In this document: one piece after another, positions 1 to 64,000 of the stretch
Numbering within the stretch: position 1 is the first letter of the stretch
Layout of the letters: each line of letters begins with the position of its first letter
NCBI RefSeq assembly: GCF_003019035.1
Contig: NZ_CP027447.1
Length of the DNA: 64,000 nucleotides
DNA from: Escherichia coli
GTDB taxonomy: Bacteria; Pseudomonadota; Gammaproteobacteria; Enterobacterales; Enterobacteriaceae
Direction: 5' to 3' (one strand)
The notes under the pieces: model-generated
What the model was told of the DNA's origin: nothing
Database searches by the model: none
What the model saw: the letters and a program-made list of their open reading frames with translations, nothing else
Made by a program: the position numbers and the translations under genes

Positions 1-1073
1 GCGACGCGGTGCGCGGCTTGTTCCAGGTGACCATTTAACGACGCCCGCAAGGCATCATCGGCAATTAACGTTTCACCAAACCATTGACCCGCTCGTGCGA
101 TACGTTCTTTCACACGAGAATCTTCACTGTTGATATCCACTTTCAGCCATTCCCGTAAATCCCCCCACAATTCACTGAGATAGCGATTAAAAGCTTCATC
201 TTCTTTCAGATAGCTTTTTACGGCATCGGCTCGCGCTGCCATTTCCGGATCGTTTTTCAGCTTGTCGATCATGGCAAAGGTGGCGCGATCAAACGCATTG
301 CGGATCTGATGCGCACGATCGCGACTAATATCATCAAGCAAAGAATTCACCGCGTCAGAAACCAACTCCGCGCTATGTTCGCCCAGCCATTCGGTGGGGA
401 GAATTTTGGCTTTCAATGGATGCTCGCTCTCCAGCCAGCGAACAATTTGCTGGGCGATAAACTTGCGCGATTTATCGCGCTGGAGAAGGGCGATCAACTG
501 TGCGATCAGCGTATCCAGCAGCACCTGATGACGATCGTTTTTGGTCATACTCTCCAGCATCAACGCACTGGTGCCGGAAAGATCGACCTTATCAATCGCC
601 CGATGGACTGCGCGCTTAAGCAGGCGCTGAATACGCGCATCATCGGTCAGTTCAAGAAAACCACTCATGATCTGCAACAGATGCTGACCAACGCGGCGGG
701 CGTTTTCTGGCTGACTAAACCAGTTGCCAATCAACAACGCCGGTTCGTGACGTCGAATCAATGCCACCAGCGATTGGGTATCGAGAAATTTTTCCTGCAC
801 GAACTGACCGAGATTTTCGCCAATCCGGTCTTTATTACGCGGGATAATCGCCGTATGACGAGAAATGATCGGAATCGGCACGCGGCGAAATAGCGCCACC
901 ACCGCAAACCAGTCCGCCAGCGCGCCGACCATCGCCGCTTCAGCAATCGCCTTCACGCCGCTCACCCAAAAATTGGGCGGCAAAAACAGCGTAACGACAA
1001 AGGTAGCAGCGGCGATAAGCAGTAAAGAGAGCGCCAACATTTTGGCGCGTCTGAGTTCAATGAGTTTATTCAT
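1..1073 (-). CDS. yjiN: DUF445 family inner-membrane protein YjiN, 5' part only (3' end lies beyond window start)
   Basis: Reverse-strand translation from ATG at 1073 gives [30 protein letters not shown]..., open to position 1; sits downstream of mdtM as in K-12. Confidence 0.75.
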
Positions 1074-1113
1074 AACGTTAAGAATAGAGCCTGACGGCAG
1101 GATCGCGCAAAAA

Positions 1114-2346
1114 TCACCGCTCCTCCGCCAGCTCGGCAGCCTGATGCTGGCGCACGCGATTGAGCAATCCCGCCAGGGTGAAAACGACGATAACGCCCGC
1201 TAAAACGGCTAACAGATGAAACGGCAAGCGACCGCCGTTAAACCACAGCCAGCGGCCGATTTCGACTGAGACAGACATCACCATCAGGATCACCATATTT
1301 AGCGATGCGGAGACGGTCCCTTTCGGTAAGTTATTGGAAAACAGCGTAAAGCGGAATAAGGTCGGGAAAATCAAACCAATCCCGAAAGCATACAGACTGG
1401 TGCCCAGCACCGACCACAGCCAGACGTGCGGCGACAGCAGATTGCCGATAATCAACAGCGAGAGGCCGACCAGTTGAAGGGGTACGGCACGCCAGATAAA
1501 CCGCGGTTCGGTCGGATCTTTAACGAAACGCGCCACGATGGCATTCGCAACAATCACCGCGCCGAACACCGGAACCTGTGTCCAGGCGAACTGCGAAGTT
1601 GTTAAGCCGCCTGCATCGATAAGGATCACCGGCGAGACAGCCACCCAGCTCATCATCGGGATATAGCTTAAAGAGATGGTTGCTGCGCCAAAGAGGAACA
1701 GCCGATTGCAAAAGACATTACGAAAATCGCGCAAGACGCTTTTGGCGCTAAACGGAACCGCGCCGCGCTTCACCGTCTCTGGCATCGCCAACAGTAAGCC
1801 AACAAATGAGATAAAACCCATAACCGCAATGATGGCAAAAAGGACTTTCCAGTGCATAAAGTGCATCAGAGCTGCGCCGGAAAGCGGGCCGATAATCGGC
1901 GCAATCAGTACGATGGAGGTGATAATCGCCATCAACTTGATCCCTTTTGTCTGTCCGAACGCCTCCTGCACCGTGACATAACCAACGGTGGCAATAAAAC
2001 AGATACTGGTGCCCTGAATGGCACGCGCGATAAGAAACTGTGTCATAGACGTTGTGAACATTGTCGCGGCGCAGGCAAGGGTAAAAATTAGCGCCCCGGT
2101 AATCAGCACCGGCCTGCGGCCAATTCTGTCGGAAAGTGGCCCCAATAGCCACTGTAACGCCATACCGCCAGCGAGATAGAGACTGACGGCAGCAGGGGCC
2201 AGACTGACATCGGCATTAAAATCACGTACCACATTAATAATCCCTGGCTGGATTAGATCCGTCGACAGGTACGCGGCAAAGTCATACAAAATCAACGCCA
2301 TCGGGAAAAACAGCGTGGCGGCATGGCGGGCAAAAAAACGTGGCAT
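1114..2346 (-). CDS. mdtM: MFS multidrug efflux transporter MdtM
   Basis: 410 aa from ATG at 2346 ([10 protein letters not shown]...) with AAGGAG 8 nt upstream; track ORF starts 9 nt further up at TTG; MFS motifs [13 protein letters not shown]. Confidence 0.9.
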
Positions 2347-2813
2347 AAAAAACAACTCCTTGTCCGGAGAACCCCAATGGGGAAAACGAAATTCAATACC
2401 GTCGGTAATGACGAAAGGCAGGCGAGAAGGACAAATGTACTGAATTTCATGTAATCAACCACACTGCCTGTGAACACACAGACAGAGAAATACCTTCTGA
2501 CTCCAGGTCAGAATGTATAACGATTACAAATAGTCATCAGCACATTACACCTCTTGAATTGATGGATTGCATAGAAAATATACACCTTAAGTGTAATTAA
2601 AATTTGCGGTTAATCAAAAGAGCGCGGTGGAAAGGGGAATATCTGCCGGGTACAGGACATGTAAAAACACGAGCCTGTTTCCGGAAAAATGTATCGTTTG
2701 CAGAGGAACAAAAATAGCCTGGAAAGCACCTCGGGGAACGAGAAATTGCCGGGTGAGAATTGTTTTGTTAGTCGCTACAGTCGGGCCATCTTATCTACAG
2801 GTGACGGATCGCC

Positions 2814-3770
2814 ATGACAAACTTCACGACCAGTACGCCGCATGACGCATTATTTAAATCCTTTCTCACGCACCCTGACACCGCGCGGGATTTTATGGAG
2901 ATCCACTTACCCAAAGATTTACGTGAACTGTGCGATCTCGACAGCTTAAAACTGGAATACGCCAGCTTTGTCGATGAAAAATTGCGGGCGCTACATTCCG
3001 ATATTCTGTGGTCGGTAAAGACCCGCGAAGGAGATGGCTATATTTATGTGGTGATTGAACATCAGAGCCGCGAGGATATCCATATGGCCTTTCGCCTGAT
3101 GCGATATTCCATGGCGGTGATGCAGCGCCATATCGAGCGTGATAAACGCCGGCCGCTACCGCTGGTCATCCCGATGCTGTTTTATCACGGTAGCCGTAGT
3201 CCTTACCCCTGGTCTTTGTGCTGGCTGGATGAATTTGCCGACCCGGCTACCGCACGGAAGCTTTATACCGCAGCGTTCCCGCTGGTGGATGTCACTGTCG
3301 TGCCAGACGACGAGATTGTGCAGCATCGCAGAGTCGCCCTGCTGGAGTTGATCCAAAAGCATATTCGCCAGCGCGATCTAATGGGGCTTATTGATCAACT
3401 GGCAGTATTACTGGTTACAGGGTGCGCTAATGACAGCCAGATAACCGCGCTGTTAAATTACATTTTACTGACTGGCGATGAAGCGCGTTTTAATGAGTTT
3501 ATCAGCGAACTTATCCGTCGAATGCCACAACACAGGGAGCGAATAATGACGATTGCAGAGCGAATTCATAATGATGGATGGCTGTTGGGAAGGGAGAGGG
3601 GGAGGAAAGAAGGGAAAGAAGAAGGGGAAAAGAGCCTCCTCCGATTGTTGTTGCAGAATGGGGCGGATCCTGAATGGATACAACGATATACCGGACTTTC
3701 GGCAGAGCAAATGCAGGCATTAGATCAGCCCTTGCCTGAAAGCAAGCGCGATCCATGGATCGAGTACTAA
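2814..3770 (+). CDS. rpnD: Rpn (YhgA-like, PD-(D/E)XK transposase_31) recombination-promoting nuclease, intact 318 aa
   Basis: ORF track 2814..3770; family hallmarks [23 protein letters not shown] and Lys/Glu/Gly-rich C-terminus; position between mdtM and yjiR matches yjiP/yjiQ locus. Confidence 0.75.
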
Positions 3771-3797
3771 TCAGAGGCCGATGGCAAACGCAAAGCT

Positions 3798-3826
3798 GCC
3801 TGATGCGCTACGCTTATCAGGTCTAC
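3798..3826. repeat. REP-like palindromic element between convergent rpnD and yjiR
   Basis: gcctgatgcgctacgcttatcaggtctac resembles REP consensus (GCCTGATGCG...CTTATCAGGCCTAC), shortened. Confidence 0.4.
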
Positions 3827-4012
3827 ATAACCCATTAAATATATTGAATTTTAAAGATTTTGTAGACCTGGTAAGGTGTTCACATGGCATCCGGCATGAA
3901 CGAAGCGCATTTTGCCTAAGCCATGCTGGAACGTGGAGATGACCCTGCAAAGATAAAACGAGTCACACGCTATTCGTGAGAGGAAATCAGGGGGCTCGCC
4001 ACTATTTCGAAT

Positions 4013-5425
4013 TCATTCCATTGCCCGATACACGGCTTCGCCAATTTGCTTCAGTGCTTCGCGATAGGTTTCGCTGAGCGGCAAAGCGCAGTTGATGCGC
4101 AGACAATTACGGTATTTGCCGGAAGCTGAGAAAATCGAGCCTGCCGCCACCTGGATTTTCATGCGGTATAGCTGCCGCGCAACGCAAACCATATCGACCT
4201 GTTCAGGCAATTCGATCCACAGTAAAAATCCGCCTTTCGGGCGCGTAATACAGATTTCGCAGGGAAAATATTCCCGTATCCAGCAGGTATAAAGCGCCAA
4301 ATTGCGCTGATAGATCTGCCGCATCCGCCGGATATGGCGATGATAGTGACCTTCCAGCACAAACGTTGCCGCCGCCATTTGCGTGGACGGCACATTAAAG
4401 CTGCTGATGGCATATTTCATATGCAGCAGTTTATCGTGATAGCGCCCCGGTGCGACCCAACCCACGCGCAGGCCTGGAGCAATACTTTTACTGAACGAGC
4501 TGCACAACAGCACTCGCCCGTCGATATCCCAGGAATGAATGGTCCGCGGGCGCGGATACTCCGTCGCCAGTTCGCCGTAGACATCATCTTCAAAAATCAC
4601 AATATCATGACGCTGAGCGAGAGAGAGAACGGCCCGTTTGCGCGCGTCCGGCATAATAAATCCCAGCGGATTATTACAGTTTGGCACCAGAATGATGCCT
4701 TTAATCGGCCACTGCTCCAGCGCCAGTTCCAGCGCTTCAACGCTGATGCCTGTTTCTGGATCGGTGGGGATTTCAATCACTTTCACGCCCATGCCGCGCA
4801 GCATCTGCATCGAACCGTAATAACAGGGGGATTCGACCGCGACAATATCGCCCGGTTTACACACTGCCATCAACGCCAGCGACATCGAGTTATGGCAGCC
4901 GCTGGTGATGATGATGTCATCGGCGGTGACCACCGAGCCGCTGTCGAGCATCAGGCGGGCAATCTGCTCGCGCAATACCCGCTGGCCGGCTAACAAGTCA
5001 TAACCGAGAACGGTTTGCAGATTATGCTGCACCACCCGGCTTAGCTCCCGCCACAGCGGTTTCAGGCTGGGCGTTTCGACATCCGGCGTGCTTTTACTTA
5101 ACGGAACAATGGAACTGTCGCTATGCGCCTCCAGCATATCCAGCACCTGATCCCACTGGGTAATTTCCACCGGGCGCTGCACCGGACGCGTCATCGGCGG
5201 TACTGGCGGCTGGGCTTTACGTTGTGCGACAAAATAACCCGAACGCGGCTGCGGAGTGATGAGCTTCATCGTCTCCAGCGTCTGGTACGCCTGCTGCACG
5301 GTGCTAATACTGACGCCGTGCTCCTGACTCAAGCTGCGCACCGACGGCAATTTCTCCCCGTGACGATACAGCCCTTGCTCAATCCGCTCTGCAAGCAGAG
5401 TCGCCAGATGTTGATAACGCGTCAT
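4013..5425 (-). CDS. yjiR: MocR-subfamily GntR regulator with aminotransferase-like (PLP) domain
   Basis: 470 aa; N-terminal HTH (LPSVRSLSQEHGVSISTVQQAY) plus large C-terminal fold-type I aminotransferase-like domain. Confidence 0.85.
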   Translation of the reverse strand: MTRYQHLATLLAERIEQGLYRHGEKLPSVRSLSQEHGVSISTVQQAYQTLETMKLITPQPRSGYFVAQRKAQPPVPPMTRPVQRPVEITQWDQVLDMLEAHSDSSIVPLSKSTPDVETPSLKPLWRELSRVVQHNLQTVLGYDLLAGQRVLREQIARLMLDSGSVVTADDIIITSGCHNSMSLALMAVCKPGDIVAVESPCYYGSMQMLRGMGVKVIEIPTDPETGISVEALELALEQWPIKGIILVPNCNNPLGFIMPDARKRAVLSLAQRHDIVIFEDDVYGELATEYPRPRTIHSWDIDGRVLLCSSFSKSIAPGLRVGWVAPGRYHDKLLHMKYAISSFNVPSTQMAAATFVLEGHYHRHIRRMRQIYQRNLALYTCWIREYFPCEICITRPKGGFLLWIELPEQVDMVCVARQLYRMKIQVAAGSIFSASGKYRNCLRINCALPLSETYREALKQIGEAVYRAME

Positions 5426-5601
5426 GCTGTATTCCTTATTTGGACCATACAGAGGGAAAAACCGGTACAGATGAGGCTAAAAAACCGGATGCAGATGCTG
5501 TTTTAACCTGTCTGTATGTTAAATAAAAGTAATGTTTGAATCTGTATTGTGAACTGCCAAAAGGCGGATGATGAAGCCTCTGAAAGATGAGGAGGCAGCA
5601 G

Positions 5602-5766
5602 ATGGAATTTCACGAAAACAAAGCTAAAGCACCGTTTATTGGACTTGTGCAACTCTGGCAGGCAGTGAGGACCTGGTGGCTGAAAAAGCAGACCCGGCGC
5701 GTGTTACAGCAGATGAGTGATGAGCGGTTGAGGGATATTGGGTTACGCAGGGAGGATGTGGAGTGA
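5602..5766 (+). CDS. yjiS: DUF1127 small protein YjiS (54 aa)
   Basis: ATG at 5602 with AGGAGG 6 nt upstream; MEFHENKAKAPFIGLVQLWQAVRTWWLKKQTRRVLQQMSDERLRDIGLRREDVE. Confidence 0.8.
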   Translation: MEFHENKAKAPFIGLVQLWQAVRTWWLKKQTRRVLQQMSDERLRDIGLRREDVE

Positions 5767-5775
5767 TGGGGCAAT

Positions 5776-5800
5776 TTCCCTTCCCGTATGGGGAAGGGGA
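5776..5800. terminator. Hairpin between convergent yjiS and symE (possible bidirectional terminator)
   Basis: cccttccc-gtat-ggggaagggg inverted repeat in the 41-nt gap. Confidence 0.4.
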
Positions 5801-5807
5801 GAGAAAC

Positions 5808-6146
5808 TTAGCGTGGCGTTTTGCTACTAATCACCCCAATAAAATCCTGCACCTGCTTTTGTTTACGCGCCGACAGCTTGCACACCTGGCGCAGCGACAG
5901 CATCAGTTCGCTCTCTTCGGCGGCGGGTGGTTGGGCGGTGAGGACAATACAGCCTTCCATCACTTTGACATCTACCGCCGTGCCGGTGGCAAAACCGGCG
6001 GTTTCCAGCCACTGACCTTTCAGGGTGATGGCGGGAATACGGCTGTAATCCGGGTAGCGACTCGCATAACTCACGGTTAATTGACGGTTATTTGCCGGGG
6101 AGACTTCTGCTTCGAACGGTTGTGCAATAGAATGCGTGTCAGTCAT
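5808..6146 (-). CDS. symE: SymE, SOS-induced type I toxin (AbrB-fold RNA-cleaving protein)
   Basis: 112 aa [48 protein letters not shown]... matches remembered SymE; LexA-like box upstream. Confidence 0.85.
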
Positions 6147-6216
6147 GATTACTATTCCTTAGAAATAGGGATTGTGATTAGCGGTGCGGGTGTGTTGGCG
6201 CACATCCGCACCGCGC
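6138..6216 (+). ncRNA. symR: SymR antisense sRNA (antitoxin of symE), approximate ends
   Basis: By analogy with K-12, where SymR is antisense to the symE start and 5'UTR; candidate -10 TAGAAT at 6128..6133 on + strand and GC hairpin 6181..6214; boundaries not verified. Confidence 0.4.
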
Positions 6217-6223
6217 TAAATAC

Positions 6224-6239
6224 CTGGATATATCATCAG
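6224..6239. promoter_or_regulatory. LexA (SOS) box upstream of symE
   Basis: CTGGATATATCATCAG fits CTGT-N8-ACAG with AT-rich centre, about 80 nt upstream of the symE start codon. Confidence 0.5.
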
Positions 6240-6328
6240 TAAATATGGGGAAAGTCCAGCTAAAAATAGAAAATAATAAAAGCGTTACTGGAAAGATCTG
6301 GAAGAGAAATTAACGTTAATTCAGAATG

Positions 6329-6354
6329 GCCGGATAACAAAGTGTATCCGGCCT
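6329..6354. terminator. Hairpin immediately downstream of hsdR stop
   Basis: ggccggata-caaagtg-tatccggcc inverted repeat 7 nt beyond the hsdR stop codon. Confidence 0.35.
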
Positions 6355-6360
6355 TCATAA

Positions 6361-9300
6361 TTAGTTTAAAACACTCATATGATGTTCTTTAAAATTCTCT
6401 GCCTGTGCCAGCACTCCCATATAAACATCATCATTCGCTACTGGCGGGAACTTATGCTTGTGTAGAAGAAGAATAAGTTCAACTTTTAGTTTCGCTTTAA
6501 TATCATCGCGCTTACTCCAGTCAGGATATTTCGATGTGTTGTCAACCACGCTTTTCATCTCTTTTGCCAGTGACAGCATTTTTTCATCGTCATAGGTGAA
6601 CTGATATTTATCGCGCATATGAGCAAGAATGTCGAAAAACGCTTTTTCTTCAATATCAATACCTAAATCGGCCCATGTGCCCATTTCGGTTTTAATATCA
6701 TAGATAATATCGGTCATTTCCTGACTGAATGTATCGAATTCTTCACCGTTGAGTACATCATCTTCTCGCCGCTCATTATAACGATCTATAATCGCCTGGA
6801 AGCGGCGGGTGAAGTTAATCCCTTGCAACTGGTTCACTTTCTTGAAGTCGCTGATCGCTTTTTCCAGTAATTTTTGTAATAACTGGATCTTTGTTGCCGG
6901 AAGTTTGATCTTGTTAATTCGCGCCAGATAATCTTCGTCAAAAATATCGATGGATTCCGCTTTTTTATCGCCAAGAAAATAAATTTCTTCTACGCCATCA
7001 GCTTTTAGCGCTTCTGCAATCATTTCACGAACGCGTGCATTCATCTGGGTGACATCCGGTGCGTCACCTTTCGTCAGTTTGAAAACAATTGAACGAACAG
7101 CAAGATAATAGTGAATATGATCACGTTCTGTCTGTGATAGTGCTTCACTGCCGCAGCAGACGTCGTAGGCGGCTTTCATGCGTTTAACCAGTCCCATAAA
7201 ACGACGTTCAACTTTCTGGGTACGCAGAACAAATTCCGCCGCGCGGTTGAGGCAGGATAATTGCGCTTGTGGCTCACCACTAAAATAATCCCGACTGTCA
7301 AATTCGTAAAAGACTTGCCCCAACAAATCGAGATGGTTTTTAACTTCTATTACCGATTGCTGAATATCTTCAAAGTTGGTGGCATCAATGCGGGAATACA
7401 TTGCCAGTGCCTGGTTCATCTGACTTTTAATGCCGATGTAGTCCACCACTAACCCTTTACTTTTGCCTTCCAGTTTACGGTTAACGCGAGAAATGGTCTG
7501 GATAAGATTATGTTTTTGTAAGGGTTTATCAATATAGATGGTATCCAGTTCCGGGACGTCGAAACCAGTCAGCCACATATCAACAACAATGGCAATTTTG
7601 AAATTCGATTTAGCGTTTTTGAACTGCTTATCCAGCTCTTTACGATATTCTTTTGTGCCCAGTAAATCATAAAGCGCCTCGTCGTCATCTTTACCGCGCG
7701 TCATGACCATCTTCACCATTTCTGAAGGCGGTAACTCTTTCTGCTCCTGTTCCGTCAGGACGACGCCATCGGGGGCTTGCTTCACTTCAAACCAGGTAGG
7801 GCGAATAGCTTTAAGCTGGCGGTAGAAATCCCAGGCAATTTCACGGCTGGCACAAACAAACATGGCTTTGCCTTTTACGGTGGAACCTTCGGCTACGCGT
7901 TTTTCATAATGTTTAGCAAAATCTTCCGCGAGGGCTTTTAACCGATCTTCATCACCCAGTACCGCATTCATGGTTGCGGTGGCTTTTTTGCTTTCGTCGA
8001 TTTGCCACTCATTGGTGCCTGCGTTTGCGCACTCTTCGTAATACTTTTCGACTTCTTCCAGTTTGCTGGAGTCCAGGATCACTTTAGCCGCACGGCCTTC
8101 GTACACGATGCGTACAGTGATTTCATCCTGAACGGATTCGGTCATGGTGTAACTGTCGATCACCTCACCGAAGACATCGAGCGTCGCGTCAATCGGTGTG
8201 CCGGTAAAGCCAACATAGGTGGCGTTTGGCAGTGAATCGTGCAGGTATTTCGCAAAGCCATAAGTTTTGCGCACTTTTCCGCTTTCTTTATCGACGATGA
8301 CTTTCTGGTCGAGGTTAACCTGGCTGCGATGTGCTTCGTCTGAGATGCAAATGATATTGCTGCGTTCAGAAAGGAGTTCGGTGTCTTCGGTGAATTTATG
8401 GATCGTTGTCAGGAATACACCGCCACTATTGCGTCCCGCCAGTTGATTACGCAAATCTTCACGGCTGATAACAGGAACGATGGTGTCGTCGCCAATGTAA
8501 TTTTTGGCGTTGCACATTTGCGCAGAAAGCTGATCGTCCAGATCGGTGCGGTCGGTGATCAAAACAATGGTCGGGCTGGCAAACTCCACGCTCTTCATCA
8601 AAAGACGCGTTAAAAATTGCATGGTGTAACTTTTGCCACAGCCCGTTGCGCCAAAGTAGGTGCCGCCTTTACCGTTACCGAAAGGTTTACGCGCTTGCTT
8701 GATGCTGTAATAGAGTTTGCGGGCGGCATAGTACTGCGGATATCGGCAGCAAATTTTTACTTCGTGCTTAGCTTTATCCGGGAAGCAGATAAAGTTTTTA
8801 ATCACATCCAGCAGACGTACCGGATGAAACAGCCCCTGAATCATTGAGTGCAATGACGGAATTCCGTCCTGTTCACGGTTTTCATTACCGGTGACTTTGC
8901 GCCATGAGTAAAAATATTCATAGGGCGCAAACAGGTTGCCCATCCGGTTATTAACGCCATCGCTAATAATGCAGAGCGCGTTGTAGATAAACAGTTGCGG
9001 AATATCCCGGCGGTAGCGTTTACAGAGCTGCTTCCAGGCATCACCTATACTGGCTTCCTGCTCGCGCACCGCGCTTTTAAATTCAAAGACGACCAATGGC
9101 AGACCATTGATATAGAGAATGCCGTCAGGAATACGAGTCTGATTATCTTTGCCGGAGATTTTAAGCTGGTTAACAATCTTAATCCGGTTAAGCGGCGGAT
9201 TAATATAGGAGGGCGGGAGTTCTGCCGCCTGTTGCAACGGGACATCTTCGGCGTCAAATATCTGGCGCAGTGCGGCAGGTAGATGCCGGGTGTCGAGCAA

Positions 9301-9624
9301 TTCAATATAGAGATCTTTTTGTTGCCGATCGTCGCGTTTGAACAGAAAACCATTTGCCAGCCAGCGACAAAATGTTTTGTTGCTTTCATAAAGATCGGAG
9401 GCCGGAAGCGTGGTGAACTGTTTGATCAGTCGCTGAATCTCTTCTTCAGTAATGCCATCAGGCTGGTAGCGTGCCGCTAAATAATGACGGAGATCGTCTT
9501 CGATAATGACCTGATCGAGACTTGAACGAGGGACATTATCGCCGATCAGGTGTTGATATCCCTGATCCTGTAATAGTTCAATGATCGCTTGTTCTAATTT
9601 TGCTTCACTGAAAGAGAGACTCAT
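6361..9624 (-). CDS. hsdR: Type I restriction enzyme R subunit (HsdR; SF2 helicase/translocase plus nuclease)
   Basis: 1087 aa from ATG at 9624 (track starts at TTG 9636); helicase motifs YFGATGCGKS (Walker A), ICISDEAHRSQ (DEAH), VGFTGTPI. Confidence 0.9.
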   Translation of the reverse strand: MSLSFSEAKLEQAIIELLQDQGYQHLIGDNVPRSSLDQVIIEDDLRHYLAARYQPDGITEEEIQRLIKQFTTLPASDLYESNKTFCRWLANGFLFKRDDRQQKDLYIELLDTRHLPAALRQIFDAEDVPLQQAAELPPSYINPPLNRIKIVNQLKISGKDNQTRIPDGILYINGLPLVVFEFKSAVREQEASIGDAWKQLCKRYRRDIPQLFIYNALCIISDGVNNRMGNLFAPYEYFYSWRKVTGNENREQDGIPSLHSMIQGLFHPVRLLDVIKNFICFPDKAKHEVKICCRYPQYYAARKLYYSIKQARKPFGNGKGGTYFGATGCGKSYTMQFLTRLLMKSVEFASPTIVLITDRTDLDDQLSAQMCNAKNYIGDDTIVPVISREDLRNQLAGRNSGGVFLTTIHKFTEDTELLSERSNIICISDEAHRSQVNLDQKVIVDKESGKVRKTYGFAKYLHDSLPNATYVGFTGTPIDATLDVFGEVIDSYTMTESVQDEITVRIVYEGRAAKVILDSSKLEEVEKYYEECANAGTNEWQIDESKKATATMNAVLGDEDRLKALAEDFAKHYEKRVAEGSTVKGKAMFVCASREIAWDFYRQLKAIRPTWFEVKQAPDGVVLTEQEQKELPPSEMVKMVMTRGKDDDEALYDLLGTKEYRKELDKQFKNAKSNFKIAIVVDMWLTGFDVPELDTIYIDKPLQKHNLIQTISRVNRKLEGKSKGLVVDYIGIKSQMNQALAMYSRIDATNFEDIQQSVIEVKNHLDLLGQVFYEFDSRDYFSGEPQAQLSCLNRAAEFVLRTQKVERRFMGLVKRMKAAYDVCCGSEALSQTERDHIHYYLAVRSIVFKLTKGDAPDVTQMNARVREMIAEALKADGVEEIYFLGDKKAESIDIFDEDYLARINKIKLPATKIQLLQKLLEKAISDFKKVNQLQGINFTRRFQAIIDRYNERREDDVLNGEEFDTFSQEMTDIIYDIKTEMGTWADLGIDIEEKAFFDILAHMRDKYQFTYDDEKMLSLAKEMKSVVDNTSKYPDWSKRDDIKAKLKVELILLLHKHKFPPVANDDVYMGVLAQAENFKEHHMSVLN

Positions 9625-9690
9625 ATCGCGCTCCAACCCTGGCTAATTTCTGGTAAGCATTCCCGTATCAGTAGAAAACCTTACCAGAAA

Positions 9691-9710
9691 GCCCCTGATT
9701 TTACAGGGGC
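9691..9710 (-). terminator. Hairpin between hsdS stop and hsdR start
   Basis: gcccctg-atttta-caggggc inverted repeat; on the coding (minus) strand followed by tttctggtaagg; implies a separate hsdR promoter. Confidence 0.4.
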
Positions 9711-9718
9711 AAAATGCG

Positions 9719-11113
9719 TTATGCAGTTTCTGTATCGGTGTTGAGATCCGGAAGATCTTCCCGGGATAGCTCACCGGAGATGAGTTTCGGGAGCAGGGTG
9801 TCGCGGAGGTTGCTCAGGACTATTTGATTATTATTATGTGACTTGTCAATCCAAGGCATAACGATATTATAAAAAGTATTAATTATTTCAACATCTGGCA
9901 TAACTACATGTTCAGCCTCAAGAAAATATTTTGTCTGGAAGTTAGCGATTCCTGTACTTTGGTTTTGGTATTCCCACATTTTTCCATCGTTATATATTTT
10001 ATTGAGGTGTAAACTAATTATTAGCCCTATCTCTATAGATAACGGCTCAAACTTGCGACAAAAACTAGCAGGTTCAATAATACCCCCTAATCGACTTATA
10101 ATCTGTTCAGTCATGAAAATTGAACGGCCAGTTGACTGCGTTGGACTTCCTCCTGAAACTTCTATTATAATATCACCATTATTAATTTTTCTTTTTTCGA
10201 GTTTTTTGGGTTCTACCCATCTACATGGGGCAGAACTCATTTTCCCTGAAATTAACTCCGGGATATCAGTACCGCGCACTATCACTGCTTGAATTGTATG
10301 CTTTTCATCTCTGGAATCACTCCCCCAGTCACCACCAATTGTATTTTTTAGTAAACTATTAACATTTGAAAACTTCCAACCTTTAGGAATTAAACCTAAC
10401 TCCGTTTCTTCAAATTCACTTGGGAAAAGCGAGCGGATTTCCGCCGGAAGCGGTTTAAAATCTGTACTATTACGTACTTTTTGACGCAACTCGGCACGAG
10501 ATTGCAGAGCCTCCGGGATTGGATTTCCTGCATCCAGAGCGTTATCAACCACCGGATCAAAATCCACAAACCAGGATTTGAACAGGGTTTGGGACATTTG
10601 TTCTAATGACTTATTTATTACTTCATTGGATTTTAGCTTACTAAATATAAGAGTGTTTGTTTTTGCGATATGTTGGCAATATTTATCTGGTGCAAGATTA
10701 AATTCATAATCTAATATGGCTGTTTTATCACCCCTTGGCATTTTGGTGCCTTTGGATGTTAAAACAGTATGTTCGATGAATTTTTGATCCATTAATACTG
10801 ATAGAATATAATTAGAATTAATATTTTTTTTAGGACGGAATACAATTACATCGTTAGAACAGCCACCAGTTCGATCTGCAAGCCATAGTTTTTTAAAATA
10901 TGTTCTGATATTCGAGAATAAAATATCTCCAGAATGAAATTTTGTTATTTTCCCTGTGCTAGGTTTACTATTTGCTATTGATATACCTCCAAAATTGGTA
11001 AGCATATTTTCAGTTGATATGTAATCGCAAAGACTAATTTGCGATACATCAACTTTAGTAGTGATGATATCTACAACTTCTTTAAGTTTTATTTTCTCCC
11101 ACTTACTCCCCAT
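9719..11113 (-). CDS. hsdS: Type I R-M specificity subunit (HsdS), two target-recognition domains
   Basis: 464 aa from ATG at 11113 (MGSKWEKIKLKEVVDII...), overlapping the hsdM stop by 11 nt; TRD-like motif GDILFSNIRTYFKK; strongly AT-rich DNA by eye. Confidence 0.85.
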   Translation of the reverse strand: MGSKWEKIKLKEVVDIITTKVDVSQISLCDYISTENMLTNFGGISIANSKPSTGKITKFHSGDILFSNIRTYFKKLWLADRTGGCSNDVIVFRPKKNINSNYILSVLMDQKFIEHTVLTSKGTKMPRGDKTAILDYEFNLAPDKYCQHIAKTNTLIFSKLKSNEVINKSLEQMSQTLFKSWFVDFDPVVDNALDAGNPIPEALQSRAELRQKVRNSTDFKPLPAEIRSLFPSEFEETELGLIPKGWKFSNVNSLLKNTIGGDWGSDSRDEKHTIQAVIVRGTDIPELISGKMSSAPCRWVEPKKLEKRKINNGDIIIEVSGGSPTQSTGRSIFMTEQIISRLGGIIEPASFCRKFEPLSIEIGLIISLHLNKIYNDGKMWEYQNQSTGIANFQTKYFLEAEHVVMPDVEIINTFYNIVMPWIDKSHNNNQIVLSNLRDTLLPKLISGELSREDLPDLNTDTETA

Positions 11114-12722
11114 AACCCAGCACCTCCAGATTCTGGCGAATCGCACGATCCAGTTCTTCCGCCTGCTTCATCTGCTCAAACAACGTCTTCGACAATTCGC
11201 GCATTTTCGTCTCAAATGCCACGCCGTCCTCTTCCTGCTCGGCTGCACCTACATAGCGGCCCGGTGTCAGAACGTAGTCGTTATCTTTAATGTCTTGCAG
11301 GGTCGCAACTTTGCAGAAGCCAGCCTGGTCTTCATATTTTTCCAGCTTGCTGTCACCACGCGCAATCCGTGCAGCCAGTTCTTCCGGCGTACTGCGCCAG
11401 GCATGGTAGGTATCGGCGATGGTGGCAATATCTTCCGTTGTTAACTCTTTAGTTGTGCGGCTAATCATGGTGCCGAGGTTACGCGCATCAATAAACAGCG
11501 TCTCGCCCTGACGATCACGATAACCTTTGGCCGGATCGGCAGCCTTCGATTTGGTCATAAACCATAAACACACCGGGATCTGCGTGGTGTAAAACAACTG
11601 ACCTGGCAGAGCGATCATGCAGTCAATCAGATCATTTTCGATCATCTGTGCACGGATCTCGCCTTCACCGCTGGTGTTAGAACTCATCGAACCGTTTGCC
11701 AGCACAAAACCTGCTGTGCCGTTAGCCGACAGCTTGGAGAGCATATGCAAAATCCAGCCGTAGTTGGCGTTACCGGTTGGCGGCATACGATACCCAGCAA
11801 AACGTGGGTCTTTGGTTAATTCGGCTTCATTACGCCAGTCTTTCAGGTTGAACGGCGGGTTCGCCAGAATGTAGTCGGCTTTCAGGTCCGGGTGCTGGTC
11901 GCTAAAGAAAGTGTTTGCCGGTCGTTCGCCGAGGTTAGCTGAAAGACCGCGAATGGCGAGGTTCATTTTTGCCAGTTTATACGTCGTGGCAGTCAGTTCC
12001 TGACCATACAGCGCGATATCACGGCTTTTACCCTGATGGCTCTCGACAAACTTCACCGACTGCACGAACATCCCCGCCGAACCGCAGCACGGGTCATAAA
12101 TTTTGCCCTGAAAGGGTTCGAGCATTTCAGTTAACAGCGTAACCACACATTTAGGCGTGTAGAACTCACCACCGCCTTTGCCTTCAGTTGCGGCAAACTT
12201 ACCGAGGAAGTATTCGTAAACGCGTCCGACCAGGTCTTCTTTCGATAACGTTTCAACGTCAGTTTCGTGTGCCAGCGTTTCGATGTTGTCGATGGTATCA
12301 ATCAGTGACGCCAGTTTTTTGGTTTCCAGATTCTGACGGCTGAAGTAGTTGTCTGGCAGCGCGCCTTTCAGGGTTGGGTTACGTTTCTCAATGGTCGAGA
12401 GGGCGGTGTCAATACGAACCGCAATATCGTCCTGTTTGGCATTTTGTTTGATAAACGACCAGCGCGCCTCTTCCGGCAGGTAGAAAATGTTGTCCTGCTG
12501 GTAGAACACTTCCATCTCAAGGAAGTCAGCTTGCCCATCGGCAATCATTTTTTTGCGGCGTGCTTCAAACTTATCGCTGATGAATTTCAGGAACACGAGG
12601 CTCAACACCACGTGCTTGTATTCGGAGGACTCAACGCTACCGCGAAGCTGGTTTGCTGTATCCCATAATGTTTCTTCAAAGCCTTTCTTTGCTTTGGCTT
12701 TTTTAGTTGGTGCTTTGGCCAT
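11103..12722 (-). CDS. hsdM: Type I R-M N6-adenine DNA methyltransferase subunit (HsdM)
   Basis: 539 aa; SAM-binding IYDPCCGSAGMF and catalytic NPPF (ILANPPFNLKDW). Confidence 0.9.
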   Translation of the reverse strand: MAKAPTKKAKAKKGFEETLWDTANQLRGSVESSEYKHVVLSLVFLKFISDKFEARRKKMIADGQADFLEMEVFYQQDNIFYLPEEARWSFIKQNAKQDDIAVRIDTALSTIEKRNPTLKGALPDNYFSRQNLETKKLASLIDTIDNIETLAHETDVETLSKEDLVGRVYEYFLGKFAATEGKGGGEFYTPKCVVTLLTEMLEPFQGKIYDPCCGSAGMFVQSVKFVESHQGKSRDIALYGQELTATTYKLAKMNLAIRGLSANLGERPANTFFSDQHPDLKADYILANPPFNLKDWRNEAELTKDPRFAGYRMPPTGNANYGWILHMLSKLSANGTAGFVLANGSMSSNTSGEGEIRAQMIENDLIDCMIALPGQLFYTTQIPVCLWFMTKSKAADPAKGYRDRQGETLFIDARNLGTMISRTTKELTTEDIATIADTYHAWRSTPEELAARIARGDSKLEKYEDQAGFCKVATLQDIKDNDYVLTPGRYVGAAEQEEDGVAFETKMRELSKTLFEQMKQAEELDRAIRQNLEVLGYGE

Positions 12723-12785
12723 GATGAACTCTGTTCAGATAAATTGGGTCGCTATTGTAATGGTAGAGACGGCAGATTTCGCCCT

Positions 12786-13952
12786 TTAATCCATCTCCAG
12801 CTCATCAAACAACTGCAAATCTACATCCAGCAATTCCACTGCATTGCTGCGGCGAATGCCGACGTTATTTTCGATTAACAGTTCCAGTAAGCGATCGCCG
12901 TCGATAAGCGTAATGGGCGCGGCCCCCGGAAAGAGCGCCGCTTCTGCACATTTCGCTGCAAATTTCCCGGTGGTGATGAGCGTACCGCGAATGGCCTTGT
13001 GGTAAGGCAACGCTCCGCGCAACTGGTCGATATACGGTCGAGTGATGGTGTTCTGCATTCTTTTGACCTGCACCACTTCGGTAATAGTGGTGATGCCGAC
13101 CTGCACCTGACCAATCACGTCCACACCTTTATCGCCTGAGGCTTTGGTCACTTCGACCTGCTCGTAGCCCATTGCTTCCAGTAATTGACCGACCAGTTGT
13201 TCAAATTTGTACGGGTTCATCGTGCTGATTTGTTCGCGCAGCAGCTCTTTTTGCTGTTCGTTATAGCGTTTTACCGCTTCCAACAGCTCTTTACGCGGAT
13301 CGCTTTTTCGTGCAGGCAACGCTTTTCCAAGCCAGGCGCGCCCGGTATCGGTGATGCGATAGCTCATGCCTTCACGGTTAACCATGTCACGGTCGATAAG
13401 GTTATAGAGACGGGAGTAGAGCGTGCTTTTCACTGAACTTGCTGACGCGAATTTCGAATGCTGATGCAAAAAGGCCTGCCATTCCGGCAATAAATCGGCG
13501 CGGCGCGACATTTCCCGGCCAGCCAGCAGCTCAAGCAGTTGCAGAATGCCTTCCTGGTCGTCCAGTGAACGCAGCGTTTTTTCGTCATCTTGCAGGAATT
13601 TTTGCCCGCGCGAGGTGGGCTGCCAGGTATCGTCTGGCGTGCTTTCCATCAGCTCAAACTGGGGATAGTTGAGGAATAAGTAGCAGCCGTAGCTGTGGCG
13701 CGGGTTCAATATGTGATTATCGGTATCCCAAATACGACGGGCGATGTCGGCATCTTCACCCGTTAAGCGTTCGCTGATCCACAGGTCAGGTTCCGACCAG
13801 TCAACGGGTTTTTGCGGCGTTCCGGTTTGCTCGTGAATGGCAGTAATCATATTGCGCACCGCTTTCAGGGAATAGCCTGAGACGGCTTTCATCATAGCCT
13901 TAACTTGCGCATAGGTAGGAAAAAGCGGGGTAATGACTTTGTAGTTTTTCAC
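12786..13952 (-). CDS. Mrr-family (Type IV, modification-dependent) restriction endonuclease-like protein with extended N-terminal region
   Basis: 388 aa, GTG start at 13952 with AAGGGA SD; C-terminal region (GDKGVDVIG...VVQVKRMQNTITRPYIDQL...LITTGKF) resembles the K-12 Mrr catalytic domain as I recall it; N-terminal 250 aa not recognisably Mrr-like. Confidence 0.7.
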   Translation of the reverse strand: MKNYKVITPLFPTYAQVKAMMKAVSGYSLKAVRNMITAIHEQTGTPQKPVDWSEPDLWISERLTGEDADIARRIWDTDNHILNPRHSYGCYLFLNYPQFELMESTPDDTWQPTSRGQKFLQDDEKTLRSLDDQEGILQLLELLAGREMSRRADLLPEWQAFLHQHSKFASASSVKSTLYSRLYNLIDRDMVNREGMSYRITDTGRAWLGKALPARKSDPRKELLEAVKRYNEQQKELLREQISTMNPYKFEQLVGQLLEAMGYEQVEVTKASGDKGVDVIGQVQVGITTITEVVQVKRMQNTITRPYIDQLRGALPYHKAIRGTLITTGKFAAKCAEAALFPGAAPITLIDGDRLLELLIENNVGIRRSNAVELLDVDLQLFDELEMD

Positions 13953-14148
13953 GGTAATCCCTTAACGACAGCGAGGTGTTTAGTGTGCCATGTCAGGCGA
14001 GAAATTCTATTGGATGAATCAAGTCCAACTCACACATTGTCAATTTCATGGTTGATTATTCGAAACGTGATGCTATTTCCAACATCAACGCTATAATTGC
14101 AGAATAATTGTACATACATTTTTGTATATACAATTAGGGATGGCAACT

Positions 14149-14268
14149 ATGCCAATGGAGTTTGAATGGGATGCAAATAAGGCCAAAGGTAATCGGGTGA
14201 AACATGGCATCCGCTTTGAAGATGCGGTGTTAGTGTTTGATGATCCACAACGAACGGAATCGCTATGA
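14149..14268 (+). pseudogene. brnT: brnT (DUF497 toxin) remnant with internal deletion
   Basis: MPMEFEWDANKAKGNRVKHGIRFEDAVLVFDDP matches the BrnT N-terminus, stops after 39 codons; a BrnT-like C-terminus (NERNRYEHG-stop, ending 14278) is in the +1 frame. Confidence 0.55.
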
Positions 14269-14567
14269 GCATGGTTAAACATAAACGAGGGACCTCCTCT
14301 ACACTCGATGTGCAGCATGAGGCCGAACTGAAGGCGCTGGCGAATAAATCCGACGAAGATATTGATTACAGTGATATCCCACCTTCCAGCGATGAGCAAT
14401 GGTCTAACGCAGAACGCGGTAAGTTTTATCGGCCATTGAAAACTCAGGCCTCGGTGCGTATTGATTCTGATGTGATGGAATGGTTGAAGCGACCAGGTAA
14501 AGGCTATCAAACTCGCCTGAACGCAATTTTACGTGAAGCGATGCTGCGCGATCAGAACAAAAAATAA
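14265..14567 (+). CDS. brnA: BrnA-like antitoxin (ribbon-helix-helix / DUF4415 family)
   Basis: 100 aa; C-terminal ...VRIDSDVMEWLKRPGKGYQTRLNAILREAM matches BrnA signature; start overlaps the brnT remnant in typical TA fashion (alternative ATG at 14271). Confidence 0.6.
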   Translation: MSMVKHKRGTSSTLDVQHEAELKALANKSDEDIDYSDIPPSSDEQWSNAERGKFYRPLKTQASVRIDSDVMEWLKRPGKGYQTRLNAILREAMLRDQNKK

Positions 14568-14600
14568 TTCAGGCCGCCACATGGCGGCCATCATCCAAAA

Positions 14601-15557
14601 TTACTTCCTCAACCCCGCAAACGCCGCCCGAATCTCATCCTCCGGCAGCTGAATCCCGATAAACACCATCGTGCTATGCGGTTTTTCATCGCCCCATGGC
14701 CTGTCCCAGTCGGCGCTGTAGAGGCGCTGGACACCCTGGAACAGCAGGCGATTAGGTTCGCCGTCAATCCATAGCATCCCTTTGTAACGCAGTAGTTTAT
14801 CCGCCGACTCCAGCAGCAGGTTTTCCATCACGCGGGAAACTTCGCTGATATCTACCGGGTAATCCAGTTCCACCACAATCGACGAAATATCGTTTTGTTT
14901 GTCCGCGATAAAGTGGAAACGCGGTTTGGTGCTGACGACGTTCTCTTCCAGCATAAAACCGTTGGTGTTGAACAGCAGGCCCAGGTCGATGTCGCCGTGG
15001 GTGACGGTGTAGATCGGTGCACGGGCGTTGATGCGCGCCAGGCGTTCACGCAGTTTTTCTGCTTCGCCTGCGACGTCGGTTTTAGTCAGCAGAATACGGT
15101 CGGCGTAGCCAACCTGTGACTGGGCGATGGTGAACTGGTTCATCTGCTCATCGGCATGTACCGCATCCACCAGCGCAATCACGCCGTCCAGCAGGTAACG
15201 CTGGCATAAAATCTCATGGGAGAAAAAGGTCTGAATAATCGGGCCGGGATCGGCCATGCCGGTGCATTCAATCACCAGACGGTCGAACTGAATATTGCCC
15301 TTGTCGAGATTATCCAGCAGGTCGAGTAGGGCGTCTTCCAGCTCGTTGGAGCGCGAACAGCAGATGCAGCCGTTGGTCAGCGTTTTGATCTGCGTGACGC
15401 GATCGCCAATCAGTTGATCATCAACGGAGACTTCGCCGAATTCGTTTTCAATCACGGCAATCTTGTAGCCGTGTTGTTCGTTAAGAATATGGCGCAGCAG
15501 GGTGGTTTTGCCGGCGCCTAAAAAACCGGTGAGTAGGGTAACTGCAATCGGGTTCAT
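14601..15557 (-). CDS. yjiA: CobW/P47K-family GTPase (zinc-binding) YjiA
   Basis: 318 aa from ATG at 15557 (MNPIAVTLLTGFLGAGKTTLL; P-loop); track ORF extends upstream. Confidence 0.9.
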   Translation of the reverse strand: MNPIAVTLLTGFLGAGKTTLLRHILNEQHGYKIAVIENEFGEVSVDDQLIGDRVTQIKTLTNGCICCSRSNELEDALLDLLDNLDKGNIQFDRLVIECTGMADPGPIIQTFFSHEILCQRYLLDGVIALVDAVHADEQMNQFTIAQSQVGYADRILLTKTDVAGEAEKLRERLARINARAPIYTVTHGDIDLGLLFNTNGFMLEENVVSTKPRFHFIADKQNDISSIVVELDYPVDISEVSRVMENLLLESADKLLRYKGMLWIDGEPNRLLFQGVQRLYSADWDRPWGDEKPHSTMVFIGIQLPEDEIRAAFAGLRK

Positions 15558-15567
15558 GCTCTCTCCA

Positions 15568-15771
15568 TTAACAACAGCGCATACCGCCTTTACCATCGCC
15601 GCCGTAGCGCGCGTTCTGGCGTTCGCGGAAGAATTCTTCATAGCTCATGTACGGCTTGTCGGGATGGTTGGTCTTCATATGCTCGACGTAGTTGTCGTAG
15701 TCTGGAATGCCAATCAACATCTTCGCCGCCTGGCCGAGATATTTTTTTGCCTGTCCTAAGTTACCAAACAT
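15568..15771 (-). CDS. yjiX: DUF466 small protein YjiX
   Basis: 67 aa [48 protein letters not shown]... Confidence 0.85.
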
Positions 15772-15820
15772 AGTTCACTCTGATAAGAACAAAGCCCCGC
15801 CGAAGCGGGGCTAAACACGG

Positions 15821-17971
15821 TTAGTGGTGCGAAGAGATCTTCACGCCGCCTTCCGGGATTGGAACGTACGGTGTTTCTTTGTCAGTACGTTTGTCGCTGT
15901 TACGCACCTTCAGCCAGGTTTTGAAACCGTAGAAGATGATGCTGTACACCACAATCAGGAACAGAATACTCAGACCTGCGTTGGTGTAGTTGTTCACAAC
16001 GATGTGGTTCATGTTGGCAATCTGCTGCGCCGTCAGGTCAGTACCGTTAGCAATCTTCTCTTTGTACTGGCTTGCCATGTAGAAGAAGCCTTCCATCTGC
16101 GGGTTGGTGCTGAACAGTTTCAGGCCCAGCGCCCAGGTGGTGCAGATAAGCAGCCATACAGCCGGAACAACAGTTACCCAGATGTATTGGGTGCGCTTCA
16201 TCTTAATCAGCACAACGGTGCCCAGTACCAGCGCTACGGCTGCCAGCATCTGGTTGGAGATACCGAACAGCGGCCACAGGCTCTTAACGCCGCCCAGCGG
16301 ATCGACCACGCCCTGATACAGCAGGTAGCCCCACAGACCCACACAGCCCGCAGTACCGATGATACCGGCAACCAGAGAGTCGGTTTTTTTCAGGAACGGG
16401 ATGAAGTTACCCAGCAGGTCCTGCAGCATAAAGCGGCCAGAACGGGTACCCGCATCCAGCGCGGTCAGGATGAACAGGGCTTCGAACAGAATACCGAAGT
16501 GATACCAGAAGCCCATGTCAGCCATCGGCAGCACTTTGTGGAACACATGAGCGATACCTACCGCCAGCGTCGGCGCACCACCTGCACGGTTCAGGACAGA
16601 AGGCTCACCAATGTCTTTCGCGGTTTGCAGGATCTGCTCTGGCGAAATCACGAAGCCCCAGGAGCTGACGGTCGCTGCCGCGTGTGCGGTAACGTCTTTC
16701 AGCTGCGCCATGATGATCGGCGCGTTCTCGCCACCCATTTCATGCAGGTTAGGCATGGTGATGCCGAGGCCAGCAGGCGGGGTGTTCATCGCGAAGTAAA
16801 GACCCGGTTCGATGATGGACGCAGCAACCAGCGCCATAATCGCCACGAAGGACTCCATCAGCATTGCGCCGTAGCCAATGAAACGCGCGTCGGTTTCGTT
16901 AGCCAGCAGTTTCGGTGTCGTGCCGGAAGAGATCAGCGCGTGGAAGCCAGATACCGCACCACAGGCGATGGTGATGAACAGGAACGGGAACAGAGCGCCT
17001 TTCCACAGCGGGCCAGTACCGTCAATGTACTGGGTCATCGCAGGCATTTTCAGTTCCGGGTTCAGCACCACGATACCCAGCGCCAGGCCGACGATAACGC
17101 CGATTTTCAGGAAGGTTGCCAGATAGTCGCGCGGTGCGAGGATCAGCCACACTGGCAGCAGTGCGGAAACAAACGCATAGCCAATCAGTGCGAAGGTAAT
17201 GGTGGTGTCTTTAAAGGTCAGTGCCGGACCCCAGTACGGATCGTGAGCAATCACGCCACCGAAGTAGATAGAGGCAACCAGCAGCACGATACCAATGACA
17301 GAGACTTCACCTACACGCCCCGGACGAATAAAGCGCATGTAGATACCCATAAACAGCGCAATCGGTACGGTTGAGCAAACGGTGAAGACACCCCACGGAC
17401 TTTCGGCCAGGGCTTTAACCACAATCAGCGCCAGGACGGCAAGGATGATGATCATGATTAAGAAACAGCCAAACAGCGCGATAGTCCCCGGTACTGGTCC
17501 CATCTCTTCTTTGATCATCTCACCGAGAGATGCGCCGTTACGGCGAGAGGAGATAAACAGCACCATAAAGTCCTGTACCGCACCGGCCAGCACTACCCCC
17601 GCCAGCAGCCACAGCGTGCCAGGCAGGTAGCCCATCTGCGCGGCGAGAACCGGACCAACCAGCGGACCAGCACCGGCGATAGCGGCGAAGTGGTGACCAA
17701 ACAACACGTAACGGTTGGTCGGAACATAGTTCAGACCGTCGTTGTTAATAACCGCAGGCGTCGCGCGCGTGGGGTCGAGTTTCATCACCTTCTGGGCGAT
17801 GTACAGACTGTAGTAGCGATAAGCCACCAGATACACCGACACAGAGGCGACCACGATCCACAGGGCACTGACGTGCTCCCCCCGACGTAATGCAACTACC
17901 GCGAGGCAGAATGCACCGATGATTCCGAGAATCACCCAGGGTATGTGCTTGAATATCTTTTTAGTATCCAT
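15821..17971 (-). CDS. btsT: CstA-family pyruvate/H+ symporter BtsT
   Basis: 716 aa from ATG at 17971 (MDTKKIFKHIPWVILGIIG...); polytopic membrane protein. Confidence 0.9.
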   Translation of the reverse strand: MDTKKIFKHIPWVILGIIGAFCLAVVALRRGEHVSALWIVVASVSVYLVAYRYYSLYIAQKVMKLDPTRATPAVINNDGLNYVPTNRYVLFGHHFAAIAGAGPLVGPVLAAQMGYLPGTLWLLAGVVLAGAVQDFMVLFISSRRNGASLGEMIKEEMGPVPGTIALFGCFLIMIIILAVLALIVVKALAESPWGVFTVCSTVPIALFMGIYMRFIRPGRVGEVSVIGIVLLVASIYFGGVIAHDPYWGPALTFKDTTITFALIGYAFVSALLPVWLILAPRDYLATFLKIGVIVGLALGIVVLNPELKMPAMTQYIDGTGPLWKGALFPFLFITIACGAVSGFHALISSGTTPKLLANETDARFIGYGAMLMESFVAIMALVAASIIEPGLYFAMNTPPAGLGITMPNLHEMGGENAPIIMAQLKDVTAHAAATVSSWGFVISPEQILQTAKDIGEPSVLNRAGGAPTLAVGIAHVFHKVLPMADMGFWYHFGILFEALFILTALDAGTRSGRFMLQDLLGNFIPFLKKTDSLVAGIIGTAGCVGLWGYLLYQGVVDPLGGVKSLWPLFGISNQMLAAVALVLGTVVLIKMKRTQYIWVTVVPAVWLLICTTWALGLKLFSTNPQMEGFFYMASQYKEKIANGTDLTAQQIANMNHIVVNNYTNAGLSILFLIVVYSIIFYGFKTWLKVRNSDKRTDKETPYVPIPEGGVKISSHH

Positions 17972-18203
17972 AGTAAAACCTGGCATGTATTGATTAATAG
18001 TTGGCCGAAGCCGTTCTAGGTTTGCGTTGCGTTTGAGGAGGTAAATTGACCGCTATCCTGCAGTGATGTTGCCAGAGTTACGCGCGCGTAAAGTAAGGTA
18101 AATAACTGAGTGGTTATTTTAGGGATGTAAGCGGTCAGGAATGGCGGTGAGCGGTTGGGCAAGAATTATTCGTCGGGTGGATATGTGATTGAGATCACAA
18201 TAA

Positions 18204-18238
18204 AAATGCCCCTTCGATAATTAACCGAAGGGGCGTTC
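18204..18238 (-). terminator. Rho-independent terminator after the DSD1-like gene
   Basis: gccccttcg-ataattaac-cgaaggggc hairpin followed by T-run on the minus strand, directly 3' of the stop at 18239. Confidence 0.5.
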
Positions 18239-19459
18239 TTAGAAGAGAGTGTCTAATTCTGCCAGTACGTTGTAGTCGTCATCAGTCAATAACAACGTTT
18301 TCCATTTGTCGAAGGTCAGGCACGGATGCGATGTGCCAAACACCAGAATATCCCCCACTTGCACGTCGCTATTAGCTGACAGTTGCAACATGCAGTGCTG
18401 ATCCATAATACCTGTACTGCGAATCGCCTGTGGATCAAATGCCAGTGATTTGCCGTTGCGGTAGTGGGCGACTGGTTGCGGCAGTCCGGCGTCGAAGGCG
18501 CAATCACGCTTACCAAAATTTACCACCGCACGATCAGCTTCCGGCACCGATTGCACCATGGCGACCAGTTCCAGCGCAGATGTGAGATCGCCTGCCAGAT
18601 CGCAGGCCACAGGATCACGGGCAAGCAACTGTTGTTGTGCCGCGTCGTAGATCCCGGTGTCGTGAGTGATGTAGCAGCCAGGGCGAATAACAATGCGGCA
18701 GTTATCAGGCTTTTCTGCCGCCAGCCAGATATTGCACACCACGTCATACCAGACCGTGCCTGCTCCGGTGAGAATAAACTCGCCATCAACCAGACTTGCT
18801 ATATCACAGGCCAGTTGTGCGGCATCCCGCAGCAGAGCTTCTACCTGCGGTTGTGGATCGTCACCGTGTAAAACGCCTTCATATAACTCAAGCCCCCGCA
18901 GGCGTAACCCCGGTAATTGGGCTGCCTGTTTAGCCAGTGTCAGTGCGGCATCCCTTGAGCGGCAACCACAGCGCCCGCCGGGGACACCCAACTCAATCAT
19001 CACGTTCAGTGTCTGTTGCTGACTGGCAAAAAAGGCAGACAAAGCGCGGGCGTTCTCAATGCTGTCGATACAGCAGATAAAATCGACCGTCGGGTAATGT
19101 CGTTGCAACTGGGCAATCAACTGCATATTCGCCTTGCCGACCAGCTGGTTAACCATCAGCACTCGCTGAATACCGCTCGCCATTGCCGCACCAGCCTGCC
19201 ATGCGCTACCGACACCTATTGCCCAGGCACCAGCCGCCTGCTGCGCCTGAAAAATCCACGGCGTCATGGTGGTTTTACCGTGCGGTGCCAGTGAAACGCC
19301 GCGCGCGTCAGCGTAGCGTTGCATCCACGTAATGTTGTTCTCCAGGGCCTGCTTTTTAATGATCGCGGCAGGTAAACAGACATCTTCGGCAAGGAGATTT
19401 GCGGGCATTTGCATCAGGGCAGATTTATGGGGAACCAGAGGTTCTGAGTGGTATTTCAT
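18239..19459 (-). CDS. PLP-dependent alanine-racemase-fold enzyme, DSD1 family (D-serine/D-threonine dehydratase or aldolase-like)
   Basis: 406 aa; N-terminal TIM-barrel with PLP-lysine context LAPHGKTT; ATG at 19459. Confidence 0.7.
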   Translation of the reverse strand: MKYHSEPLVPHKSALMQMPANLLAEDVCLPAAIIKKQALENNITWMQRYADARGVSLAPHGKTTMTPWIFQAQQAAGAWAIGVGSAWQAGAAMASGIQRVLMVNQLVGKANMQLIAQLQRHYPTVDFICCIDSIENARALSAFFASQQQTLNVMIELGVPGGRCGCRSRDAALTLAKQAAQLPGLRLRGLELYEGVLHGDDPQPQVEALLRDAAQLACDIASLVDGEFILTGAGTVWYDVVCNIWLAAEKPDNCRIVIRPGCYITHDTGIYDAAQQQLLARDPVACDLAGDLTSALELVAMVQSVPEADRAVVNFGKRDCAFDAGLPQPVAHYRNGKSLAFDPQAIRSTGIMDQHCMLQLSANSDVQVGDILVFGTSHPCLTFDKWKTLLLTDDDYNVLAELDTLF

Positions 19460-19659
19460 AACATTTACCTTTTAAGTTTTTCACCGTATCGGATGTGAGT
19501 ATCATTTGTAACTAAATGAAATATAAATATTTAGTTTATTTATCTTATTATTTATGAATAAAAGTATCATAAAATCATCTGGGTTTTGCGTAGTTTTCCA
19601 CTGTTTTTCGTCCTTGTAAATGGTTAACTTGTCACCATTGCAGAAATGGAGTGACGAAC

Positions 19660-21102
19660 ATGCAGGTTGACTGGTTAATCAAAAATGTGACCGTTATCGA
19701 CGGTAGCGGCGGCCCTGAATTTCGCGGTGACGTGGCAATAACAGGTGATCGGATTGTCGATATTGCCCCTGCGCTTAACGTTACGGCGCAGCAGGTCATT
19801 GACGGGGAAGGGCGGGTGCTGGCACCAGGGTTTATCGACGTTCATACCCATGACGATATCAACGTTATTCGCATCCCGGAATATCTGCCAAAGATCAGCC
19901 AGGGGATCACTACGGTGATTGTCGGTAACTGCGGGATTAGTGCGGCGTCGGCGAAAATGAAAGGTGAAGTTCCTGACCCGATGAATCTGTTGGGGGAAGC
20001 AGAGCACTTTATTTATCCTACCGTTGAAAGCTATGCCCAGGCAGTGGAAGCAGCCAGGCCGTCACTGAACGTTGGCACGCTGATTGGTCATACGGCGCTG
20101 CGTAATAACCATATGGACGACCTGTTTCGCCCGGCGACGGTGGATGAAATTGCCGCTATGCGTGCCGACTTACGTCTGGCGTTGAGTCAGGGGGCGCTGG
20201 GGTTAAGTTCCGGGCTGGCCTATGCAACGGCATTTCAGGCGACTACCGAAGAAGTCATGGCGCTGGCGGAAGAATTAGCCGGTGAGAAGGGCGTTTATAC
20301 CACCCATCTGCGTTCTGAATTTGAACCGATTCTCGATGCCCTGGATGAGGCGTTTCGTATTGGGCGTCATGGCAAAGTGCCTGTCGTGGTTTCCCACCAT
20401 AAATGCGCCGGGGCGAAAAACTGGGGGCGGACAAAAGAAACGTTGGCCTTTTTTGACCAAATGCGTCAACACCAGGAAATTGGCTGCGATGTCTACCCTT
20501 ACTCGGCCAGTTCTTCAACGCTGGATCTCAAACAAGTCACCGACGAATTCGATATTGTGATCACCTGGTCACAAACACATCCGCAGCAGGCCGGGAAAAC
20601 ACTGGCACAAATCGCCATCGACTGGCAGATGAGTATGCTGGAGGCCGCGAAGTTGCTGATGCCTGCCGGGGCTATCTATTACAACATGGACGAGCGCGAC
20701 GTCCGCAGAGTGTTGAGTTATCCGGTCAGTATGATTGGCTCTGACGGACTGCCCAATGATCCCATGCCGCATCCGCGTTTATGGGGCGCTTTCCCTCGCG
20801 TGCTGGGTCACTATTGCCGTGATGAAGGCTTATTCCCACTGACCACGGCTATCCACAAAATGACCGGGCTTTCTGCCAGCCGTTTTCGTCTGCCTCAGCG
20901 TGGGCTGGTGAAAGTCGGCTATTTTGCGGACCTGGTGTTGTTCGATCCACAAACCATTCGTGATGTTGCCAGCTTTTCTGATCCCAAACGCCCGGCAGAT
21001 GGCATTGAGGCGGTGATGGTGAACGGCGTTATGAGCTATGGTCGCGATAAACACATTACAGGCCGTGCGGGACGCTTCCTGCGCCGCCAGACCTCACATT
21101 AA
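19660..21102 (+). CDS. D-aminoacylase (N-acyl-D-amino-acid deacylase), amidohydrolase superfamily
   Basis: 480 aa from ATG at 19660 (GGAG SD); MQVDWLIKNVTVIDGSGG..., metal-binding FIDVHTHDD. Confidence 0.8.
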   Translation: MQVDWLIKNVTVIDGSGGPEFRGDVAITGDRIVDIAPALNVTAQQVIDGEGRVLAPGFIDVHTHDDINVIRIPEYLPKISQGITTVIVGNCGISAASAKMKGEVPDPMNLLGEAEHFIYPTVESYAQAVEAARPSLNVGTLIGHTALRNNHMDDLFRPATVDEIAAMRADLRLALSQGALGLSSGLAYATAFQATTEEVMALAEELAGEKGVYTTHLRSEFEPILDALDEAFRIGRHGKVPVVVSHHKCAGAKNWGRTKETLAFFDQMRQHQEIGCDVYPYSASSSTLDLKQVTDEFDIVITWSQTHPQQAGKTLAQIAIDWQMSMLEAAKLLMPAGAIYYNMDERDVRRVLSYPVSMIGSDGLPNDPMPHPRLWGAFPRVLGHYCRDEGLFPLTTAIHKMTGLSASRFRLPQRGLVKVGYFADLVLFDPQTIRDVASFSDPKRPADGIEAVMVNGVMSYGRDKHITGRAGRFLRRQTSH

Positions 21103-21111
21103 GGAGTGAAT

Positions 21112-21501
21112 ATGAGTATTAAACGTTACGGTACGGAAGGTGGAACAGGCACTGGCGGGCAGCATTTGCCGTTTGCCAGGGCGGTTGAGGCGGGCGGCTG
21201 GCTGTACGTCTCCGGGCAAACCCCCATGAAAAACGGTGAAGTGGTAGAAGGCGGTATCGTTGAACAGTCACGACTGGCGATCCAAAACTGTGTCGACATC
21301 ATGACTGAAGCCGGTTATAGCCTGGCGGATGTGGTTCACGTGAAAGTGATCCTGACCGACGCCCGCTATTTCCAGTCATTTAATAAAGTATTCAGAGAAT
21401 TTTTTGGCGAGAATCCGCCTGCACGTATTTGTTGTGTAGCTGATCTGGTTGTCGATTGTAAAGTTGAAGTCGATGTGACCTGTTATAACGCGACCCGCTA
21501 A
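21112..21501 (+). CDS. RidA/YjgF-family enamine/imine deaminase
   Basis: 129 aa from ATG at 21112 with AAGGAG SD; starts 10 nt after the D-aminoacylase stop (operon). Confidence 0.8.
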   Translation: MSIKRYGTEGGTGTGGQHLPFARAVEAGGWLYVSGQTPMKNGEVVEGGIVEQSRLAIQNCVDIMTEAGYSLADVVHVKVILTDARYFQSFNKVFREFFGENPPARICCVADLVVDCKVEVDVTCYNATR

Positions 21502-21603
21502 TAAATTTAAGAATTAAAAAAATAGACCGCAATTGAGTGCTGAATACATTCAGCACTCCGGGAACTCTTACTTTATTCTCTCTCTACTGGCAGGATGTGA
21601 ATT

Positions 21604-23073
21604 ATGAACAGTCATATCTTTTTAGTCGGCTTTATTATTTATGCCATCGCCATGATTTGGCTTGGTTGGTTTGTGTCTCGTAATCAGAAAAGCGGAGAAG
21701 ATTTTCTGCTGGGCGGGCGTTCGTTGCCGCTGTTTCTGACGCTGGGCTCAACCGTTGCCACGATGGTTGGCACGGGTTCCAGTATGGGCGCCGTGGGCTT
21801 TGGCTACAGCAATGGCTGGGCCGGAATGCTTTATGGCGTCGGTGGGGCCGTAGGTATATTACTGGTGGCGTGGCTGTTTGCACCGGTACGTAAATTACGT
21901 TTTATGACCATGAGTGAAGAAATATCTTATTATACTGGCGGGAGTCATTTAATTAAAAATATTGTCGGCCTGATGATATTTATTGCCTCTATTGGCTGGC
22001 TGGGGGCGCATATATTAGGTGGCAGTATGTATCTTGCCTGGGCAACAGGTATTGATCTTACTGTAGCAAAATTAATTATCGCCTTAGCTTTTGCGATTTA
22101 CGTTATTATCGGCGGTTATTCGGCGGTAGTGTGGACAGACACCATTCAGGCCTTAATTCTGTTCTTTGGCTTTATATTGATGGCTATTCTCGCCGTTGTT
22201 CACGTTGGCGGCTGGAGTGCGATTGAACAGGCGATGGACCCAAAAGCGATGAGCCTGTTTGCGATTGATAAAATGGGCGTTCTACCTGCGCTTTCGCTGG
22301 CGCTGGTTATTGGTGTCGGCGTACTGGCCACACCGTCTTATCGCCAGCGTATTTACTCGGGTAAAGATGTTCCCTCTGTACGCCGTTCGTTTGTTATTAC
22401 TGGGGTGTTATATCTGTTCTTCTCGATTTTGCCTGCCATTATCGGCATGGCGGCGTTCACCATGAACCCAAATCTGGAAAACAGCAACTACGCCTTCTTG
22501 TTCGCGACCAGTTTCTTACCTGCCATTCTTGGGCTGGTGGTGCTGATTGCCGGGCTTTCAGCCACCATGTCTTCTGCCAGCTCCGATGCCATCGCGGCGG
22601 TGGCGATTATGATGCGCGACGTCTACACCATGATTACCGGCAGAATGCCGCCGGAGGACAAGGCCATTACTTACTCACGCTGGATGTTGACCTTTGTTAT
22701 TGGCCTGGCGCTGGTCTTTGCTCTGACCTCTAATGACATCATCAGCTACATTACCAAAATGATTTCGATGCTGATGTCCGGGCTGTTTATCTGCTCGATT
22801 CTCGGTCGCTTCTGGCTACGCTTTAACTGGCAGGGCGCGCTGGCGGCGTTAGTGAGCGGTATGGTGATGTCAATTGTGGTGCTGATGAATGCCGACTGGC
22901 TGGCTTACTGGGGTAACCCGTGTATTCCGTCAGTGCTGGGCAGCCTGGTCGCTGGCGTACTGGTGACGTTGGTAACGCCAGCAAGTCAGGTCAGCCGGGA
23001 AGAAGCTTTGGCTATTATCACCAATGAGCGTGAAAACCAGAGTGTCGTGATCACCAAACCTGAAGAAGCATAA
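21604..23073 (+). CDS. Sodium:solute symporter family (SSF) transporter
   Basis: 489 aa polytopic membrane protein; GGRSLP and SSF-like N-terminal helices. Confidence 0.8.
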   Translation: MNSHIFLVGFIIYAIAMIWLGWFVSRNQKSGEDFLLGGRSLPLFLTLGSTVATMVGTGSSMGAVGFGYSNGWAGMLYGVGGAVGILLVAWLFAPVRKLRFMTMSEEISYYTGGSHLIKNIVGLMIFIASIGWLGAHILGGSMYLAWATGIDLTVAKLIIALAFAIYVIIGGYSAVVWTDTIQALILFFGFILMAILAVVHVGGWSAIEQAMDPKAMSLFAIDKMGVLPALSLALVIGVGVLATPSYRQRIYSGKDVPSVRRSFVITGVLYLFFSILPAIIGMAAFTMNPNLENSNYAFLFATSFLPAILGLVVLIAGLSATMSSASSDAIAAVAIMMRDVYTMITGRMPPEDKAITYSRWMLTFVIGLALVFALTSNDIISYITKMISMLMSGLFICSILGRFWLRFNWQGALAALVSGMVMSIVVLMNADWLAYWGNPCIPSVLGSLVAGVLVTLVTPASQVSREEALAIITNERENQSVVITKPEEA

Positions 23074-23082
23074 CCGACAATG

Positions 23083-23988
23083 CTAATCGCCAAGTGGCTG
23101 GCGGTTAGCGCCCCCACGGTGGCTGTCTAACACGAGTTTTATCCGCCGCAGGCGATCTTTCGCCTGCGCTTTATTTGCCATTGCCAGTTCTGTTGCCAGT
23201 ACATCGACCATGGCTAACATCGCGTAGCGGGAAGGGGTGGGCTTAAAGATGTAATCACTTTCCTGAACCAGTAACGGCAATACCAGATCCACCTGTTCCG
23301 CCAGCGGTGTTTGTGCTGGCGTAATGGCAATAACACGCGCGCCATACTGACGGGCGATTGCCGCACTTTCGATGATTTCCGGTGTATAACCGCCCAGCGA
23401 AAGCACAATCACCACATCCTGCGGCATGACTGCCGAGCACATCATTCTCATCATCAGGGCATCATTCTGACTGACCACCGGTAGCCCCAGACGGAATAAA
23501 CGGTACTGAATCTCCTGTGAACAGATAGTGGAACCGCCGCCAGTTCCTAACGCAAGAATTTGCCGCGCCTGACTTAACCAGCTTACAGCCTGGCTGATGG
23601 CATTCATATCCAGCGAACGACGATGCGTCTCCAGCACGCTAATAATCGCTTCGTAGATCCCCTGAACACCGTCAAGATCCGGTACATCGAGAATAAACCG
23701 CTGCCCGACAGCCAGTGACTGCGCCAGTTTGACTTTCAACTCGCGGACATCTTTGCACCCCAGTGCACGGGCAAAACGCGTCACCGACGCCTGACTGGTT
23801 TGCGTTAACCGTGCCAGCTCAGCAATTGGCAACTCTACTGCGGCAGAGACGTCATCAAGAATAAATTGTGCGATACGCTTTTCAGTGGCTGTTAACGCCA
23901 TAAACCGTTCGGTAATGCAGGAGATGATATCGATGCTATAAGCCATAGGAGTATCACTGGTTCGAAGAAGATTGATACTTTGTACCAT
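23083..23988 (-). CDS. RpiR/MurR-family transcriptional regulator (HTH_6 + SIS domain)
   Basis: 301 aa; N-terminal HTH (LTATEKRIAQFILDD...IAELARLTQTSQASVTRFARALG) and SIS sugar-phosphate-binding domain; true start may be 23946 or 23901. Confidence 0.8.
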   Translation of the reverse strand: MVQSINLLRTSDTPMAYSIDIISCITERFMALTATEKRIAQFILDDVSAAVELPIAELARLTQTSQASVTRFARALGCKDVRELKVKLAQSLAVGQRFILDVPDLDGVQGIYEAIISVLETHRRSLDMNAISQAVSWLSQARQILALGTGGGSTICSQEIQYRLFRLGLPVVSQNDALMMRMMCSAVMPQDVVIVLSLGGYTPEIIESAAIARQYGARVIAITPAQTPLAEQVDLVLPLLVQESDYIFKPTPSRYAMLAMVDVLATELAMANKAQAKDRLRRIKLVLDSHRGGANRQPLGD

Positions 23989-24069
23989 AAACTGCCGCTA
24001 TAGAGTGTGACCCTCACAAAAAACGCAAGTTTGCTGCAACAAAAGCAGTGCCGACGCTTTTCCACAGCA

Positions 24070-24096
24070 TAAAGTTTTCCACCACCAGGCCGACAA
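24070..24096 (+). promoter_or_regulatory. Sigma-28 (FliA) class III flagellar/chemotaxis promoter for tsr
   Basis: TAAAGTTT-N11-GCCGACAA matches the sigma-28 consensus TAAAGTTT-N11-GCCGATAA, about 30 nt upstream of the tsr ATG. Confidence 0.6.
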
Positions 24097-24127
24097 CCAG
24101 TGTATCTGTCTAGTGGAAAGAGAAACC

Positions 24128-25792
24128 ATGTTAAAACGTATCAAGATCGTGACCAGCTTACTGCTGGTTTTGGCCGTTTTTGGCCTTTTACAACTGACAT
24201 CAGGCGGTCTGTTCTTTAATGCCTTAAAGAATGACAAAGAAAATTTCACTGTTTTACAAACCATTCGCCAGCAGCAATCCACGCTGAATGGCAGCTGGGT
24301 CGCGTTGTTGCAGACGCGTAACACCCTCAACCGCGCGGGTATCCGCTACATGATGGATCAGAATAATATTGGTAGCGGTTCAACCGTTGCTGAGCTGATG
24401 CAGAGTGCCAGTATTTCGCTGAAACAGGCGGAAAAAAACTGGGCGGATTACGAAGTGTTGCCGCGTGACCCGCGTCAGAGCACCGCCGCAGCGGCAGAGA
24501 TCAAACGTAATTACGATATTTATCACAATGCGCTGGCGGAGCTGATCCAACTGTTAGGTGCAGGCAAAATCAACGAGTTCTTTGATCAGCCGACCCAGGG
24601 ATATCAGGACGGTTTCGAGAAGCAGTATGTGGCTTACATGGAGCAAAACGATCGGCTCTATGATATCGCCGTCAGCGATAATAATGCCTCCTACAGCCAG
24701 GCGATGTGGATTCTGGTGGGCGTGATGATCGTCGTACTGGCGGTCATCTTCGCCGTCTGGTTCGGTATTAAAGCCTCGTTGGTAGCGCCAATGAATCGCC
24801 TGATTGACAGCATTCGTCATATTGCAGGCGGCGATCTGGTGAAACCGATTGAGGTGGATGGCTCTAATGAGATGGGGCAACTGGCTGAGAGTTTGCGCCA
24901 TATGCAGGGAGAGCTGATGCGTACCGTCGGTGATGTGCGCAACGGGGCCAATGCCATCTATAGCGGTGCCAGCGAAATCGCTACCGGCAATAACGATCTC
25001 TCTTCGCGCACCGAGCAACAGGCCGCTTCGCTGGAAGAGACGGCAGCCAGCATGGAGCAACTGACCGCAACGGTGAAGCAGAACGCCGAAAATGCGCGCC
25101 AGGCCAGCCACCTGGCGTTAAGTGCTTCTGAAACGGCGCAACGCGGCGGCAAAGTGGTAGATAACGTGGTGCAGACTATGCGCGATATCTCCACCAGTTC
25201 GCAGAAAATCGCCGATATTATCAGCGTAATTGACGGCATTGCCTTCCAGACCAATATTCTCGCTTTGAACGCGGCGGTTGAAGCAGCGCGCGCGGGTGAG
25301 CAAGGGCGCGGTTTTGCGGTGGTCGCGGGTGAAGTGCGTAATCTGGCCCAGCGCAGCGCTCAGGCGGCTCGTGAAATTAAAAGCCTGATTGAAGACTCGG
25401 TGGGCAAAGTGGATGTTGGCTCTACGCTGGTCGAAAGCGCCGGGGAAACCATGGCAGAGATTGTCAGCGCTGTGACCCGCGTGACGGACATTATGGGCGA
25501 AATTGCTTCGGCTTCTGATGAGCAGAGCCGTGGTATCGATCAGGTTGGCTTAGCAGTAGCTGAGATGGACAGAGTAACCCAACAGAACGCTGCGCTGGTG
25601 GAAGAATCTGCCGCCGCTGCCGCCGCGCTGGAAGAGCAGGCCAGTCGCCTGACCGAAGCTGTGGCAGTGTTCCGGATTCAGCAACAGCAGCAACATCAGC
25701 GTGAAACATCGGCTGTGGTAAAAACCGTGACGCCAGCTGCGCCGCGTAAAATGGCCGTGGCAGATAGCGGGGAGAACTGGGAAACGTTTTAA
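24128..25792 (+). CDS. tsr: Methyl-accepting chemotaxis protein I (serine chemoreceptor)
   Basis: 554 aa from ATG at 24128 ([19 protein letters not shown]...); HAMP and conserved MCP signalling domain. Confidence 0.9.
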
Positions 25793-25805
25793 TCGCCATA
25801 AAAAT

Positions 25806-25831
25806 GCCCGATAAGCAAAATGTTATCGGGC
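25806..25831. terminator. Hairpin between convergent tsr and lgoT
   Basis: gcccgataa-gcaaaatg-ttatcgggc inverted repeat. Confidence 0.5.
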
Positions 25832-25840
25832 ATAGGGAGA

Positions 25841-27202
25841 TTAATCTTTCCGTGGGTCGTTGATCGGCTGACGAACCAGGAAGATGTACGCCAGTGCACC
25901 CGCCGCAGTGACGCAACCGCAGATGATTAGTGCCAGACGGAATGAATGGGTGGTATCAACAATAAAACCAGTAATGATCGGCGCGAAAGAGGCGCAGATG
26001 AAGCTGGCAAAGTTCTGGATACTGCCCACCGACGCCGTCATGCGAGAAGCAACTGCGACGTGGATCAAGCCCCAGCAGGAAGTTCCGGCAAAGTGAATAC
26101 AAAACAGTGCCATGCCAATCAGCAGAACCGCTGTCATGGATGTTGTCGCTTGCGGTACGACCAGCGTAAAGGCGGCAGAACAGAACATCCCGGCAATAAT
26201 GCAGATCTTACGGCTTTTAATCGGAGCCATTCCCCCTTTGACCAGCCAGTCAGTAACGTAACCGTTGACCAGCATCCCGGCAGCCCCAAACAGGAAAGGG
26301 ATAGCCGCCATCAACCCTGTGCTTTTTAAATCCAGGTTATAGGCTGTTTGCAGGTAACCAGGAAGCCAGGCCAGATACAGCCACGCAGTGTAGTTGATGC
26401 CACTGAATCCGATCATCATTCCCCACATTGTGCGGTTACGGAACAGGCTGCGCCATTCGGCAAAACTGAGCGGATCTCGGCGGGCATTGACGCTACCAGC
26501 ATTGAGGTAAGCTTGTTCAACGGCAGTCAGTTCTACGTGCTCGCGGTTGCGATAGAGCATATACCAGCCAATGGCGAGAAAAATCCCCAGCACACCAATG
26601 GTAATAAACATCCCACGCCAGCCCATCACCAGCATCATCGCCGCCAGAATCGGTGGGCTTACGGCAACGCCAATGGTAGAAGCTGCGTTGAAGAAGCCCA
26701 TCGGGCGTCCGCGCTCTTTGATGTTGAACCAGTCGTTAATGACTTTTACACCGCATGGGTTCATCGGCGCTTCACCAATCCCCATACCGATACGCACCAA
26801 CACGAACTGCGTAAAGCTGTGCACCATGCCAGACATGGCCTGGAACAGTGACCAGAAGAACATCCCCAGTCCCAGCATCAGGCGCGGGCCTTTACGATCC
26901 AATAGTGGGCCGCAAGGAAGTTGCGCAATCCCGTAAGCGAGTGAAAACACGGAGAGCAAAGCGCCAATTTCGGTGGCACTTAATCCCAATTCTTCACGAA
27001 TCGTTAAATTTGCTACCGACAGCGAACTGCGGTCGAGATAATTGATTACCGCCGCAAAAAATAATAACAACATGGCGGTGGTTTGAATGCGTTTAATTCG
27101 GGTACTGCGTTGAACTAATCCATCTGGTGGCACGGGGATATCTGCCGACGAAGATGGAGTAAATGAAGAACGCGGATCGAGGGTGATATTTTCTTTTTCC
27201 AC
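25841..27202 (-). CDS. lgoT: MFS transporter, L-galactonate:H+ symporter (YjjL)
   Basis: 453 aa, GTG start at 27202 with AGGAG SD; MFS motifs. Confidence 0.85.
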   Translation of the reverse strand: MEKENITLDPRSSFTPSSSADIPVPPDGLVQRSTRIKRIQTTAMLLLFFAAVINYLDRSSLSVANLTIREELGLSATEIGALLSVFSLAYGIAQLPCGPLLDRKGPRLMLGLGMFFWSLFQAMSGMVHSFTQFVLVRIGMGIGEAPMNPCGVKVINDWFNIKERGRPMGFFNAASTIGVAVSPPILAAMMLVMGWRGMFITIGVLGIFLAIGWYMLYRNREHVELTAVEQAYLNAGSVNARRDPLSFAEWRSLFRNRTMWGMMIGFSGINYTAWLYLAWLPGYLQTAYNLDLKSTGLMAAIPFLFGAAGMLVNGYVTDWLVKGGMAPIKSRKICIIAGMFCSAAFTLVVPQATTSMTAVLLIGMALFCIHFAGTSCWGLIHVAVASRMTASVGSIQNFASFICASFAPIITGFIVDTTHSFRLALIICGCVTAAGALAYIFLVRQPINDPRKD

Positions 27203-27416
27203 GCCGGACTCCTGTATTTATAATTTTAATTGTTTACGTAATTGTGCATTACGCAAGGTTGACATTAACGGCAGGTTAAAGTTTTAGGACTTTACTACCG
27301 CTCACAAAAACATTTTTAGTCGACTGATTGTGAGCATAGGTAAGCGGGAATTTCCCGGTATTTATCTTTTGATAAAACCGTGCACCCGCTAATAGTTTGC
27401 TGTTTTTAATCCGTAC

Positions 27417-28331
27417 TTAATGAGCATAACGCGTGTTCTCATTAATGGATCGAATCATTGATTGTTTAGCTGAATTCAAATGGTTACGGAGCGCAAGGGT
27501 GGCATCCAGGTCACTGCGGCAAATCAGAGCGCTGAGAATGGTCATATGCTCATCGACGGCAATGATATTGCGCTGTTTAAGATCGCTTTCGTCCCATTGA
27601 TAGTGAAAATGAAAAATGACTGAGATGATCTCAAGCGATTGATCAAAAAAGATATTGTCGGCAGCTGAAAGCAGTAAGGAGTGAAAATCTCTGTCAAGTT
27701 GCGAGAACATGCGAAAGCTATTGCCGATGTTGTCACGCAGTAGCCGATGACGTTCGAGCATGGTTTTCGCCTGCAGCCAGCGGGGATCATGATCAGGCAG
27801 GTTGAGAAAGTGCTGAAGTGAATGTGTTTCGAGCATTTCGCGTAGCTCAAACAGCTGCTCAGCGTAGGATTGATCGAATTGCTTCATGCTCCACTGGCCG
27901 CGCTTTTCGCTTTGAATAAGATTATAACGGCCGAATTTTAAAAGATATTCTCTTACTACAACCGGGCTGACACCCGCGGCCCGAGCCAGTTGCAGTTCAG
28001 AAAAAGTTTCCCCAGGGCGTAACTGGCGCTGGTTTATCATCGTGAAAAAAGCCTGCTCAAACACTTTGTTTTGTTCACTCATTGAAGCGGTAGTACAGGC
28101 GAAACCGTCATCATGGTCAGGTTTACGCGCAATAACATAGTCGTTTCCAACCTGCGTTAAGACGCCGCATTCGCGTAAGTGGCTGAGAATATGACGCACT
28201 GTAGTGCGGCTGATGTTGTACATTTCCGCCAGCGCACTTTGCGATGGAAGTGGGGAAGGGATATGACCCCGCGCCATATCATCAATGACCTGGTTAATCA
28301 CATTGTGGCGTAAATTTTGTGAACGACTCAT
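27417..28331 (-). CDS. lgoR: GntR-family regulator of L-galactonate utilisation (YjjM)
   Basis: 304 aa; ATG with AAGGAGGA SD; HTH (LAEMYNISRTTVRHIL). Confidence 0.85.
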   Translation of the reverse strand: MSRSQNLRHNVINQVIDDMARGHIPSPLPSQSALAEMYNISRTTVRHILSHLRECGVLTQVGNDYVIARKPDHDDGFACTTASMSEQNKVFEQAFFTMINQRQLRPGETFSELQLARAAGVSPVVVREYLLKFGRYNLIQSEKRGQWSMKQFDQSYAEQLFELREMLETHSLQHFLNLPDHDPRWLQAKTMLERHRLLRDNIGNSFRMFSQLDRDFHSLLLSAADNIFFDQSLEIISVIFHFHYQWDESDLKQRNIIAVDEHMTILSALICRSDLDATLALRNHLNSAKQSMIRSINENTRYAH

Positions 28332-28469
28332 ATTTTCCTCCTTGTGAGTCCATTAAAACCCGATTTAAAACATTTTTATGCGTGTGTTTTCACAAAACAG
28401 ATTTTCCGTTCCGCTGCCATTTTTCATTTTCATTGATATCTAAGGCAACAAAAAATGGAGAGCCGAATC

Positions 28470-29492
28470 ATGTCTACGATGAATGTTTTAATTTGCCAGC
28501 AGCCGAAAGAATTAGTCTGGAAACAACGCGAGATACCTATTCCGGGTGACAATGAAGCATTAATAAAAATTAAGTCTGTCGGGATTTGCGGTACCGATAT
28601 TCATGCCTGGGGTGGAAATCAACCATTTTTTAGTTATCCACGTGTTTTAGGCCATGAAATATGTGGGGAGATTGTTGGGCTGGGTAAAAATATTGCTGAT
28701 CTTAAAAATGGTCAGCAAGTTGCTGTGATCCCTTATGTTGCCTGTCAGCAATGTCCGGCGTGTAAAAGCGGGCGTACCAATTGCTGTGAAAAAATTTCAG
28801 TTATTGGTGTGCATCAGGATGGTGGTTTTAGTGAGTATTTGAGCGTGCCGGTGGCGAACATTTTGCCCGCAGACGGTATTGACCCGCAGGCGGCAGCATT
28901 GATTGAACCTTTCGCTATTAGCGCACATGCGGTGCGTCGTGCAGCCATTGCTCCCGGCGAGCAGGTGCTGGTGGTCGGGGCGGGGCCAATCGGTCTGGGC
29001 GCGGCGGCAATCGCTAAAGCTGATGGCGCACAGGTGGTGGTGGCGGATACCAGTCCGGCACGCCGAGAACATGTGGCAACGCGTCTGGAGTTGCCCGTGC
29101 TGGACCCGTCAGCCGAAGATTTTGACGCGCAGCTGCGGGCGCAGTTTGGTGGTTCGCTGGCGCAGAAAGTGATCGACGCGACAGGTAATCAACATGCGAT
29201 GAATAACACCGTAAATCTGATTCGTCACGGCGGCACGGTGGTATTTGTCGGCCTGTTTAAAGGTGAGTTGCAGTTCTCCGATCCGGAATTCCATAAAAAA
29301 GAAACGACGATGATGGGCAGCCGCAACGCCACGCCGGAAGATTTCGCTAAAGTCGGTCGATTGATGGCGGAAGGGAAAATCACTGCCGACATGATGTTAA
29401 CCCACCGCTATCCGTTCGCCACACTGGCAGAAACCTACGAGCGCGATGTGATTAACAATCGTGAGTTGATTAAGGGCGTAATTACTTTCTGA
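28470..29492 (+). CDS. lgoD: L-galactonate-5-dehydrogenase, Zn-dependent MDR family (YjjN)
   Basis: 340 aa from ATG at 28470 (MSTMNVLICQQPKE...); GHEICGEIV zinc motif, GAGPIGLG Rossmann. Confidence 0.85.
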   Translation: MSTMNVLICQQPKELVWKQREIPIPGDNEALIKIKSVGICGTDIHAWGGNQPFFSYPRVLGHEICGEIVGLGKNIADLKNGQQVAVIPYVACQQCPACKSGRTNCCEKISVIGVHQDGGFSEYLSVPVANILPADGIDPQAAALIEPFAISAHAVRRAAIAPGEQVLVVGAGPIGLGAAAIAKADGAQVVVADTSPARREHVATRLELPVLDPSAEDFDAQLRAQFGGSLAQKVIDATGNQHAMNNTVNLIRHGGTVVFVGLFKGELQFSDPEFHKKETTMMGSRNATPEDFAKVGRLMAEGKITADMMLTHRYPFATLAETYERDVINNRELIKGVITF

Positions 29493-29585
29493 TAAGGCGA
29501 GATTATTCAAGTTGCCATGCAGCGTCCGGGGAAGTGTTGGGCGCTGTTTTTTTTGTTTCTTAATAATGTGTTGTGAGCCGGAGAA

Positions 29586-29620
29586 GGTGTGTAGGTCGCA
29601 CCTTATGCGACCTACACATC
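29586..29620. repeat. REP-like palindrome / terminator between lgoD and opgB
   Basis: gtgtaggtcgcaccttatgcgacctacac perfect inverted repeat. Confidence 0.4.
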
Positions 29621-29629
29621 AGTCAGGAA

Positions 29630-31921
29630 TTACCCTTCACGTTCCACCACTTTAATTTCCACCATGCCGATCCCGAGCTTACGCGGCGAGTGTCCGAGGA
29701 TATTCCCTTCGTTGGTTGAGACAGGTTCCGGCGGCACAATTACCAGCGTGCTGGCATCGGTTGGGTTATCGAAATGCAGCGTGGTGGTGGTCACTTCATT
29801 GCCCAGCACAAGGGTTTGTTCTTCATTGCCTACGCGTACCGGAATAGGACGGCTGGCGTTATTGCCGTATGCTTTGGCGGTAATCACCAGGTCAAATTTC
29901 TTCGGCAGCGGATGCTTGTACTCGATTTTTACTTCGTCGCCCAGCTGTGCGTTGGACCAGCGGCCCCACGACTCCGGACGAGAAATCCCGCTAAACTGTT
30001 TCACCTCTTCCGGCGCACCGGCGACGTTAAAGATGAAACTGTCGGCTTTGTAGCGAATATCGTTATCAACAATCTTCAGCGTATCGACATTGCCTTTGTA
30101 ACGCGCCATGTCGATGACCGTATCTTTAAATGCCGTTTTGCCCTTCCATGTTGTTTTGTCAACATGCTGAACAATTTGCTGACCGCCAAGCTGCCCTTGC
30201 GAGACACACCAGTCGGTGGAGAGTGCCAGTTCCGGAGCCCAAAGTTGTGCCATCTTGTAGCAACGGTCAACCCAGACGAAATTGTCGCGTGGAGCGAAAT
30301 CGGCCAGCTGGAAACGCAGCGGTGCTGAGTATTCACTTTCCGGCAGCGGTTCTACGCGCTTGTCTGAAACCCGCAACAGCAGCGGCAAACGGAAATGGCT
30401 ACCCGAGAAGGCAATCATGTTTTTCTGCTGGTCGATGGTGAACTCTTTCATCTCTTTAGGGAATTTCCACAGGCGGATGATATCCGGCTTCCACGCCAAT
30501 GTTTTCTCTTTGATATTGAGGAAGATTTCCGACATCGACTGCCCGGATAAACTGCTACGACCAAGTCCGAGATAGTTATCGCCACCGAGAATGTCCAGCA
30601 CCGTCGCGCCGTTATCCATCGTGTTACGCTTCACCGCCAGCGTCTCTTGCTGCGGCTTGTCGCCACGGATGACAAAAAACAGGTTATTGCGATCCTGTTT
30701 ATTGAGGTATTTCCACGCCGTGTTGTTCATCGCTAAATGGTCAGAAGAGACGACGATAACAGTATCTTTAAACCACGGTGACGCTTTGATTTTGTTGATA
30801 AACGTCGCGATATTCTCCTGACTGCAACTTACCGCGCTGAATGACTGATTCGGCTTACCGTCAAAATCATATTTTTTGCGGTTACAGGTACGCGAGATAA
30901 AACCATCCGGGTGATGGGTATCGACTGTCAGGGTAAACAGTGAGAATCGCTGACCTGAGCGGGAAAGCTCTTCAAACTTTTTCCACGCTTCATCGAGAAC
31001 GGTATCGTCGTAGAATCCCCAGTCGTTGCGATAGTGCGGGTCGGCCACCACGCTTTTCAGCTCTTCTGAGCCGAATAAGTGGTCGAAGCCGTGCGATTTC
31101 AGGAACACATCTTTACCGGCAAAACGCAGATTCGCGCCCTGCACGAAATAGTTCTGATAACCCGAGTTTTTCAGGATATCGCCCAGACAGATGTTCTGCG
31201 GGAAGAAGCTGGAGACAGAGGCGGAGGCGTTGCCTTCAAAGGGGGCAAACAGCGGTATGCCGCACTGAGAAGCCACCATGCCCGCAATCGTGTAATCCGT
31301 TCCTGGCAGCTGCTGCGTGTGGCTGAAATCCAGGCCTTCATTTTTCAACGCGCCCAGTTCAGGCGTGAGATCCGGGAAAGCTTCGTTATCAAAATAGGTT
31401 CGCTCGAGACTTTCGCCGTAGATATAAACCAGGTTGAGTTTCGGGTCAGGGATAGTTTTCGACGGCTCTTTATAATAAGCCGCAAAGTCCGGGTCGCCGT
31501 CGCGTGACTGGGATTTCACCAGTTCCGTTATCTGACGAAATGCCGGGCTGGCATCCACTGAACCCAGCGCCAGTAAGAGTGCCAGCAGGCTGTAACCAAA
31601 ATGGTGCGGATGATGACGACGACGGCGCAGGATCCAGCCCAGCGCACCGAACACCGCTGTCAGCCCCAGCACAATGCCGATACCCGGCAGAATGTATTTG
31701 CTGACGCCAGCACCGGTCAGGCTGTTGGTTAAGGTATAGAGAACCGCGTCGTTAATACCATCGCCAGTAAAATAGTCGCTGGCAAACAGGGTGATATTTA
31801 AAACGACAAATAGCCCCAGCACCGTTAACGTGGCTGCAAACCACCAGGTGTTACGTCCCGCTTTCCATGCGTAAATCAGCACAGAGGCGAGAAAAAGGGC
31901 GAAAGAGAGTAGTTCTGACAA
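29630..31921 (-). CDS. opgB: Phosphoglycerol transferase I (osmoregulated periplasmic glucan biosynthesis)
   Basis: 763 aa; N-terminal TM helices plus sulfatase-like domain. Confidence 0.9.
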
Positions 31922-32174
31922 CGGGCGATCCTCACTAAACCGGGCCGTTTAGCCAACGTTTAAGCTTTTTGAAAAGCACAATGTAATGGCGTCGCCATAT
32001 TGCTGCAATTCTAGTGTCAAAAAAATGCGATGTTGTTAGGAATTAGTTTATAAACAGACTTTTTTGATTACGGTCGCTTCCCGTGTAACAGGGGTAAAAC
32101 CGTCCAGGAGCAGGGAAAAGGGCAGGAGAGAGCCGCGTCAGCCGGGTAACAGCTAAAACGCGGCGTTTCGCGGT

Positions 32175-32672
32175 TCAGGAAATGAAGTTCAGCCCCTGCT
32201 TTAACACCAGATCGCAGGCTTTGGTTTTCACCTTTTCTGCCAGCGGAGTCGTTCCAATATTATCCAGATTGAGTTGCTGACCATCTTTGGTTTTCAGCAA
32301 ACCCTGAATGCCATCCAGATAGTTGGTGTCTTCTTTTTGCTCTTCACTGTTCAGGCCCAGTTTTTCCAGTACCTGATTCTTGATGTTTTCGGCGTCGGTT
32401 ACCGAAGCCAGCTTTTGCTTCGCGCAGTATTGCAGAATGCCTGCGGCATTGTTCATGTTATCTGCGCTTAAGGCCTGGTTTCCGCTGCTAAGCAAGTTAG
32501 TTAATGACGCGAGCGACCAACCGCCTTCCTGTGTCGTGCTGTTTTGGTTGCCAAGTTCGCTGGCGGCGCTGGAGAGCGCATCTTTCCAGGACGCAGCATG
32601 CACCCCGGTGGAAATTAATGCGCTGGCGGCAATGGCACAGCACAGAAGATGTTTAACAGTTTTCATCATCAT
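32175..32672 (-). CDS. yjjA: DUF2501 periplasmic protein YjjA
   Basis: 165 aa with signal peptide MMMKTVKHLLCCAIAASALISTGVHA. Confidence 0.8.
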   Translation of the reverse strand: MMMKTVKHLLCCAIAASALISTGVHAASWKDALSSAASELGNQNSTTQEGGWSLASLTNLLSSGNQALSADNMNNAAGILQYCAKQKLASVTDAENIKNQVLEKLGLNSEEQKEDTNYLDGIQGLLKTKDGQQLNLDNIGTTPLAEKVKTKACDLVLKQGLNFIS

Positions 32673-32717
32673 TACTCAAGGTGGAATTGTGTCGCAGTAT
32701 ACCGCCAGAAACGGGGA

Positions 32718-33455
32718 TTAATACTCTTTACCCGTTACCCGGCTACGGTAGCTATCCCAGTTGAAGATCACCCACAAACTGTTACCCAGGCGCATACGGT
32801 CCATCACGCGTTCGCCCAGCAACTTGGTCATCTCTTCCATATTACTGTTGGTCAGCATCCCGGTTGGGCGTTTGGAAGAAGAGCGGCGATCGACGATCTG
32901 GTTGATGATCACTTTTTCGTATTTCGATTCGGTCTGCACGCCGATCTCATCGATCACCAGCAGATCAACGTTGCTCAGATCGTTAAGCAGTTGTTCTTCG
33001 CTGGTACCGCTATTCCTGAAGGTATCTTTCATCGCCGACATAATATCGGCCACGGTGATGATCAATACGGATTTACCGCGTAGCAGCAGCTCGTTGCAGA
33101 TTGCCGCTGCCAGATGGTTTTTGCCGGTTCCTGGCTTACCAGAAAAGATGAAGCTGGCGATGTTGCCGTCAAACTCCTCGACATACTGGCGCGCTTTGCT
33201 TAACGCATTCATTTGCCCTTCACACTCAACGCGATAGTTCTCAAAGGAGCAGTTCTGATGCAGTGGACGAATACCGGAGCGGTTAAAGGTGCGCTGCATT
33301 TTCATCGCCCGATTTTCACGTTCGAGAGCGGCGGAGCGGATCGCTCCTTGTTCTTTCTGCCAGGCCAGTAGTTCTTCACCCGTTTTGAACGCAGGTTTGA
33401 TATGGGCAGGCATCATTTTTTGCAGGCGTTGCATCAGGTCGCCAACGTTTTTCAT
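32718..33455 (-). CDS. dnaC: DNA replication helicase loader DnaC
   Basis: 245 aa; AAA+ Walker A GKPGTGKNHLAAAI. Confidence 0.95.
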   Translation of the reverse strand: MKNVGDLMQRLQKMMPAHIKPAFKTGEELLAWQKEQGAIRSAALERENRAMKMQRTFNRSGIRPLHQNCSFENYRVECEGQMNALSKARQYVEEFDGNIASFIFSGKPGTGKNHLAAAICNELLLRGKSVLIITVADIMSAMKDTFRNSGTSEEQLLNDLSNVDLLVIDEIGVQTESKYEKVIINQIVDRRSSSKRPTGMLTNSNMEEMTKLLGERVMDRMRLGNSLWVIFNWDSYRSRVTGKEY

Positions 33456-33457
33456 CG

Positions 33458-33997
33458 TTACCCTCTGAATCCTGGTGGAATTTGGCTGTCAGGTTCACTG
33501 ACCGTATTCACATCTCGTTTCGGCAGTCCGCCGTTGCTGGCACGGCCGATTTGCAGGCTGCGCGCCAGTTTTTGTTGCCACTGCACATGGTGAAAGACTT
33601 TACCTTCCGCCTGCCAGTAGGCAATGAATGAGGCCAGTTCTTCGGTGGTCACCGGCTCTCTTAGCGCCACGCCCCATAGCGCCGCCAGGCGGATAAAGTC
33701 GGCATCGGGTTGCCAGTCCGGATACATGGCGAATTTCCCCATGGGTACAGCAACGGGAGCGGCTTGCGGTTCCTGATAGAGTTGATCGTCCAGAGCGACA
33801 TCGCTTCCCGGACGCGCCAGCTTTTCTTCCAGCGCCAGCAGTTCAGCCAGGCGTGCAGGCGTGACGGCATAAAACGCCGGGGCATTGTTAGCAAATACGG
33901 CAACCACACCGCCTTCAGCTTTTGCCAGAACGGTTTGGTGATCGTGTACCAGGGCGTCAATACCAACGACGTCCGGGGTCAAAACTCTGGAAGACAT
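33458..33997 (-). CDS. dnaT: Primosomal protein DnaT
   Basis: 179 aa from [17 protein letters not shown]; immediately upstream of dnaC. Confidence 0.9.
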
Positions 33998-34103
33998 ACT
34001 GTTTCTCAAATATGGAACGATGAACGAGAAGGGAGATAACTTTTATAGTAACACACGGAGGAGAGGAGGCTGTCTCTCATCCGTGTGCTTAAGCGAGGCA
34101 ATT

Positions 34104-34577
34104 TTATACGCGAGGGCGCTTGCGGTACAACCATAATCCAGGAATGGAAAGACCGATGGATAACGCACCAACAATCGATGAAGCTGTAAGAAAGTTGGTT
34201 AACAGGGTAATCATCAACGGTTCGCTGTAACCTAGCTGGCTGATTTTTACCGCCGAAATCATTGCGGTATAAGCTGATATGCCAGGGAACATAGGGATAA
34301 CAGCCGCCACGGTAAACACTTTCGGATGTGCCAGATACCAGCGCGACCATTGAATACCAATGGTGCCGACCAGCATAGAAGCCATAAAAGTTGACCACTC
34401 AATATTCAACCCGCTGGTCATTAAGATCATTCGGGAACCATGACCTATCGAGCCAAGCAGCGCACACCAGCGTAACGCCCGCACGGGAACGTTGAACACC
34501 ATTGCAAAGCCGACCGCTGGAATGGCGGCGAGGATCATATCCTGCGCCAACGCTAACAGAAATTCGATCACACCCAT
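34104..34577 (-). CDS. yjjB: Inner-membrane protein YjjB (ThrE-like C-terminal half)
   Basis: 157 aa from [20 protein letters not shown]; overlaps the yjjP 3' end. Confidence 0.8.
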
Positions 34578-35338
34578 CCGCGTAGCCCCCAAATCGTCAG
34601 TGCCATTACTACGCCGACACAGGTAGCCAGTGTCAGCAGACTGGCGATCGCCCAGCGTGCCAGTCCGGTATTGATGTGGCCTTTAAACATATCGGCGACG
34701 GCATTTATCAACGGAAAGCCCGGCACCAGCAGCAGAACGCTGGCGGCCATCGCAATGGTGGGGGTATTGCTGAAAGTGGGAAGTTGCAAAAGCAATCCGG
34801 AAATGGTGGTGGCGGCGAAAGCGGTGAGGCAAAAGTTGATCTGTGGATGAAGATGACGTTGTGCCAGTAGCTGGCGGATATACATCGCGGCCGTACTGGC
34901 AAAGAAGGTGATGACGGCACCATCCCAGCCACCTTTATTGAGTTTACAGAAACAGGCGCAGGAAAGGCCAACCATTAAGGCTACCAGCCATCTTGGGTAA
35001 CGTAATGGCTGAATTTGGCTAAATCGTTTCTCTACGCCTTTGTAATCCAGCAGATGATGCTCCGCCAGAATCACAATGTGCTGGACTTCAGTCACCACAT
35101 GCATATTAATGCCGCGATCGTGATTTTTACGTGTCGATGTCAGGCATTGCCCATCTTTAATAGTTGTCAGCACTATGGCGTTCGAAGAGATAGAACTTTC
35201 GACGCTGTCCATTCCCAACGCCCGACCCAGTCGTGAGGAAAGCTCATCAACCAACGCGCTTTCCGCACCATGTTGCAAAAGAAATAATCCACACTGGATA
35301 CAAAGCCGTGTTACGGCTCGCTGTTGCTCAGTTTGCAT
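34568..35338 (-). CDS. yjjP: Inner-membrane protein YjjP (ThrE-like N-terminal half)
   Basis: 256 aa from [17 protein letters not shown]... Confidence 0.8.
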
Positions 35339-35955
35339 AACTCGCCCTTTGTCATAGACGTGCTGCGTATTGTTCAGATAATGAGAATCCATTTGTATCA
35401 TGAAGCGCGGTTGTTTTGCGGCAGGTTAAGATCAAAATTGCGCTGATTAATCCTGGTTATCGGGAGAAGCTCGGTGTTAAAAGCGAATTATCTCTCGCCG
35501 CAAACAAATTATCGCATGAATATTATCACTATAATGAATTTATTGTTTAGCCCTTACGAATCAGGATAAAAGATAACTGGGCGCGTTTTTTAATTTTAAC
35601 AAGTTAAAACTATCAGATTTTATTGAATAAATATTGATTGTGTGATTTTGCATCCTGCGGGAAGGGATATCAGTTAATTATAAATTAAGTGAATGAGAAT
35701 TCTGTTTTTCATTAAGTATTTCTAACAACTTAATGTAGATATTTTAAATGTCTCCAGGCTATTTCACCAGGTTATCATTTGATGCTAACCTTCTGACACA
35801 TGCAGTGGAGTTGTTGTGCAGCAGGAGTATGCTGATATGAAAGTGAATGCTAAGGATAATTTATTCGCTTAATCTATTAATTTGCTGGAAACATTTAAGG
35901 AATGAATATCCTGAATAAACCATCATGATTTTTAGACAGTGGATGTGGAGGAAAT

Positions 35956-36681
35956 ATGTTGCCAGGATGCTGCAAAAATGGAATTGTTATCAGTAAAATA
36001 CCTGTTATGCAAGCAGGGTTAAAAGAGGTCATGAGGACTCACTTCCCTGAATATGAAATAATATCCAGCGCCTCTGCGGAGGACCTTACCTTATTACAAT
36101 TACGTCGTTCCGGATTAGTCATTGCTGATTTAGCCGGTGAAAGTGAAGATCCACGTTCTGTTTGTGAACATTATTATTCTTTAATCTCGCAATATCGGGA
36201 AATTCACTGGGTTTTCATGGTGTCACGCTCCTGGTATTCCCAGGCAGTAGAACTGCTTATGTGCCCTACGGCGACGTTATTGTCTGATGTTGAACCCATT
36301 GAGAATCTGGTCAAGACCGTACGTTCCGGCAATACGCACGCAGAGCGTATCAGCGCCATGCTGACCTCTCCGGCAATGACTGAAACTCATGATTTTAGCT
36401 ATCGCTCCGTCATTCTCACTCTTTCAGAGCGCAAAGTGCTTCGGCTATTAGGTAAAGGATGGGGCATCAACCAGATAGCTTCATTGCTTAAGAAAAGTAA
36501 TAAAACTATCAGCGCCCAAAAAAACAGTGCGATGCGTCGACTGGCAATTCACAGCAACGCTGAAATGTATGCATGGATAAATAGCGCGCAGGGTGCAAGA
36601 GAACTTAATTTGCCTTCTGTTTATGGAGATGCCGCAGAATGGAACACAGCCGAATTAAGAAGAGAAATGTCGCACTCATAG
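35956..36681 (+). CDS. yjjQ: LuxR/FixJ-type transcriptional regulator YjjQ
   Basis: 241 aa; C-terminal LuxR HTH; overlaps bglJ. Confidence 0.85.
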
Positions 36682-37316
36682 AAAAATGCGTCATGAGCAG
36701 TATCGGTATTGAGAGTTTATTCAGAAAGTTTGCGGGTAACCCTTATAAGCTCCATACCTATACCAGTCAGGAGTCATTTCAGGATGCCATGTCGCGGATC
36801 TCGTTTGCGGCGGTCATTTTTTCTTTTTCTGCCATGAGAAGTGCGCGCAGAGAGGGATTATCCTGCCTGACTGAACTGGCGATTAAGTTTCCGCGTACCC
36901 GGCGTTTAGTTATTGCGGATGATGATATTGAAGCTCGGCTGATTGGTTCATTGTCGCCATCACCGCTGGACGGTGTATTAAGTAAAGCGTCAACGCTGGA
37001 GATTTTTCATCAGGAACTCTTTTTGTCATTAAATGGTGTACGTCAGGCGACCGATCGACTGAACAATCAGTGGTACATTAACCAAAGCCGGACGTTAAGC
37101 CCGACGGAGAGAGAAATATTGCGCTTTATGTCGCGTGGCTACTCAATGACACAAATTGCCGAGCAGCTTAAACGCAATATCAAAACGATCCGTGCACATA
37201 AATTTAATGTGATGTCGAAACTGGGCGTCAGTTCTGATGCAGGATTGTTGGAGGCCGCAGATATTCTGTTATGTATGCGTCATTGCGAAGCAAGTAACGT
37301 GTTGCACCCCTATTAA
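36639..37316 (+). CDS. bglJ: LuxR-type transcriptional activator BglJ
   Basis: 225 aa; LuxR HTH ([25 protein letters not shown]). Confidence 0.85.
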
Positions 37317-37354
37317 TACGCTTAATGCCGGGTTTACTTCCCCGGCAAATTTTT

Positions 37355-38143
37355 CTATTTCAGCGTACAGTCACCACATTGCTGCACATCCGGCAAGCGA
37401 TAACGCTGGCAGCAAGTGCGGCGCACCAGCAGGCCGTCGCGCAGTACCACGGTACGCCAGAGTGGATTATCTTCACCGTTCGTGAGCATTTTCTCAAAAA
37501 AGAGGGCATGGCGCAGCGATTCAACCGTCGCCTCGCCAAGCAGCTGCTTCATCTCAGTGAGATACCAGTTGATCAAATAACCGGTATTACTCCAGATAAG
37601 TTTGCCGTTGATCTCTCCCGTCGCTTCTAATGCCTGCACAACCGGAACCAGCGCCTGGCTGATTAACGTTTCCATTCGCTGCTGCGGCGAATGTGGTGTT
37701 GCGTTTTTATCTTCACACACATCGACCCAGAAACAGGCGGCGCGTCCGGTTTCGTGAAACTCAACGTGGAAATGTTCCGGCGACACATCTAATGCTTTTT
37801 CCTGCGTCAGCAGCGCCAACATTAATGGTGGCACCATCAGGCCGATATACCATTGTACCCATAGTGAGATCAGCGGTTTGTTCTCGCGGCTCATCGTTGG
37901 TTGGTTGCGATAGATATGATCGGAATAGACCGCGAGTAGAGAACTTAGCGCATTCGGTGATGACCATTGCGCCAGCGTCATGGCGTTAAGCGGAGCGGGT
38001 TCATCCAGGCGGATAAACTCGAGCAAATGTTCACGATGTTCGGCGATCGTCGCCCGTACGGCTTGTGCAAGCCCAGCATCCTGCGGCTGGAGATGCATTC
38101 GCCAGATAACATCTTCATAGAGCGGTGCGGAACGATAGGCCAT
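37355..38143 (-). CDS. fhuF: Ferric-siderophore reductase FhuF (2Fe-2S)
   Basis: 262 aa; C-terminal Cys cluster (CCQRYRLPDVQQCGDC). Confidence 0.9.
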   Translation of the reverse strand: MAYRSAPLYEDVIWRMHLQPQDAGLAQAVRATIAEHREHLLEFIRLDEPAPLNAMTLAQWSSPNALSSLLAVYSDHIYRNQPTMSRENKPLISLWVQWYIGLMVPPLMLALLTQEKALDVSPEHFHVEFHETGRAACFWVDVCEDKNATPHSPQQRMETLISQALVPVVQALEATGEINGKLIWSNTGYLINWYLTEMKQLLGEATVESLRHALFFEKMLTNGEDNPLWRTVVLRDGLLVRRTCCQRYRLPDVQQCGDCTLK

Positions 38144-38159
38144 AATCGTGATAGTAATC

Positions 38160-38270
38160 TAAATGATAATGATTGCTAATCCTAGCGATAGGTTTACCCG
38201 ATAGCAAGGGATTTCTCTGGCTTGCAAATGATAAAAATTATCATATGATATTAGTTATCATTATCAATGA
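38160..38270. promoter_or_regulatory. Fur-box-like operator region upstream of fhuF
   Basis: gataatgattgctaatc and tatcattatcaatga match the Fur consensus GATAATGATAATCATTATC. Confidence 0.5.
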
Positions 38271-38283
38271 AAGAGATGAAACC

Positions 38284-38520
38284 ATGTTGCAACGTACGCT
38301 GGGCAGTGGCTGGGGAGTGTTGCTGCCGGGATTGCTGATTGCAGGGCTGATGTATGCGGATTTATCGCCGGATCAATGGCGGATTATCATTCTGATGGGA
38401 TTAGTATTGACGCCGGTGATGCTGTATCACAAACAGTTGCGGCATTACGTTTTGCTGCCATCGTGCCTGGCGCTTATTGCTGGCATCATGCTGATGATAA
38501 TGAATTTGAAGCAGGGATGA
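38284..38520 (+). CDS. yjjZ: Small membrane protein YjjZ
   Basis: 78 aa from ATG at 38284 (MLQRTLGSGWGVLLPGLLIAGLMYADL...). Confidence 0.7.
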   Translation: MLQRTLGSGWGVLLPGLLIAGLMYADLSPDQWRIIILMGLVLTPVMLYHKQLRHYVLLPSCLALIAGIMLMIMNLKQG

Positions 38521-38558
38521 TAAAACAGGGAAGCAACAAGAAAGGAAGTAAAGATAAT

Positions 38559-38645
38559 TGGTGCGAGGGGGGGGACTTGAACCCCCACGTCCGTAAGGAC
38601 ACTAACACCTGAAGCTAGCGCGTCTACCAATTCCGCCACCTTCGC
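38559..38645 (-). tRNA. leuV: tRNA-Leu(CAG), copy 1
   Basis: 87-nt reverse complement of canonical tRNA-Leu1 (GCGAAGGUGGCGGAAUUGGUAGACGCG...CCCCCCCCUCGCACCA). Confidence 0.9.
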
Positions 38646-38679
38646 ACAGTCATCTTACTTTTTTTGATATCGCCTCGTT

Positions 38680-38765
38680 TGGTGCGAGGGGGGGACTTGA
38701 ACCCCCACGTCCGTAAGAACACTAACACCTGAAGCTAGCGCGTCTACCAATTCCGCCACCTTCGC
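38680..38765 (-). tRNA. leuP: tRNA-Leu(CAG), copy 2, variant (86 nt)
   Basis: Same as copies 1 and 3 except G-run of 7 instead of 8 and aagaac instead of aaggac. Confidence 0.75.
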
Positions 38766-38793
38766 CCAGTGCGAGCAATATCAACGTGGTTTT

Positions 38794-38880
38794 TGGTGCG
38801 AGGGGGGGGACTTGAACCCCCACGTCCGTAAGGACACTAACACCTGAAGCTAGCGCGTCTACCAATTCCGCCACCTTCGC
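38794..38880 (-). tRNA. leuQ: tRNA-Leu(CAG), copy 3
   Basis: 87 nt, identical to copy 1. Confidence 0.9.
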
Positions 38881-38989
38881 ATACCATCAATTCTTAAAAA
38901 GAATTGCTACCACGGAGGCGCATTCTAGTGGTTTTCAGCTTTTCGTCAATAGTTAATTATCGCCGGAGGTGTAATTGCTGGAAAAATGT

Positions 38990-39175
<186 letters not shown>

Positions 39176-39180
39176 GATAC

Positions 39181-40212
39181 TCAACCTTTCTTCGCCTGGC
39201 GGGTCATAATGGCGCGATACACCTTGAAGCGCCCGGTTTGCGCGATCACTTCGTGGAAGCCAAATGTCTCATCCAGCACGTCCGGGTAAGGCAGGAAGGC
39301 GTTCGCTACAATTCGCAACTCGCCGCCGCTGTTCAGATGACGCACCGCGCCGCGAATCAGCGTTTGCGCGGCATCCAGGCTGGTTTGCATCCCATCGTGG
39401 AATGGCGGGTTGGAGATGATCATATCAAAACGACCTTTCACCTCGGAAAAGACGTTGCTGGCAAAGACTTCACCTTCAACACCGTTGGCCGCAAGTGTTG
39501 CACGGCTGGCTTCTACCGCCGGGGCAGAGACATCGCACAGAGTGAGACGAATCTTCGGCGAGTGGCGCGCAAACGCAACTGAAAGCACACCTGCACCGCA
39601 GCCGACATCCAGCACTTTACCTTTCGTGTGCGGGGTTAACGTCGAGAGCAGTAACTGGCTACCGACATCCAGACCGTCGCGGCTAAACACGCCCGGCAGC
39701 GTTTTGACCGTCAGGCCATCGACACTGTATTCGCCCCAGAATTTCTCGGCATCAAATACTGGCTGTTTTTCCAGACGACCAAAATAGAGGCCACAGCGAC
39801 GAGCGCTGTCCACTTTATTCAACGGCGCATAATCTGCCAGCATCTGCTCGGCGCTGCGCACGCCGCTGCGGTTCTCACCAACGACGAATATGTCAGTCCC
39901 CACCGGCAGCAGAGAAAGTAAATTCATCAACTGGAACTGGGCTTCCGGTTTGTTCTTCGGCCAGTAGTAAATCAGCGTATCGCAATCTGCGACATCATTC
40001 GCCGTGGCGACCAGACTAAAACGGGCGTTATCCCCCATCTGGCGGCTTAACACCTGCCAGTGGTGGAATTGCTGGGTATGAGCACGGCTGTCCGCGGTAT
40101 CTAAACGCGCGGGCAGGTCATCCTGTAAGTCTCCGGCAAACAGAATACGGCTTTGTTCGAAATCATCACTGTGACGCAGCAAGACTTCACTTGCCGGGGT
40201 AAATGCAGACAT
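39181..40212 (-). CDS. rsmC: 16S rRNA (guanine1207-N2)-methyltransferase
   Basis: 343 aa; SAM motif [12 protein letters not shown] and NPPFH. Confidence 0.9.
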
Positions 40213-40314
40213 GGAATGCTCCTCAATTGATACTGGCGGCGATTATAGCCATATGTTGGCGCGGTATCGACGAATTTGCTATATTTGCGCCCCTGACAAC
40301 AGGAGCGATTCGCT

Positions 40315-40728
40315 ATGACATCCCGACGAGACTGGCAGTTACAGCAACTGGGCATTACCCAGTGGTCGCTGCGTCGCCCTGGCGCGTTGCAGGGGGAGAT
40401 TGCCATTGCGATCCCGGCACACGTCCGTCTGGTGATGGTGGCAAACGATCTTCCCGCCCTGACTGATCCTTTAGTGAGCGATGTTCTGCGCGCATTAACC
40501 GTCAGCCCCGATCAAGTGCTGCAACTGACGCCAGAAAAAATCGCGATGCTGCCGCAAGGCAGTCGCTGCAACAGCTGGCGGTTGGGTACTGACGAACCGC
40601 TATCACTGGAAGGCGCTCAGGTGGCATCACCGGCGCTCACCGAATTACGGGCAAACCCAACGGCACGCGCCGCGTTATGGCAACAAATTTGCACATATGA
40701 ACACGATTTCTTCCCTCGAAACGACTGA
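40315..40728 (+). CDS. holD: DNA polymerase III psi subunit
   Basis: 137 aa MTSRRDWQLQQLGITQWSLRRP... Confidence 0.9.
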   Translation: MTSRRDWQLQQLGITQWSLRRPGALQGEIAIAIPAHVRLVMVANDLPALTDPLVSDVLRALTVSPDQVLQLTPEKIAMLPQGSRCNSWRLGTDEPLSLEGAQVASPALTELRANPTARAALWQQICTYEHDFFPRND

Positions 40729-41143
40729 TTTACCAGCGGCTTACCACATTGAACAACGCGCCCACGCCTTTCCGTGGAGTGAAAAAACCTTTGCCAGTAA
40801 TCAGGGCGAGCGCTATCTCAACTTTCAGTTAACGCAAAACGGCAAAATGGCGGCGTTTGCGATTACGCAAGTGGTGCTGGATGAAGCTACATTGTTCAAT
40901 ATTGCGGTCGATCCTGACTATCAGCGTCAGGGACTGGGAAGGGCGCTGCTGGAACATCTGATCGACGAACTGGAAAAACGCGGCGTGGCGACGCTATGGC
41001 TGGAAGTCCGTGCTTCAAACGCTGCCGCCATTGCCCTGTACGAAAGTTTAGGCTTTAACGAGGCGACAATTCGCCGCAATTACTACCCCACCACGGACGG
41101 TCGCGAAGACGCCATCATCATGGCGTTGCCAATCAGTATGTAA
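40697..41143 (+). CDS. rimI: Ribosomal protein S18 alanine N-acetyltransferase (GNAT)
   Basis: 148 aa; GNAT motif [14 protein letters not shown]; overlaps the holD 3' end. Confidence 0.9.
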
Positions 41144-41157
41144 GACAAGGTGGAATA

Positions 41158-41835
41158 ATGAAGTGGGACTGGATTTTCTTTGATGCCGATGAAACGCTGT
41201 TTACCTTTGACTCGTTCACCGGCCTGCAGCGGATGTTTCTTGATTACAGCGTCACCTTTACCGCTGAAGATTTTCAGGACTATCAGGCCGTTAACAAGCC
41301 ACTGTGGGTGGATTATCAAAACGGCGCGATCACTTCATTACAGCTTCAGCACGGGCGGTTTCAGAGCTGGGCCGAACGGCTGAACGTCGAGCCGGGTAAA
41401 CTCAACGAAGCCTTTATTAATGCGATGGCGGAAATCTGTACGCCGCTGCCGGGCGCGGTTTCTCTGCTTAACGCCATTCGTGGCAACGCCAAAATCGGCA
41501 TCATCACCAACGGCTTTAGCGCCTTGCAGCAAGTGCGTCTGGAACGCACGGGCCTGCGTGATTATTTCGATTTGCTGGTGATTTCCGAAGAAGTTGGCGT
41601 TGCCAAACCTAATAAGAAAATTTTCGATTATGCGCTGGAACAGGCGGGCAATCCTGACCGTTCACGCGTGCTGATGGTTGGCGACACTGCCGAGTCCGAT
41701 ATTCTCGGTGGCATCAACGCCGGGCTTGCGACCTGCTGGCTGAATGCGCACAATCGCGAGCAACCAGAAGGCATCGCGCCCACCTGGACCGTTTCTTCGT
41801 TGCACGAACTGGAGCAGCTCCTGTGTAAACACTGA
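41158..41835 (+). CDS. yjjG: HAD-family pyrimidine 5'-nucleotidase YjjG
   Basis: 225 aa; HAD motif [10 protein letters not shown]. Confidence 0.85.
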
Positions 41836-41924
41836 TTGCCTCCCCCCGTTGATGGGTAAAATAGCCGCAATTTTTCGTTTTCAACAAGCGCGGCGCGATG
41901 CCGCTTACTCAAGAAGAAAGAATT

Positions 41925-43514
41925 ATGACGTTGTCTCCTTATTTGCAAGAGGTGGCGAAGCGCCGCACTTTTGCCATTATTTCTCACCCGGACGCCGGTA
42001 AAACTACCATCACCGAGAAGGTGCTGCTGTTCGGACAGGCCATTCAGACCGCCGGTACAGTAAAAGGCCGTGGTTCCAACCAGCACGCTAAGTCGGACTG
42101 GATGGAGATGGAAAAGCAGCGTGGGATCTCCATTACTACTTCTGTGATGCAGTTTCCGTATCACGATTGCCTGGTTAACCTGCTCGACACCCCGGGGCAC
42201 GAAGACTTCTCGGAAGATACCTATCGTACCCTGACGGCGGTGGACTGCTGCCTGATGGTTATCGACGCCGCAAAAGGTGTTGAAGATCGTACCCGCAAGC
42301 TGATGGAAGTTACCCGTCTGCGCGACACGCCGATCCTCACCTTTATGAACAAACTTGACCGTGATATCCGCGACCCGATGGAGCTGCTCGATGAAGTTGA
42401 GAACGAGCTGAAAATCGGCTGCGCACCGATCACCTGGCCGATTGGCTGCGGCAAGCTGTTTAAAGGCGTTTACCACCTTTATAAAGATGAAACCTATCTC
42501 TATCAGAGCGGTAAAGGCCACACCATTCAGGAAGTCCGCATTGTTAAAGGGCTGAATAACCCGGATCTCGATGCTGCGGTTGGTGAAGATCTGGCACAGC
42601 AGCTGCGTGATGAACTGGAACTGGTGAAAGGCGCGTCTAACGAGTTCGACAAAGAATTGTTCCTTGCGGGCGAAATTACTCCAGTGTTCTTTGGTACTGC
42701 GCTGGGTAACTTCGGCGTCGATCATATGCTGGATGGCCTGGTAGAGTGGGCACCTGCGCCGATGCCGCGTCAGACTGATACCCGTACCGTAGAGGCGAGC
42801 GAAGATAAATTTACCGGCTTCGTATTTAAAATTCAGGCCAACATGGACCCGAAACACCGCGACCGCGTGGCGTTTATGCGTGTGGTGTCCGGTAAATATG
42901 AAAAAGGTATGAAGCTGCGCCAGGTGCGCACCGCTAAAGATGTGGTGATCTCCGACGCGCTGACCTTTATGGCGGGCGACCGTTCGCATGTTGAAGAAGC
43001 GTATCCTGGCGACATCCTTGGTCTGCACAACCACGGCACTATTCAGATCGGCGACACCTTTACCCAGGGTGAGATGATGAAGTTCACCGGTATCCCGAAC
43101 TTTGCGCCGGAACTGTTCCGTCGTATCCGCCTGAAAGATCCGCTGAAGCAAAAACAGCTGCTCAAAGGGCTGGTACAGCTTTCCGAAGAGGGCGCGGTGC
43201 AGGTGTTCCGTCCGATTTCCAACAACGACCTGATCGTTGGTGCGGTTGGTGTGCTGCAGTTTGATGTGGTGGTAGCGCGCCTGAAGAGCGAATACAACGT
43301 TGAAGCAGTGTATGAGTCAGTCAACGTTGCCACTGCACGCTGGGTAGAATGTGCGGACGCGAAGAAATTCGAAGAGTTCAAGCGTAAGAACGAAAGCCAA
43401 CTGGCGCTTGATGGCGGCGATAACCTCGCTTACATCGCTACCAGCATGGTCAACCTACGCCTGGCGCAGGAACGTTATCCGGACGTTCAGTTCCACCAGA
43501 CTCGCGAGCATTAA
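41925..43514 (+). CDS. prfC: Peptide chain release factor 3 (GTPase)
   Basis: 529 aa from [28 protein letters not shown] (G1 motif); track start 41898 is upstream in-frame ATG. Confidence 0.95.
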
Positions 43515-43906
43515 TTCTTGCCTCCAGGGTGCGGCAGCCGCTGCGCCCTGTCAATTTCCCTTCCTTATTAGCCGCTTACGGAATGTTCTTAAAACATTCA
43601 CTTTTGCTTATGTTTTAGCGGATATCCCGAGCGGTTTCAAAATTGTGATCTATATTTAACAAAGTAATGACATTTCTGACGGCGTTAAATACCGTTCAAT
43701 GCGTAGATATCAGTATCTAAAGCCGTCGATTGTCATTCTACCGATATTAATAACTGATTCAGAGGCTGTAATGGTCGTTATTCATCACCCATCGCTTTTG
43801 TGATGGCGGCCATTGACTTCTGTAGAGGGTGAAGTCTCTCCCTGTTCAGCAATGCAACCTCGTGTTGCCAGGCTCAAATTACGAGCAAACATACAGGAAT
43901 AAATCG

Positions 43907-44512
43907 ATGACTATGACAAGACTGAAGATTTCGAAAACTCTGCTGGCTGTAATGTTGACCTCTGCCGTCGCGACCGGCTCTGCCTACGCGGAAAACAACG
44001 CGCAGACTACCAATGAAAGCGCAGGGCAAAAAGTCGATAGCTCTATGAATAAAGTCGGTAATTTCATGGATGACAGCGCCATCACCGCGAAAGTGAAGGC
44101 GGCCCTGGTGGATCATGACAACATCAAGAGCACCGATATCTCTGTCAAAACCGATCAAAAAGTCGTGACCCTGAGCGGTTTCGTTGAAAGCCAGGCCCAG
44201 GCCGAAGAGGCAGTGAAAGTGGCGAAAGGCGTTGAAGGCGTGACCTCTGTCAGCGACAAACTGCACGTTCGCGACGCTAAAGAAGGCTCTGTGAAGGGCT
44301 ACGCGGGTGACACCGCCACCACCAGTGAAATCAAAGCCAAACTGCTGGCGGACGATATCGTTCCTTCACGTAAAGTGAAAGTTGAAACCACCGATGGCGT
44401 GGTTCAGCTCTCCGGTACCGTAGATTCTCAGGCACAAAGTGACCGTGCTGAAAGTATCGCCAAAGCGGTAGATGGTGTGAAAAGCGTTAAAAATGATCTG
44501 AAAACTAAGTAA
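43907..44512 (+). CDS. osmY: Osmotically inducible periplasmic protein OsmY (two BON domains)
   Basis: 201 aa from [28 protein letters not shown] (signal peptide). Confidence 0.9.
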
Positions 44513-44527
44513 TTCGTCGTAATTCGA

Positions 44528-44549
44528 CCTCCCGAACTTTGTCGGGAGG
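44528..44549 (+). terminator. Rho-independent terminator after osmY
   Basis: cctcccga-actttg-tcgggagg hairpin. Confidence 0.5.
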
Positions 44550-44638
44550 CGCGATGTGCACCACACTAAAAATATCGCATTGAGTGATTTTCACGCTCAT
44601 ATCAAGCGGTGACATTAACTATGGTAAAGGAGACGCTT

Positions 44639-44800
44639 ATGTTTCGTTGGGGCATCATATTTCTGGTTATCGCGTTAATCGCCGCCGCACTTGGGTTTGG
44701 TGGTCTGGCCGGTACTGCTGCAGGCGCAGCTAAAATTGTCTTTGTCGTCGGGATTATTCTGTTCCTGGTGAGTTTGTTCATGGGCCGAAAACGACCCTAG
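44639..44800 (+). CDS. ytjA: DUF1328 small membrane protein YtjA
   Basis: 53 aa [22 protein letters not shown]... with AAGGAG SD. Confidence 0.75.
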
Positions 44801-44921
44801 ATTTCAGACCATTAAGAAAATTTTATCCAAAGCCAGTCCAGCGGACTGGCTTTTGCGGTTTTAGCGAATAATAAATTGCGTTACTTTGTCATTCTTTCAC
44901 AACAAAAACAGGAAGGCAGAG

Positions 44922-45995
44922 GTGGGGCAGCGAATACCTGTAACGCTTGGTAATATTGCGCCGTTGTCGCTAAGGCCGTTCCAGCCTGGACGGATTGCTC
45001 TGGTGTGCGAAGGCGGCGGACAGCGTGGAATTTTCACGGCTGGCGTGCTGGATGAGTTTATGCGTGCGCAGTTTAATCCTTTCGATCTTTATCTCGGCAC
45101 ATCTGCCGGGGCGCAGAACCTCTCGGCGTATATCTGCAATCAGCCCGGTTACGCGCGCAAAGTCATCATGCGTTACACAACAAAACGCGAATTTTTCGAT
45201 CCATTGCGCTTTGTCCGTGGAGGAAATCTTATCGATCTCGACTGGCTGGTGGAGGCCACCGCAAGCCAGATGCCATTGCAAATGGATACCGCAGCGCGGT
45301 TATTTGACAGCGGCAAATCGTTTTATATGTGCGCCTGTCGTCAGGATGACTATGCGCCGAATTACTTTTTGCCAACTAAACAAAACTGGCTGGATGTGAT
45401 TCGCGCCTCCAGTGCGATACCTGGCTTTTATCGTAGCGGAGTGTCGCTGGAAGGTATTAACTACCTGGATGGTGGGATCAGTGATGCGATCCCGGTTAAA
45501 GAGGCGGCAAGGCAGGGAGCAAAAACGTTGGTCGTCATACGCACTGTGCCGTCACAAATGTACTACACGCCACAGTGGTTCAAACGCATGGAACGCTGGC
45601 TGGGTGACAGTAGCCTGCAGCCGCTGGTCAATCTGGTGCAGCATCATGAAACCAGCTATCGTGAGATTCAGCAATTTATTGAGAAACCACCGGGCCAGCT
45701 GCGGATATTCGAAATTTATCCGCCGAAGCCATTGCATAGTATTGCGCTCGGCAGTCGGATTCCGGCGCTGCGTGAAGACTATAAACTTGGGCGTTTATGT
45801 GGGCGTTATTTTCTGGCAACGGTCGGTAAATTATTGACTGAAAAAGCGCCGCTGAGCCGCCATCTGGTGCCGGTGGTGACGCCGGAGTCGATCGTTATTC
45901 CGCCTGCGCCAGTCGCCAACGATACGCTGGTTGCCGAAGTGAGCGACGCTCCGCAGGCGAACGACCCGACATTTAACAATGAGGATCTGGCTTGA
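44922..45995 (+). CDS. yjjU: Patatin-like phospholipase YjjU
   Basis: 357 aa from GTG at 44922; patatin motifs GGGQRG and GTSAGA. Confidence 0.8.
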   Translation: MGQRIPVTLGNIAPLSLRPFQPGRIALVCEGGGQRGIFTAGVLDEFMRAQFNPFDLYLGTSAGAQNLSAYICNQPGYARKVIMRYTTKREFFDPLRFVRGGNLIDLDWLVEATASQMPLQMDTAARLFDSGKSFYMCACRQDDYAPNYFLPTKQNWLDVIRASSAIPGFYRSGVSLEGINYLDGGISDAIPVKEAARQGAKTLVVIRTVPSQMYYTPQWFKRMERWLGDSSLQPLVNLVQHHETSYREIQQFIEKPPGQLRIFEIYPPKPLHSIALGSRIPALREDYKLGRLCGRYFLATVGKLLTEKAPLSRHLVPVVTPESIVIPPAPVANDTLVAEVSDAPQANDPTFNNEDLA

Positions 45996-46771
45996 TTTGC
46001 CGTTTTATCGACACCCACTGCCATTTTGATTTCCCGCCGTTTAGTGGCGATGAAGAGGCCAGCCTGCAACGTGCGGCACAAGCGGGCGTAGGCAAGATCA
46101 TTGTTCCGGCGACAGAAGCGGAAAATTTTGCCCGCGTGCAGGCGTTAGCGGAAAAATATCAACCGCTGTATGCCGCATTGGGCTTGCATCCTGGTATGTT
46201 GGAAAAACATAGCGATGTGTCTCTTGATCAGCTACAGCAGGCGCTGGAAAGGCATCCGGCGAAGGTGGTGGCGGTGGGGGAGATCGGTCTGGATCTCTTT
46301 GGCGACGATCCGCAATTTGAGAGGCAGCAGTGGTTACTCGACGAACAACTGAAACTGGCGAAACGCTACGATCTGCCGGTGATCCTGCATTCACGGCGCA
46401 CGCACGACAAACTGGCGATGCATCTTAAACGCCACGATTTATCGCGTGCTGGTGTTGTCCACGGATTTTCTGGCAGCCAGCAACAGGCTGAACGGTTTGT
46501 ACAGCTGGGCTACAAAATCGGCGTAGGCGGTACTATCACCTATCCACGCGCCAGTAAAACCCGCGATGTCATCGCAAAACTGCCGCTGGCATCGTTGTTG
46601 CTGGAAACCGACGCACCAGATATGCCGCTCAATGGTTTTCAGGGGCAGCCTAACCGCCCGGAACAGGCCGCGCGGGTGTTTGCTGTGCTTTGTGAGTTAC
46701 GCCTGGAACCCGCAGATGAAATTGCCGAAGTGTTGCTTAATAACACGTATACGTTGTTTAACGTGCCGTAG
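45992..46771 (+). CDS. yjjV: TatD-family metal-dependent hydrolase/DNase YjjV
   Basis: 259 aa; FIDTHCHFDF motif; TTG start overlapping yjjU stop. Confidence 0.8.
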   Translation: MICRFIDTHCHFDFPPFSGDEEASLQRAAQAGVGKIIVPATEAENFARVQALAEKYQPLYAALGLHPGMLEKHSDVSLDQLQQALERHPAKVVAVGEIGLDLFGDDPQFERQQWLLDEQLKLAKRYDLPVILHSRRTHDKLAMHLKRHDLSRAGVVHGFSGSQQQAERFVQLGYKIGVGGTITYPRASKTRDVIAKLPLASLLLETDAPDMPLNGFQGQPNRPEQAARVFAVLCELRLEPADEIAEVLLNNTYTLFNVP

Positions 46772-46895
46772 GCCGGATAAGGCGTTCACGCCGCATCCGG
46801 CAGTTGGCGCACAATGCCTGATGCGACGCTTGACGCGTCTTATCATGCCTACAAGTTTATGCCGATCCGTAGGCCGTATCCGGCATGTCACAAAT
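46772..46895. repeat. BIME/REP cluster between convergent yjjV and yjjW
   Basis: ggccggataaggcgttcacgccgcatccgg, gcctgatgcgacgcttgacgcgtcttatcatgcctac, gtaggccgtatccggc. Confidence 0.5.
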
Positions 46896-47751
46896 ACAGC
46901 GCCGGAAATATCAACCGGCTCACCCCGCGCTCCTGTAACGCATCAGCCAACGGCTCAACGTCTTCCGGCGTGGCGCTCGGCCAGCTTTGCGCCTCGCCAT
47001 ACACGCCGTGGGCATGAAACGCGTTCAGGCGTACCGGAACATCGCCAAGTCCCTTGATTAACGCCGCCAGTTCTTCGATGTGTTGCAAATAATCCACCTG
47101 GCCAGGGATTACCAGCAAACGCAGTTCCGCCAGCTTACCGCGCTCTGCCAGCAAACAGATGCTGCGCTTGATCTGCTGATTATCGCGTCCGGTTAATTGC
47201 TGATGACATTCGCTCCCCCACGCTTTGAGATCGAGCATTGCGCCGTCGCACACCGGAAGCAATTTTTCCCAGCCGGTTTCGCTCAACATGCCATTACTGT
47301 CCACCAGACAGGTGAGGTGGCGCAGTTGCGGATCATTTTTGATAGCAGTAAACAGCGCCACCACAAACGGCAGCTGGGTCGTGGCTTCGCCGCCGCTTAC
47401 CGTTATCCCTTCGATAAACAGCACCGCTTTGCGGATATGGCTAAGCACCTCATCCACGCTCATGGATTGCGCCATTGGTGTGGCATGTTGCGGACACATC
47501 TTCAGGCAGGTATCGCACTGCTCGCAGACTACAGCGTTCCACGCCACTTTGCCGTCAACAATCTGCAACGCCTGATGCGGACACTGTGGCACGCACTCCC
47601 CGCAATCATTGCAACGTCCCATCGTCCACGGATTGTGACAGTTTTTGCAGCGCAGATTGCAGCCCTGCAAAAACAGAGCCAGACGACTGCCTGGCCCGTC
47701 AACGCAGGAGAAGGGGATAATCTTACTGACTAAAGCGCATCTGCTGTTCAT
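46888..47751 (-). CDS. yjjW: Glycyl-radical enzyme activating protein (radical SAM) YjjW
   Basis: 287 aa; CxxxCxxC radical-SAM cluster ([10 protein letters not shown]) plus ferredoxin-like Cys motifs. Confidence 0.85.
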
Positions 47752-49273
47752 GGCTTATCACGCGCGGCTGGCGTTCCAGAATACGAGTGTTGCGTGCGGC
47801 CTCTTCGCCCAGCCAGGTGGTGTTGGTACGTGAGCCTTCGGCACGATATTTTTCCAGATCCGACAAACGCACCATATAACCAGTAACGCGAACCAGATCG
47901 TTACCGCTGACATTGGCGGTAAATTCACGCATTCCGGCTTTAAAGGCACCGAGGCAAAGCTGTACCAGCGCCTGCGGATTACGTTTGATGGTTTCGTCGA
48001 GTGTCAGAATGTCGCTGATGCCGGAATAATAATAAGCATGATGCGGGGCGACAGTTTGCAGATGGGTGATCGGATCTGGCTCATCGCCATACGGCAAACG
48101 TGCGCCCGGCGTGGTGCCGATATCGGAACTTATCCCCGACTGTGCGTGTAACATGGCGCGTTTTTGCCAGCCATATTTCACGGGGGTATTGGCGACAAAC
48201 TCCGCCAGTTGCGCGCTGATGCGATAACCCACTTCATTTGCGGCGGCTTCTTTACCGTAGCGCGCGGCAATCCCTTCTTTCTCACACAGCAAGTTAACCG
48301 CTTCCGCCAGCCCATACATGCCAAACATTGGCACAAAACGTTCAGGGTTAATCAGCCCTTCTTTCACCAGGAAGCTATTCTCAAAGAAGTGTGATTGTTG
48401 ATAGAGGAATTCACACCGCGCATCGATGATGGCGATCTGCTGCTGGCAGTAGTGCGGTAGAGTGCGCGTAAAGAAGTCCTCCAGCGATTCACTGCGCTCG
48501 GCAATGGCTTTCAGGTTTAGGCGTACCAGCGTGCTGCCACCACCCGCCAGCGGCAGTGAGTTGTAACAGCTCACAATCCCGTAGCCCCCTTTTGTGAAAA
48601 TTTTATCATGCACCGGACCGTTGGCGATGTGCGGTTTGCTACATTCACAGATGTTCTTCGCCACTTCCAGCAGCAGGTCATCAGGGGTGATTTCAGGATC
48701 GTAGATAAAGGTCAGATTCGGTGAAACCTGCTTCAACTCTGCGTCTGCACGTAAGATTGCGCGGGTAATGGGCGAATCAGACGGGCCGATATTGGCGTGC
48801 ATAAAGGCATCTGGCAGGGTTCTGTCGAGGTAACGCCAGAAACGTTTTATTCGAATATCGATCTCGTCTTGTGTTAGAATTCTAACATACGGTTGCAACA
48901 ACGCATCCAGTTGCCCCAGGTAGACCGGCATCGATGTGACCGACGGTACGTGGTGGTAAAGAATGGTCAGCAGAGAGAGTGCGTCATCAAGATCTTTCGC
49001 GCCTTCCAGCTCCAGCCATTCGGAACCGTTCGCCAGAAAACGGGCGTAATCGGGTAAGACATAGCGCGGTTTGTACGGCGCATGACCTTCAAACATATCG
49101 CAGATTACACCCTCATCCAGCGCGCGGCGGGCTTCGGCAGGCAACGCGGGGTAAGGCAGATTGTTTTCTGCTTCCAGTGCCAGAAAATGGCGCTTCTGCT
49201 CCGGGCTAAGCACTGGGCTGGTGACAATTTGCAGGCAACGTTGTTGCAGTGCATTTTCATGAGAAGTGGGCAT
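47723..49273 (-). CDS. yjjI: DUF3029 putative glycine-radical enzyme YjjI
   Basis: 516 aa; overlaps the yjjW start, consistent with co-translation with its activase. Confidence 0.85.
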
Positions 49274-49530
49274 CTTCTTTTCCTTTTATGCCGAAGGTGA
49301 TGCGCCATTGTAAGAAGTTTCGTGATGTTCACTTTGATCCTGATGCGTTTGCCACCACTGACGCATTCATTTGAAAGTGAATTATTTGAACCAGATCGCA
49401 TTACAGTGATGCAAACTTGTAAGTAGATTTCCTTAATTGTGATGTATATCGAAGTGTGTTGCGGAGTAGATGTTAGAATACTAACAAACTCGCAAGGTGA
49501 ATTTTATTGGCGACAAGCCAGGAGAATGAA

Positions 49531-50310
49531 ATGACTGATCTGAAAGCAAGCAGCCTGCGTGCACTGAAATTGATGGACCTGACCACCCTGAATGACGACG
49601 ACACCGACGAGAAAGTGATCGCCCTGTGTCATCAGGCCAAAACTCCGGTCGGCAATACCGCCGCTATCTGTATCTATCCTCGCTTTATCCCGATTGCTCG
49701 CAAAACTCTGAAAGAGCAGGGCACCCCGGAAATCCGTATCGCTACGGTAACTAACTTCCCACACGGTAACGACGACATCGAAATCGCGCTGGCTGAAACC
49801 CGTGCGGCAATCGCCTACGGTGCTGATGAAGTTGACGTGGTGTTCCCGTACCGCGCGCTGATGGCGGGTAACGAGCAGGTTGGTTTTGACCTGGTGAAAG
49901 CCTGTAAAGAGGCTTGCGCTGCGGCGAACGTACTGCTGAAAGTGATTATTGAAACCGGCGAACTGAAAGACGAAGCGCTGATCCGTAAAGCGTCTGAAAT
50001 CTCCATCAAAGCGGGTGCTGACTTCATCAAAACCTCTACCGGTAAAGTGGCTGTGAATGCGACGCCGGAAAGCGCGCGCATCATGATGGAAGTGATCCGC
50101 GATATGGGCGTAGAAAAAACCGTTGGTTTCAAACCGGCGGGCGGCGTGCGTACTGCGGAAGATGCGCAGAAATATCTCGCCATTGCAGATGAACTGTTCG
50201 GTGCTGACTGGGCTGATGCGCGTCACTACCGCTTTGGTGCTTCCAGCTTGCTGGCAAGCCTGCTGAAAGCTCTGGGCCACGGCGACGGTAAGAGCGCCAG
50301 CAGCTACTAA
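49531..50310 (+). CDS. deoC: Deoxyribose-phosphate aldolase
   Basis: 259 aa from [25 protein letters not shown]; AGGAG SD. Confidence 0.95.
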
Positions 50311-50387
50311 GGCTTGATTTGCCGGATGATGCAGCGATGCTCATCCGGTTCCCCGATTACCTCGTCTCTTTTCCACGGGAGGTTACC

Positions 50388-51710
50388 TTGTTTCTCGCAC
50401 AAGAAATTATTCGTAAAAAACGTGATGGTCATGCGCTGAGTGATGAAGAAATTCGTTTCTTTATCAACGGCATTCGCGACAACACTATCTCCGAAGGGCA
50501 GATTGCCGCCCTCGCGATGACCATTTTCTTCCACGATATGACAATGCCTGAGCGTGTCTCGCTGACCATGGCGATGCGAGATTCAGGAACCGTTCTCGAC
50601 TGGAAAAGCCTGCATCTGAATGGCCCGATTGTTGATAAACACTCGACCGGCGGCGTCGGCGATGTCACTTCGCTGATGTTGGGGCCGATGGTCGCAGCCT
50701 GCGGCGGCTATATTCCGATGATCTCCGGTCGCGGCCTCGGTCATACTGGCGGTACGCTCGACAAACTGGAATCCATCCCTGGCTTCGACATTTTCCCGGA
50801 TGACAACCGTTTCCGCGAAATTATTAAAGACGTCGGCGTGGCGATTATCGGTCAGACCAGCTCACTGGCTCCGGCGGATAAACGTTTCTACGCGACCCGT
50901 GATATTACCGCAACCGTGGACTCCATCCCGCTGATCACTGCCTCGATCCTGGCGAAGAAACTGGCGGAAGGTCTGGATGCGCTGGTGATGGACGTGAAAG
51001 TGGGTAGCGGCGCGTTTATGCCGACCTACGAACTTTCTGAAGCCCTTGCCGAAGCGATTGTTGGCGTAGCTAACGGCGCTGGCGTGCGTACCACCGCGCT
51101 GCTCACCGATATGAATCAGGTACTGGCCTCCAGTGCAGGTAACGCGGTTGAAGTTCGTGAAGCGGTGCAGTTCCTGACGGGTGAGTATCGTAACCCGCGT
51201 CTGTTTGATGTCACAATGGCGCTGTGCGTAGAGATGCTTATCTCCGGCAAACTGGCGAAAGATGACGCCGAAGCGCGCGCGAAATTGCAGGCGGTGCTGG
51301 ACAACGGTAAAGCGGCAGAAGTCTTTGGTCGTATGGTAGCGGCACAAAAAGGCCCGACTGACTTCGTTGAGAACTACGCGAAGTATCTGCCGACAGCGAT
51401 GCTGACGAAAGCAGTCTATGCTGATACCGAAGGGTTTGTCAGTGAAATGGATACCCGCGCACTGGGGATGGCAGTGGTTGCAATGGGCGGCGGACGCCGT
51501 CAGGCATCTGACACCATCGATTACAGCGTCGGCTTTACTGATATGGCGCGTCTGGGCGACCAGGTAGACGGTCAGCGTCCGCTGGCAGTTATCCACGCGA
51601 AAGACGAAAACAGCTGGCAGGAAGCGGCGAAAGCGGTGAAAGCGGCAATTAAACTTGCCGATAAAGCACCGGAAAGCACACCAACTGTCTATCGCCGTAT
51701 CAGCGAATAA
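50388..51710 (+). CDS. deoA: Thymidine phosphorylase
   Basis: 440 aa from TTG at 50388 (GGGAGG SD): [21 protein letters not shown]... Confidence 0.95.
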
Positions 51711-51740
51711 CGGTATACTGATCTGATCATTTAAATTTGA

Positions 51741-52985
<1,245 letters not shown>

Positions 52986-53041
52986 TGGATTTGGGCGGAG
53001 CGTTGACTCCGCCTTTGTTATGTCACAAAAAGGATAAAACA

Positions 53042-53761
53042 ATGGCTACCCCACACATTAATGCAGAAATGGGCGATTTCGCTGACGTAGTTTTGATGCC
53101 AGGCGACCCGCTGCGTGCGAAGTATATTGCTGAAACTTTCCTTGAAGATGCCCGTGAAGTGAACAACGTTCGCGGTATGCTGGGCTTCACCGGTACTTAC
53201 AAAGGCCGCAAAATTTCCGTAATGGGTCACGGTATGGGTATCCCGTCCTGCTCCATCTACACCAAAGAACTGATCACCGATTTCGGCGTGAAGAAAATTA
53301 TCCGCGTAGGCTCCTGTGGCGCTGTTCTGCCACACGTAAAACTGCGCGACGTCGTTATCGGTATGGGTGCCTGCACCGATTCCAAAGTTAACCGTATCCG
53401 TTTTAAAGACCATGACTTTGCCGCTATCGCTGACTTTGACATGGTGCGTAACGCGGTAGACGCGGCTAAAGCACTGGGCGTTGATGCTCGCGTTGGTAAC
53501 CTGTTCTCCGCTGACCTGTTCTACTCTCCGGACGGCGAAATGTTCGACGTGATGGAAAAATACGGCATCCTCGGCGTGGAAATGGAAGCAGCTGGTATCT
53601 ACGGCGTGGCTGCAGAATTTGGCGCGAAAGCCCTGACCATCTGCACCGTGTCTGACCACATCCGCACTCACGAGCAGACCACTGCCGCTGAGCGTCAGAC
53701 CACCTTCAACGACATGATCAAAATCGCACTGGAATCCGTTCTGTTGGGCGATAAAGAGTAA
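53042..53761 (+). CDS. deoD: Purine nucleoside phosphorylase DeoD-type
   Basis: 239 aa from [33 protein letters not shown]. Confidence 0.95.
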
Positions 53762-53793
53762 TTGTGTTTCGCTGAAAGGCGATTGCCTTGTGA

Positions 53794-53823
53794 AGCCGGA
53801 GCGGGAGACTGCTCCGGCTTTTT
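53794..53823 (+). terminator. Rho-independent terminator of the deo operon
   Basis: agccggagc-gggagact-gctccggct followed by ttttt. Confidence 0.55.
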
Positions 53824-53927
53824 AGTATCTATTCGTTTTTCTCTCCAGCTTGAATATTTTCGCTATACTTTTCAGTGAAATGTGTTAATAAATCTATTCA
53901 AGTATCTATTCACGAATCTATTCATTA

Positions 53928-55259
53928 ATGAGCGAACTGACCGATCTTTTACTGCAAGGGCCGCGTTCTGCCCCGGAATTGCGCCAGCGTCTGGCAATCA
54001 GTCAGGCGACGTTCTCACGCCTTGTTGCCAGAGAAAATCGGGTGATTCGCTTTGGTAAAGCACGGGCAACGCGATATGTACTGCTGCGTCCTTATCGCGG
54101 AATTGAGCGTATTCCCGTCTGGCGGGTGGACGATGCCGGAAAGGCGCATAAATTCGCCGACATCCGGTTGTGCTGGCCACAGGGAAGTTGTCTGGTAACA
54201 GGCGCAGATGGCGACGAACAGTGGTTTGATGGTTTGCCCTGGTATTTGACCGATCTGCGACCGCAGGGGTTTTTGGGGCGCGCGTGGGGCAGGAAGTTAG
54301 CCGCGCAACTGAATCTTACTGAAGATATCCGTCTCTGGCAGGAAGAAGATGTGCTCTACGCCCTGACCGTATTTAGCGGTGAATACACCGGCGGCTGGCT
54401 GGTCGGGGAGGGTAATTATCAGCGATGGATTACTGCACAACGCCCTGCGGAAATTCCTTTGGATCAAAAACTCACCCATTACGAACAACTGGCAAGCGAT
54501 GCTCTGGCAGGAGAAATTGTGGGTTCTTCTGCGGGCGGTGAGCAGCCAAAATTTACCTGCTATGCACAAACGCCGTCAGGCAATAAACATGTGCTGGTTA
54601 AATTCACCGTGCCACAGCAAACCGCGGTCAGCCAACGTTGGGGCGACTTGCTTATTGCGGAATCTATTGCCGCGCAAATCCTGCGCGACGGCGGGATCCA
54701 CGCCATCGAGTCAACGGTGCTTGTAACAAGTAACAGGCAGGTATTCCTTGAAGCGGAACGATTTGACTGCAAAGGTAACGATGGTCGCTTACCCATTGTG
54801 TCGCTGGAGGCGGTGCAGAGTGAGTTTATCTCTTCTCCGGGATCGTGGCCGGAGGCTATGCGCCGTTTGTGTGAGCAACAACTTGTCACTCACCAGAGCG
54901 TGGCGCAAACAGAAGTGATCTGGGCGTTTGGGCGACTTATCGCCAACAGCGATATGCACGCAGGCAATTTATCATTTTATTTATCTGAACCACCATTTGC
55001 GCTGACGCCCGTCTACGACATGCTGCCGATGGCCTATGCACCAAACAGCGCCGGAATGTTGCGTGATGCTGCCATTGAGGTGAGGTTTGATCTTAACGTC
55101 AGTAAAAGCGCATGGTTAACGGCGATCCCGCTGGCGCAGCAGTTCTGGCAAACGGTCGCCGGAGATCCGCGTATCAGCGAGGCGTTTCGCCACATTGCGC
55201 AGGAAATGCCGGAGAAAATCCGGCAAATCGAAGAGAAAGTTACCCGCATGGGCGGGTAA
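53928..55259 (+). CDS. yjjJ: HipA-like Ser/Thr kinase family protein YjjJ (N-terminal HTH + HipA-like kinase domain)
   Basis: 443 aa; N-terminal HTH (LRQRLAISQATFSRLVA); HipA-like catalytic motif NSDMHAGNLSF. Confidence 0.8.
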   Translation: MSELTDLLLQGPRSAPELRQRLAISQATFSRLVARENRVIRFGKARATRYVLLRPYRGIERIPVWRVDDAGKAHKFADIRLCWPQGSCLVTGADGDEQWFDGLPWYLTDLRPQGFLGRAWGRKLAAQLNLTEDIRLWQEEDVLYALTVFSGEYTGGWLVGEGNYQRWITAQRPAEIPLDQKLTHYEQLASDALAGEIVGSSAGGEQPKFTCYAQTPSGNKHVLVKFTVPQQTAVSQRWGDLLIAESIAAQILRDGGIHAIESTVLVTSNRQVFLEAERFDCKGNDGRLPIVSLEAVQSEFISSPGSWPEAMRRLCEQQLVTHQSVAQTEVIWAFGRLIANSDMHAGNLSFYLSEPPFALTPVYDMLPMAYAPNSAGMLRDAAIEVRFDLNVSKSAWLTAIPLAQQFWQTVAGDPRISEAFRHIAQEMPEKIRQIEEKVTRMGG

Positions 55260-56276
55260 CTACCGCACCGCCCCTGCCATCCACGTCGACAACTCCCGTA
55301 GCTCTTTTTCCTGGTCCGGGAAGTCAACCAACAGCGCTTCGCACTCCTGTTGCAGCATATCTGCGCGGTACAGGCAGCCTTGCAGTCGCCCGGCGAGGGC
55401 TTCCAGCGGCGCGGGGTTGAGGCTGTCGGTAAACACCTGGGCGCGGGTGATATGGCCTTTTTCAACGTCGAAATGCAGTTCCACGCCGCCCCAGGTGAAG
55501 CGTTCATCCAGCAGATGCGAGAACGCCGGAGCCTGACCGAAGTTCCACTCCCAGCTACTCTGACGGGCAAAGGTTTCGGCGAAGTTCGGCAAGTCTGGCG
55601 TTTTGTCCGGGGAGATGATTTCCGCTTCCACGCGCTCGCCATAATGGGCGAAAAAGGCCTCGGTTATGGCCTCGCAAACCTGCTCATGGGTAATTTCCGG
55701 CAGCAATTCGGTCAGATTGGTCACGCGGGAACGTACCGACGTAATGCCTTTCGCCGCCAGTTTCTTTTTATCCGGGTTGAGATAGTTTGCCAGACGGCTA
55801 AGGTCAGCATTGAGTAGCAAGGTGCCGTGATGGAAGCCGCGATCTTTAGTTTCGCGATAGGCTGAGCCTGAGACTTTGCGGTCGCCTTCGGCGGTTTTCA
55901 CCACCAGATCGTTACGGCCGGACGCTTCGGCGCTGACGCCGAGCGCGTTCAGAGCATTGAGCACAATCGACGTGGAGATAGTTTTATCGTACTCCGGCTT
56001 GCCTGCCATAAAGGTAAAACAGGTATTGCCGAGATCGTGGAACACCGCGCCGCCACCGCTACTGCGCCGCGCCAGGCGGACGTTATCTTCTTCCATCCGC
56101 CGGGTATTACACTCTTTCCACGGGTTCTGCGCGCGACCAATCACTACCGTGTCGGCATTGCGCCAGAGAAACAGAACGCGCTGCGTGGCGGGCATCTGGC
56201 GAAAAATACACTCCTCTACCGCCAGGTTAAACCACGGGTCGTAAGAGTCAGAGATGAGCAGGCGTAATGTGGACAT
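55260..56276 (-). CDS. lplA: Lipoate-protein ligase A
   Basis: 338 aa [25 protein letters not shown]... Confidence 0.9.
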
Positions 56277-56303
56277 AACGATTTCCTTTCTTGTAGTAAT
56301 GAG

Positions 56304-56948
56304 TCACTCTTTTTTCTCGCTTTCTTCCTCTTCCGGCACCGGTTTACTGGCGGTTAACAGGAAGGGCGATTGCTGCCAGCGGGTGCGTTTACCCTGTAGC
56401 AGCGTGCGGGTCAGCACTACGCCGATTGCCAGCGAGAGCAGCAACATCAGGCGTAAAATGTTAGTGGTGTTATCCACCTGTTGGGCTTCGGTGGCGAGCG
56501 TATGGGTGTCGAGCGTCAGGCGCAGATAGCCGAGCGGTCCGTTTTTACCCGCAATGGGTTCGACAATCTGCTGGTTAAAATAGCCGCCCGCTTTTTTGCC
56601 GTCGAGCGCCAGCCGGTCGCGCACGTCGACGCTTTCGCCAGAACGGGCGATAAGATCGCCTTGCTCATCATATACGCCCGCGTCGAGAATGCGACTTTCA
56701 TCCGTTAACTGATCGAGGATCGCCTGAATGCGTTTTTCATCCGGTGAGTCGGTACGCATCAGCGGTGCAACGTTCAGCGTCACCTGCCGCGCCAGGGTGC
56801 GGGCCAGTTCTTCCAGTTGCGGATTACGCTGTCGCTGGTGGTTTTGACTAAACCATGACGCTCCCTGCATCAGCGCCACTAACAAGGCAAGACAGAACAG
56901 GACAATCACTGCCCGATGCAGCCGGAATTTCAGTTTTGTGCGAGCCAT
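56304..56948 (-). CDS. ytjB: Inner-membrane protein YtjB (Smp)
   Basis: 214 aa with N-terminal TM helix. Confidence 0.8.
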   Translation of the reverse strand: MARTKLKFRLHRAVIVLFCLALLVALMQGASWFSQNHQRQRNPQLEELARTLARQVTLNVAPLMRTDSPDEKRIQAILDQLTDESRILDAGVYDEQGDLIARSGESVDVRDRLALDGKKAGGYFNQQIVEPIAGKNGPLGYLRLTLDTHTLATEAQQVDNTTNILRLMLLLSLAIGVVLTRTLLQGKRTRWQQSPFLLTASKPVPEEEESEKKE

Positions 56949-57053
56949 CTTCCACCCTTTGAAAATTTGAGACTTAATGTTGCCAGAAGCAATGGATACA
57001 AGGTAGCCTCATGCGTTATTTTCCCTGCTTCGAACGATTTTACAGGAGCCTTA

Positions 57054-58022
57054 ATGCCTAACATTACCTGGTGCGACCTGCCTGAAGATGTCTCTTTATG
57101 GCCGGGTCTGCCTCTTTCATTAAGTGGTGATGAAGTGATGCCACTGGATTACCACGCAGGTCGTAGCGGCTGGCTGCTGTATGGTCGTGGGCTGGATAAA
57201 CAACGTCTGACCCAATACCAGAGCAAACTGGGCGCGGCGATGGTGATTGTTGCCGCCTGGTGCGTGGAAGATTATCAGGTGATTCGTCTGGCAGGTTCAC
57301 TCACCGCGCGGGCTACGCGCCTGGCCCACGAAGCGCAGCTGGATGTCGCGCCGCTGGGGAAAATCCCGCACCTGCGCACGCCGGGTTTGCTGGTGATGGA
57401 CATGGATTCCACCGCCATCCAGATTGAATGTATTGATGAAATTGCCAAACTGGCCGGAACGGGCGAGATGGTGGCGGAGGTAACCGAACGGGCGATGCGC
57501 GGCGAACTCGATTTTACCGCCAGCCTGCGCAGCCGCGTGGCGACGCTGAAAGGCGCTGACGCGAACATTCTGCAACAGGTGCGTGAAAATCTGCCGCTGA
57601 TGCCAGGCTTAACGCAGCTGGTACTCAAGCTGGAAACGCTGGGCTGGAAAGTGGCGATTGCCTCCGGCGGCTTTACTTTCTTTGCTGAATACCTGCGCGA
57701 CAAGCTGCGCCTGACAGCCGTGGTAGCCAATGAACTGGAGATCATGGACGGTAAATTTACCGGCAATGTGATCGGCGACATCGTTGACGCGCAGTACAAA
57801 GCGAAAACTCTGACTCGCCTCGCGCAGGAGCATGAAATCCCGCTGGCGCAAACCGTGGCGATTGGCGATGGTGCCAACGATCTGCCGATGATCAAAGCGG
57901 CAGGTTTGGGGATTGCCTACCATGCCAAGCCAAAAGTGAATGAAAAAACGGAAGTCACCATCCGTCACGCTGACCTGATGGGTGTATTCTGCATCCTCTC
58001 TGGCAGCCTGAATCAGAAGTAA
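57054..58022 (+). CDS. serB: Phosphoserine phosphatase
   Basis: 322 aa from MPNITWCDLPEDVSLWPGLP; HAD motif LLVMDMDSTAI. Confidence 0.95.
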   Translation: MPNITWCDLPEDVSLWPGLPLSLSGDEVMPLDYHAGRSGWLLYGRGLDKQRLTQYQSKLGAAMVIVAAWCVEDYQVIRLAGSLTARATRLAHEAQLDVAPLGKIPHLRTPGLLVMDMDSTAIQIECIDEIAKLAGTGEMVAEVTERAMRGELDFTASLRSRVATLKGADANILQQVRENLPLMPGLTQLVLKLETLGWKVAIASGGFTFFAEYLRDKLRLTAVVANELEIMDGKFTGNVIGDIVDAQYKAKTLTRLAQEHEIPLAQTVAIGDGANDLPMIKAAGLGIAYHAKPKVNEKTEVTIRHADLMGVFCILSGSLNQK

Positions 58023-58070
58023 TTGCCTGCCCGTCATCCTGCGGGCGGCACAGCATTAACGAGGTACACC

Positions 58071-59453
58071 GTGGCAAAAGCTCCAAAACGCGCCTTTGTT
58101 TGTAATGAATGCGGGGCCGATTATCCGCGCTGGCAGGGGCAGTGCAGTGCCTGTCATGCCTGGAACACCATCACCGAGGTGCGTCTTGCCGCGTCGCCAA
58201 CGGTGGCGCGTAACGAGCGTCTCAGTGGCTATGCCGGTAGCGCCGGGGTGGCAAAAGTCCAGAAACTTTCCGACATCAGCCTTGAAGAGCTGCCGCGTTT
58301 TTCCACCGGATTTAAAGAGTTCGACCGCGTATTAGGCGGCGGCGTGGTGCCGGGAAGCGCCATTCTGATTGGCGGTAACCCTGGTGCGGGGAAATCCACG
58401 CTGCTGTTGCAAACGCTGTGCAAACTGGCCCAGCAGATGAAAACGCTGTATGTCACCGGCGAAGAGTCGCTGCAACAGGTGGCAATGCGCGCTCATCGCC
58501 TTGGCCTGCCGACTGACAATCTCAATATGTTGTCGGAAACCAGCATCGAGCAGATCTGCCTGATTGCCGAAGAAGAGCAACCGAAGCTGATGGTAATTGA
58601 CTCCATCCAGGTGATGCATATGGCGGATGTTCAGTCATCGCCTGGCAGCGTGGCGCAGGTGCGTGAAACGGCGGCTTATCTGACGCGCTTCGCCAAAACG
58701 CGCGGCGTGGCGATTGTCATGGTTGGGCACGTAACCAAAGATGGCTCGCTGGCTGGCCCTAAAGTGCTGGAACACTGTATCGACTGTTCGGTGCTTCTGG
58801 ATGGCGATGCCGACTCCCGTTTTCGCACCTTACGCAGCCATAAAAACCGCTTCGGCGCGGTGAATGAGCTGGGCGTCTTCGCAATGACCGAACAGGGTCT
58901 GCGTGAAGTCAGCAACCCTTCGGCAATCTTTTTAAGCCGCGGTGATGAAGTGACCTCGGGTAGCTCAGTGATGGTAGTATGGGAAGGAACGCGTCCGCTG
59001 CTGGTGGAGATTCAGGCGCTGGTCGATCACTCGATGATGGCGAATCCACGCCGCGTCGCAGTAGGGCTGGAGCAAAACCGTCTGGCAATCCTGCTGGCGG
59101 TGCTGCACCGTCACGGTGGGTTGCAAATGGCCGATCAGGATGTATTTGTTAACGTGGTCGGCGGCGTGAAGGTGACGGAAACCAGCGCCGACTTAGCGTT
59201 ACTGCTGGCGATGGTTTCCAGCCTGCGCGACAGACCGCTGCCGCAGGATCTGGTGGTGTTTGGTGAAGTCGGGCTGGCAGGGGAGATCCGCCCGGTGCCC
59301 AGCGGTCAGGAACGTATCTCAGAAGCGGCGAAACATGGTTTTCGGCGGGCGATTGTTCCGGCGGCTAACGTGCCGAAAAAAGCGCCGGAAGGGATGCAGA
59401 TTTTTGGCGTTAAAAAACTCTCCGACGCGCTTAGCGTGTTCGACGACTTATAA
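58071..59453 (+). CDS. radA: DNA repair protein RadA/Sms
   Basis: 460 aa from GTG at 58071 (VAKAPKRAFVCNECGADYPRWQGQCSACHAWNT zinc finger); Walker A GGNPGAGKST. Confidence 0.95.
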   Translation: MAKAPKRAFVCNECGADYPRWQGQCSACHAWNTITEVRLAASPTVARNERLSGYAGSAGVAKVQKLSDISLEELPRFSTGFKEFDRVLGGGVVPGSAILIGGNPGAGKSTLLLQTLCKLAQQMKTLYVTGEESLQQVAMRAHRLGLPTDNLNMLSETSIEQICLIAEEEQPKLMVIDSIQVMHMADVQSSPGSVAQVRETAAYLTRFAKTRGVAIVMVGHVTKDGSLAGPKVLEHCIDCSVLLDGDADSRFRTLRSHKNRFGAVNELGVFAMTEQGLREVSNPSAIFLSRGDEVTSGSSVMVVWEGTRPLLVEIQALVDHSMMANPRRVAVGLEQNRLAILLAVLHRHGGLQMADQDVFVNVVGGVKVTETSADLALLLAMVSSLRDRPLPQDLVVFGEVGLAGEIRPVPSGQERISEAAKHGFRRAIVPAANVPKKAPEGMQIFGVKKLSDALSVFDDL

Positions 59454-59473
59454 TGAGAGATACGGAGGGAGAT

Positions 59474-60706
59474 ATGTCGTCATTTGATTACCTGAAAACT
59501 GCCATCAAGCAACAGGGCTGCACGCTACAGCAGGTAGCTGATGCCAGCGGTATGACCAAAGGGTATTTAAGCCAGTTACTGAATGCCAAAATTAAAAGCC
59601 CCAGCGCGCAAAAGCTGGAGGCGTTGCACCGTTTTTTGGGGCTTGAATTTCCCCGACAGAAGAAAACCATTGGTGTCGTATTCGGTAAGTTCTACCCGCT
59701 GCATACCGGACATATCTACCTTATCCAGCGCGCCTGTAGCCAGGTTGACGAGCTGCATATCATTATGGGTTTTGACGATACCCGCGACCGCGCATTGTTC
59801 GAAGACAGCGCCATGTCGCAGCAGCCCACGGTACCGGATCGTCTGCGCTGGTTATTGCAAACCTTTAAATATCAGAAAAATATCCGTATTCATGCCTTCA
59901 ACGAAGAGGGCATGGAGCCGTATCCGCACGGCTGGGATGTGTGGAGCAACGGCATCAAAAAGTTTATGGCTGAAAAGGGGATCCAGCCGGACCTGATCTA
60001 CACCTCGGAAGAAGCCGATGCGCCACAGTACCTGGAGCATCTGGGGATCGAAACGGTGCTGGTCGATCCGAAACGCACCTTTATGAGTATCAGCGGTGCG
60101 CAGATCCGCGAAAACCCGTTCCGCTACTGGGAATATATCCCCACTGAAGTGAAGCCGTTTTTTGTGCGTACCGTGGCGATCCTTGGCGGCGAGTCGAGCG
60201 GTAAATCCACCCTGGTAAACAAGCTTGCTAATATCTTCAACACTACCAGTGCATGGGAATATGGTCGCGATTATGTCTTTTCACATCTTGGCGGCGATGA
60301 GATCGCATTGCAGTATTCCGACTACGATAAAATCGCGCTGGGACACGCGCAATATATTGATTTTGCAGTGAAATACGCCAATAAAGTGGCGTTTATCGAC
60401 ACTGATTTTGTCACTACCCAGGCGTTCTGCAAAAAGTACGAAGGGCGTGAGCATCCGTTCGTGCAGGCGCTGATTGATGAATACCGTTTTGATCTGGTTA
60501 TCTTGCTGGAGAACAACACCCCGTGGGTGGCGGATGGTTTACGCAGCCTCGGCAGTTCGGTGGATCGCAAAGAGTTCCAGAACTTGCTGGTGGAGATGCT
60601 GGAAGAGAACAATATCGAATTTGTGCGGGTTGAAGAGGACGATTATGACAGCCGTTTCCTGCGCTGCGTGGAGCTGGTGCGGGAGATGATGGGGGAGCAA
60701 AGATAA
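59474..60706 (+). CDS. nadR: Trifunctional NAD biosynthesis/regulator protein NadR
   Basis: 410 aa from MSSFDYLKTAIKQQGCTLQQVADASGMTKGYLSQLLN (HTH); NMN adenylyltransferase HTGH motif; P-loop GGESSGKST. Confidence 0.95.
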   Translation: MSSFDYLKTAIKQQGCTLQQVADASGMTKGYLSQLLNAKIKSPSAQKLEALHRFLGLEFPRQKKTIGVVFGKFYPLHTGHIYLIQRACSQVDELHIIMGFDDTRDRALFEDSAMSQQPTVPDRLRWLLQTFKYQKNIRIHAFNEEGMEPYPHGWDVWSNGIKKFMAEKGIQPDLIYTSEEADAPQYLEHLGIETVLVDPKRTFMSISGAQIRENPFRYWEYIPTEVKPFFVRTVAILGGESSGKSTLVNKLANIFNTTSAWEYGRDYVFSHLGGDEIALQYSDYDKIALGHAQYIDFAVKYANKVAFIDTDFVTTQAFCKKYEGREHPFVQALIDEYRFDLVILLENNTPWVADGLRSLGSSVDRKEFQNLLVEMLEENNIEFVRVEEDDYDSRFLRCVELVREMMGEQR

Positions 60707-60739
60707 CCGTGACGAAACGGCTCAAAGGCGAGGTATAAA

Positions 60740-61024
60740 TTGAGTTTTTTTGATGAGTTGAAAACCTCTCTGGAAGAGGCTGTCGAGATTAAACAAGGTT
60801 TAAAAGAACCTGCACGGGTGACCCGCTACGAAATTGCGGATGTTAAAGCTATTCGTGAGCAACTCAACGTTTCTCAAAGTGAGATGGCAAAAGCTCTGGG
60901 AACCAGTGTAGATACCATTAAAAGCTGGGAATCGAAGCGAAGAAATCCTACGGGATTGGCTGCAAAAGTACTTGCCACAATTAAAGAAAATCCTGCCTTT
61001 TTCCGGGAACTTGCCTCCCATTAA
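60740..61024 (+). CDS. Small XRE-type HTH protein, HigA/MqsA-like antitoxin family (no partner toxin)
   Basis: 94 aa, TTG start with GAGG SD; HTH core VSQSEMAKALGTSVDTIKSWESKRRNPTG. Confidence 0.55.
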   Translation: MSFFDELKTSLEEAVEIKQGLKEPARVTRYEIADVKAIREQLNVSQSEMAKALGTSVDTIKSWESKRRNPTGLAAKVLATIKENPAFFRELASH

Positions 61025-61038
61025 TCATTTAACTATTA

Positions 61039-61068
61039 CCGGATGCGATGCTGGCGCGCCGCATCCGG
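61039..61068. repeat. REP palindrome between the HTH gene and ettA
   Basis: ccggatgcgatgctggcgcgccgcatccgg. Confidence 0.45.
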
Positions 61069-61079
61069 CATTTTACGCA

Positions 61080-62747
61080 TTACTTCGCAATACGCTTGTA
61101 CTTGATACGCTTCGGCTCCAGTGCGTCTGCGCCCAGCGTGCGTTTCTTGTACTCTTCGTACTCAGTAAAGTTACCTTCGAAGAACTCAACTTTACCTTCA
61201 TCCTGGTAATCCAGAATGTGTGTGGCGATACGGTCGAGGAACCAACGGTCATGCGAGATAACCATCGCGCAGCCCGGGAACTCCAGCAGGGCGTTTTCCA
61301 GCGCGCGCAGGGTTTCGATATCCAGGTCGTTGGTCGGTTCGTCGAGCAGCAGCATGTTGCCGCCAACCTGCAGCAGCTTCGCCAGATGCAGACGACCACG
61401 CTCACCACCGGAGAGTTCGCCAACGCGTTTACCCTGATCAACCCCTTTAAAGTTAAAGCGACCAACGTAGGCGCGGCTTGGCATCTCGGTGTTACCGATC
61501 TTCATGATATCCAGCCCGCCGGAAACTTCTTCCCAAACGGTTTTGCTGTTATCCATTGAGTCACGGAACTGATCGACAGATGCCAGTTTCACCGTTTCAC
61601 CTAAAGTGATGGTGCCGCTGTCTGGCTGTTCCTGACCAGAGATCATACGGAACAGGGTTGATTTACCCGCGCCGTTCGGACCGATGATCCCGACGATCGC
61701 CCCTTTCGGGATCGAGAAGCTCAGATCATCAATCAGCAGGCGATCGCCGTAAGATTTACGCAGGTTGCTGACTTCCAGCACTTTATCGCCCAGACGCGGT
61801 CCAGGCGGAATAAACAGTTCGTTGGTTTCGTTACGTTTCTGATATTCGGTGCTGTTCAGCTCTTCAAAGCGCGCCAGACGTGCTTTACCTTTCGACTGAC
61901 GGCCTTTAGTTCCCTGACGTACCCACTCCAGCTCTTTCTCGATCGACTTACGACGCGCTGCTTCTTGTGAAGCTTCCTGCGCCAGACGTTGATCTTTCTG
62001 CTCCAGCCAGGAGGAGTAGTTACCTTCCCACGGAATACCTTCACCGCGGTCCAGTTCGAGGATCCAGCCCGCAACGTTATCAAGGAAGTAACGGTCGTGG
62101 GTAATCGCCACAACGGTGCCTTCGAAGTCGTGCAGGAAGCGTTCCAGCCAGGCCACGGATTCGGCATCCAGGTGGTTGGTCGGTTCGTCGAGCAGCAGCA
62201 TGTCTGGTTTTTCCAGCAGCAGGCGGCACAACGCCACGCGACGACGCTCACCACCGGAGAGGTTAGCGATTTTCGCGTCCCAGTCCGGCAGACGCAGCGC
62301 ATCCGCCGCACGCTCCAGCTGAACGTTCAGGTTGTGACCGTCGTGAGCCTGAATGATCTCTTCCAGACGGCCTTGTTCAGCGGCCAGCTTGTCAAAATCG
62401 GCATCCGGATCGGCGTACAGTGCATACACTTCATCCAGACGTTTCAGGGCGTTAACCACTTCAGAAACCGCCTCTTCAATGGACTCACGCACGGTGTGTT
62501 CCGGGTTCAGTTGCGGTTCTTGCGGCAAATAACCAATCTTGATATCCGGTTGCGGACGCGCTTCGCCTTCGATGTCTTTATCAATGCCCGCCATAATGCG
62601 CAGCAGGGTGGACTTACCCGCGCCGTTCAGACCCAGGACACCAATTTTTGCCCCAGGGAAGAAACTCAGAGAGATGTTTTTCAAAATATGACGTTTCGGC
62701 GGAACAACTTTGCCGACACGATGCATGGTATAAACGAATTGAGCCAC
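61080..62747 (-). CDS. ettA: Energy-dependent translational throttle protein EttA (ABC-F ATPase)
   Basis: 555 aa; two ABC cassettes (GLNGAGKST, GPNGAGKST; LSGGER signatures). Confidence 0.95.
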   Translation of the reverse strand: MAQFVYTMHRVGKVVPPKRHILKNISLSFFPGAKIGVLGLNGAGKSTLLRIMAGIDKDIEGEARPQPDIKIGYLPQEPQLNPEHTVRESIEEAVSEVVNALKRLDEVYALYADPDADFDKLAAEQGRLEEIIQAHDGHNLNVQLERAADALRLPDWDAKIANLSGGERRRVALCRLLLEKPDMLLLDEPTNHLDAESVAWLERFLHDFEGTVVAITHDRYFLDNVAGWILELDRGEGIPWEGNYSSWLEQKDQRLAQEASQEAARRKSIEKELEWVRQGTKGRQSKGKARLARFEELNSTEYQKRNETNELFIPPGPRLGDKVLEVSNLRKSYGDRLLIDDLSFSIPKGAIVGIIGPNGAGKSTLFRMISGQEQPDSGTITLGETVKLASVDQFRDSMDNSKTVWEEVSGGLDIMKIGNTEMPSRAYVGRFNFKGVDQGKRVGELSGGERGRLHLAKLLQVGGNMLLLDEPTNDLDIETLRALENALLEFPGCAMVISHDRWFLDRIATHILDYQDEGKVEFFEGNFTEYEEYKKRTLGADALEPKRIKYKRIAK

Positions 62748-62957
62748 GTTGGACTTCGCCTCTATGTTTATCGTGATGATGAGTTTTCAAAGGCGAAGTG
62801 TAGCCTGTTTCCTTATCTAATCCCAGCCGGTCGATCACCCTCGCAGTAAAAGTAAAAAAGTGTCCGTAACGTGGCGTAAACGGCAATGACTGGTTAGCAT
62901 AAATCTATTACGTGGCATGACGCTGCATTGATGTATTTACACTTAGAGGATGCGCTT

Positions 62958-64000
62958 GTGGAAAAAGCCAAACACGTTACCTGGCGGCTGTTGGCTGCCG
63001 GTGTCTGTCTGCTGACGGTCAGCAGCGTGGCGCGAGCCGACTCACTGGATGAGCAGCGTAGTCGTTACGCGCAAATCAAGCAGGCCTGGGATAATCGACA
63101 AATGGATGTGGTCGAACAAATGATGCCTGGACTGAAAGATTATCCGCTTTATCCCTACCTGGAATACCGTCAGATCACCGATGACCTGATGAATCAACCG
63201 GCGGTGACGGTCACTAACTTTGTTCGCGCTAACCCCACGCTTCCTCCCGCTCGCACGCTGCAATCTCGTTTCGTCAATGAACTGGCGCGGCGTGAAGACT
63301 GGCGTGGCTTGTTAGCCTTTAGCCCGGAAAAACCCGGAACTACCGAAGCGCAATGTAATTACTACTATGCGAAATGGAACACCGGGCAGAGTGAAGAAGC
63401 CTGGCAAGGGGCGAAAGAGCTGTGGCTAACCGGCAAGAGCCAGCCTAACGCCTGTGACAAGTTATTTAGTGTCTGGCGTGCGTCAGGTAAACAAGATCCG
63501 CTGGCGTATTTAGAGCGTATCCGTCTGGCGATGAAAGCGGGTAACACCGGCCTGGTAACAGTGCTGGCAGGGCAGATGCCTGCCGATTACCAGACTATCG
63601 CTTCGGCAATCATTTCACTGGCGAACAACCCTAATACGGTACTGACCTTCGCGCGTACAACCGGCGCGACCGATTTTACCCGTCAAATGGCGGCGGTGGC
63701 GTTTGCCAGCGTGGCGCGGCAGGATGCTGAAAATGCACGGCTGATGATTCCATCGCTTGCTCAGGCACAGCAGCTTAATGAAGATCAGATTCAGGAACTG
63801 CGCGATATCGTCGCCTGGCGTTTGATGGGCAACGATGTCACCGACGAGCAGGCGAAATGGCGCGATGACGCCATTATGCGCTCGCAATCCACCTCGTTGA
63901 TTGAACGCCGAGTGCGGATGGCGCTTGGTACTGGCGATCGGCGTGGTCTGAATACCTGGCTGGCGCGTTTGCCGATGGAAGCGAAAGAGAAAGATGAATG
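62958..64000 (+). CDS. slt: Soluble lytic murein transglycosylase Slt70, 5' part (continues beyond window end)
   Basis: GTG start at 62958: VEKAKHVTWRLLAAGVCLLTVSSVARA (signal peptide) ...DSLDEQRSRYAQIKQAWDNRQ...; open to window end. Confidence 0.85.
   Translation, partial: MEKAKHVTWRLLAAGVCLLTVSSVARADSLDEQRSRYAQIKQAWDNRQMDVVEQMMPGLKDYPLYPYLEYRQITDDLMNQPAVTVTNFVRANPTLPPARTLQSRFVNELARREDWRGLLAFSPEKPGTTEAQCNYYYAKWNTGQSEEAWQGAKELWLTGKSQPNACDKLFSVWRASGKQDPLAYLERIRLAMKAGNTGLVTVLAGQMPADYQTIASAIISLANNPNTVLTFARTTGATDFTRQMAAVAFASVARQDAENARLMIPSLAQAQQLNEDQIQELRDIVAWRLMGNDVTDEQAKWRDDAIMRSQSTSLIERRVRMALGTGDRRGLNTWLARLPMEAKEKDE

Follow-up and report, generated by a model that had tools for sequence, protein, structure and literature searches.

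The yjjJ gene in the 64,000-nucleotide stretch of Escherichia coli DNA analyzed here (the window) is hipH, which stands as a single gene and belongs to clade X of the HipA kinase superfamily (Gerdes 2021). On balance we favor the view that it is a self-contained autoregulated toxin, with its fused winged HTH acting on an array of ATCTATTCA repeats to shut off its own promoter. The explanation as a whole, which combines the hipH identity with the proposed repeat binding and with Rho-based termination at the junction with lplA, is in our judgment very probable. The domain fusion, the missing antitoxin, the toxicity and the overlap with lplA transcripts have each been published before; new here are the repeat array, the co-variation of the repeat motif with the recognition helix, and the presence of the gene in 25% of complete E. 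coli genomes. Gerdes (2021) asked what controls HipH in the absence of an antitoxin, and the conserved array, whose motif varies together with the recognition helix, provides a concrete candidate operator for such control.

The coding sequence and its domains are positioned in the window as follows.
53928..55259, + strand: yjjJ/hipH coding sequence, 443 aa, from the ATG start through the TAA stop (open reading frame, Pfam, NCBIfam, K-12 comparison)
53928..54092, + strand: predicted winged HTH, residues 1-55 (AF2 secondary structure, Foldseek)
54108..54227, + strand: predicted four-stranded beta domain, residues 61-100, between the HTH and the kinase core (AF2 model)
54525..55211, + strand: HipA_C kinase core as placed by Pfam, motif positions, profile alignment and Foldseek, residues 200-428

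The original prediction described YjjJ as a HipA-like kinase, and this is borne out by matches to the NCBIfam YjjJ equivalog (NF007297; 674.3 bits over residues 1-442, the cut-off being 401) and to Pfam HipA_C (PF07804; 74.3 bits, with the cut-off at 30.5, E 1.4e-20) as well as by the fold and the catalytic motifs, so that a HipA-like domain is clearly present. The domain search proposed at that time also included HipA_N, which has no match, the N-terminus being made up instead of a winged HTH and a small beta domain. The gene ends at 55259 and not, as first given, at 55260, which is the first base of the lplA stop codon. No frameshift or loss of HipA_C was seen in yjjJ. The product is identical to K-12 HipH (YjjJ, b4385) at 431 of 443 residues (97%), with T439 here in place of A439 among the 12 amino acid substitutions, and the K-12 gene lies in the same deoD-hipH-lplA locus with the same 0-nt junction, the upstream repeats, and all of the phospho-sites and catalytic residues. 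It is annotated as yjjJ in 1,345 E. coli genomes and as hipH in MG1655, and PADLOC assigns HipH to no defence system.

Sequence and structural model alike identify residues 200-428 as a Ser/Thr kinase core of the HipA/HipT type. Its three motifs are intact and invariant in 35 orthologues, namely GSSAGGEQPKF (S200/S201) at the Gly-rich loop, NSDMHAGN (D342) for catalysis and PVYDML (D364) for Mg binding. Foldseek comparison of the AF2 model (pLDDT 89.9) with the PDB gives 19 top matches that are all HipA (E 5e-11 to 7e-8, TM about 0.55), followed by HipT and CtkA, and every structural neighbor of HipH is a kinase. A single-sequence phmmer search of the PDB returned nothing for HipH; HipT and HipA came up only with a profile search, which aligns HipH with HipT(Lp) at SaGGeqPK/SVQGVQKK, NsDMHaGN/NEDMHLKN and PvYDmL/PAYDLL, with an E-value of 1.5e-8. 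By this measure no solved relative is closer than HipT of hipBST (E. coli O127, Legionella), with which HipH shares four collinear kinase motifs and two serines at the Gly-rich loop; however, HipT is neutralized by a separate HipS and accompanied by HipB, whereas HipH has neither partner gene. HipA of the hipBA systems of E. coli and S. oneidensis has the same HipA_C core and fold, the same Gly-rich loop with its autophosphorylated serine, and the same catalytic and Mg-binding aspartates, but it is encoded next to hipB and lacks the fused winged HTH of HipH. The reported substrates also differ, being RpmE and CsrA for K-12 HipH and GltX for HipA.

The further claim that an N-terminal HTH is fused to the kinase holds as well, on the strength of AF2 models and structural matches to the ArsR family, with Pfam giving a weak match (MarR_2, E 0.03-0.09). 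In the models residues 1-55 adopt an ArsR/MarR-like winged HTH (H3-8, H15-22, H26-35, E39-42, E49-53; pLDDT about 90-96) whose predicted recognition helix spans residues ~24-35 (ISQATFSRLVAR), with S25, Q26, S30 and R31 invariant in 35 orthologues. The best Foldseek matches of this domain are the ArsR/SmtB winged-HTH repressors HlyU and SqrR (rmsd 1.6-1.8 Å over ~50 residues), and the matches including BigR and CzrA superimpose at 1.6-3.1 Å over 49-58 residues with 21-33% identity; the shortness of the domain keeps the E-values weak (0.26-0.7), and the superpositions are tight. HipA_N and Couple_hipA gave no match at E≤1 in a Pfam search with the full protein or at E≤10 with N-terminal pieces, and the beta domain has no significant structural match by Foldseek. 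HlyU, SqrR, BigR and CzrA are stand-alone dimeric repressors that act on palindromes, whereas the winged HTH of HipH is fused to a kinase and its candidate sites are direct repeats with a 12-bp period, unlike the palindromes of ArsR/SmtB and MarR-type repressors.

Four features were located in the spacer between deoD and yjjJ.
53793..53825, + strand: deoD intrinsic terminator, a 10-bp GC-rich inverted repeat with a T run (from sequence)
53827..53835, + strand: distal repeat copy upstream of the promoter-like hexamers, reading ATCTATTCG here and ATCTATTCA in K-12
53864..53898, + strand: promoter-like region (Shimada 2014 proposal, SELEX, orthologue alignment)
53892..53924, + strand: three tandem ATCTATTCA repeats (53892-53900, 53904-53912 and 53916-53924) with a 12-bp period, the predicted HipH operator

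The original prediction that yjjJ has no separate upstream antitoxin gene is supported, in that the upstream gene is deoD and the 166-bp spacer contains, besides the terminator of deoD, only junk ORFs (38-58 aa), none of them credible and none HipB-like. A hidden upstream antitoxin was considered as a candidate and rejected for lack of a credible ORF in the spacer, being effectively refuted by the sequence. Rescue of YjjJ toxicity by HipB in trans could be taken to mean that this is a canonical two-gene hipBA-type module in which the antitoxin gene has been overlooked, but this is exceedingly improbable, given the content of the spacer, the presence of lplA downstream and the absence of HipB palindromes. 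Of the features of a canonical hipBA operon, an upstream hipB and HipA_N/Couple_hipA are likewise missing. The HipB operator palindrome TATCC-N8-GGATA does not occur near yjjJ, and the one match with a single mismatch in 64 kb, at 61508, is at the level expected by chance. The single-gene arrangement is furthermore shared with K-12, Salmonella and E. albertii, the last two having deoD-yjjJ-lplA synteny with no extra HTH gene, and it extends across more than 80 loci; HipH of clade X has been described as monocistronic with an N-terminal HTH (Gerdes 2021, PMC8262856). An Rfam search gave one match only, at chance level (E 0.36).

The ATCTATTCA array ends 3 nt before the yjjJ ATG, and its three copies are the only exact ones in the 64 kb, where 0.32 would be expected. 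A repeat array lies upstream of every Enterobacterales orthologue although the rest of the spacer is not conserved, and the distal copy is present at nearly all of these loci. Conservation of the array ranges from Escherichia to the beta-proteobacteria, and it accompanies hipH homologues into the latter and into non-syntenic loci of Erwinia, Yersinia and Serratia. Among loci encoding an SQxTxSR helix, at least three ATTCA cores at exact 12-bp spacing are found in 47 of 74 and at least two in 65 of 74 – counts inflated by shared ancestry, since the co-variation of helix and motif consists of two clade-level switches only – as compared with one of 16,600 shuffles and none of 9,535 other stretches. 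Where a clade departs from this helix, as two do, its repeats differ too while keeping the 12-bp period, CDRSTxTR being associated with ..GATGCA and SRATLxR with ..GTTTCA; in the Rheinheimera type the helix CDRSTITR goes with the repeat ATTGATGCA. That the motif changes where the recognition helix changes suggests autoregulation, and we infer that the HipH HTH probably binds the ATCTATTCA direct repeats, which differ in this respect from the HipB palindromes that serve as hipBA operators. A literature search for ATCTATTCA returned unrelated papers only, and no description of the predicted operator came up in the literature searched.

A consensus scan of 53600-56500 revealed no sigma-70 promoter, and the promoter assignment thus rests on the orthologue alignment and on published SELEX. 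Shimada 2014 proposed TTTTCA (53869-53874) and TCTATT (53893-53898) separated by 18 nt; alternative hexamers are TATACT and TAATAA (53886-53891) with 16 nt between them, and orthologues in the same register have TTTAC(A/C), 16-17 nt and TA(T/A)AAT. Genomic SELEX has placed an RpoD site in the deoD-yjjJ spacer, along with H-NS. The 5' leader of yjjJ is short and has no Shine-Dalgarno sequence. With the promoter in this position, the ATCTATTCA repeats would overlap the -10 region and fill the leader, and the further copy would lie upstream of the -35; bound at these sites, HipH would be expected to repress its own promoter, and the fused HTH would then take over the DNA-binding role of HipB. Autoregulation of this kind would fit the published binding of c-di-GMP and the raised transcription of hipH from its native promoter, if the ligand releases HipH from the operator.

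Alternatively, the repeats could be structural or serve a factor other than HipH, be it MarA, H-NS or some unknown regulator, with HipH not binding them. Reg-Seq of the K-12 yjjJ promoter reported two repressor sites and no activator site, with one of the repressor sites assigned to MarA, and the spacer has been linked to H-NS. In K-12, ChIP-exo with myc-tagged YjjJ reported no binding sites, although this negative result is weak because YjjJ was very poorly expressed. The 75% of E. coli genomes without yjjJ retain the repeats, although a yjjJ-less ST69 strain has already lost one of them. We consider a role for another factor unlikely, because the array travels with hipH homologues to distant and non-syntenic loci and because the repeat sequence switches exactly where the HipH recognition helix switches; binding by HipH itself is therefore the reading that we prefer.

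Both Ser/Thr kinase activity and growth inhibition have been demonstrated for the 97%-identical K-12 protein, which autophosphorylates and phosphorylates RpmE and CsrA (Gratani 2022, PMC9948734). Its overproduction is toxic and cells are rescued by HipB in trans (PMC9948734), and the overexpression assay suggested in the original prediction was thus already published for the K-12 protein (PMC9948734). How HipH exerts its toxicity is disputed. Mutations in the Mg- and ATP-binding sites lowered toxicity (Gratani 2022, PMC9948734), and this kinase-dead result conflicts with the report of Liao 2024 that toxicity requires the HTH and not the catalytic motif and is attributable to DNase activity. 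Deletion of residues 340-372 leaves the protein toxic whereas deletions in the HTH do not, HipH localizes to the nucleoid, a HipH-GFP fusion cleaves plasmid DNA in vitro, and c-di-GMP binds with a KD of 7.6 µM and inhibits the cleavage (Liao 2024); RecA induction and DNA degradation were also seen by Gratani (PMC9948734). It is nonetheless somewhat doubtful that HipH acts chiefly as a DNA-damaging nuclease, because no nuclease domain or fold was detected in it, HipA_C being its only Pfam domain and its structural neighbors all kinases, because the Mg- and ATP-site mutations cut toxicity, and because DNase activity was assayed with a GFP fusion of a protein that is insoluble.

The presence of yjjJ in only 25% of complete E. 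coli genomes is a polymorphism that matters when HipH persistence phenotypes are extended from K-12 or UPEC to the species. The alternative allele encodes an 87-aa HTH protein whose phage relatives are only 30-38% identical. Its matches at 87-97% identity in records labeled as plasmids are probably E. coli chromosomal sequence, since the records are 0.4-4.9 Mb in size and several of them chromosome-sized. An apparent deletion remnant in WB61 was rejected; the sequence contains NN and is probably an assembly artifact.

The junction of yjjJ with lplA and the regions flanking it contain four features of interest.
55260..56276, - strand: lplA (lipoate-protein ligase A), the convergent neighbor
55238..55261, - strand: perfect 10-bp hairpin spanning both stop codons, inside yjjJ codons 437-443, a candidate lplA terminator
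55683, + strand: equivalent of K-12 Rho region 4623524(+), lying antisense to lplA 424 nt beyond the yjjJ stop
54931, - strand: equivalent of K-12 Rho region 4622772(-), lying antisense to yjjJ 329 nt beyond the lplA stop

The two stop codons abut as originally predicted, with the yjjJ TAA followed directly by the lplA TAG (the reverse complement of 55260-55262) at a spacing of exactly 0 nt, and the same junction is present in K-12 and E. albertii. The accompanying statement that there is no room for independent terminators is correct insofar as there is no intergenic space, but a hairpin is accommodated within the last yjjJ codons and the K-12 Rho regions lie inside the neighboring genes. As yjjJ and lplA have no DNA between them, their transcripts would enter each other's coding regions, and K-12 data make it likely that Rho stops both of them 300-450 nt in. 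Adams 2021 (supplementary file 2) lists region 4623524(+) with a score of 3.56 (p 1.8e-8) and region 4622772(-) with a score of 2.66 (p 7.9e-5); the window positions 55683 and 54931 were mapped from these K-12 coordinates, and their distances past the junction place both transcripts within the neighboring gene. In the first 100 nt of the yjjJ read-through RNA, C outnumbers G by a ratio of 2.1.

T439, the substitution noted above, renders the junction hairpin perfect, with a folding energy of -17.6 kcal/mol as compared with -11.6 in K-12, where the minus-strand RNA has an A.C mismatch. The minus-strand tail that follows is UUUCUCUUCGAUUU, with five U residues in its first 8 nt, and in this strain the hairpin and U tract may also stop lplA transcripts. 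The stem and tail could even constitute an efficient intrinsic lplA terminator, or a bidirectional one, that insulates the two genes despite the zero spacing. This is rather unlikely, as no U tract follows the hairpin on the plus strand (the yjjJ side), and terminator-like sites in the region number four against a shuffle expectation of 3.7. The hairpin is also missing in Salmonella, Citrobacter and other genera, in several of which the stop codons overlap, and in K-12 the Rho-dependent signal on the lplA strand runs 329 nt into yjjJ, and Adams 2021 (supplementary file 2) gives no Term-seq 3' end at the hairpin. Termination by Rho within the neighboring genes is the preferred reading, and yjjJ-lplA has been named among the convergent excludons of E. 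coli (2025).

Several complete E. coli genomes match the region 53700-55400 at 100% identity and annotate it as deoD, yjjJ and lplA. The two convergent genes are placed as follows:

53928-55259, plus strand: yjjJ (hipH), ATG start, TAA stop, 443 aa
55260-56276, minus strand: lplA, TAG stop, the reverse complement of the CTA beginning at 55260

The identification of the gene in the original prediction as the HipA-like kinase YjjJ was correct, as the product matches the NCBIfam equivalog 'type II toxin-antitoxin system HipA family toxin YjjJ' across residues 1-442 with 674 bits (cut-off 401 bits), and Pfam HipA_C at residues 200-428 (E 1.4e-20). The open reading frame ends at 55259, so the predicted end at 55260 was one base too long. 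Of the two domains proposed for a search, HipA_C is thus present and HipA_N was not detected in the Pfam search of HipH, nor was Couple_hipA. Compared with K-12 HipH, the protein has 12 substitutions in 443 residues; it retains the catalytic D342 (NSDMHAGN), D364 (PVYDML) and every autophosphorylation site that has been published (S200, S201 and S217). A profile of 35 orthologues matches the solved structures of HipT(Lp) (E 1.5e-8) and Shewanella oneidensis HipA (3e-5), with alignment of the Gly-rich loop, catalytic motif and Mg-binding motif. The best 19 PDB matches to an AlphaFold2 model (pLDDT 89.9, pTM 0.88) are all HipA structures, followed by HipT and CtkA.

The predicted fusion of an N-terminal HTH to this kinase holds: HipA_C is found by Pfam, and residues 1-55 are modelled as a winged HTH (helix-helix-helix-strand-strand, pLDDT 89-96), although the HTH is weak in Pfam (MarR_2, E 0.03-0.09). 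Its nearest structures are the ArsR/SmtB repressors HlyU, SqrR, BigR and CzrA (rmsd 1.6-3.1 Å, identity 21-33%). In the model a small beta domain follows at residues 61-100, and a structure search with it matched nothing convincing.

HipH is a well-studied gene, and the observation as posed was already known. YjjJ was given the name HipH in a paper that describes a monocistronic operon with the HTH at residues 15-34 and states its control to be unknown (Gerdes 2021, PMC8262856). HipH autophosphorylates and is a Ser/Thr kinase acting on RpmE S69 and CsrA S56/S59; its overproduction causes filamentation and dose-dependent toxicity, which is rescued by HipB in trans and lessened by Mg-site and ATP-site mutations, and antibiotic tolerance is unaffected (Gratani 2022, PMC9948734). 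The proposed checks, a domain search and a toxicity assay on overexpression, have therefore already been done. Another report (Liao 2024, PMC11452175) claims that toxicity needs the HTH and not residues 340-372, and describes DNA cleavage by HipH-GFP, inhibition of cleavage by c-di-GMP (which binds HipH with a KD of 7.6 uM) and an increase in hipH transcription by c-di-GMP via the native promoter. The two studies conflict, since mutations at the Mg and ATP sites reduce toxicity in the first, whereas deletion of the catalytic motif (340-372) does not in the second. We treat toxicity through DNase activity as a rival to the kinase reading because neither Pfam nor the structural matches reveal a nuclease domain or fold in HipH.

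The absence of an adjacent HipB was also predicted accurately. The upstream gene is deoD, and the 166 bp spacer contains only the deoD terminator and junk ORFs of 38-58 aa; no HipB-type operator was found near yjjJ. The single-gene deoD-yjjJ-lplA arrangement is common to Salmonella and E. albertii, in agreement with the monocistronic arrangement described previously (Gerdes 2021, PMC8262856). One relative with a 69% identical HipH has a 163-aa ORF between deoD and yjjJ (L007, 3332-3823; L008, 201-692). This ORF has no Pfam match on record, and may resemble REP-associated tyrosine transposases.

Ahead of yjjJ lies a repeat array:

53892-53924: three exact ATCTATTCA copies with a 12-bp period, directly before the yjjJ ATG
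53827-53835: a fourth, distal copy (8/9 match), upstream of the array

The 64-kb window has no further exact copy, against an expectation of 0.32 in all; the three overlap the SELEX-proposed promoter TTTTCA-18-TCTATT and fill the yjjJ leader. The -35 hexamer is weak and no Shine-Dalgarno-like sequence is seen between the repeats and the ATG (53900-53927), in keeping with the report that K-12 natively expresses the gene at a very low level. The array lies in the same register upstream of all Enterobacterales orthologues examined, the rest of the spacer being unconserved, including in Erwinia, Pantoea, Yersinia and Serratia, where hipH is not beside lplA. It also precedes beta-proteobacterial homologues (37-40% identity), immediately past a TAnAAT box; the loci with repeats are L006, L007 and L009-L088. 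Among 74 loci with an SQxTxSR recognition helix, ATTCA cores spaced by exactly 12 bp number at least three in 47 and at least two in 65, against 1/16,600 shuffles and 0/9,535 other stretches from those loci. Six Rheinheimera/Alishewanella loci combine a CDRST(I/V)TR helix with AT(T/C)GATGCA repeats, and three Comamonas loci a SRATLxR helix with ATCGTTTCA repeats, both with a 12-bp period. This co-variation, amounting to two clade-level switches, is as predicted if the HipH HTH recognizes the repeats directly, which would imply autoregulation of the yjjJ promoter. The repeats are thus a candidate HipH operator. Several results weigh against the operator reading: myc-tagged YjjJ gave no binding sites in ChIP-exo, Reg-Seq assigned to MarA one of the two repressor sites that it reported at the yjjJ promoter, and the array persists in yjjJ-less E. 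coli. A literature search, incomplete in coverage, found no described HipH repeat operator, and the prediction is a modest, testable addition.

The zero spacing claimed for yjjJ and lplA is exact, with the yjjJ TAA ending at 55259 and the lplA stop starting at 55260, and K-12 is likewise 0 nt. Close convergent packing of the two genes is the ancestral state in Enterobacteriaceae.

Stop-to-stop gap between yjjJ and lplA
E. coli, E. albertii: 0 nt
Salmonella: 4 nt
Citrobacter: 7 nt
Siccibacter / Kosakonia: 12 / 15 nt
Pluralibacter, Buttiauxella, Cedecea, one Enterobacter sp.: -4 nt, stops overlapping as CTAA (L014, L018-L021, L033; junction near 4326-4329)
Leclercia, Pseudocitrobacter: 70-118 nt, insert REP-like by eye

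No terminator is conserved at the junction across these genera. A perfect 10-bp inverted repeat at 55238-55261 spans both stops, folds at -17.6 kcal/mol and is followed on the minus strand by UUUCUCUUCGAUUU; a U tract is absent on the plus strand. From its sequence this hairpin looks like an lplA terminator within yjjJ codons 437-443, whereas in the K-12 allele (A439) the minus-strand RNA hairpin carries an A.C mismatch (-11.6 kcal/mol). Terminator-like sites in the region equal the shuffle expectation in number, and the hairpin by itself is therefore weak evidence. In K-12, one Rho termination region, at 4623524(+), lies 424 nt beyond the hipH stop and antisense to lplA; another, at 4622772(-), lies 329 nt beyond the lplA stop and antisense to yjjJ. 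A Term-seq 3' end is listed for neither gene (Adams 2021). RNA that reads through the yjjJ stop is rich in C over its first 100 nt (C/G 2.1), and yjjJ-lplA is among the convergent excludons of ExcludonFinder (2025). The proposal that there is no room for independent terminators thus stands for the 0 nt intergenic space, but not for the genes themselves, given the K-12 Rho regions inside each neighbour and the candidate lplA terminator hairpin inside yjjJ. Most likely both transcripts invade the neighbouring gene and are stopped by Rho, with some intrinsic lplA termination possible in the window allele.

The yjjJ gene is present in 1,347/5,426 complete E. coli genomes, with 95.8-100% identity throughout. 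Other genomes sampled, including O157:H7 (L003, 932-1218), L004 and L005, have 287 bp in the exact place of 53931-55260, from the yjjJ first codon to the lplA stop. E. albertii and Salmonella carry yjjJ at the locus, and the replacement is therefore probably derived within E. coli. It encodes an 87-aa Xre-type HTH protein (Pfam HTH_3, E 8e-7) on the lplA strand, opposite to yjjJ and 31 bp downstream of lplA. This gene is intact in O157:H7 and has an internal stop or frameshift in other strains, being a pseudogene at L004 923-1186 and L005 911-1173. The 12-bp repeats remain in E. coli without yjjJ, and in ST69 one of the three is gone; the lost repeat and the HTH pseudogenes suggest that the locus decays when hipH is no longer there. 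An apparent yjjJ deletion remnant in E. coli WB61 (L001, ~4140-4150), annotated as a partial 'transcriptional regulator', has NN at its breakpoint and is more probably an assembly gap than a true deletion. The yjjJ copy at L032 3001-3321, in a record titled Kluyvera genomosp. 3, is interrupted by a premature stop some 107 codons in and is probably a pseudogene; its flanks look Salmonella-like.

Follow-up and report, generated by a model that had tools for sequence, protein, structure and literature searches.

Introduction

A small open reading frame (ORF) lies between nadR and ettA in the 64-kb stretch of Escherichia coli DNA analyzed here (the window). The original prediction described it as an orphan antitoxin gene of the HigA/COG2944 kind, encoding an XRE-type helix-turn-helix (HTH) protein. 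The question raised by this locus is whether an antitoxin gene is indeed present without a toxin gene and, if so, how it came to be alone between these two genes.

Orphan antitoxins are abundant in E. coli (PMC10790755). In V. cholerae, the toxin HigB2 is inactivated when a disordered N-terminal segment of HigA2 folds onto it, and the operator is bound by the HTH dimer at the C-terminal end of HigA2 (PMC5416850, PMC11006873). A literature search on NadS, the product of the ORF (together with nadR, antitoxin, or the family name), returned a PIRT-Seq expression report (PMC12350097) as its sole find, and no description of the nadR-ettA locus as a toxin-antitoxin (TA) remnant was found in that search.

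Results

The nadS Gene and Its Surroundings

The ORF has the length, TTG start, and good Shine-Dalgarno sequence that had been described, and its coordinates are exact. The Shine-Dalgarno sequence is GAGG at 60730-60733, 6 nucleotides 5' of the start codon. The nadR stop codon occupies 60704-60706, and nadR and nadS are on the same strand. The gap between them is short, as stated earlier, but measures 33 nucleotides and not 34. The region is 100% identical to that of E. coli strain SCU-301, from which the PGAP annotation was transferred onto the window coordinates. The gene is not an unannotated one, since RefSeq/PGAP already names it nadS, with the protein WP_000007436.1. The features of the region are listed in Table 1.

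Table 1. Features of the nadR-ettA region in window coordinates.
Feature	Position	Strand	Basis
nadR (NadR regulator / NMN adenylyltransferase / ribosylnicotinamide kinase)	59474..60706	+	ORF list, PGAP of SCU-301 region
Junction 'CCG'	60707..60709	+	Alignments of four spacer states
Toxin 3'-end remnant (..T K R L K G E V *)	60710..60738	+	Base-for-base alignment with toxin CDS end
nadS, 94 aa, TTG start, stop TAA 61022-61024	60740..61024	+	ORF list, HMM, annotation
REP-like GC-rich palindrome, then CATTTTA	61039..61068		RNA fold
ettA (energy-dependent translational throttle ABC-F protein), convergent downstream neighbor	61080..62747	-	ORF list, PGAP

Between nadS and ettA, which converge, the REP-like palindrome folds into a hairpin of -20.9 kcal/mol (z = -2.7, RNA fold). 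This hairpin is probably a shared transcript-end or stabilizing element of the two genes; a simple terminator scan gave no call on it. In strain PD23, which has the same toxin-less state as the window, IS1397 sits in the nadS-ettA REP palindrome (L091 3089-4437).

Family, Fold, and Class of NadS

NadS matches the NCBIfam equivalog NF041265 ('NadS family protein') along residues 1-94 on profile positions 1-94, with 182.6 bits (cutoff 60 bits) and E = 1.2e-54. A chance ORF or a wrong start is ruled out by this full-length match and by identical PGAP calls. The HTH domain that had been proposed was recovered with HMMER as Pfam HTH_3 (PF01381) at residues 35-79, with 40.4 bits and E = 3e-10 against a gathering cutoff of 23.

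The closest solved relative by sequence is V. cholerae HigA-2 (5jaa; E = 2.2e-6, phmmer, residues 33-91). An AlphaFold (AF2) model of NadS was built from 79 homologues and is of modest confidence, with a mean pLDDT of 63.6. Its top Foldseek matches are all HigA2, and the C-domain of 5j9i superposes at an rmsd of 1.5-2.0 Å over 63 residues with TM(target) 0.78-0.85, at a NadS-HigA2 identity of only ~28-32%. The N-terminus of the model forms a helix at residues 3-18, followed by coil to residue 34, with pLDDT below 50 at residues 1-7 and 22-31. The C-terminal part is a five-helix HTH domain (residues 35-93). This layout is consistent with the HigA2 architecture (PMC5416850).

The phmmer alignment spans residues 33-91 only, so that residues 1-32 of NadS show no sequence-level alignment to the disordered region of HigA2. 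The N-terminal segment is strongly conserved inside the NadS family. On the basis of the model, residues ~1-34 form a putative disordered toxin-neutralizing segment. Residues ~35-93 form the XRE helix-turn-helix dimerization and predicted DNA-binding domain. By sequence and fold, NadS is classed as a HigA2-type antitoxin of the XRE-HTH kind. This agrees with the orphan HigA/COG2944 assignment of the original prediction, which is further borne out by the HigB2-like toxin encoded 5' of an identical NadS in 673 genomes.

The same prediction also called the protein MqsA-like, and this label is rejected. NadS contains no cysteine and therefore lacks the zinc domain that defines MqsA. The MqsA models score under their cutoffs: PF15731 reaches 20.5 against a cutoff of 30, and TIGR03830 (CxxCG_CxxCG_HTH) reaches 38 against 61.8, with the HTH part alone covered. 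E. coli MqsA (YgiT) resembles NadS in its C-terminal XRE-HTH, which is the next-best Foldseek match (3fmy, E = 0.058, 1.8 Å over 60 residues), and differs from it in its N-terminal part, a zinc-binding CxxC-CxxC domain through which MqsA binds MqsR.

The Toxin Remnant and the Four States of the Spacer

The 29 nucleotides that precede nadS correspond to the last ~9 codons and the stop codon of a HigB2-like RelE-family toxin gene. The reference for this comparison is the toxin CDS of strain RIVM_C037884 (L001 1799-2131; 333 bp, 110 aa), whose product matches Pfam RelE (PF06296) at 2e-8 and HigB-2 structures at 8e-16. The remnant carries the nadS Shine-Dalgarno sequence. The earlier statement that there is no upstream toxin gene stands, only this 3' remnant of the gene lying in the 33-nucleotide gap. 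No toxin-like sequence was found by tblastn in the whole 64-kb window (best E = 2.5).

The nadR-ettA spacer was sorted into four states across 5,426 complete E. coli genomes. The toxin gene is intact at the site in 673 genomes, at least 80% of nadS is present in 730, and some nadS sequence is present in 4,962.

State A contains the toxin gene, annotated as a 'RelE/ParE family toxin' (110 aa, WP_001298496.1), with nadS beginning 1 nucleotide later. It is present in ~12% of genomes (for example RIVM_C037884, E2348/69, and many APEC strains).

State B contains nadS alone and is present in ~1% of genomes, among them the window, SCU-301, IAI39, and CE10. The count of ~57 genomes is an estimate obtained by subtraction (730 - 673); in at least 19 genomes the state was confirmed by one continuous match. 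In this state, nadS starts with TTG in three sequences (the window, IAI39, and PD23) and with ATG in three others (AR_0077, STEC383, and Z226). Since both codons are found within state B, TTG is a later polymorphism.

State C, grouped here with similar forms, contains the first 114 nucleotides of nadS followed by REP sequences. It is present in ~78% of genomes, including K-12, and is called a pseudogene by PGAP.

State D contains REP sequences only, with no nadS sequence. It is present in ~9% of genomes, such as those of ST131.

The spacer is 373 bp long in the window, 307 bp in K-12, and 120 bp in ST131. The earlier statement that K-12 has only a short spacer was roughly right at best: at 307 bp the K-12 spacer still includes the beginning of nadS. 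In ST2747 (L089 601-1315), nadS is frameshifted and a TauE/SafE sulfite-exporter gene stands in the expected place of ettA; this spacer is a further rearranged state.

The protein WP_000007436.1 is identical in toxin-bearing and toxin-less strains. State A and the window share this protein, the flanks, and the downstream REP hairpin. State A differs from the window in its ATG start and in retaining the 333-bp toxin gene and a promoter region of ~90 bp that contains two palindromes. Approximately 395 bp of the full form are absent from the window, comprising the post-nadR spacer, the promoter/operator, and the toxin gene as far as codon ~101.

The 'CCG' that links the nadR stop codon to the toxin remnant is found at the same junction in K-12-type and AR_0077 sequences. 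Because states B and C have the same junction, one deletion removed the promoter region together with the first ~101 codons of the toxin gene. The 'CCG' itself is unexplained filler or divergence, and no direct repeats were found at the deletion endpoints when these were searched in the full form. In a cryptic-clade Escherichia genome (L005) the junction is different and ~100 nucleotides of the toxin 3' end are left, and this is therefore an independent toxin deletion at the same locus.

The small insertion suggested by the original prediction is replaced by this deletion of the toxin gene and promoter, of which the toxin 3' end is the surviving trace. Insertion of a lone HTH gene is ruled out by the toxin 3' sequence that survives upstream of nadS. 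The same 29 nucleotides are a strong argument against a toxin gene having inserted into a pre-existing nadR-nadS arrangement.

The K-12 Stub

The 'nadS' of K-12 is a 55-aa chimeric ORF in which NadS residues 1 to ~37 are followed by a REP-encoded tail (L002 1741-1908). The NadS-derived segment coincides exactly with the putative toxin-neutralizing N-terminal part. The stub and the window gene share the toxin-deletion junction, the Shine-Dalgarno sequence with the same translation-initiation region, and the first ~37 codons. The stub differs from the window gene in the loss of the HTH domain, in its ATG start, and in its REP-derived end. Its changes are 5 nonsynonymous against 2 synonymous (omega ~0.7), which indicates relaxed constraint.

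The stub (RS26030 in BW25113) has been reported by PIRT-Seq as a newly detected translated gene, and is counted there among the small proteins 'co-conserved' with a functional neighbor, in this case nadR (PMC12350097). This 'new small protein' is an N-terminal NadS stub fused to REP sequence, and probably a remnant of a TA module.

Candidate Operator and Transcription

In 58 of 65 loci, a GTAC-N3-GTAC palindrome, typically GTGTACTATGTAC, precedes the toxin start codon by 29-59 nucleotides. Two such palindromes, GTGTACTTAGTAC and GTGTACAATGTAC, are arranged in tandem at a distance of 21 bp in the E. coli full form (L001 1748-1782). Many other species have one, and operator number thus varies within the family. 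Judging from its sequence and position, the palindrome is a probable operator. By analogy with V. cholerae HigA2, whose footprint TGTACGC-N5-GCGTACA overlaps the promoter (PMC11006873), NadS may bind this element. No GTAC-N3-GTAC palindrome occurs in the 64-kb window, the element having been lost together with the toxin.

Seven loci from Enterobacter, Lelliottia, Trabulsiella, and Pseudenterobacter (L046, L047, L049, L053, L059, L062, and L065) have no GTAC-N3-GTAC palindrome. In this subgroup the toxin gene stops ~65 nucleotides before nadS, and ~100 nucleotides 5' of the toxin there is a conserved GGAAGAGTAA-ATTGCAGC ... GCCTG ... CAGGC ... TTGCTGC sequence. The GGAAGAGTAA-ATTGCAGC element is possibly an alternative operator or a hairpin.

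No promoter-like site was found in 60300-61200 by a consensus scan, which also missed the toxin promoter of the full form and so is insensitive here. A scan for terminators on the + strand found none between nadR and nadS. Since neither a promoter-like site nor a + strand terminator was found there, transcription of nadS would be low-level and would most likely stem from read-through out of nadR.

NadS Beyond E. coli and on Plasmids

One genome per species was scanned, which gave 80 NadS loci, mostly in Enterobacterales and a few in other Gammaproteobacteria; these were selected as intact high-scoring matches. An intact homologous toxin gene lies directly 5' of nadS in 63 of the 80, and nadS is intact in all 80. 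In the remaining 17 loci the toxin genes were independently deleted or broken, eight being truncated or stop-containing and nine having no tblastn toxin match. At least five of these nine hold toxin remnants on inspection. Three of them (L006, L014, and L080) retain the first ~15-20 toxin codons, with the operator visible in L006 and L080, and two (L011 and L021) retain the toxin 3' end only. The orphan loci of Rheinheimera and Buttiauxella are in non-syntenic contexts, and they are therefore independent events and not one shared orphan lineage.

In three closely related Kosakonia genomes with syntenic flanks (L006, L009, and L010), the toxin gene is damaged in three different ways: one copy has an internal deletion but retains the operator and ~19 initial codons, one is deleted at its 5' end, and one is interrupted by a stop codon. 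The nadS gene is intact in all three. Rheinheimera pacifica (L083 621-899) contains a second NadS-like ORF of 93 aa, ~2.1 kb upstream of the main NadS. In the sequences filed as 'Acinetobacter phage MD-2021a' (CAKLQH020000045.1 / CAKLQF020000035.1), a HigB2-like toxin homologue is labelled 'transcription elongation factor GreB', a likely mis-annotation.

By tblastn, the toxin was found in 871 plasmid records, of which 34 are from Escherichia and many are small mobilizable enterobacterial plasmids. One plasmid from E. coli and one from Shigella encode toxins 76-77% identical and NadS proteins 81-84% identical to those of the chromosomal module, and the plasmid NadS has a near-identical N-terminal segment (MSFFDELK-SLEEAVEIK). 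The plasmid RelE/NadS modules (for example Shigella boydii p600690_6) resemble the chromosomal one in having two genes of 110 and 94 aa. They differ from the window in being complete, in lying between mobilization and replication genes, and in presumably serving plasmid maintenance; WP_078167444.1 and WP_032242302.1 are plasmid toxins of this kind. One 4.9-Mb E. coli record filed as a plasmid in PLSDB (NZ_CP134663.1) is evidently a chromosome.

Selection or Decay of the Orphan Gene

The window nadS shows 0 nonsynonymous and 2 synonymous differences from the gene of toxin-bearing strains. The unchanged protein fits a recent origin or continued selection, and the allele itself shows no decay. 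Across species, the median dN/dS is 0.060 for orphaned and 0.062 for paired nadS, and at the syntenic Kosakonia locus omega is 0.03-0.12; these low values may largely reflect divergence that predates toxin loss, at loci pre-chosen as intact and high-scoring. They hint at a possible reason for the retention of orphans.

In ~87% of E. coli genomes, nadS is either shortened or missing altogether. The original prediction had named absence or disruption in most relatives, together with the lack of an HTH match, as evidence against the ORF. The first is in part what was found in E. coli, and the HTH match is present; this combination fits decay of a real gene and not a spurious ORF. The E. coli orphan is most likely a neutral, not-yet-decayed remnant and not one retained for a new role, and it would in time pass into the truncated state of K-12 and the empty state of ST131.

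Discussion

The nadS gene of the window is very probably the antitoxin remnant of a chromosomal HigB2/HigA2-type module whose toxin and promoter were deleted, and a neutral one. A type II module of this kind was once located between nadR and ettA. In its intact order it consists of a promoter, one or more probable GTAC-N3-GTAC operators, the 110-aa toxin gene, and the antitoxin gene starting 1 nucleotide past the toxin stop codon. The toxin is a RelE-fold homologue of ribosome-dependent mRNases. If NadS acts as V. cholerae HigA2 does, its N-terminal ~35 residues would fold onto the toxin and inactivate it, and its C-terminal HTH would sit as a dimer on the promoter inverted repeat and repress the operon.

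A single ~395-bp deletion in the ancestry of the window took away the operators with their promoter and the first ~101 codons of the toxin gene, leaving nadS intact together with the 29 nucleotides of toxin 3' end that still supply its Shine-Dalgarno sequence. As a consequence of this deletion, the window nadS is without a cognate toxin and without an operator in cis. A later A-to-T change produced the TTG start codon, and in the K-12 lineage the 3' two-thirds of nadS were lost after the shared deletion.

The intact nadS module and V. cholerae HigB2/HigA2 (5jaa, 5j9i, 8a0x) are alike in their toxin-first order, in the homology of both partners, and in a TGTAC/GTACA half-site inverted repeat 5' of the toxin gene. 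HigA2 and NadS both have a short N-terminal segment before the HTH, which in NadS is a low-confidence prediction of one helix. The half-site spacing is shorter in the nadS modules (GTAC-N3-GTAC, as opposed to the N5 arrangement of V. cholerae), and two repeats are present in the E. coli full form compared with a single one in V. cholerae. The window itself differs from V. cholerae in having neither toxin nor operator, and no intact TA pair is adjacent.

A first alternative is that the orphan NadS has been selected to neutralize plasmid HigB2-family toxins, can also act in trans as a repressor at their operators, and would thereby make the loss of such plasmids tolerable to the host. Such an anti-addiction role has been considered in the literature for orphan antitoxins (PMC10790755). 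The toxin-nadS module is common on mobile DNA, the plasmid modules are similar to the chromosomal one and near-identical in the N-terminal segment, and nadS orphaned in other species keeps an omega of ~0.06. However, this dN/dS signal may predate orphaning and is ascertainment-biased, and neutralization would have to cross to toxins of 76-77% identity, which is putative. The state of the locus in E. coli also argues against this role: the full-length orphan is present in ~1% of genomes, ~78% have a stub with no HTH, and ~9% have nothing, and the window allele has no promoter and a weak TTG start. As an account of the window gene, an anti-addiction role is therefore quite improbable. The general proposal that orphan NadS, and perhaps the 55-aa K-12 stub as well, is a selected chromosomal immunity against plasmid HigB2-family modules is likewise considered unlikely. 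If it were true, the pattern of a deleted toxin and a kept antitoxin (17 of 80 species) would reflect selection and not the order of decay.

A second alternative is that NadS is a domesticated, NAD-linked regulator, either a small transcription factor or a partner of NadR, co-transcribed and co-conserved with nadR. The two genes are on the same strand with a 33-nucleotide gap and no terminator between them, and the K-12 stub is listed by PIRT-Seq as co-conserved with nadR. Against this, nadR adjoins nadS in only one of the 80 loci of other species, which is itself from an Escherichia genome; elsewhere nadS is linked to the toxin, in unrelated contexts that include plasmids. The linkage to nadR is explained by the landing of a mobile TA module at this site. 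The DNA-binding domain has been lost in most E. coli genomes, and the palindrome conserved in the family is missing from the window. A role of this kind is very unlikely.

That NadS is half of a working pair, controlling an unlinked toxin elsewhere in the same genome, is less probable still: it has no direct support beyond the consideration that the searches of the genome collection would miss distant paralogues with less than ~65% DNA identity, whereas the protein-level search of the source genome, which covered 64 kb, found no toxin-like sequence, megablast found at most one toxin per genome, always chromosomal and in only 673 genomes, and a distant blastn search with the whole module added only 37 plasmid places. 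Both the NAD-linked role and the unlinked toxin partner have essentially no support.

The reading of nadS as a neutral antitoxin remnant thus builds largely on what is known already, namely the curated NadS family, the RefSeq annotation, the mechanism and structure of HigA2-type antitoxins, and the existence of orphan antitoxins. What is new is at the level of annotation only: nadS and the K-12 'new small protein' are described here as pieces of one decaying HigB2/HigA2-type module. Toxin loss with the antitoxin left behind is an ordinary step in the decay of TA modules, and the finding matters little beyond annotation. The name 'NadS' probably tracks the landing site of a mobile TA module in E. 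coli and not NAD metabolism, and both this name and the functional tie of the K-12 small protein to nadR are probably misleading. The pair, the orphan, the stub, and the empty site form a clean natural series within one species, and this series may serve as a test bed for orphan antitoxins against plasmid addiction.
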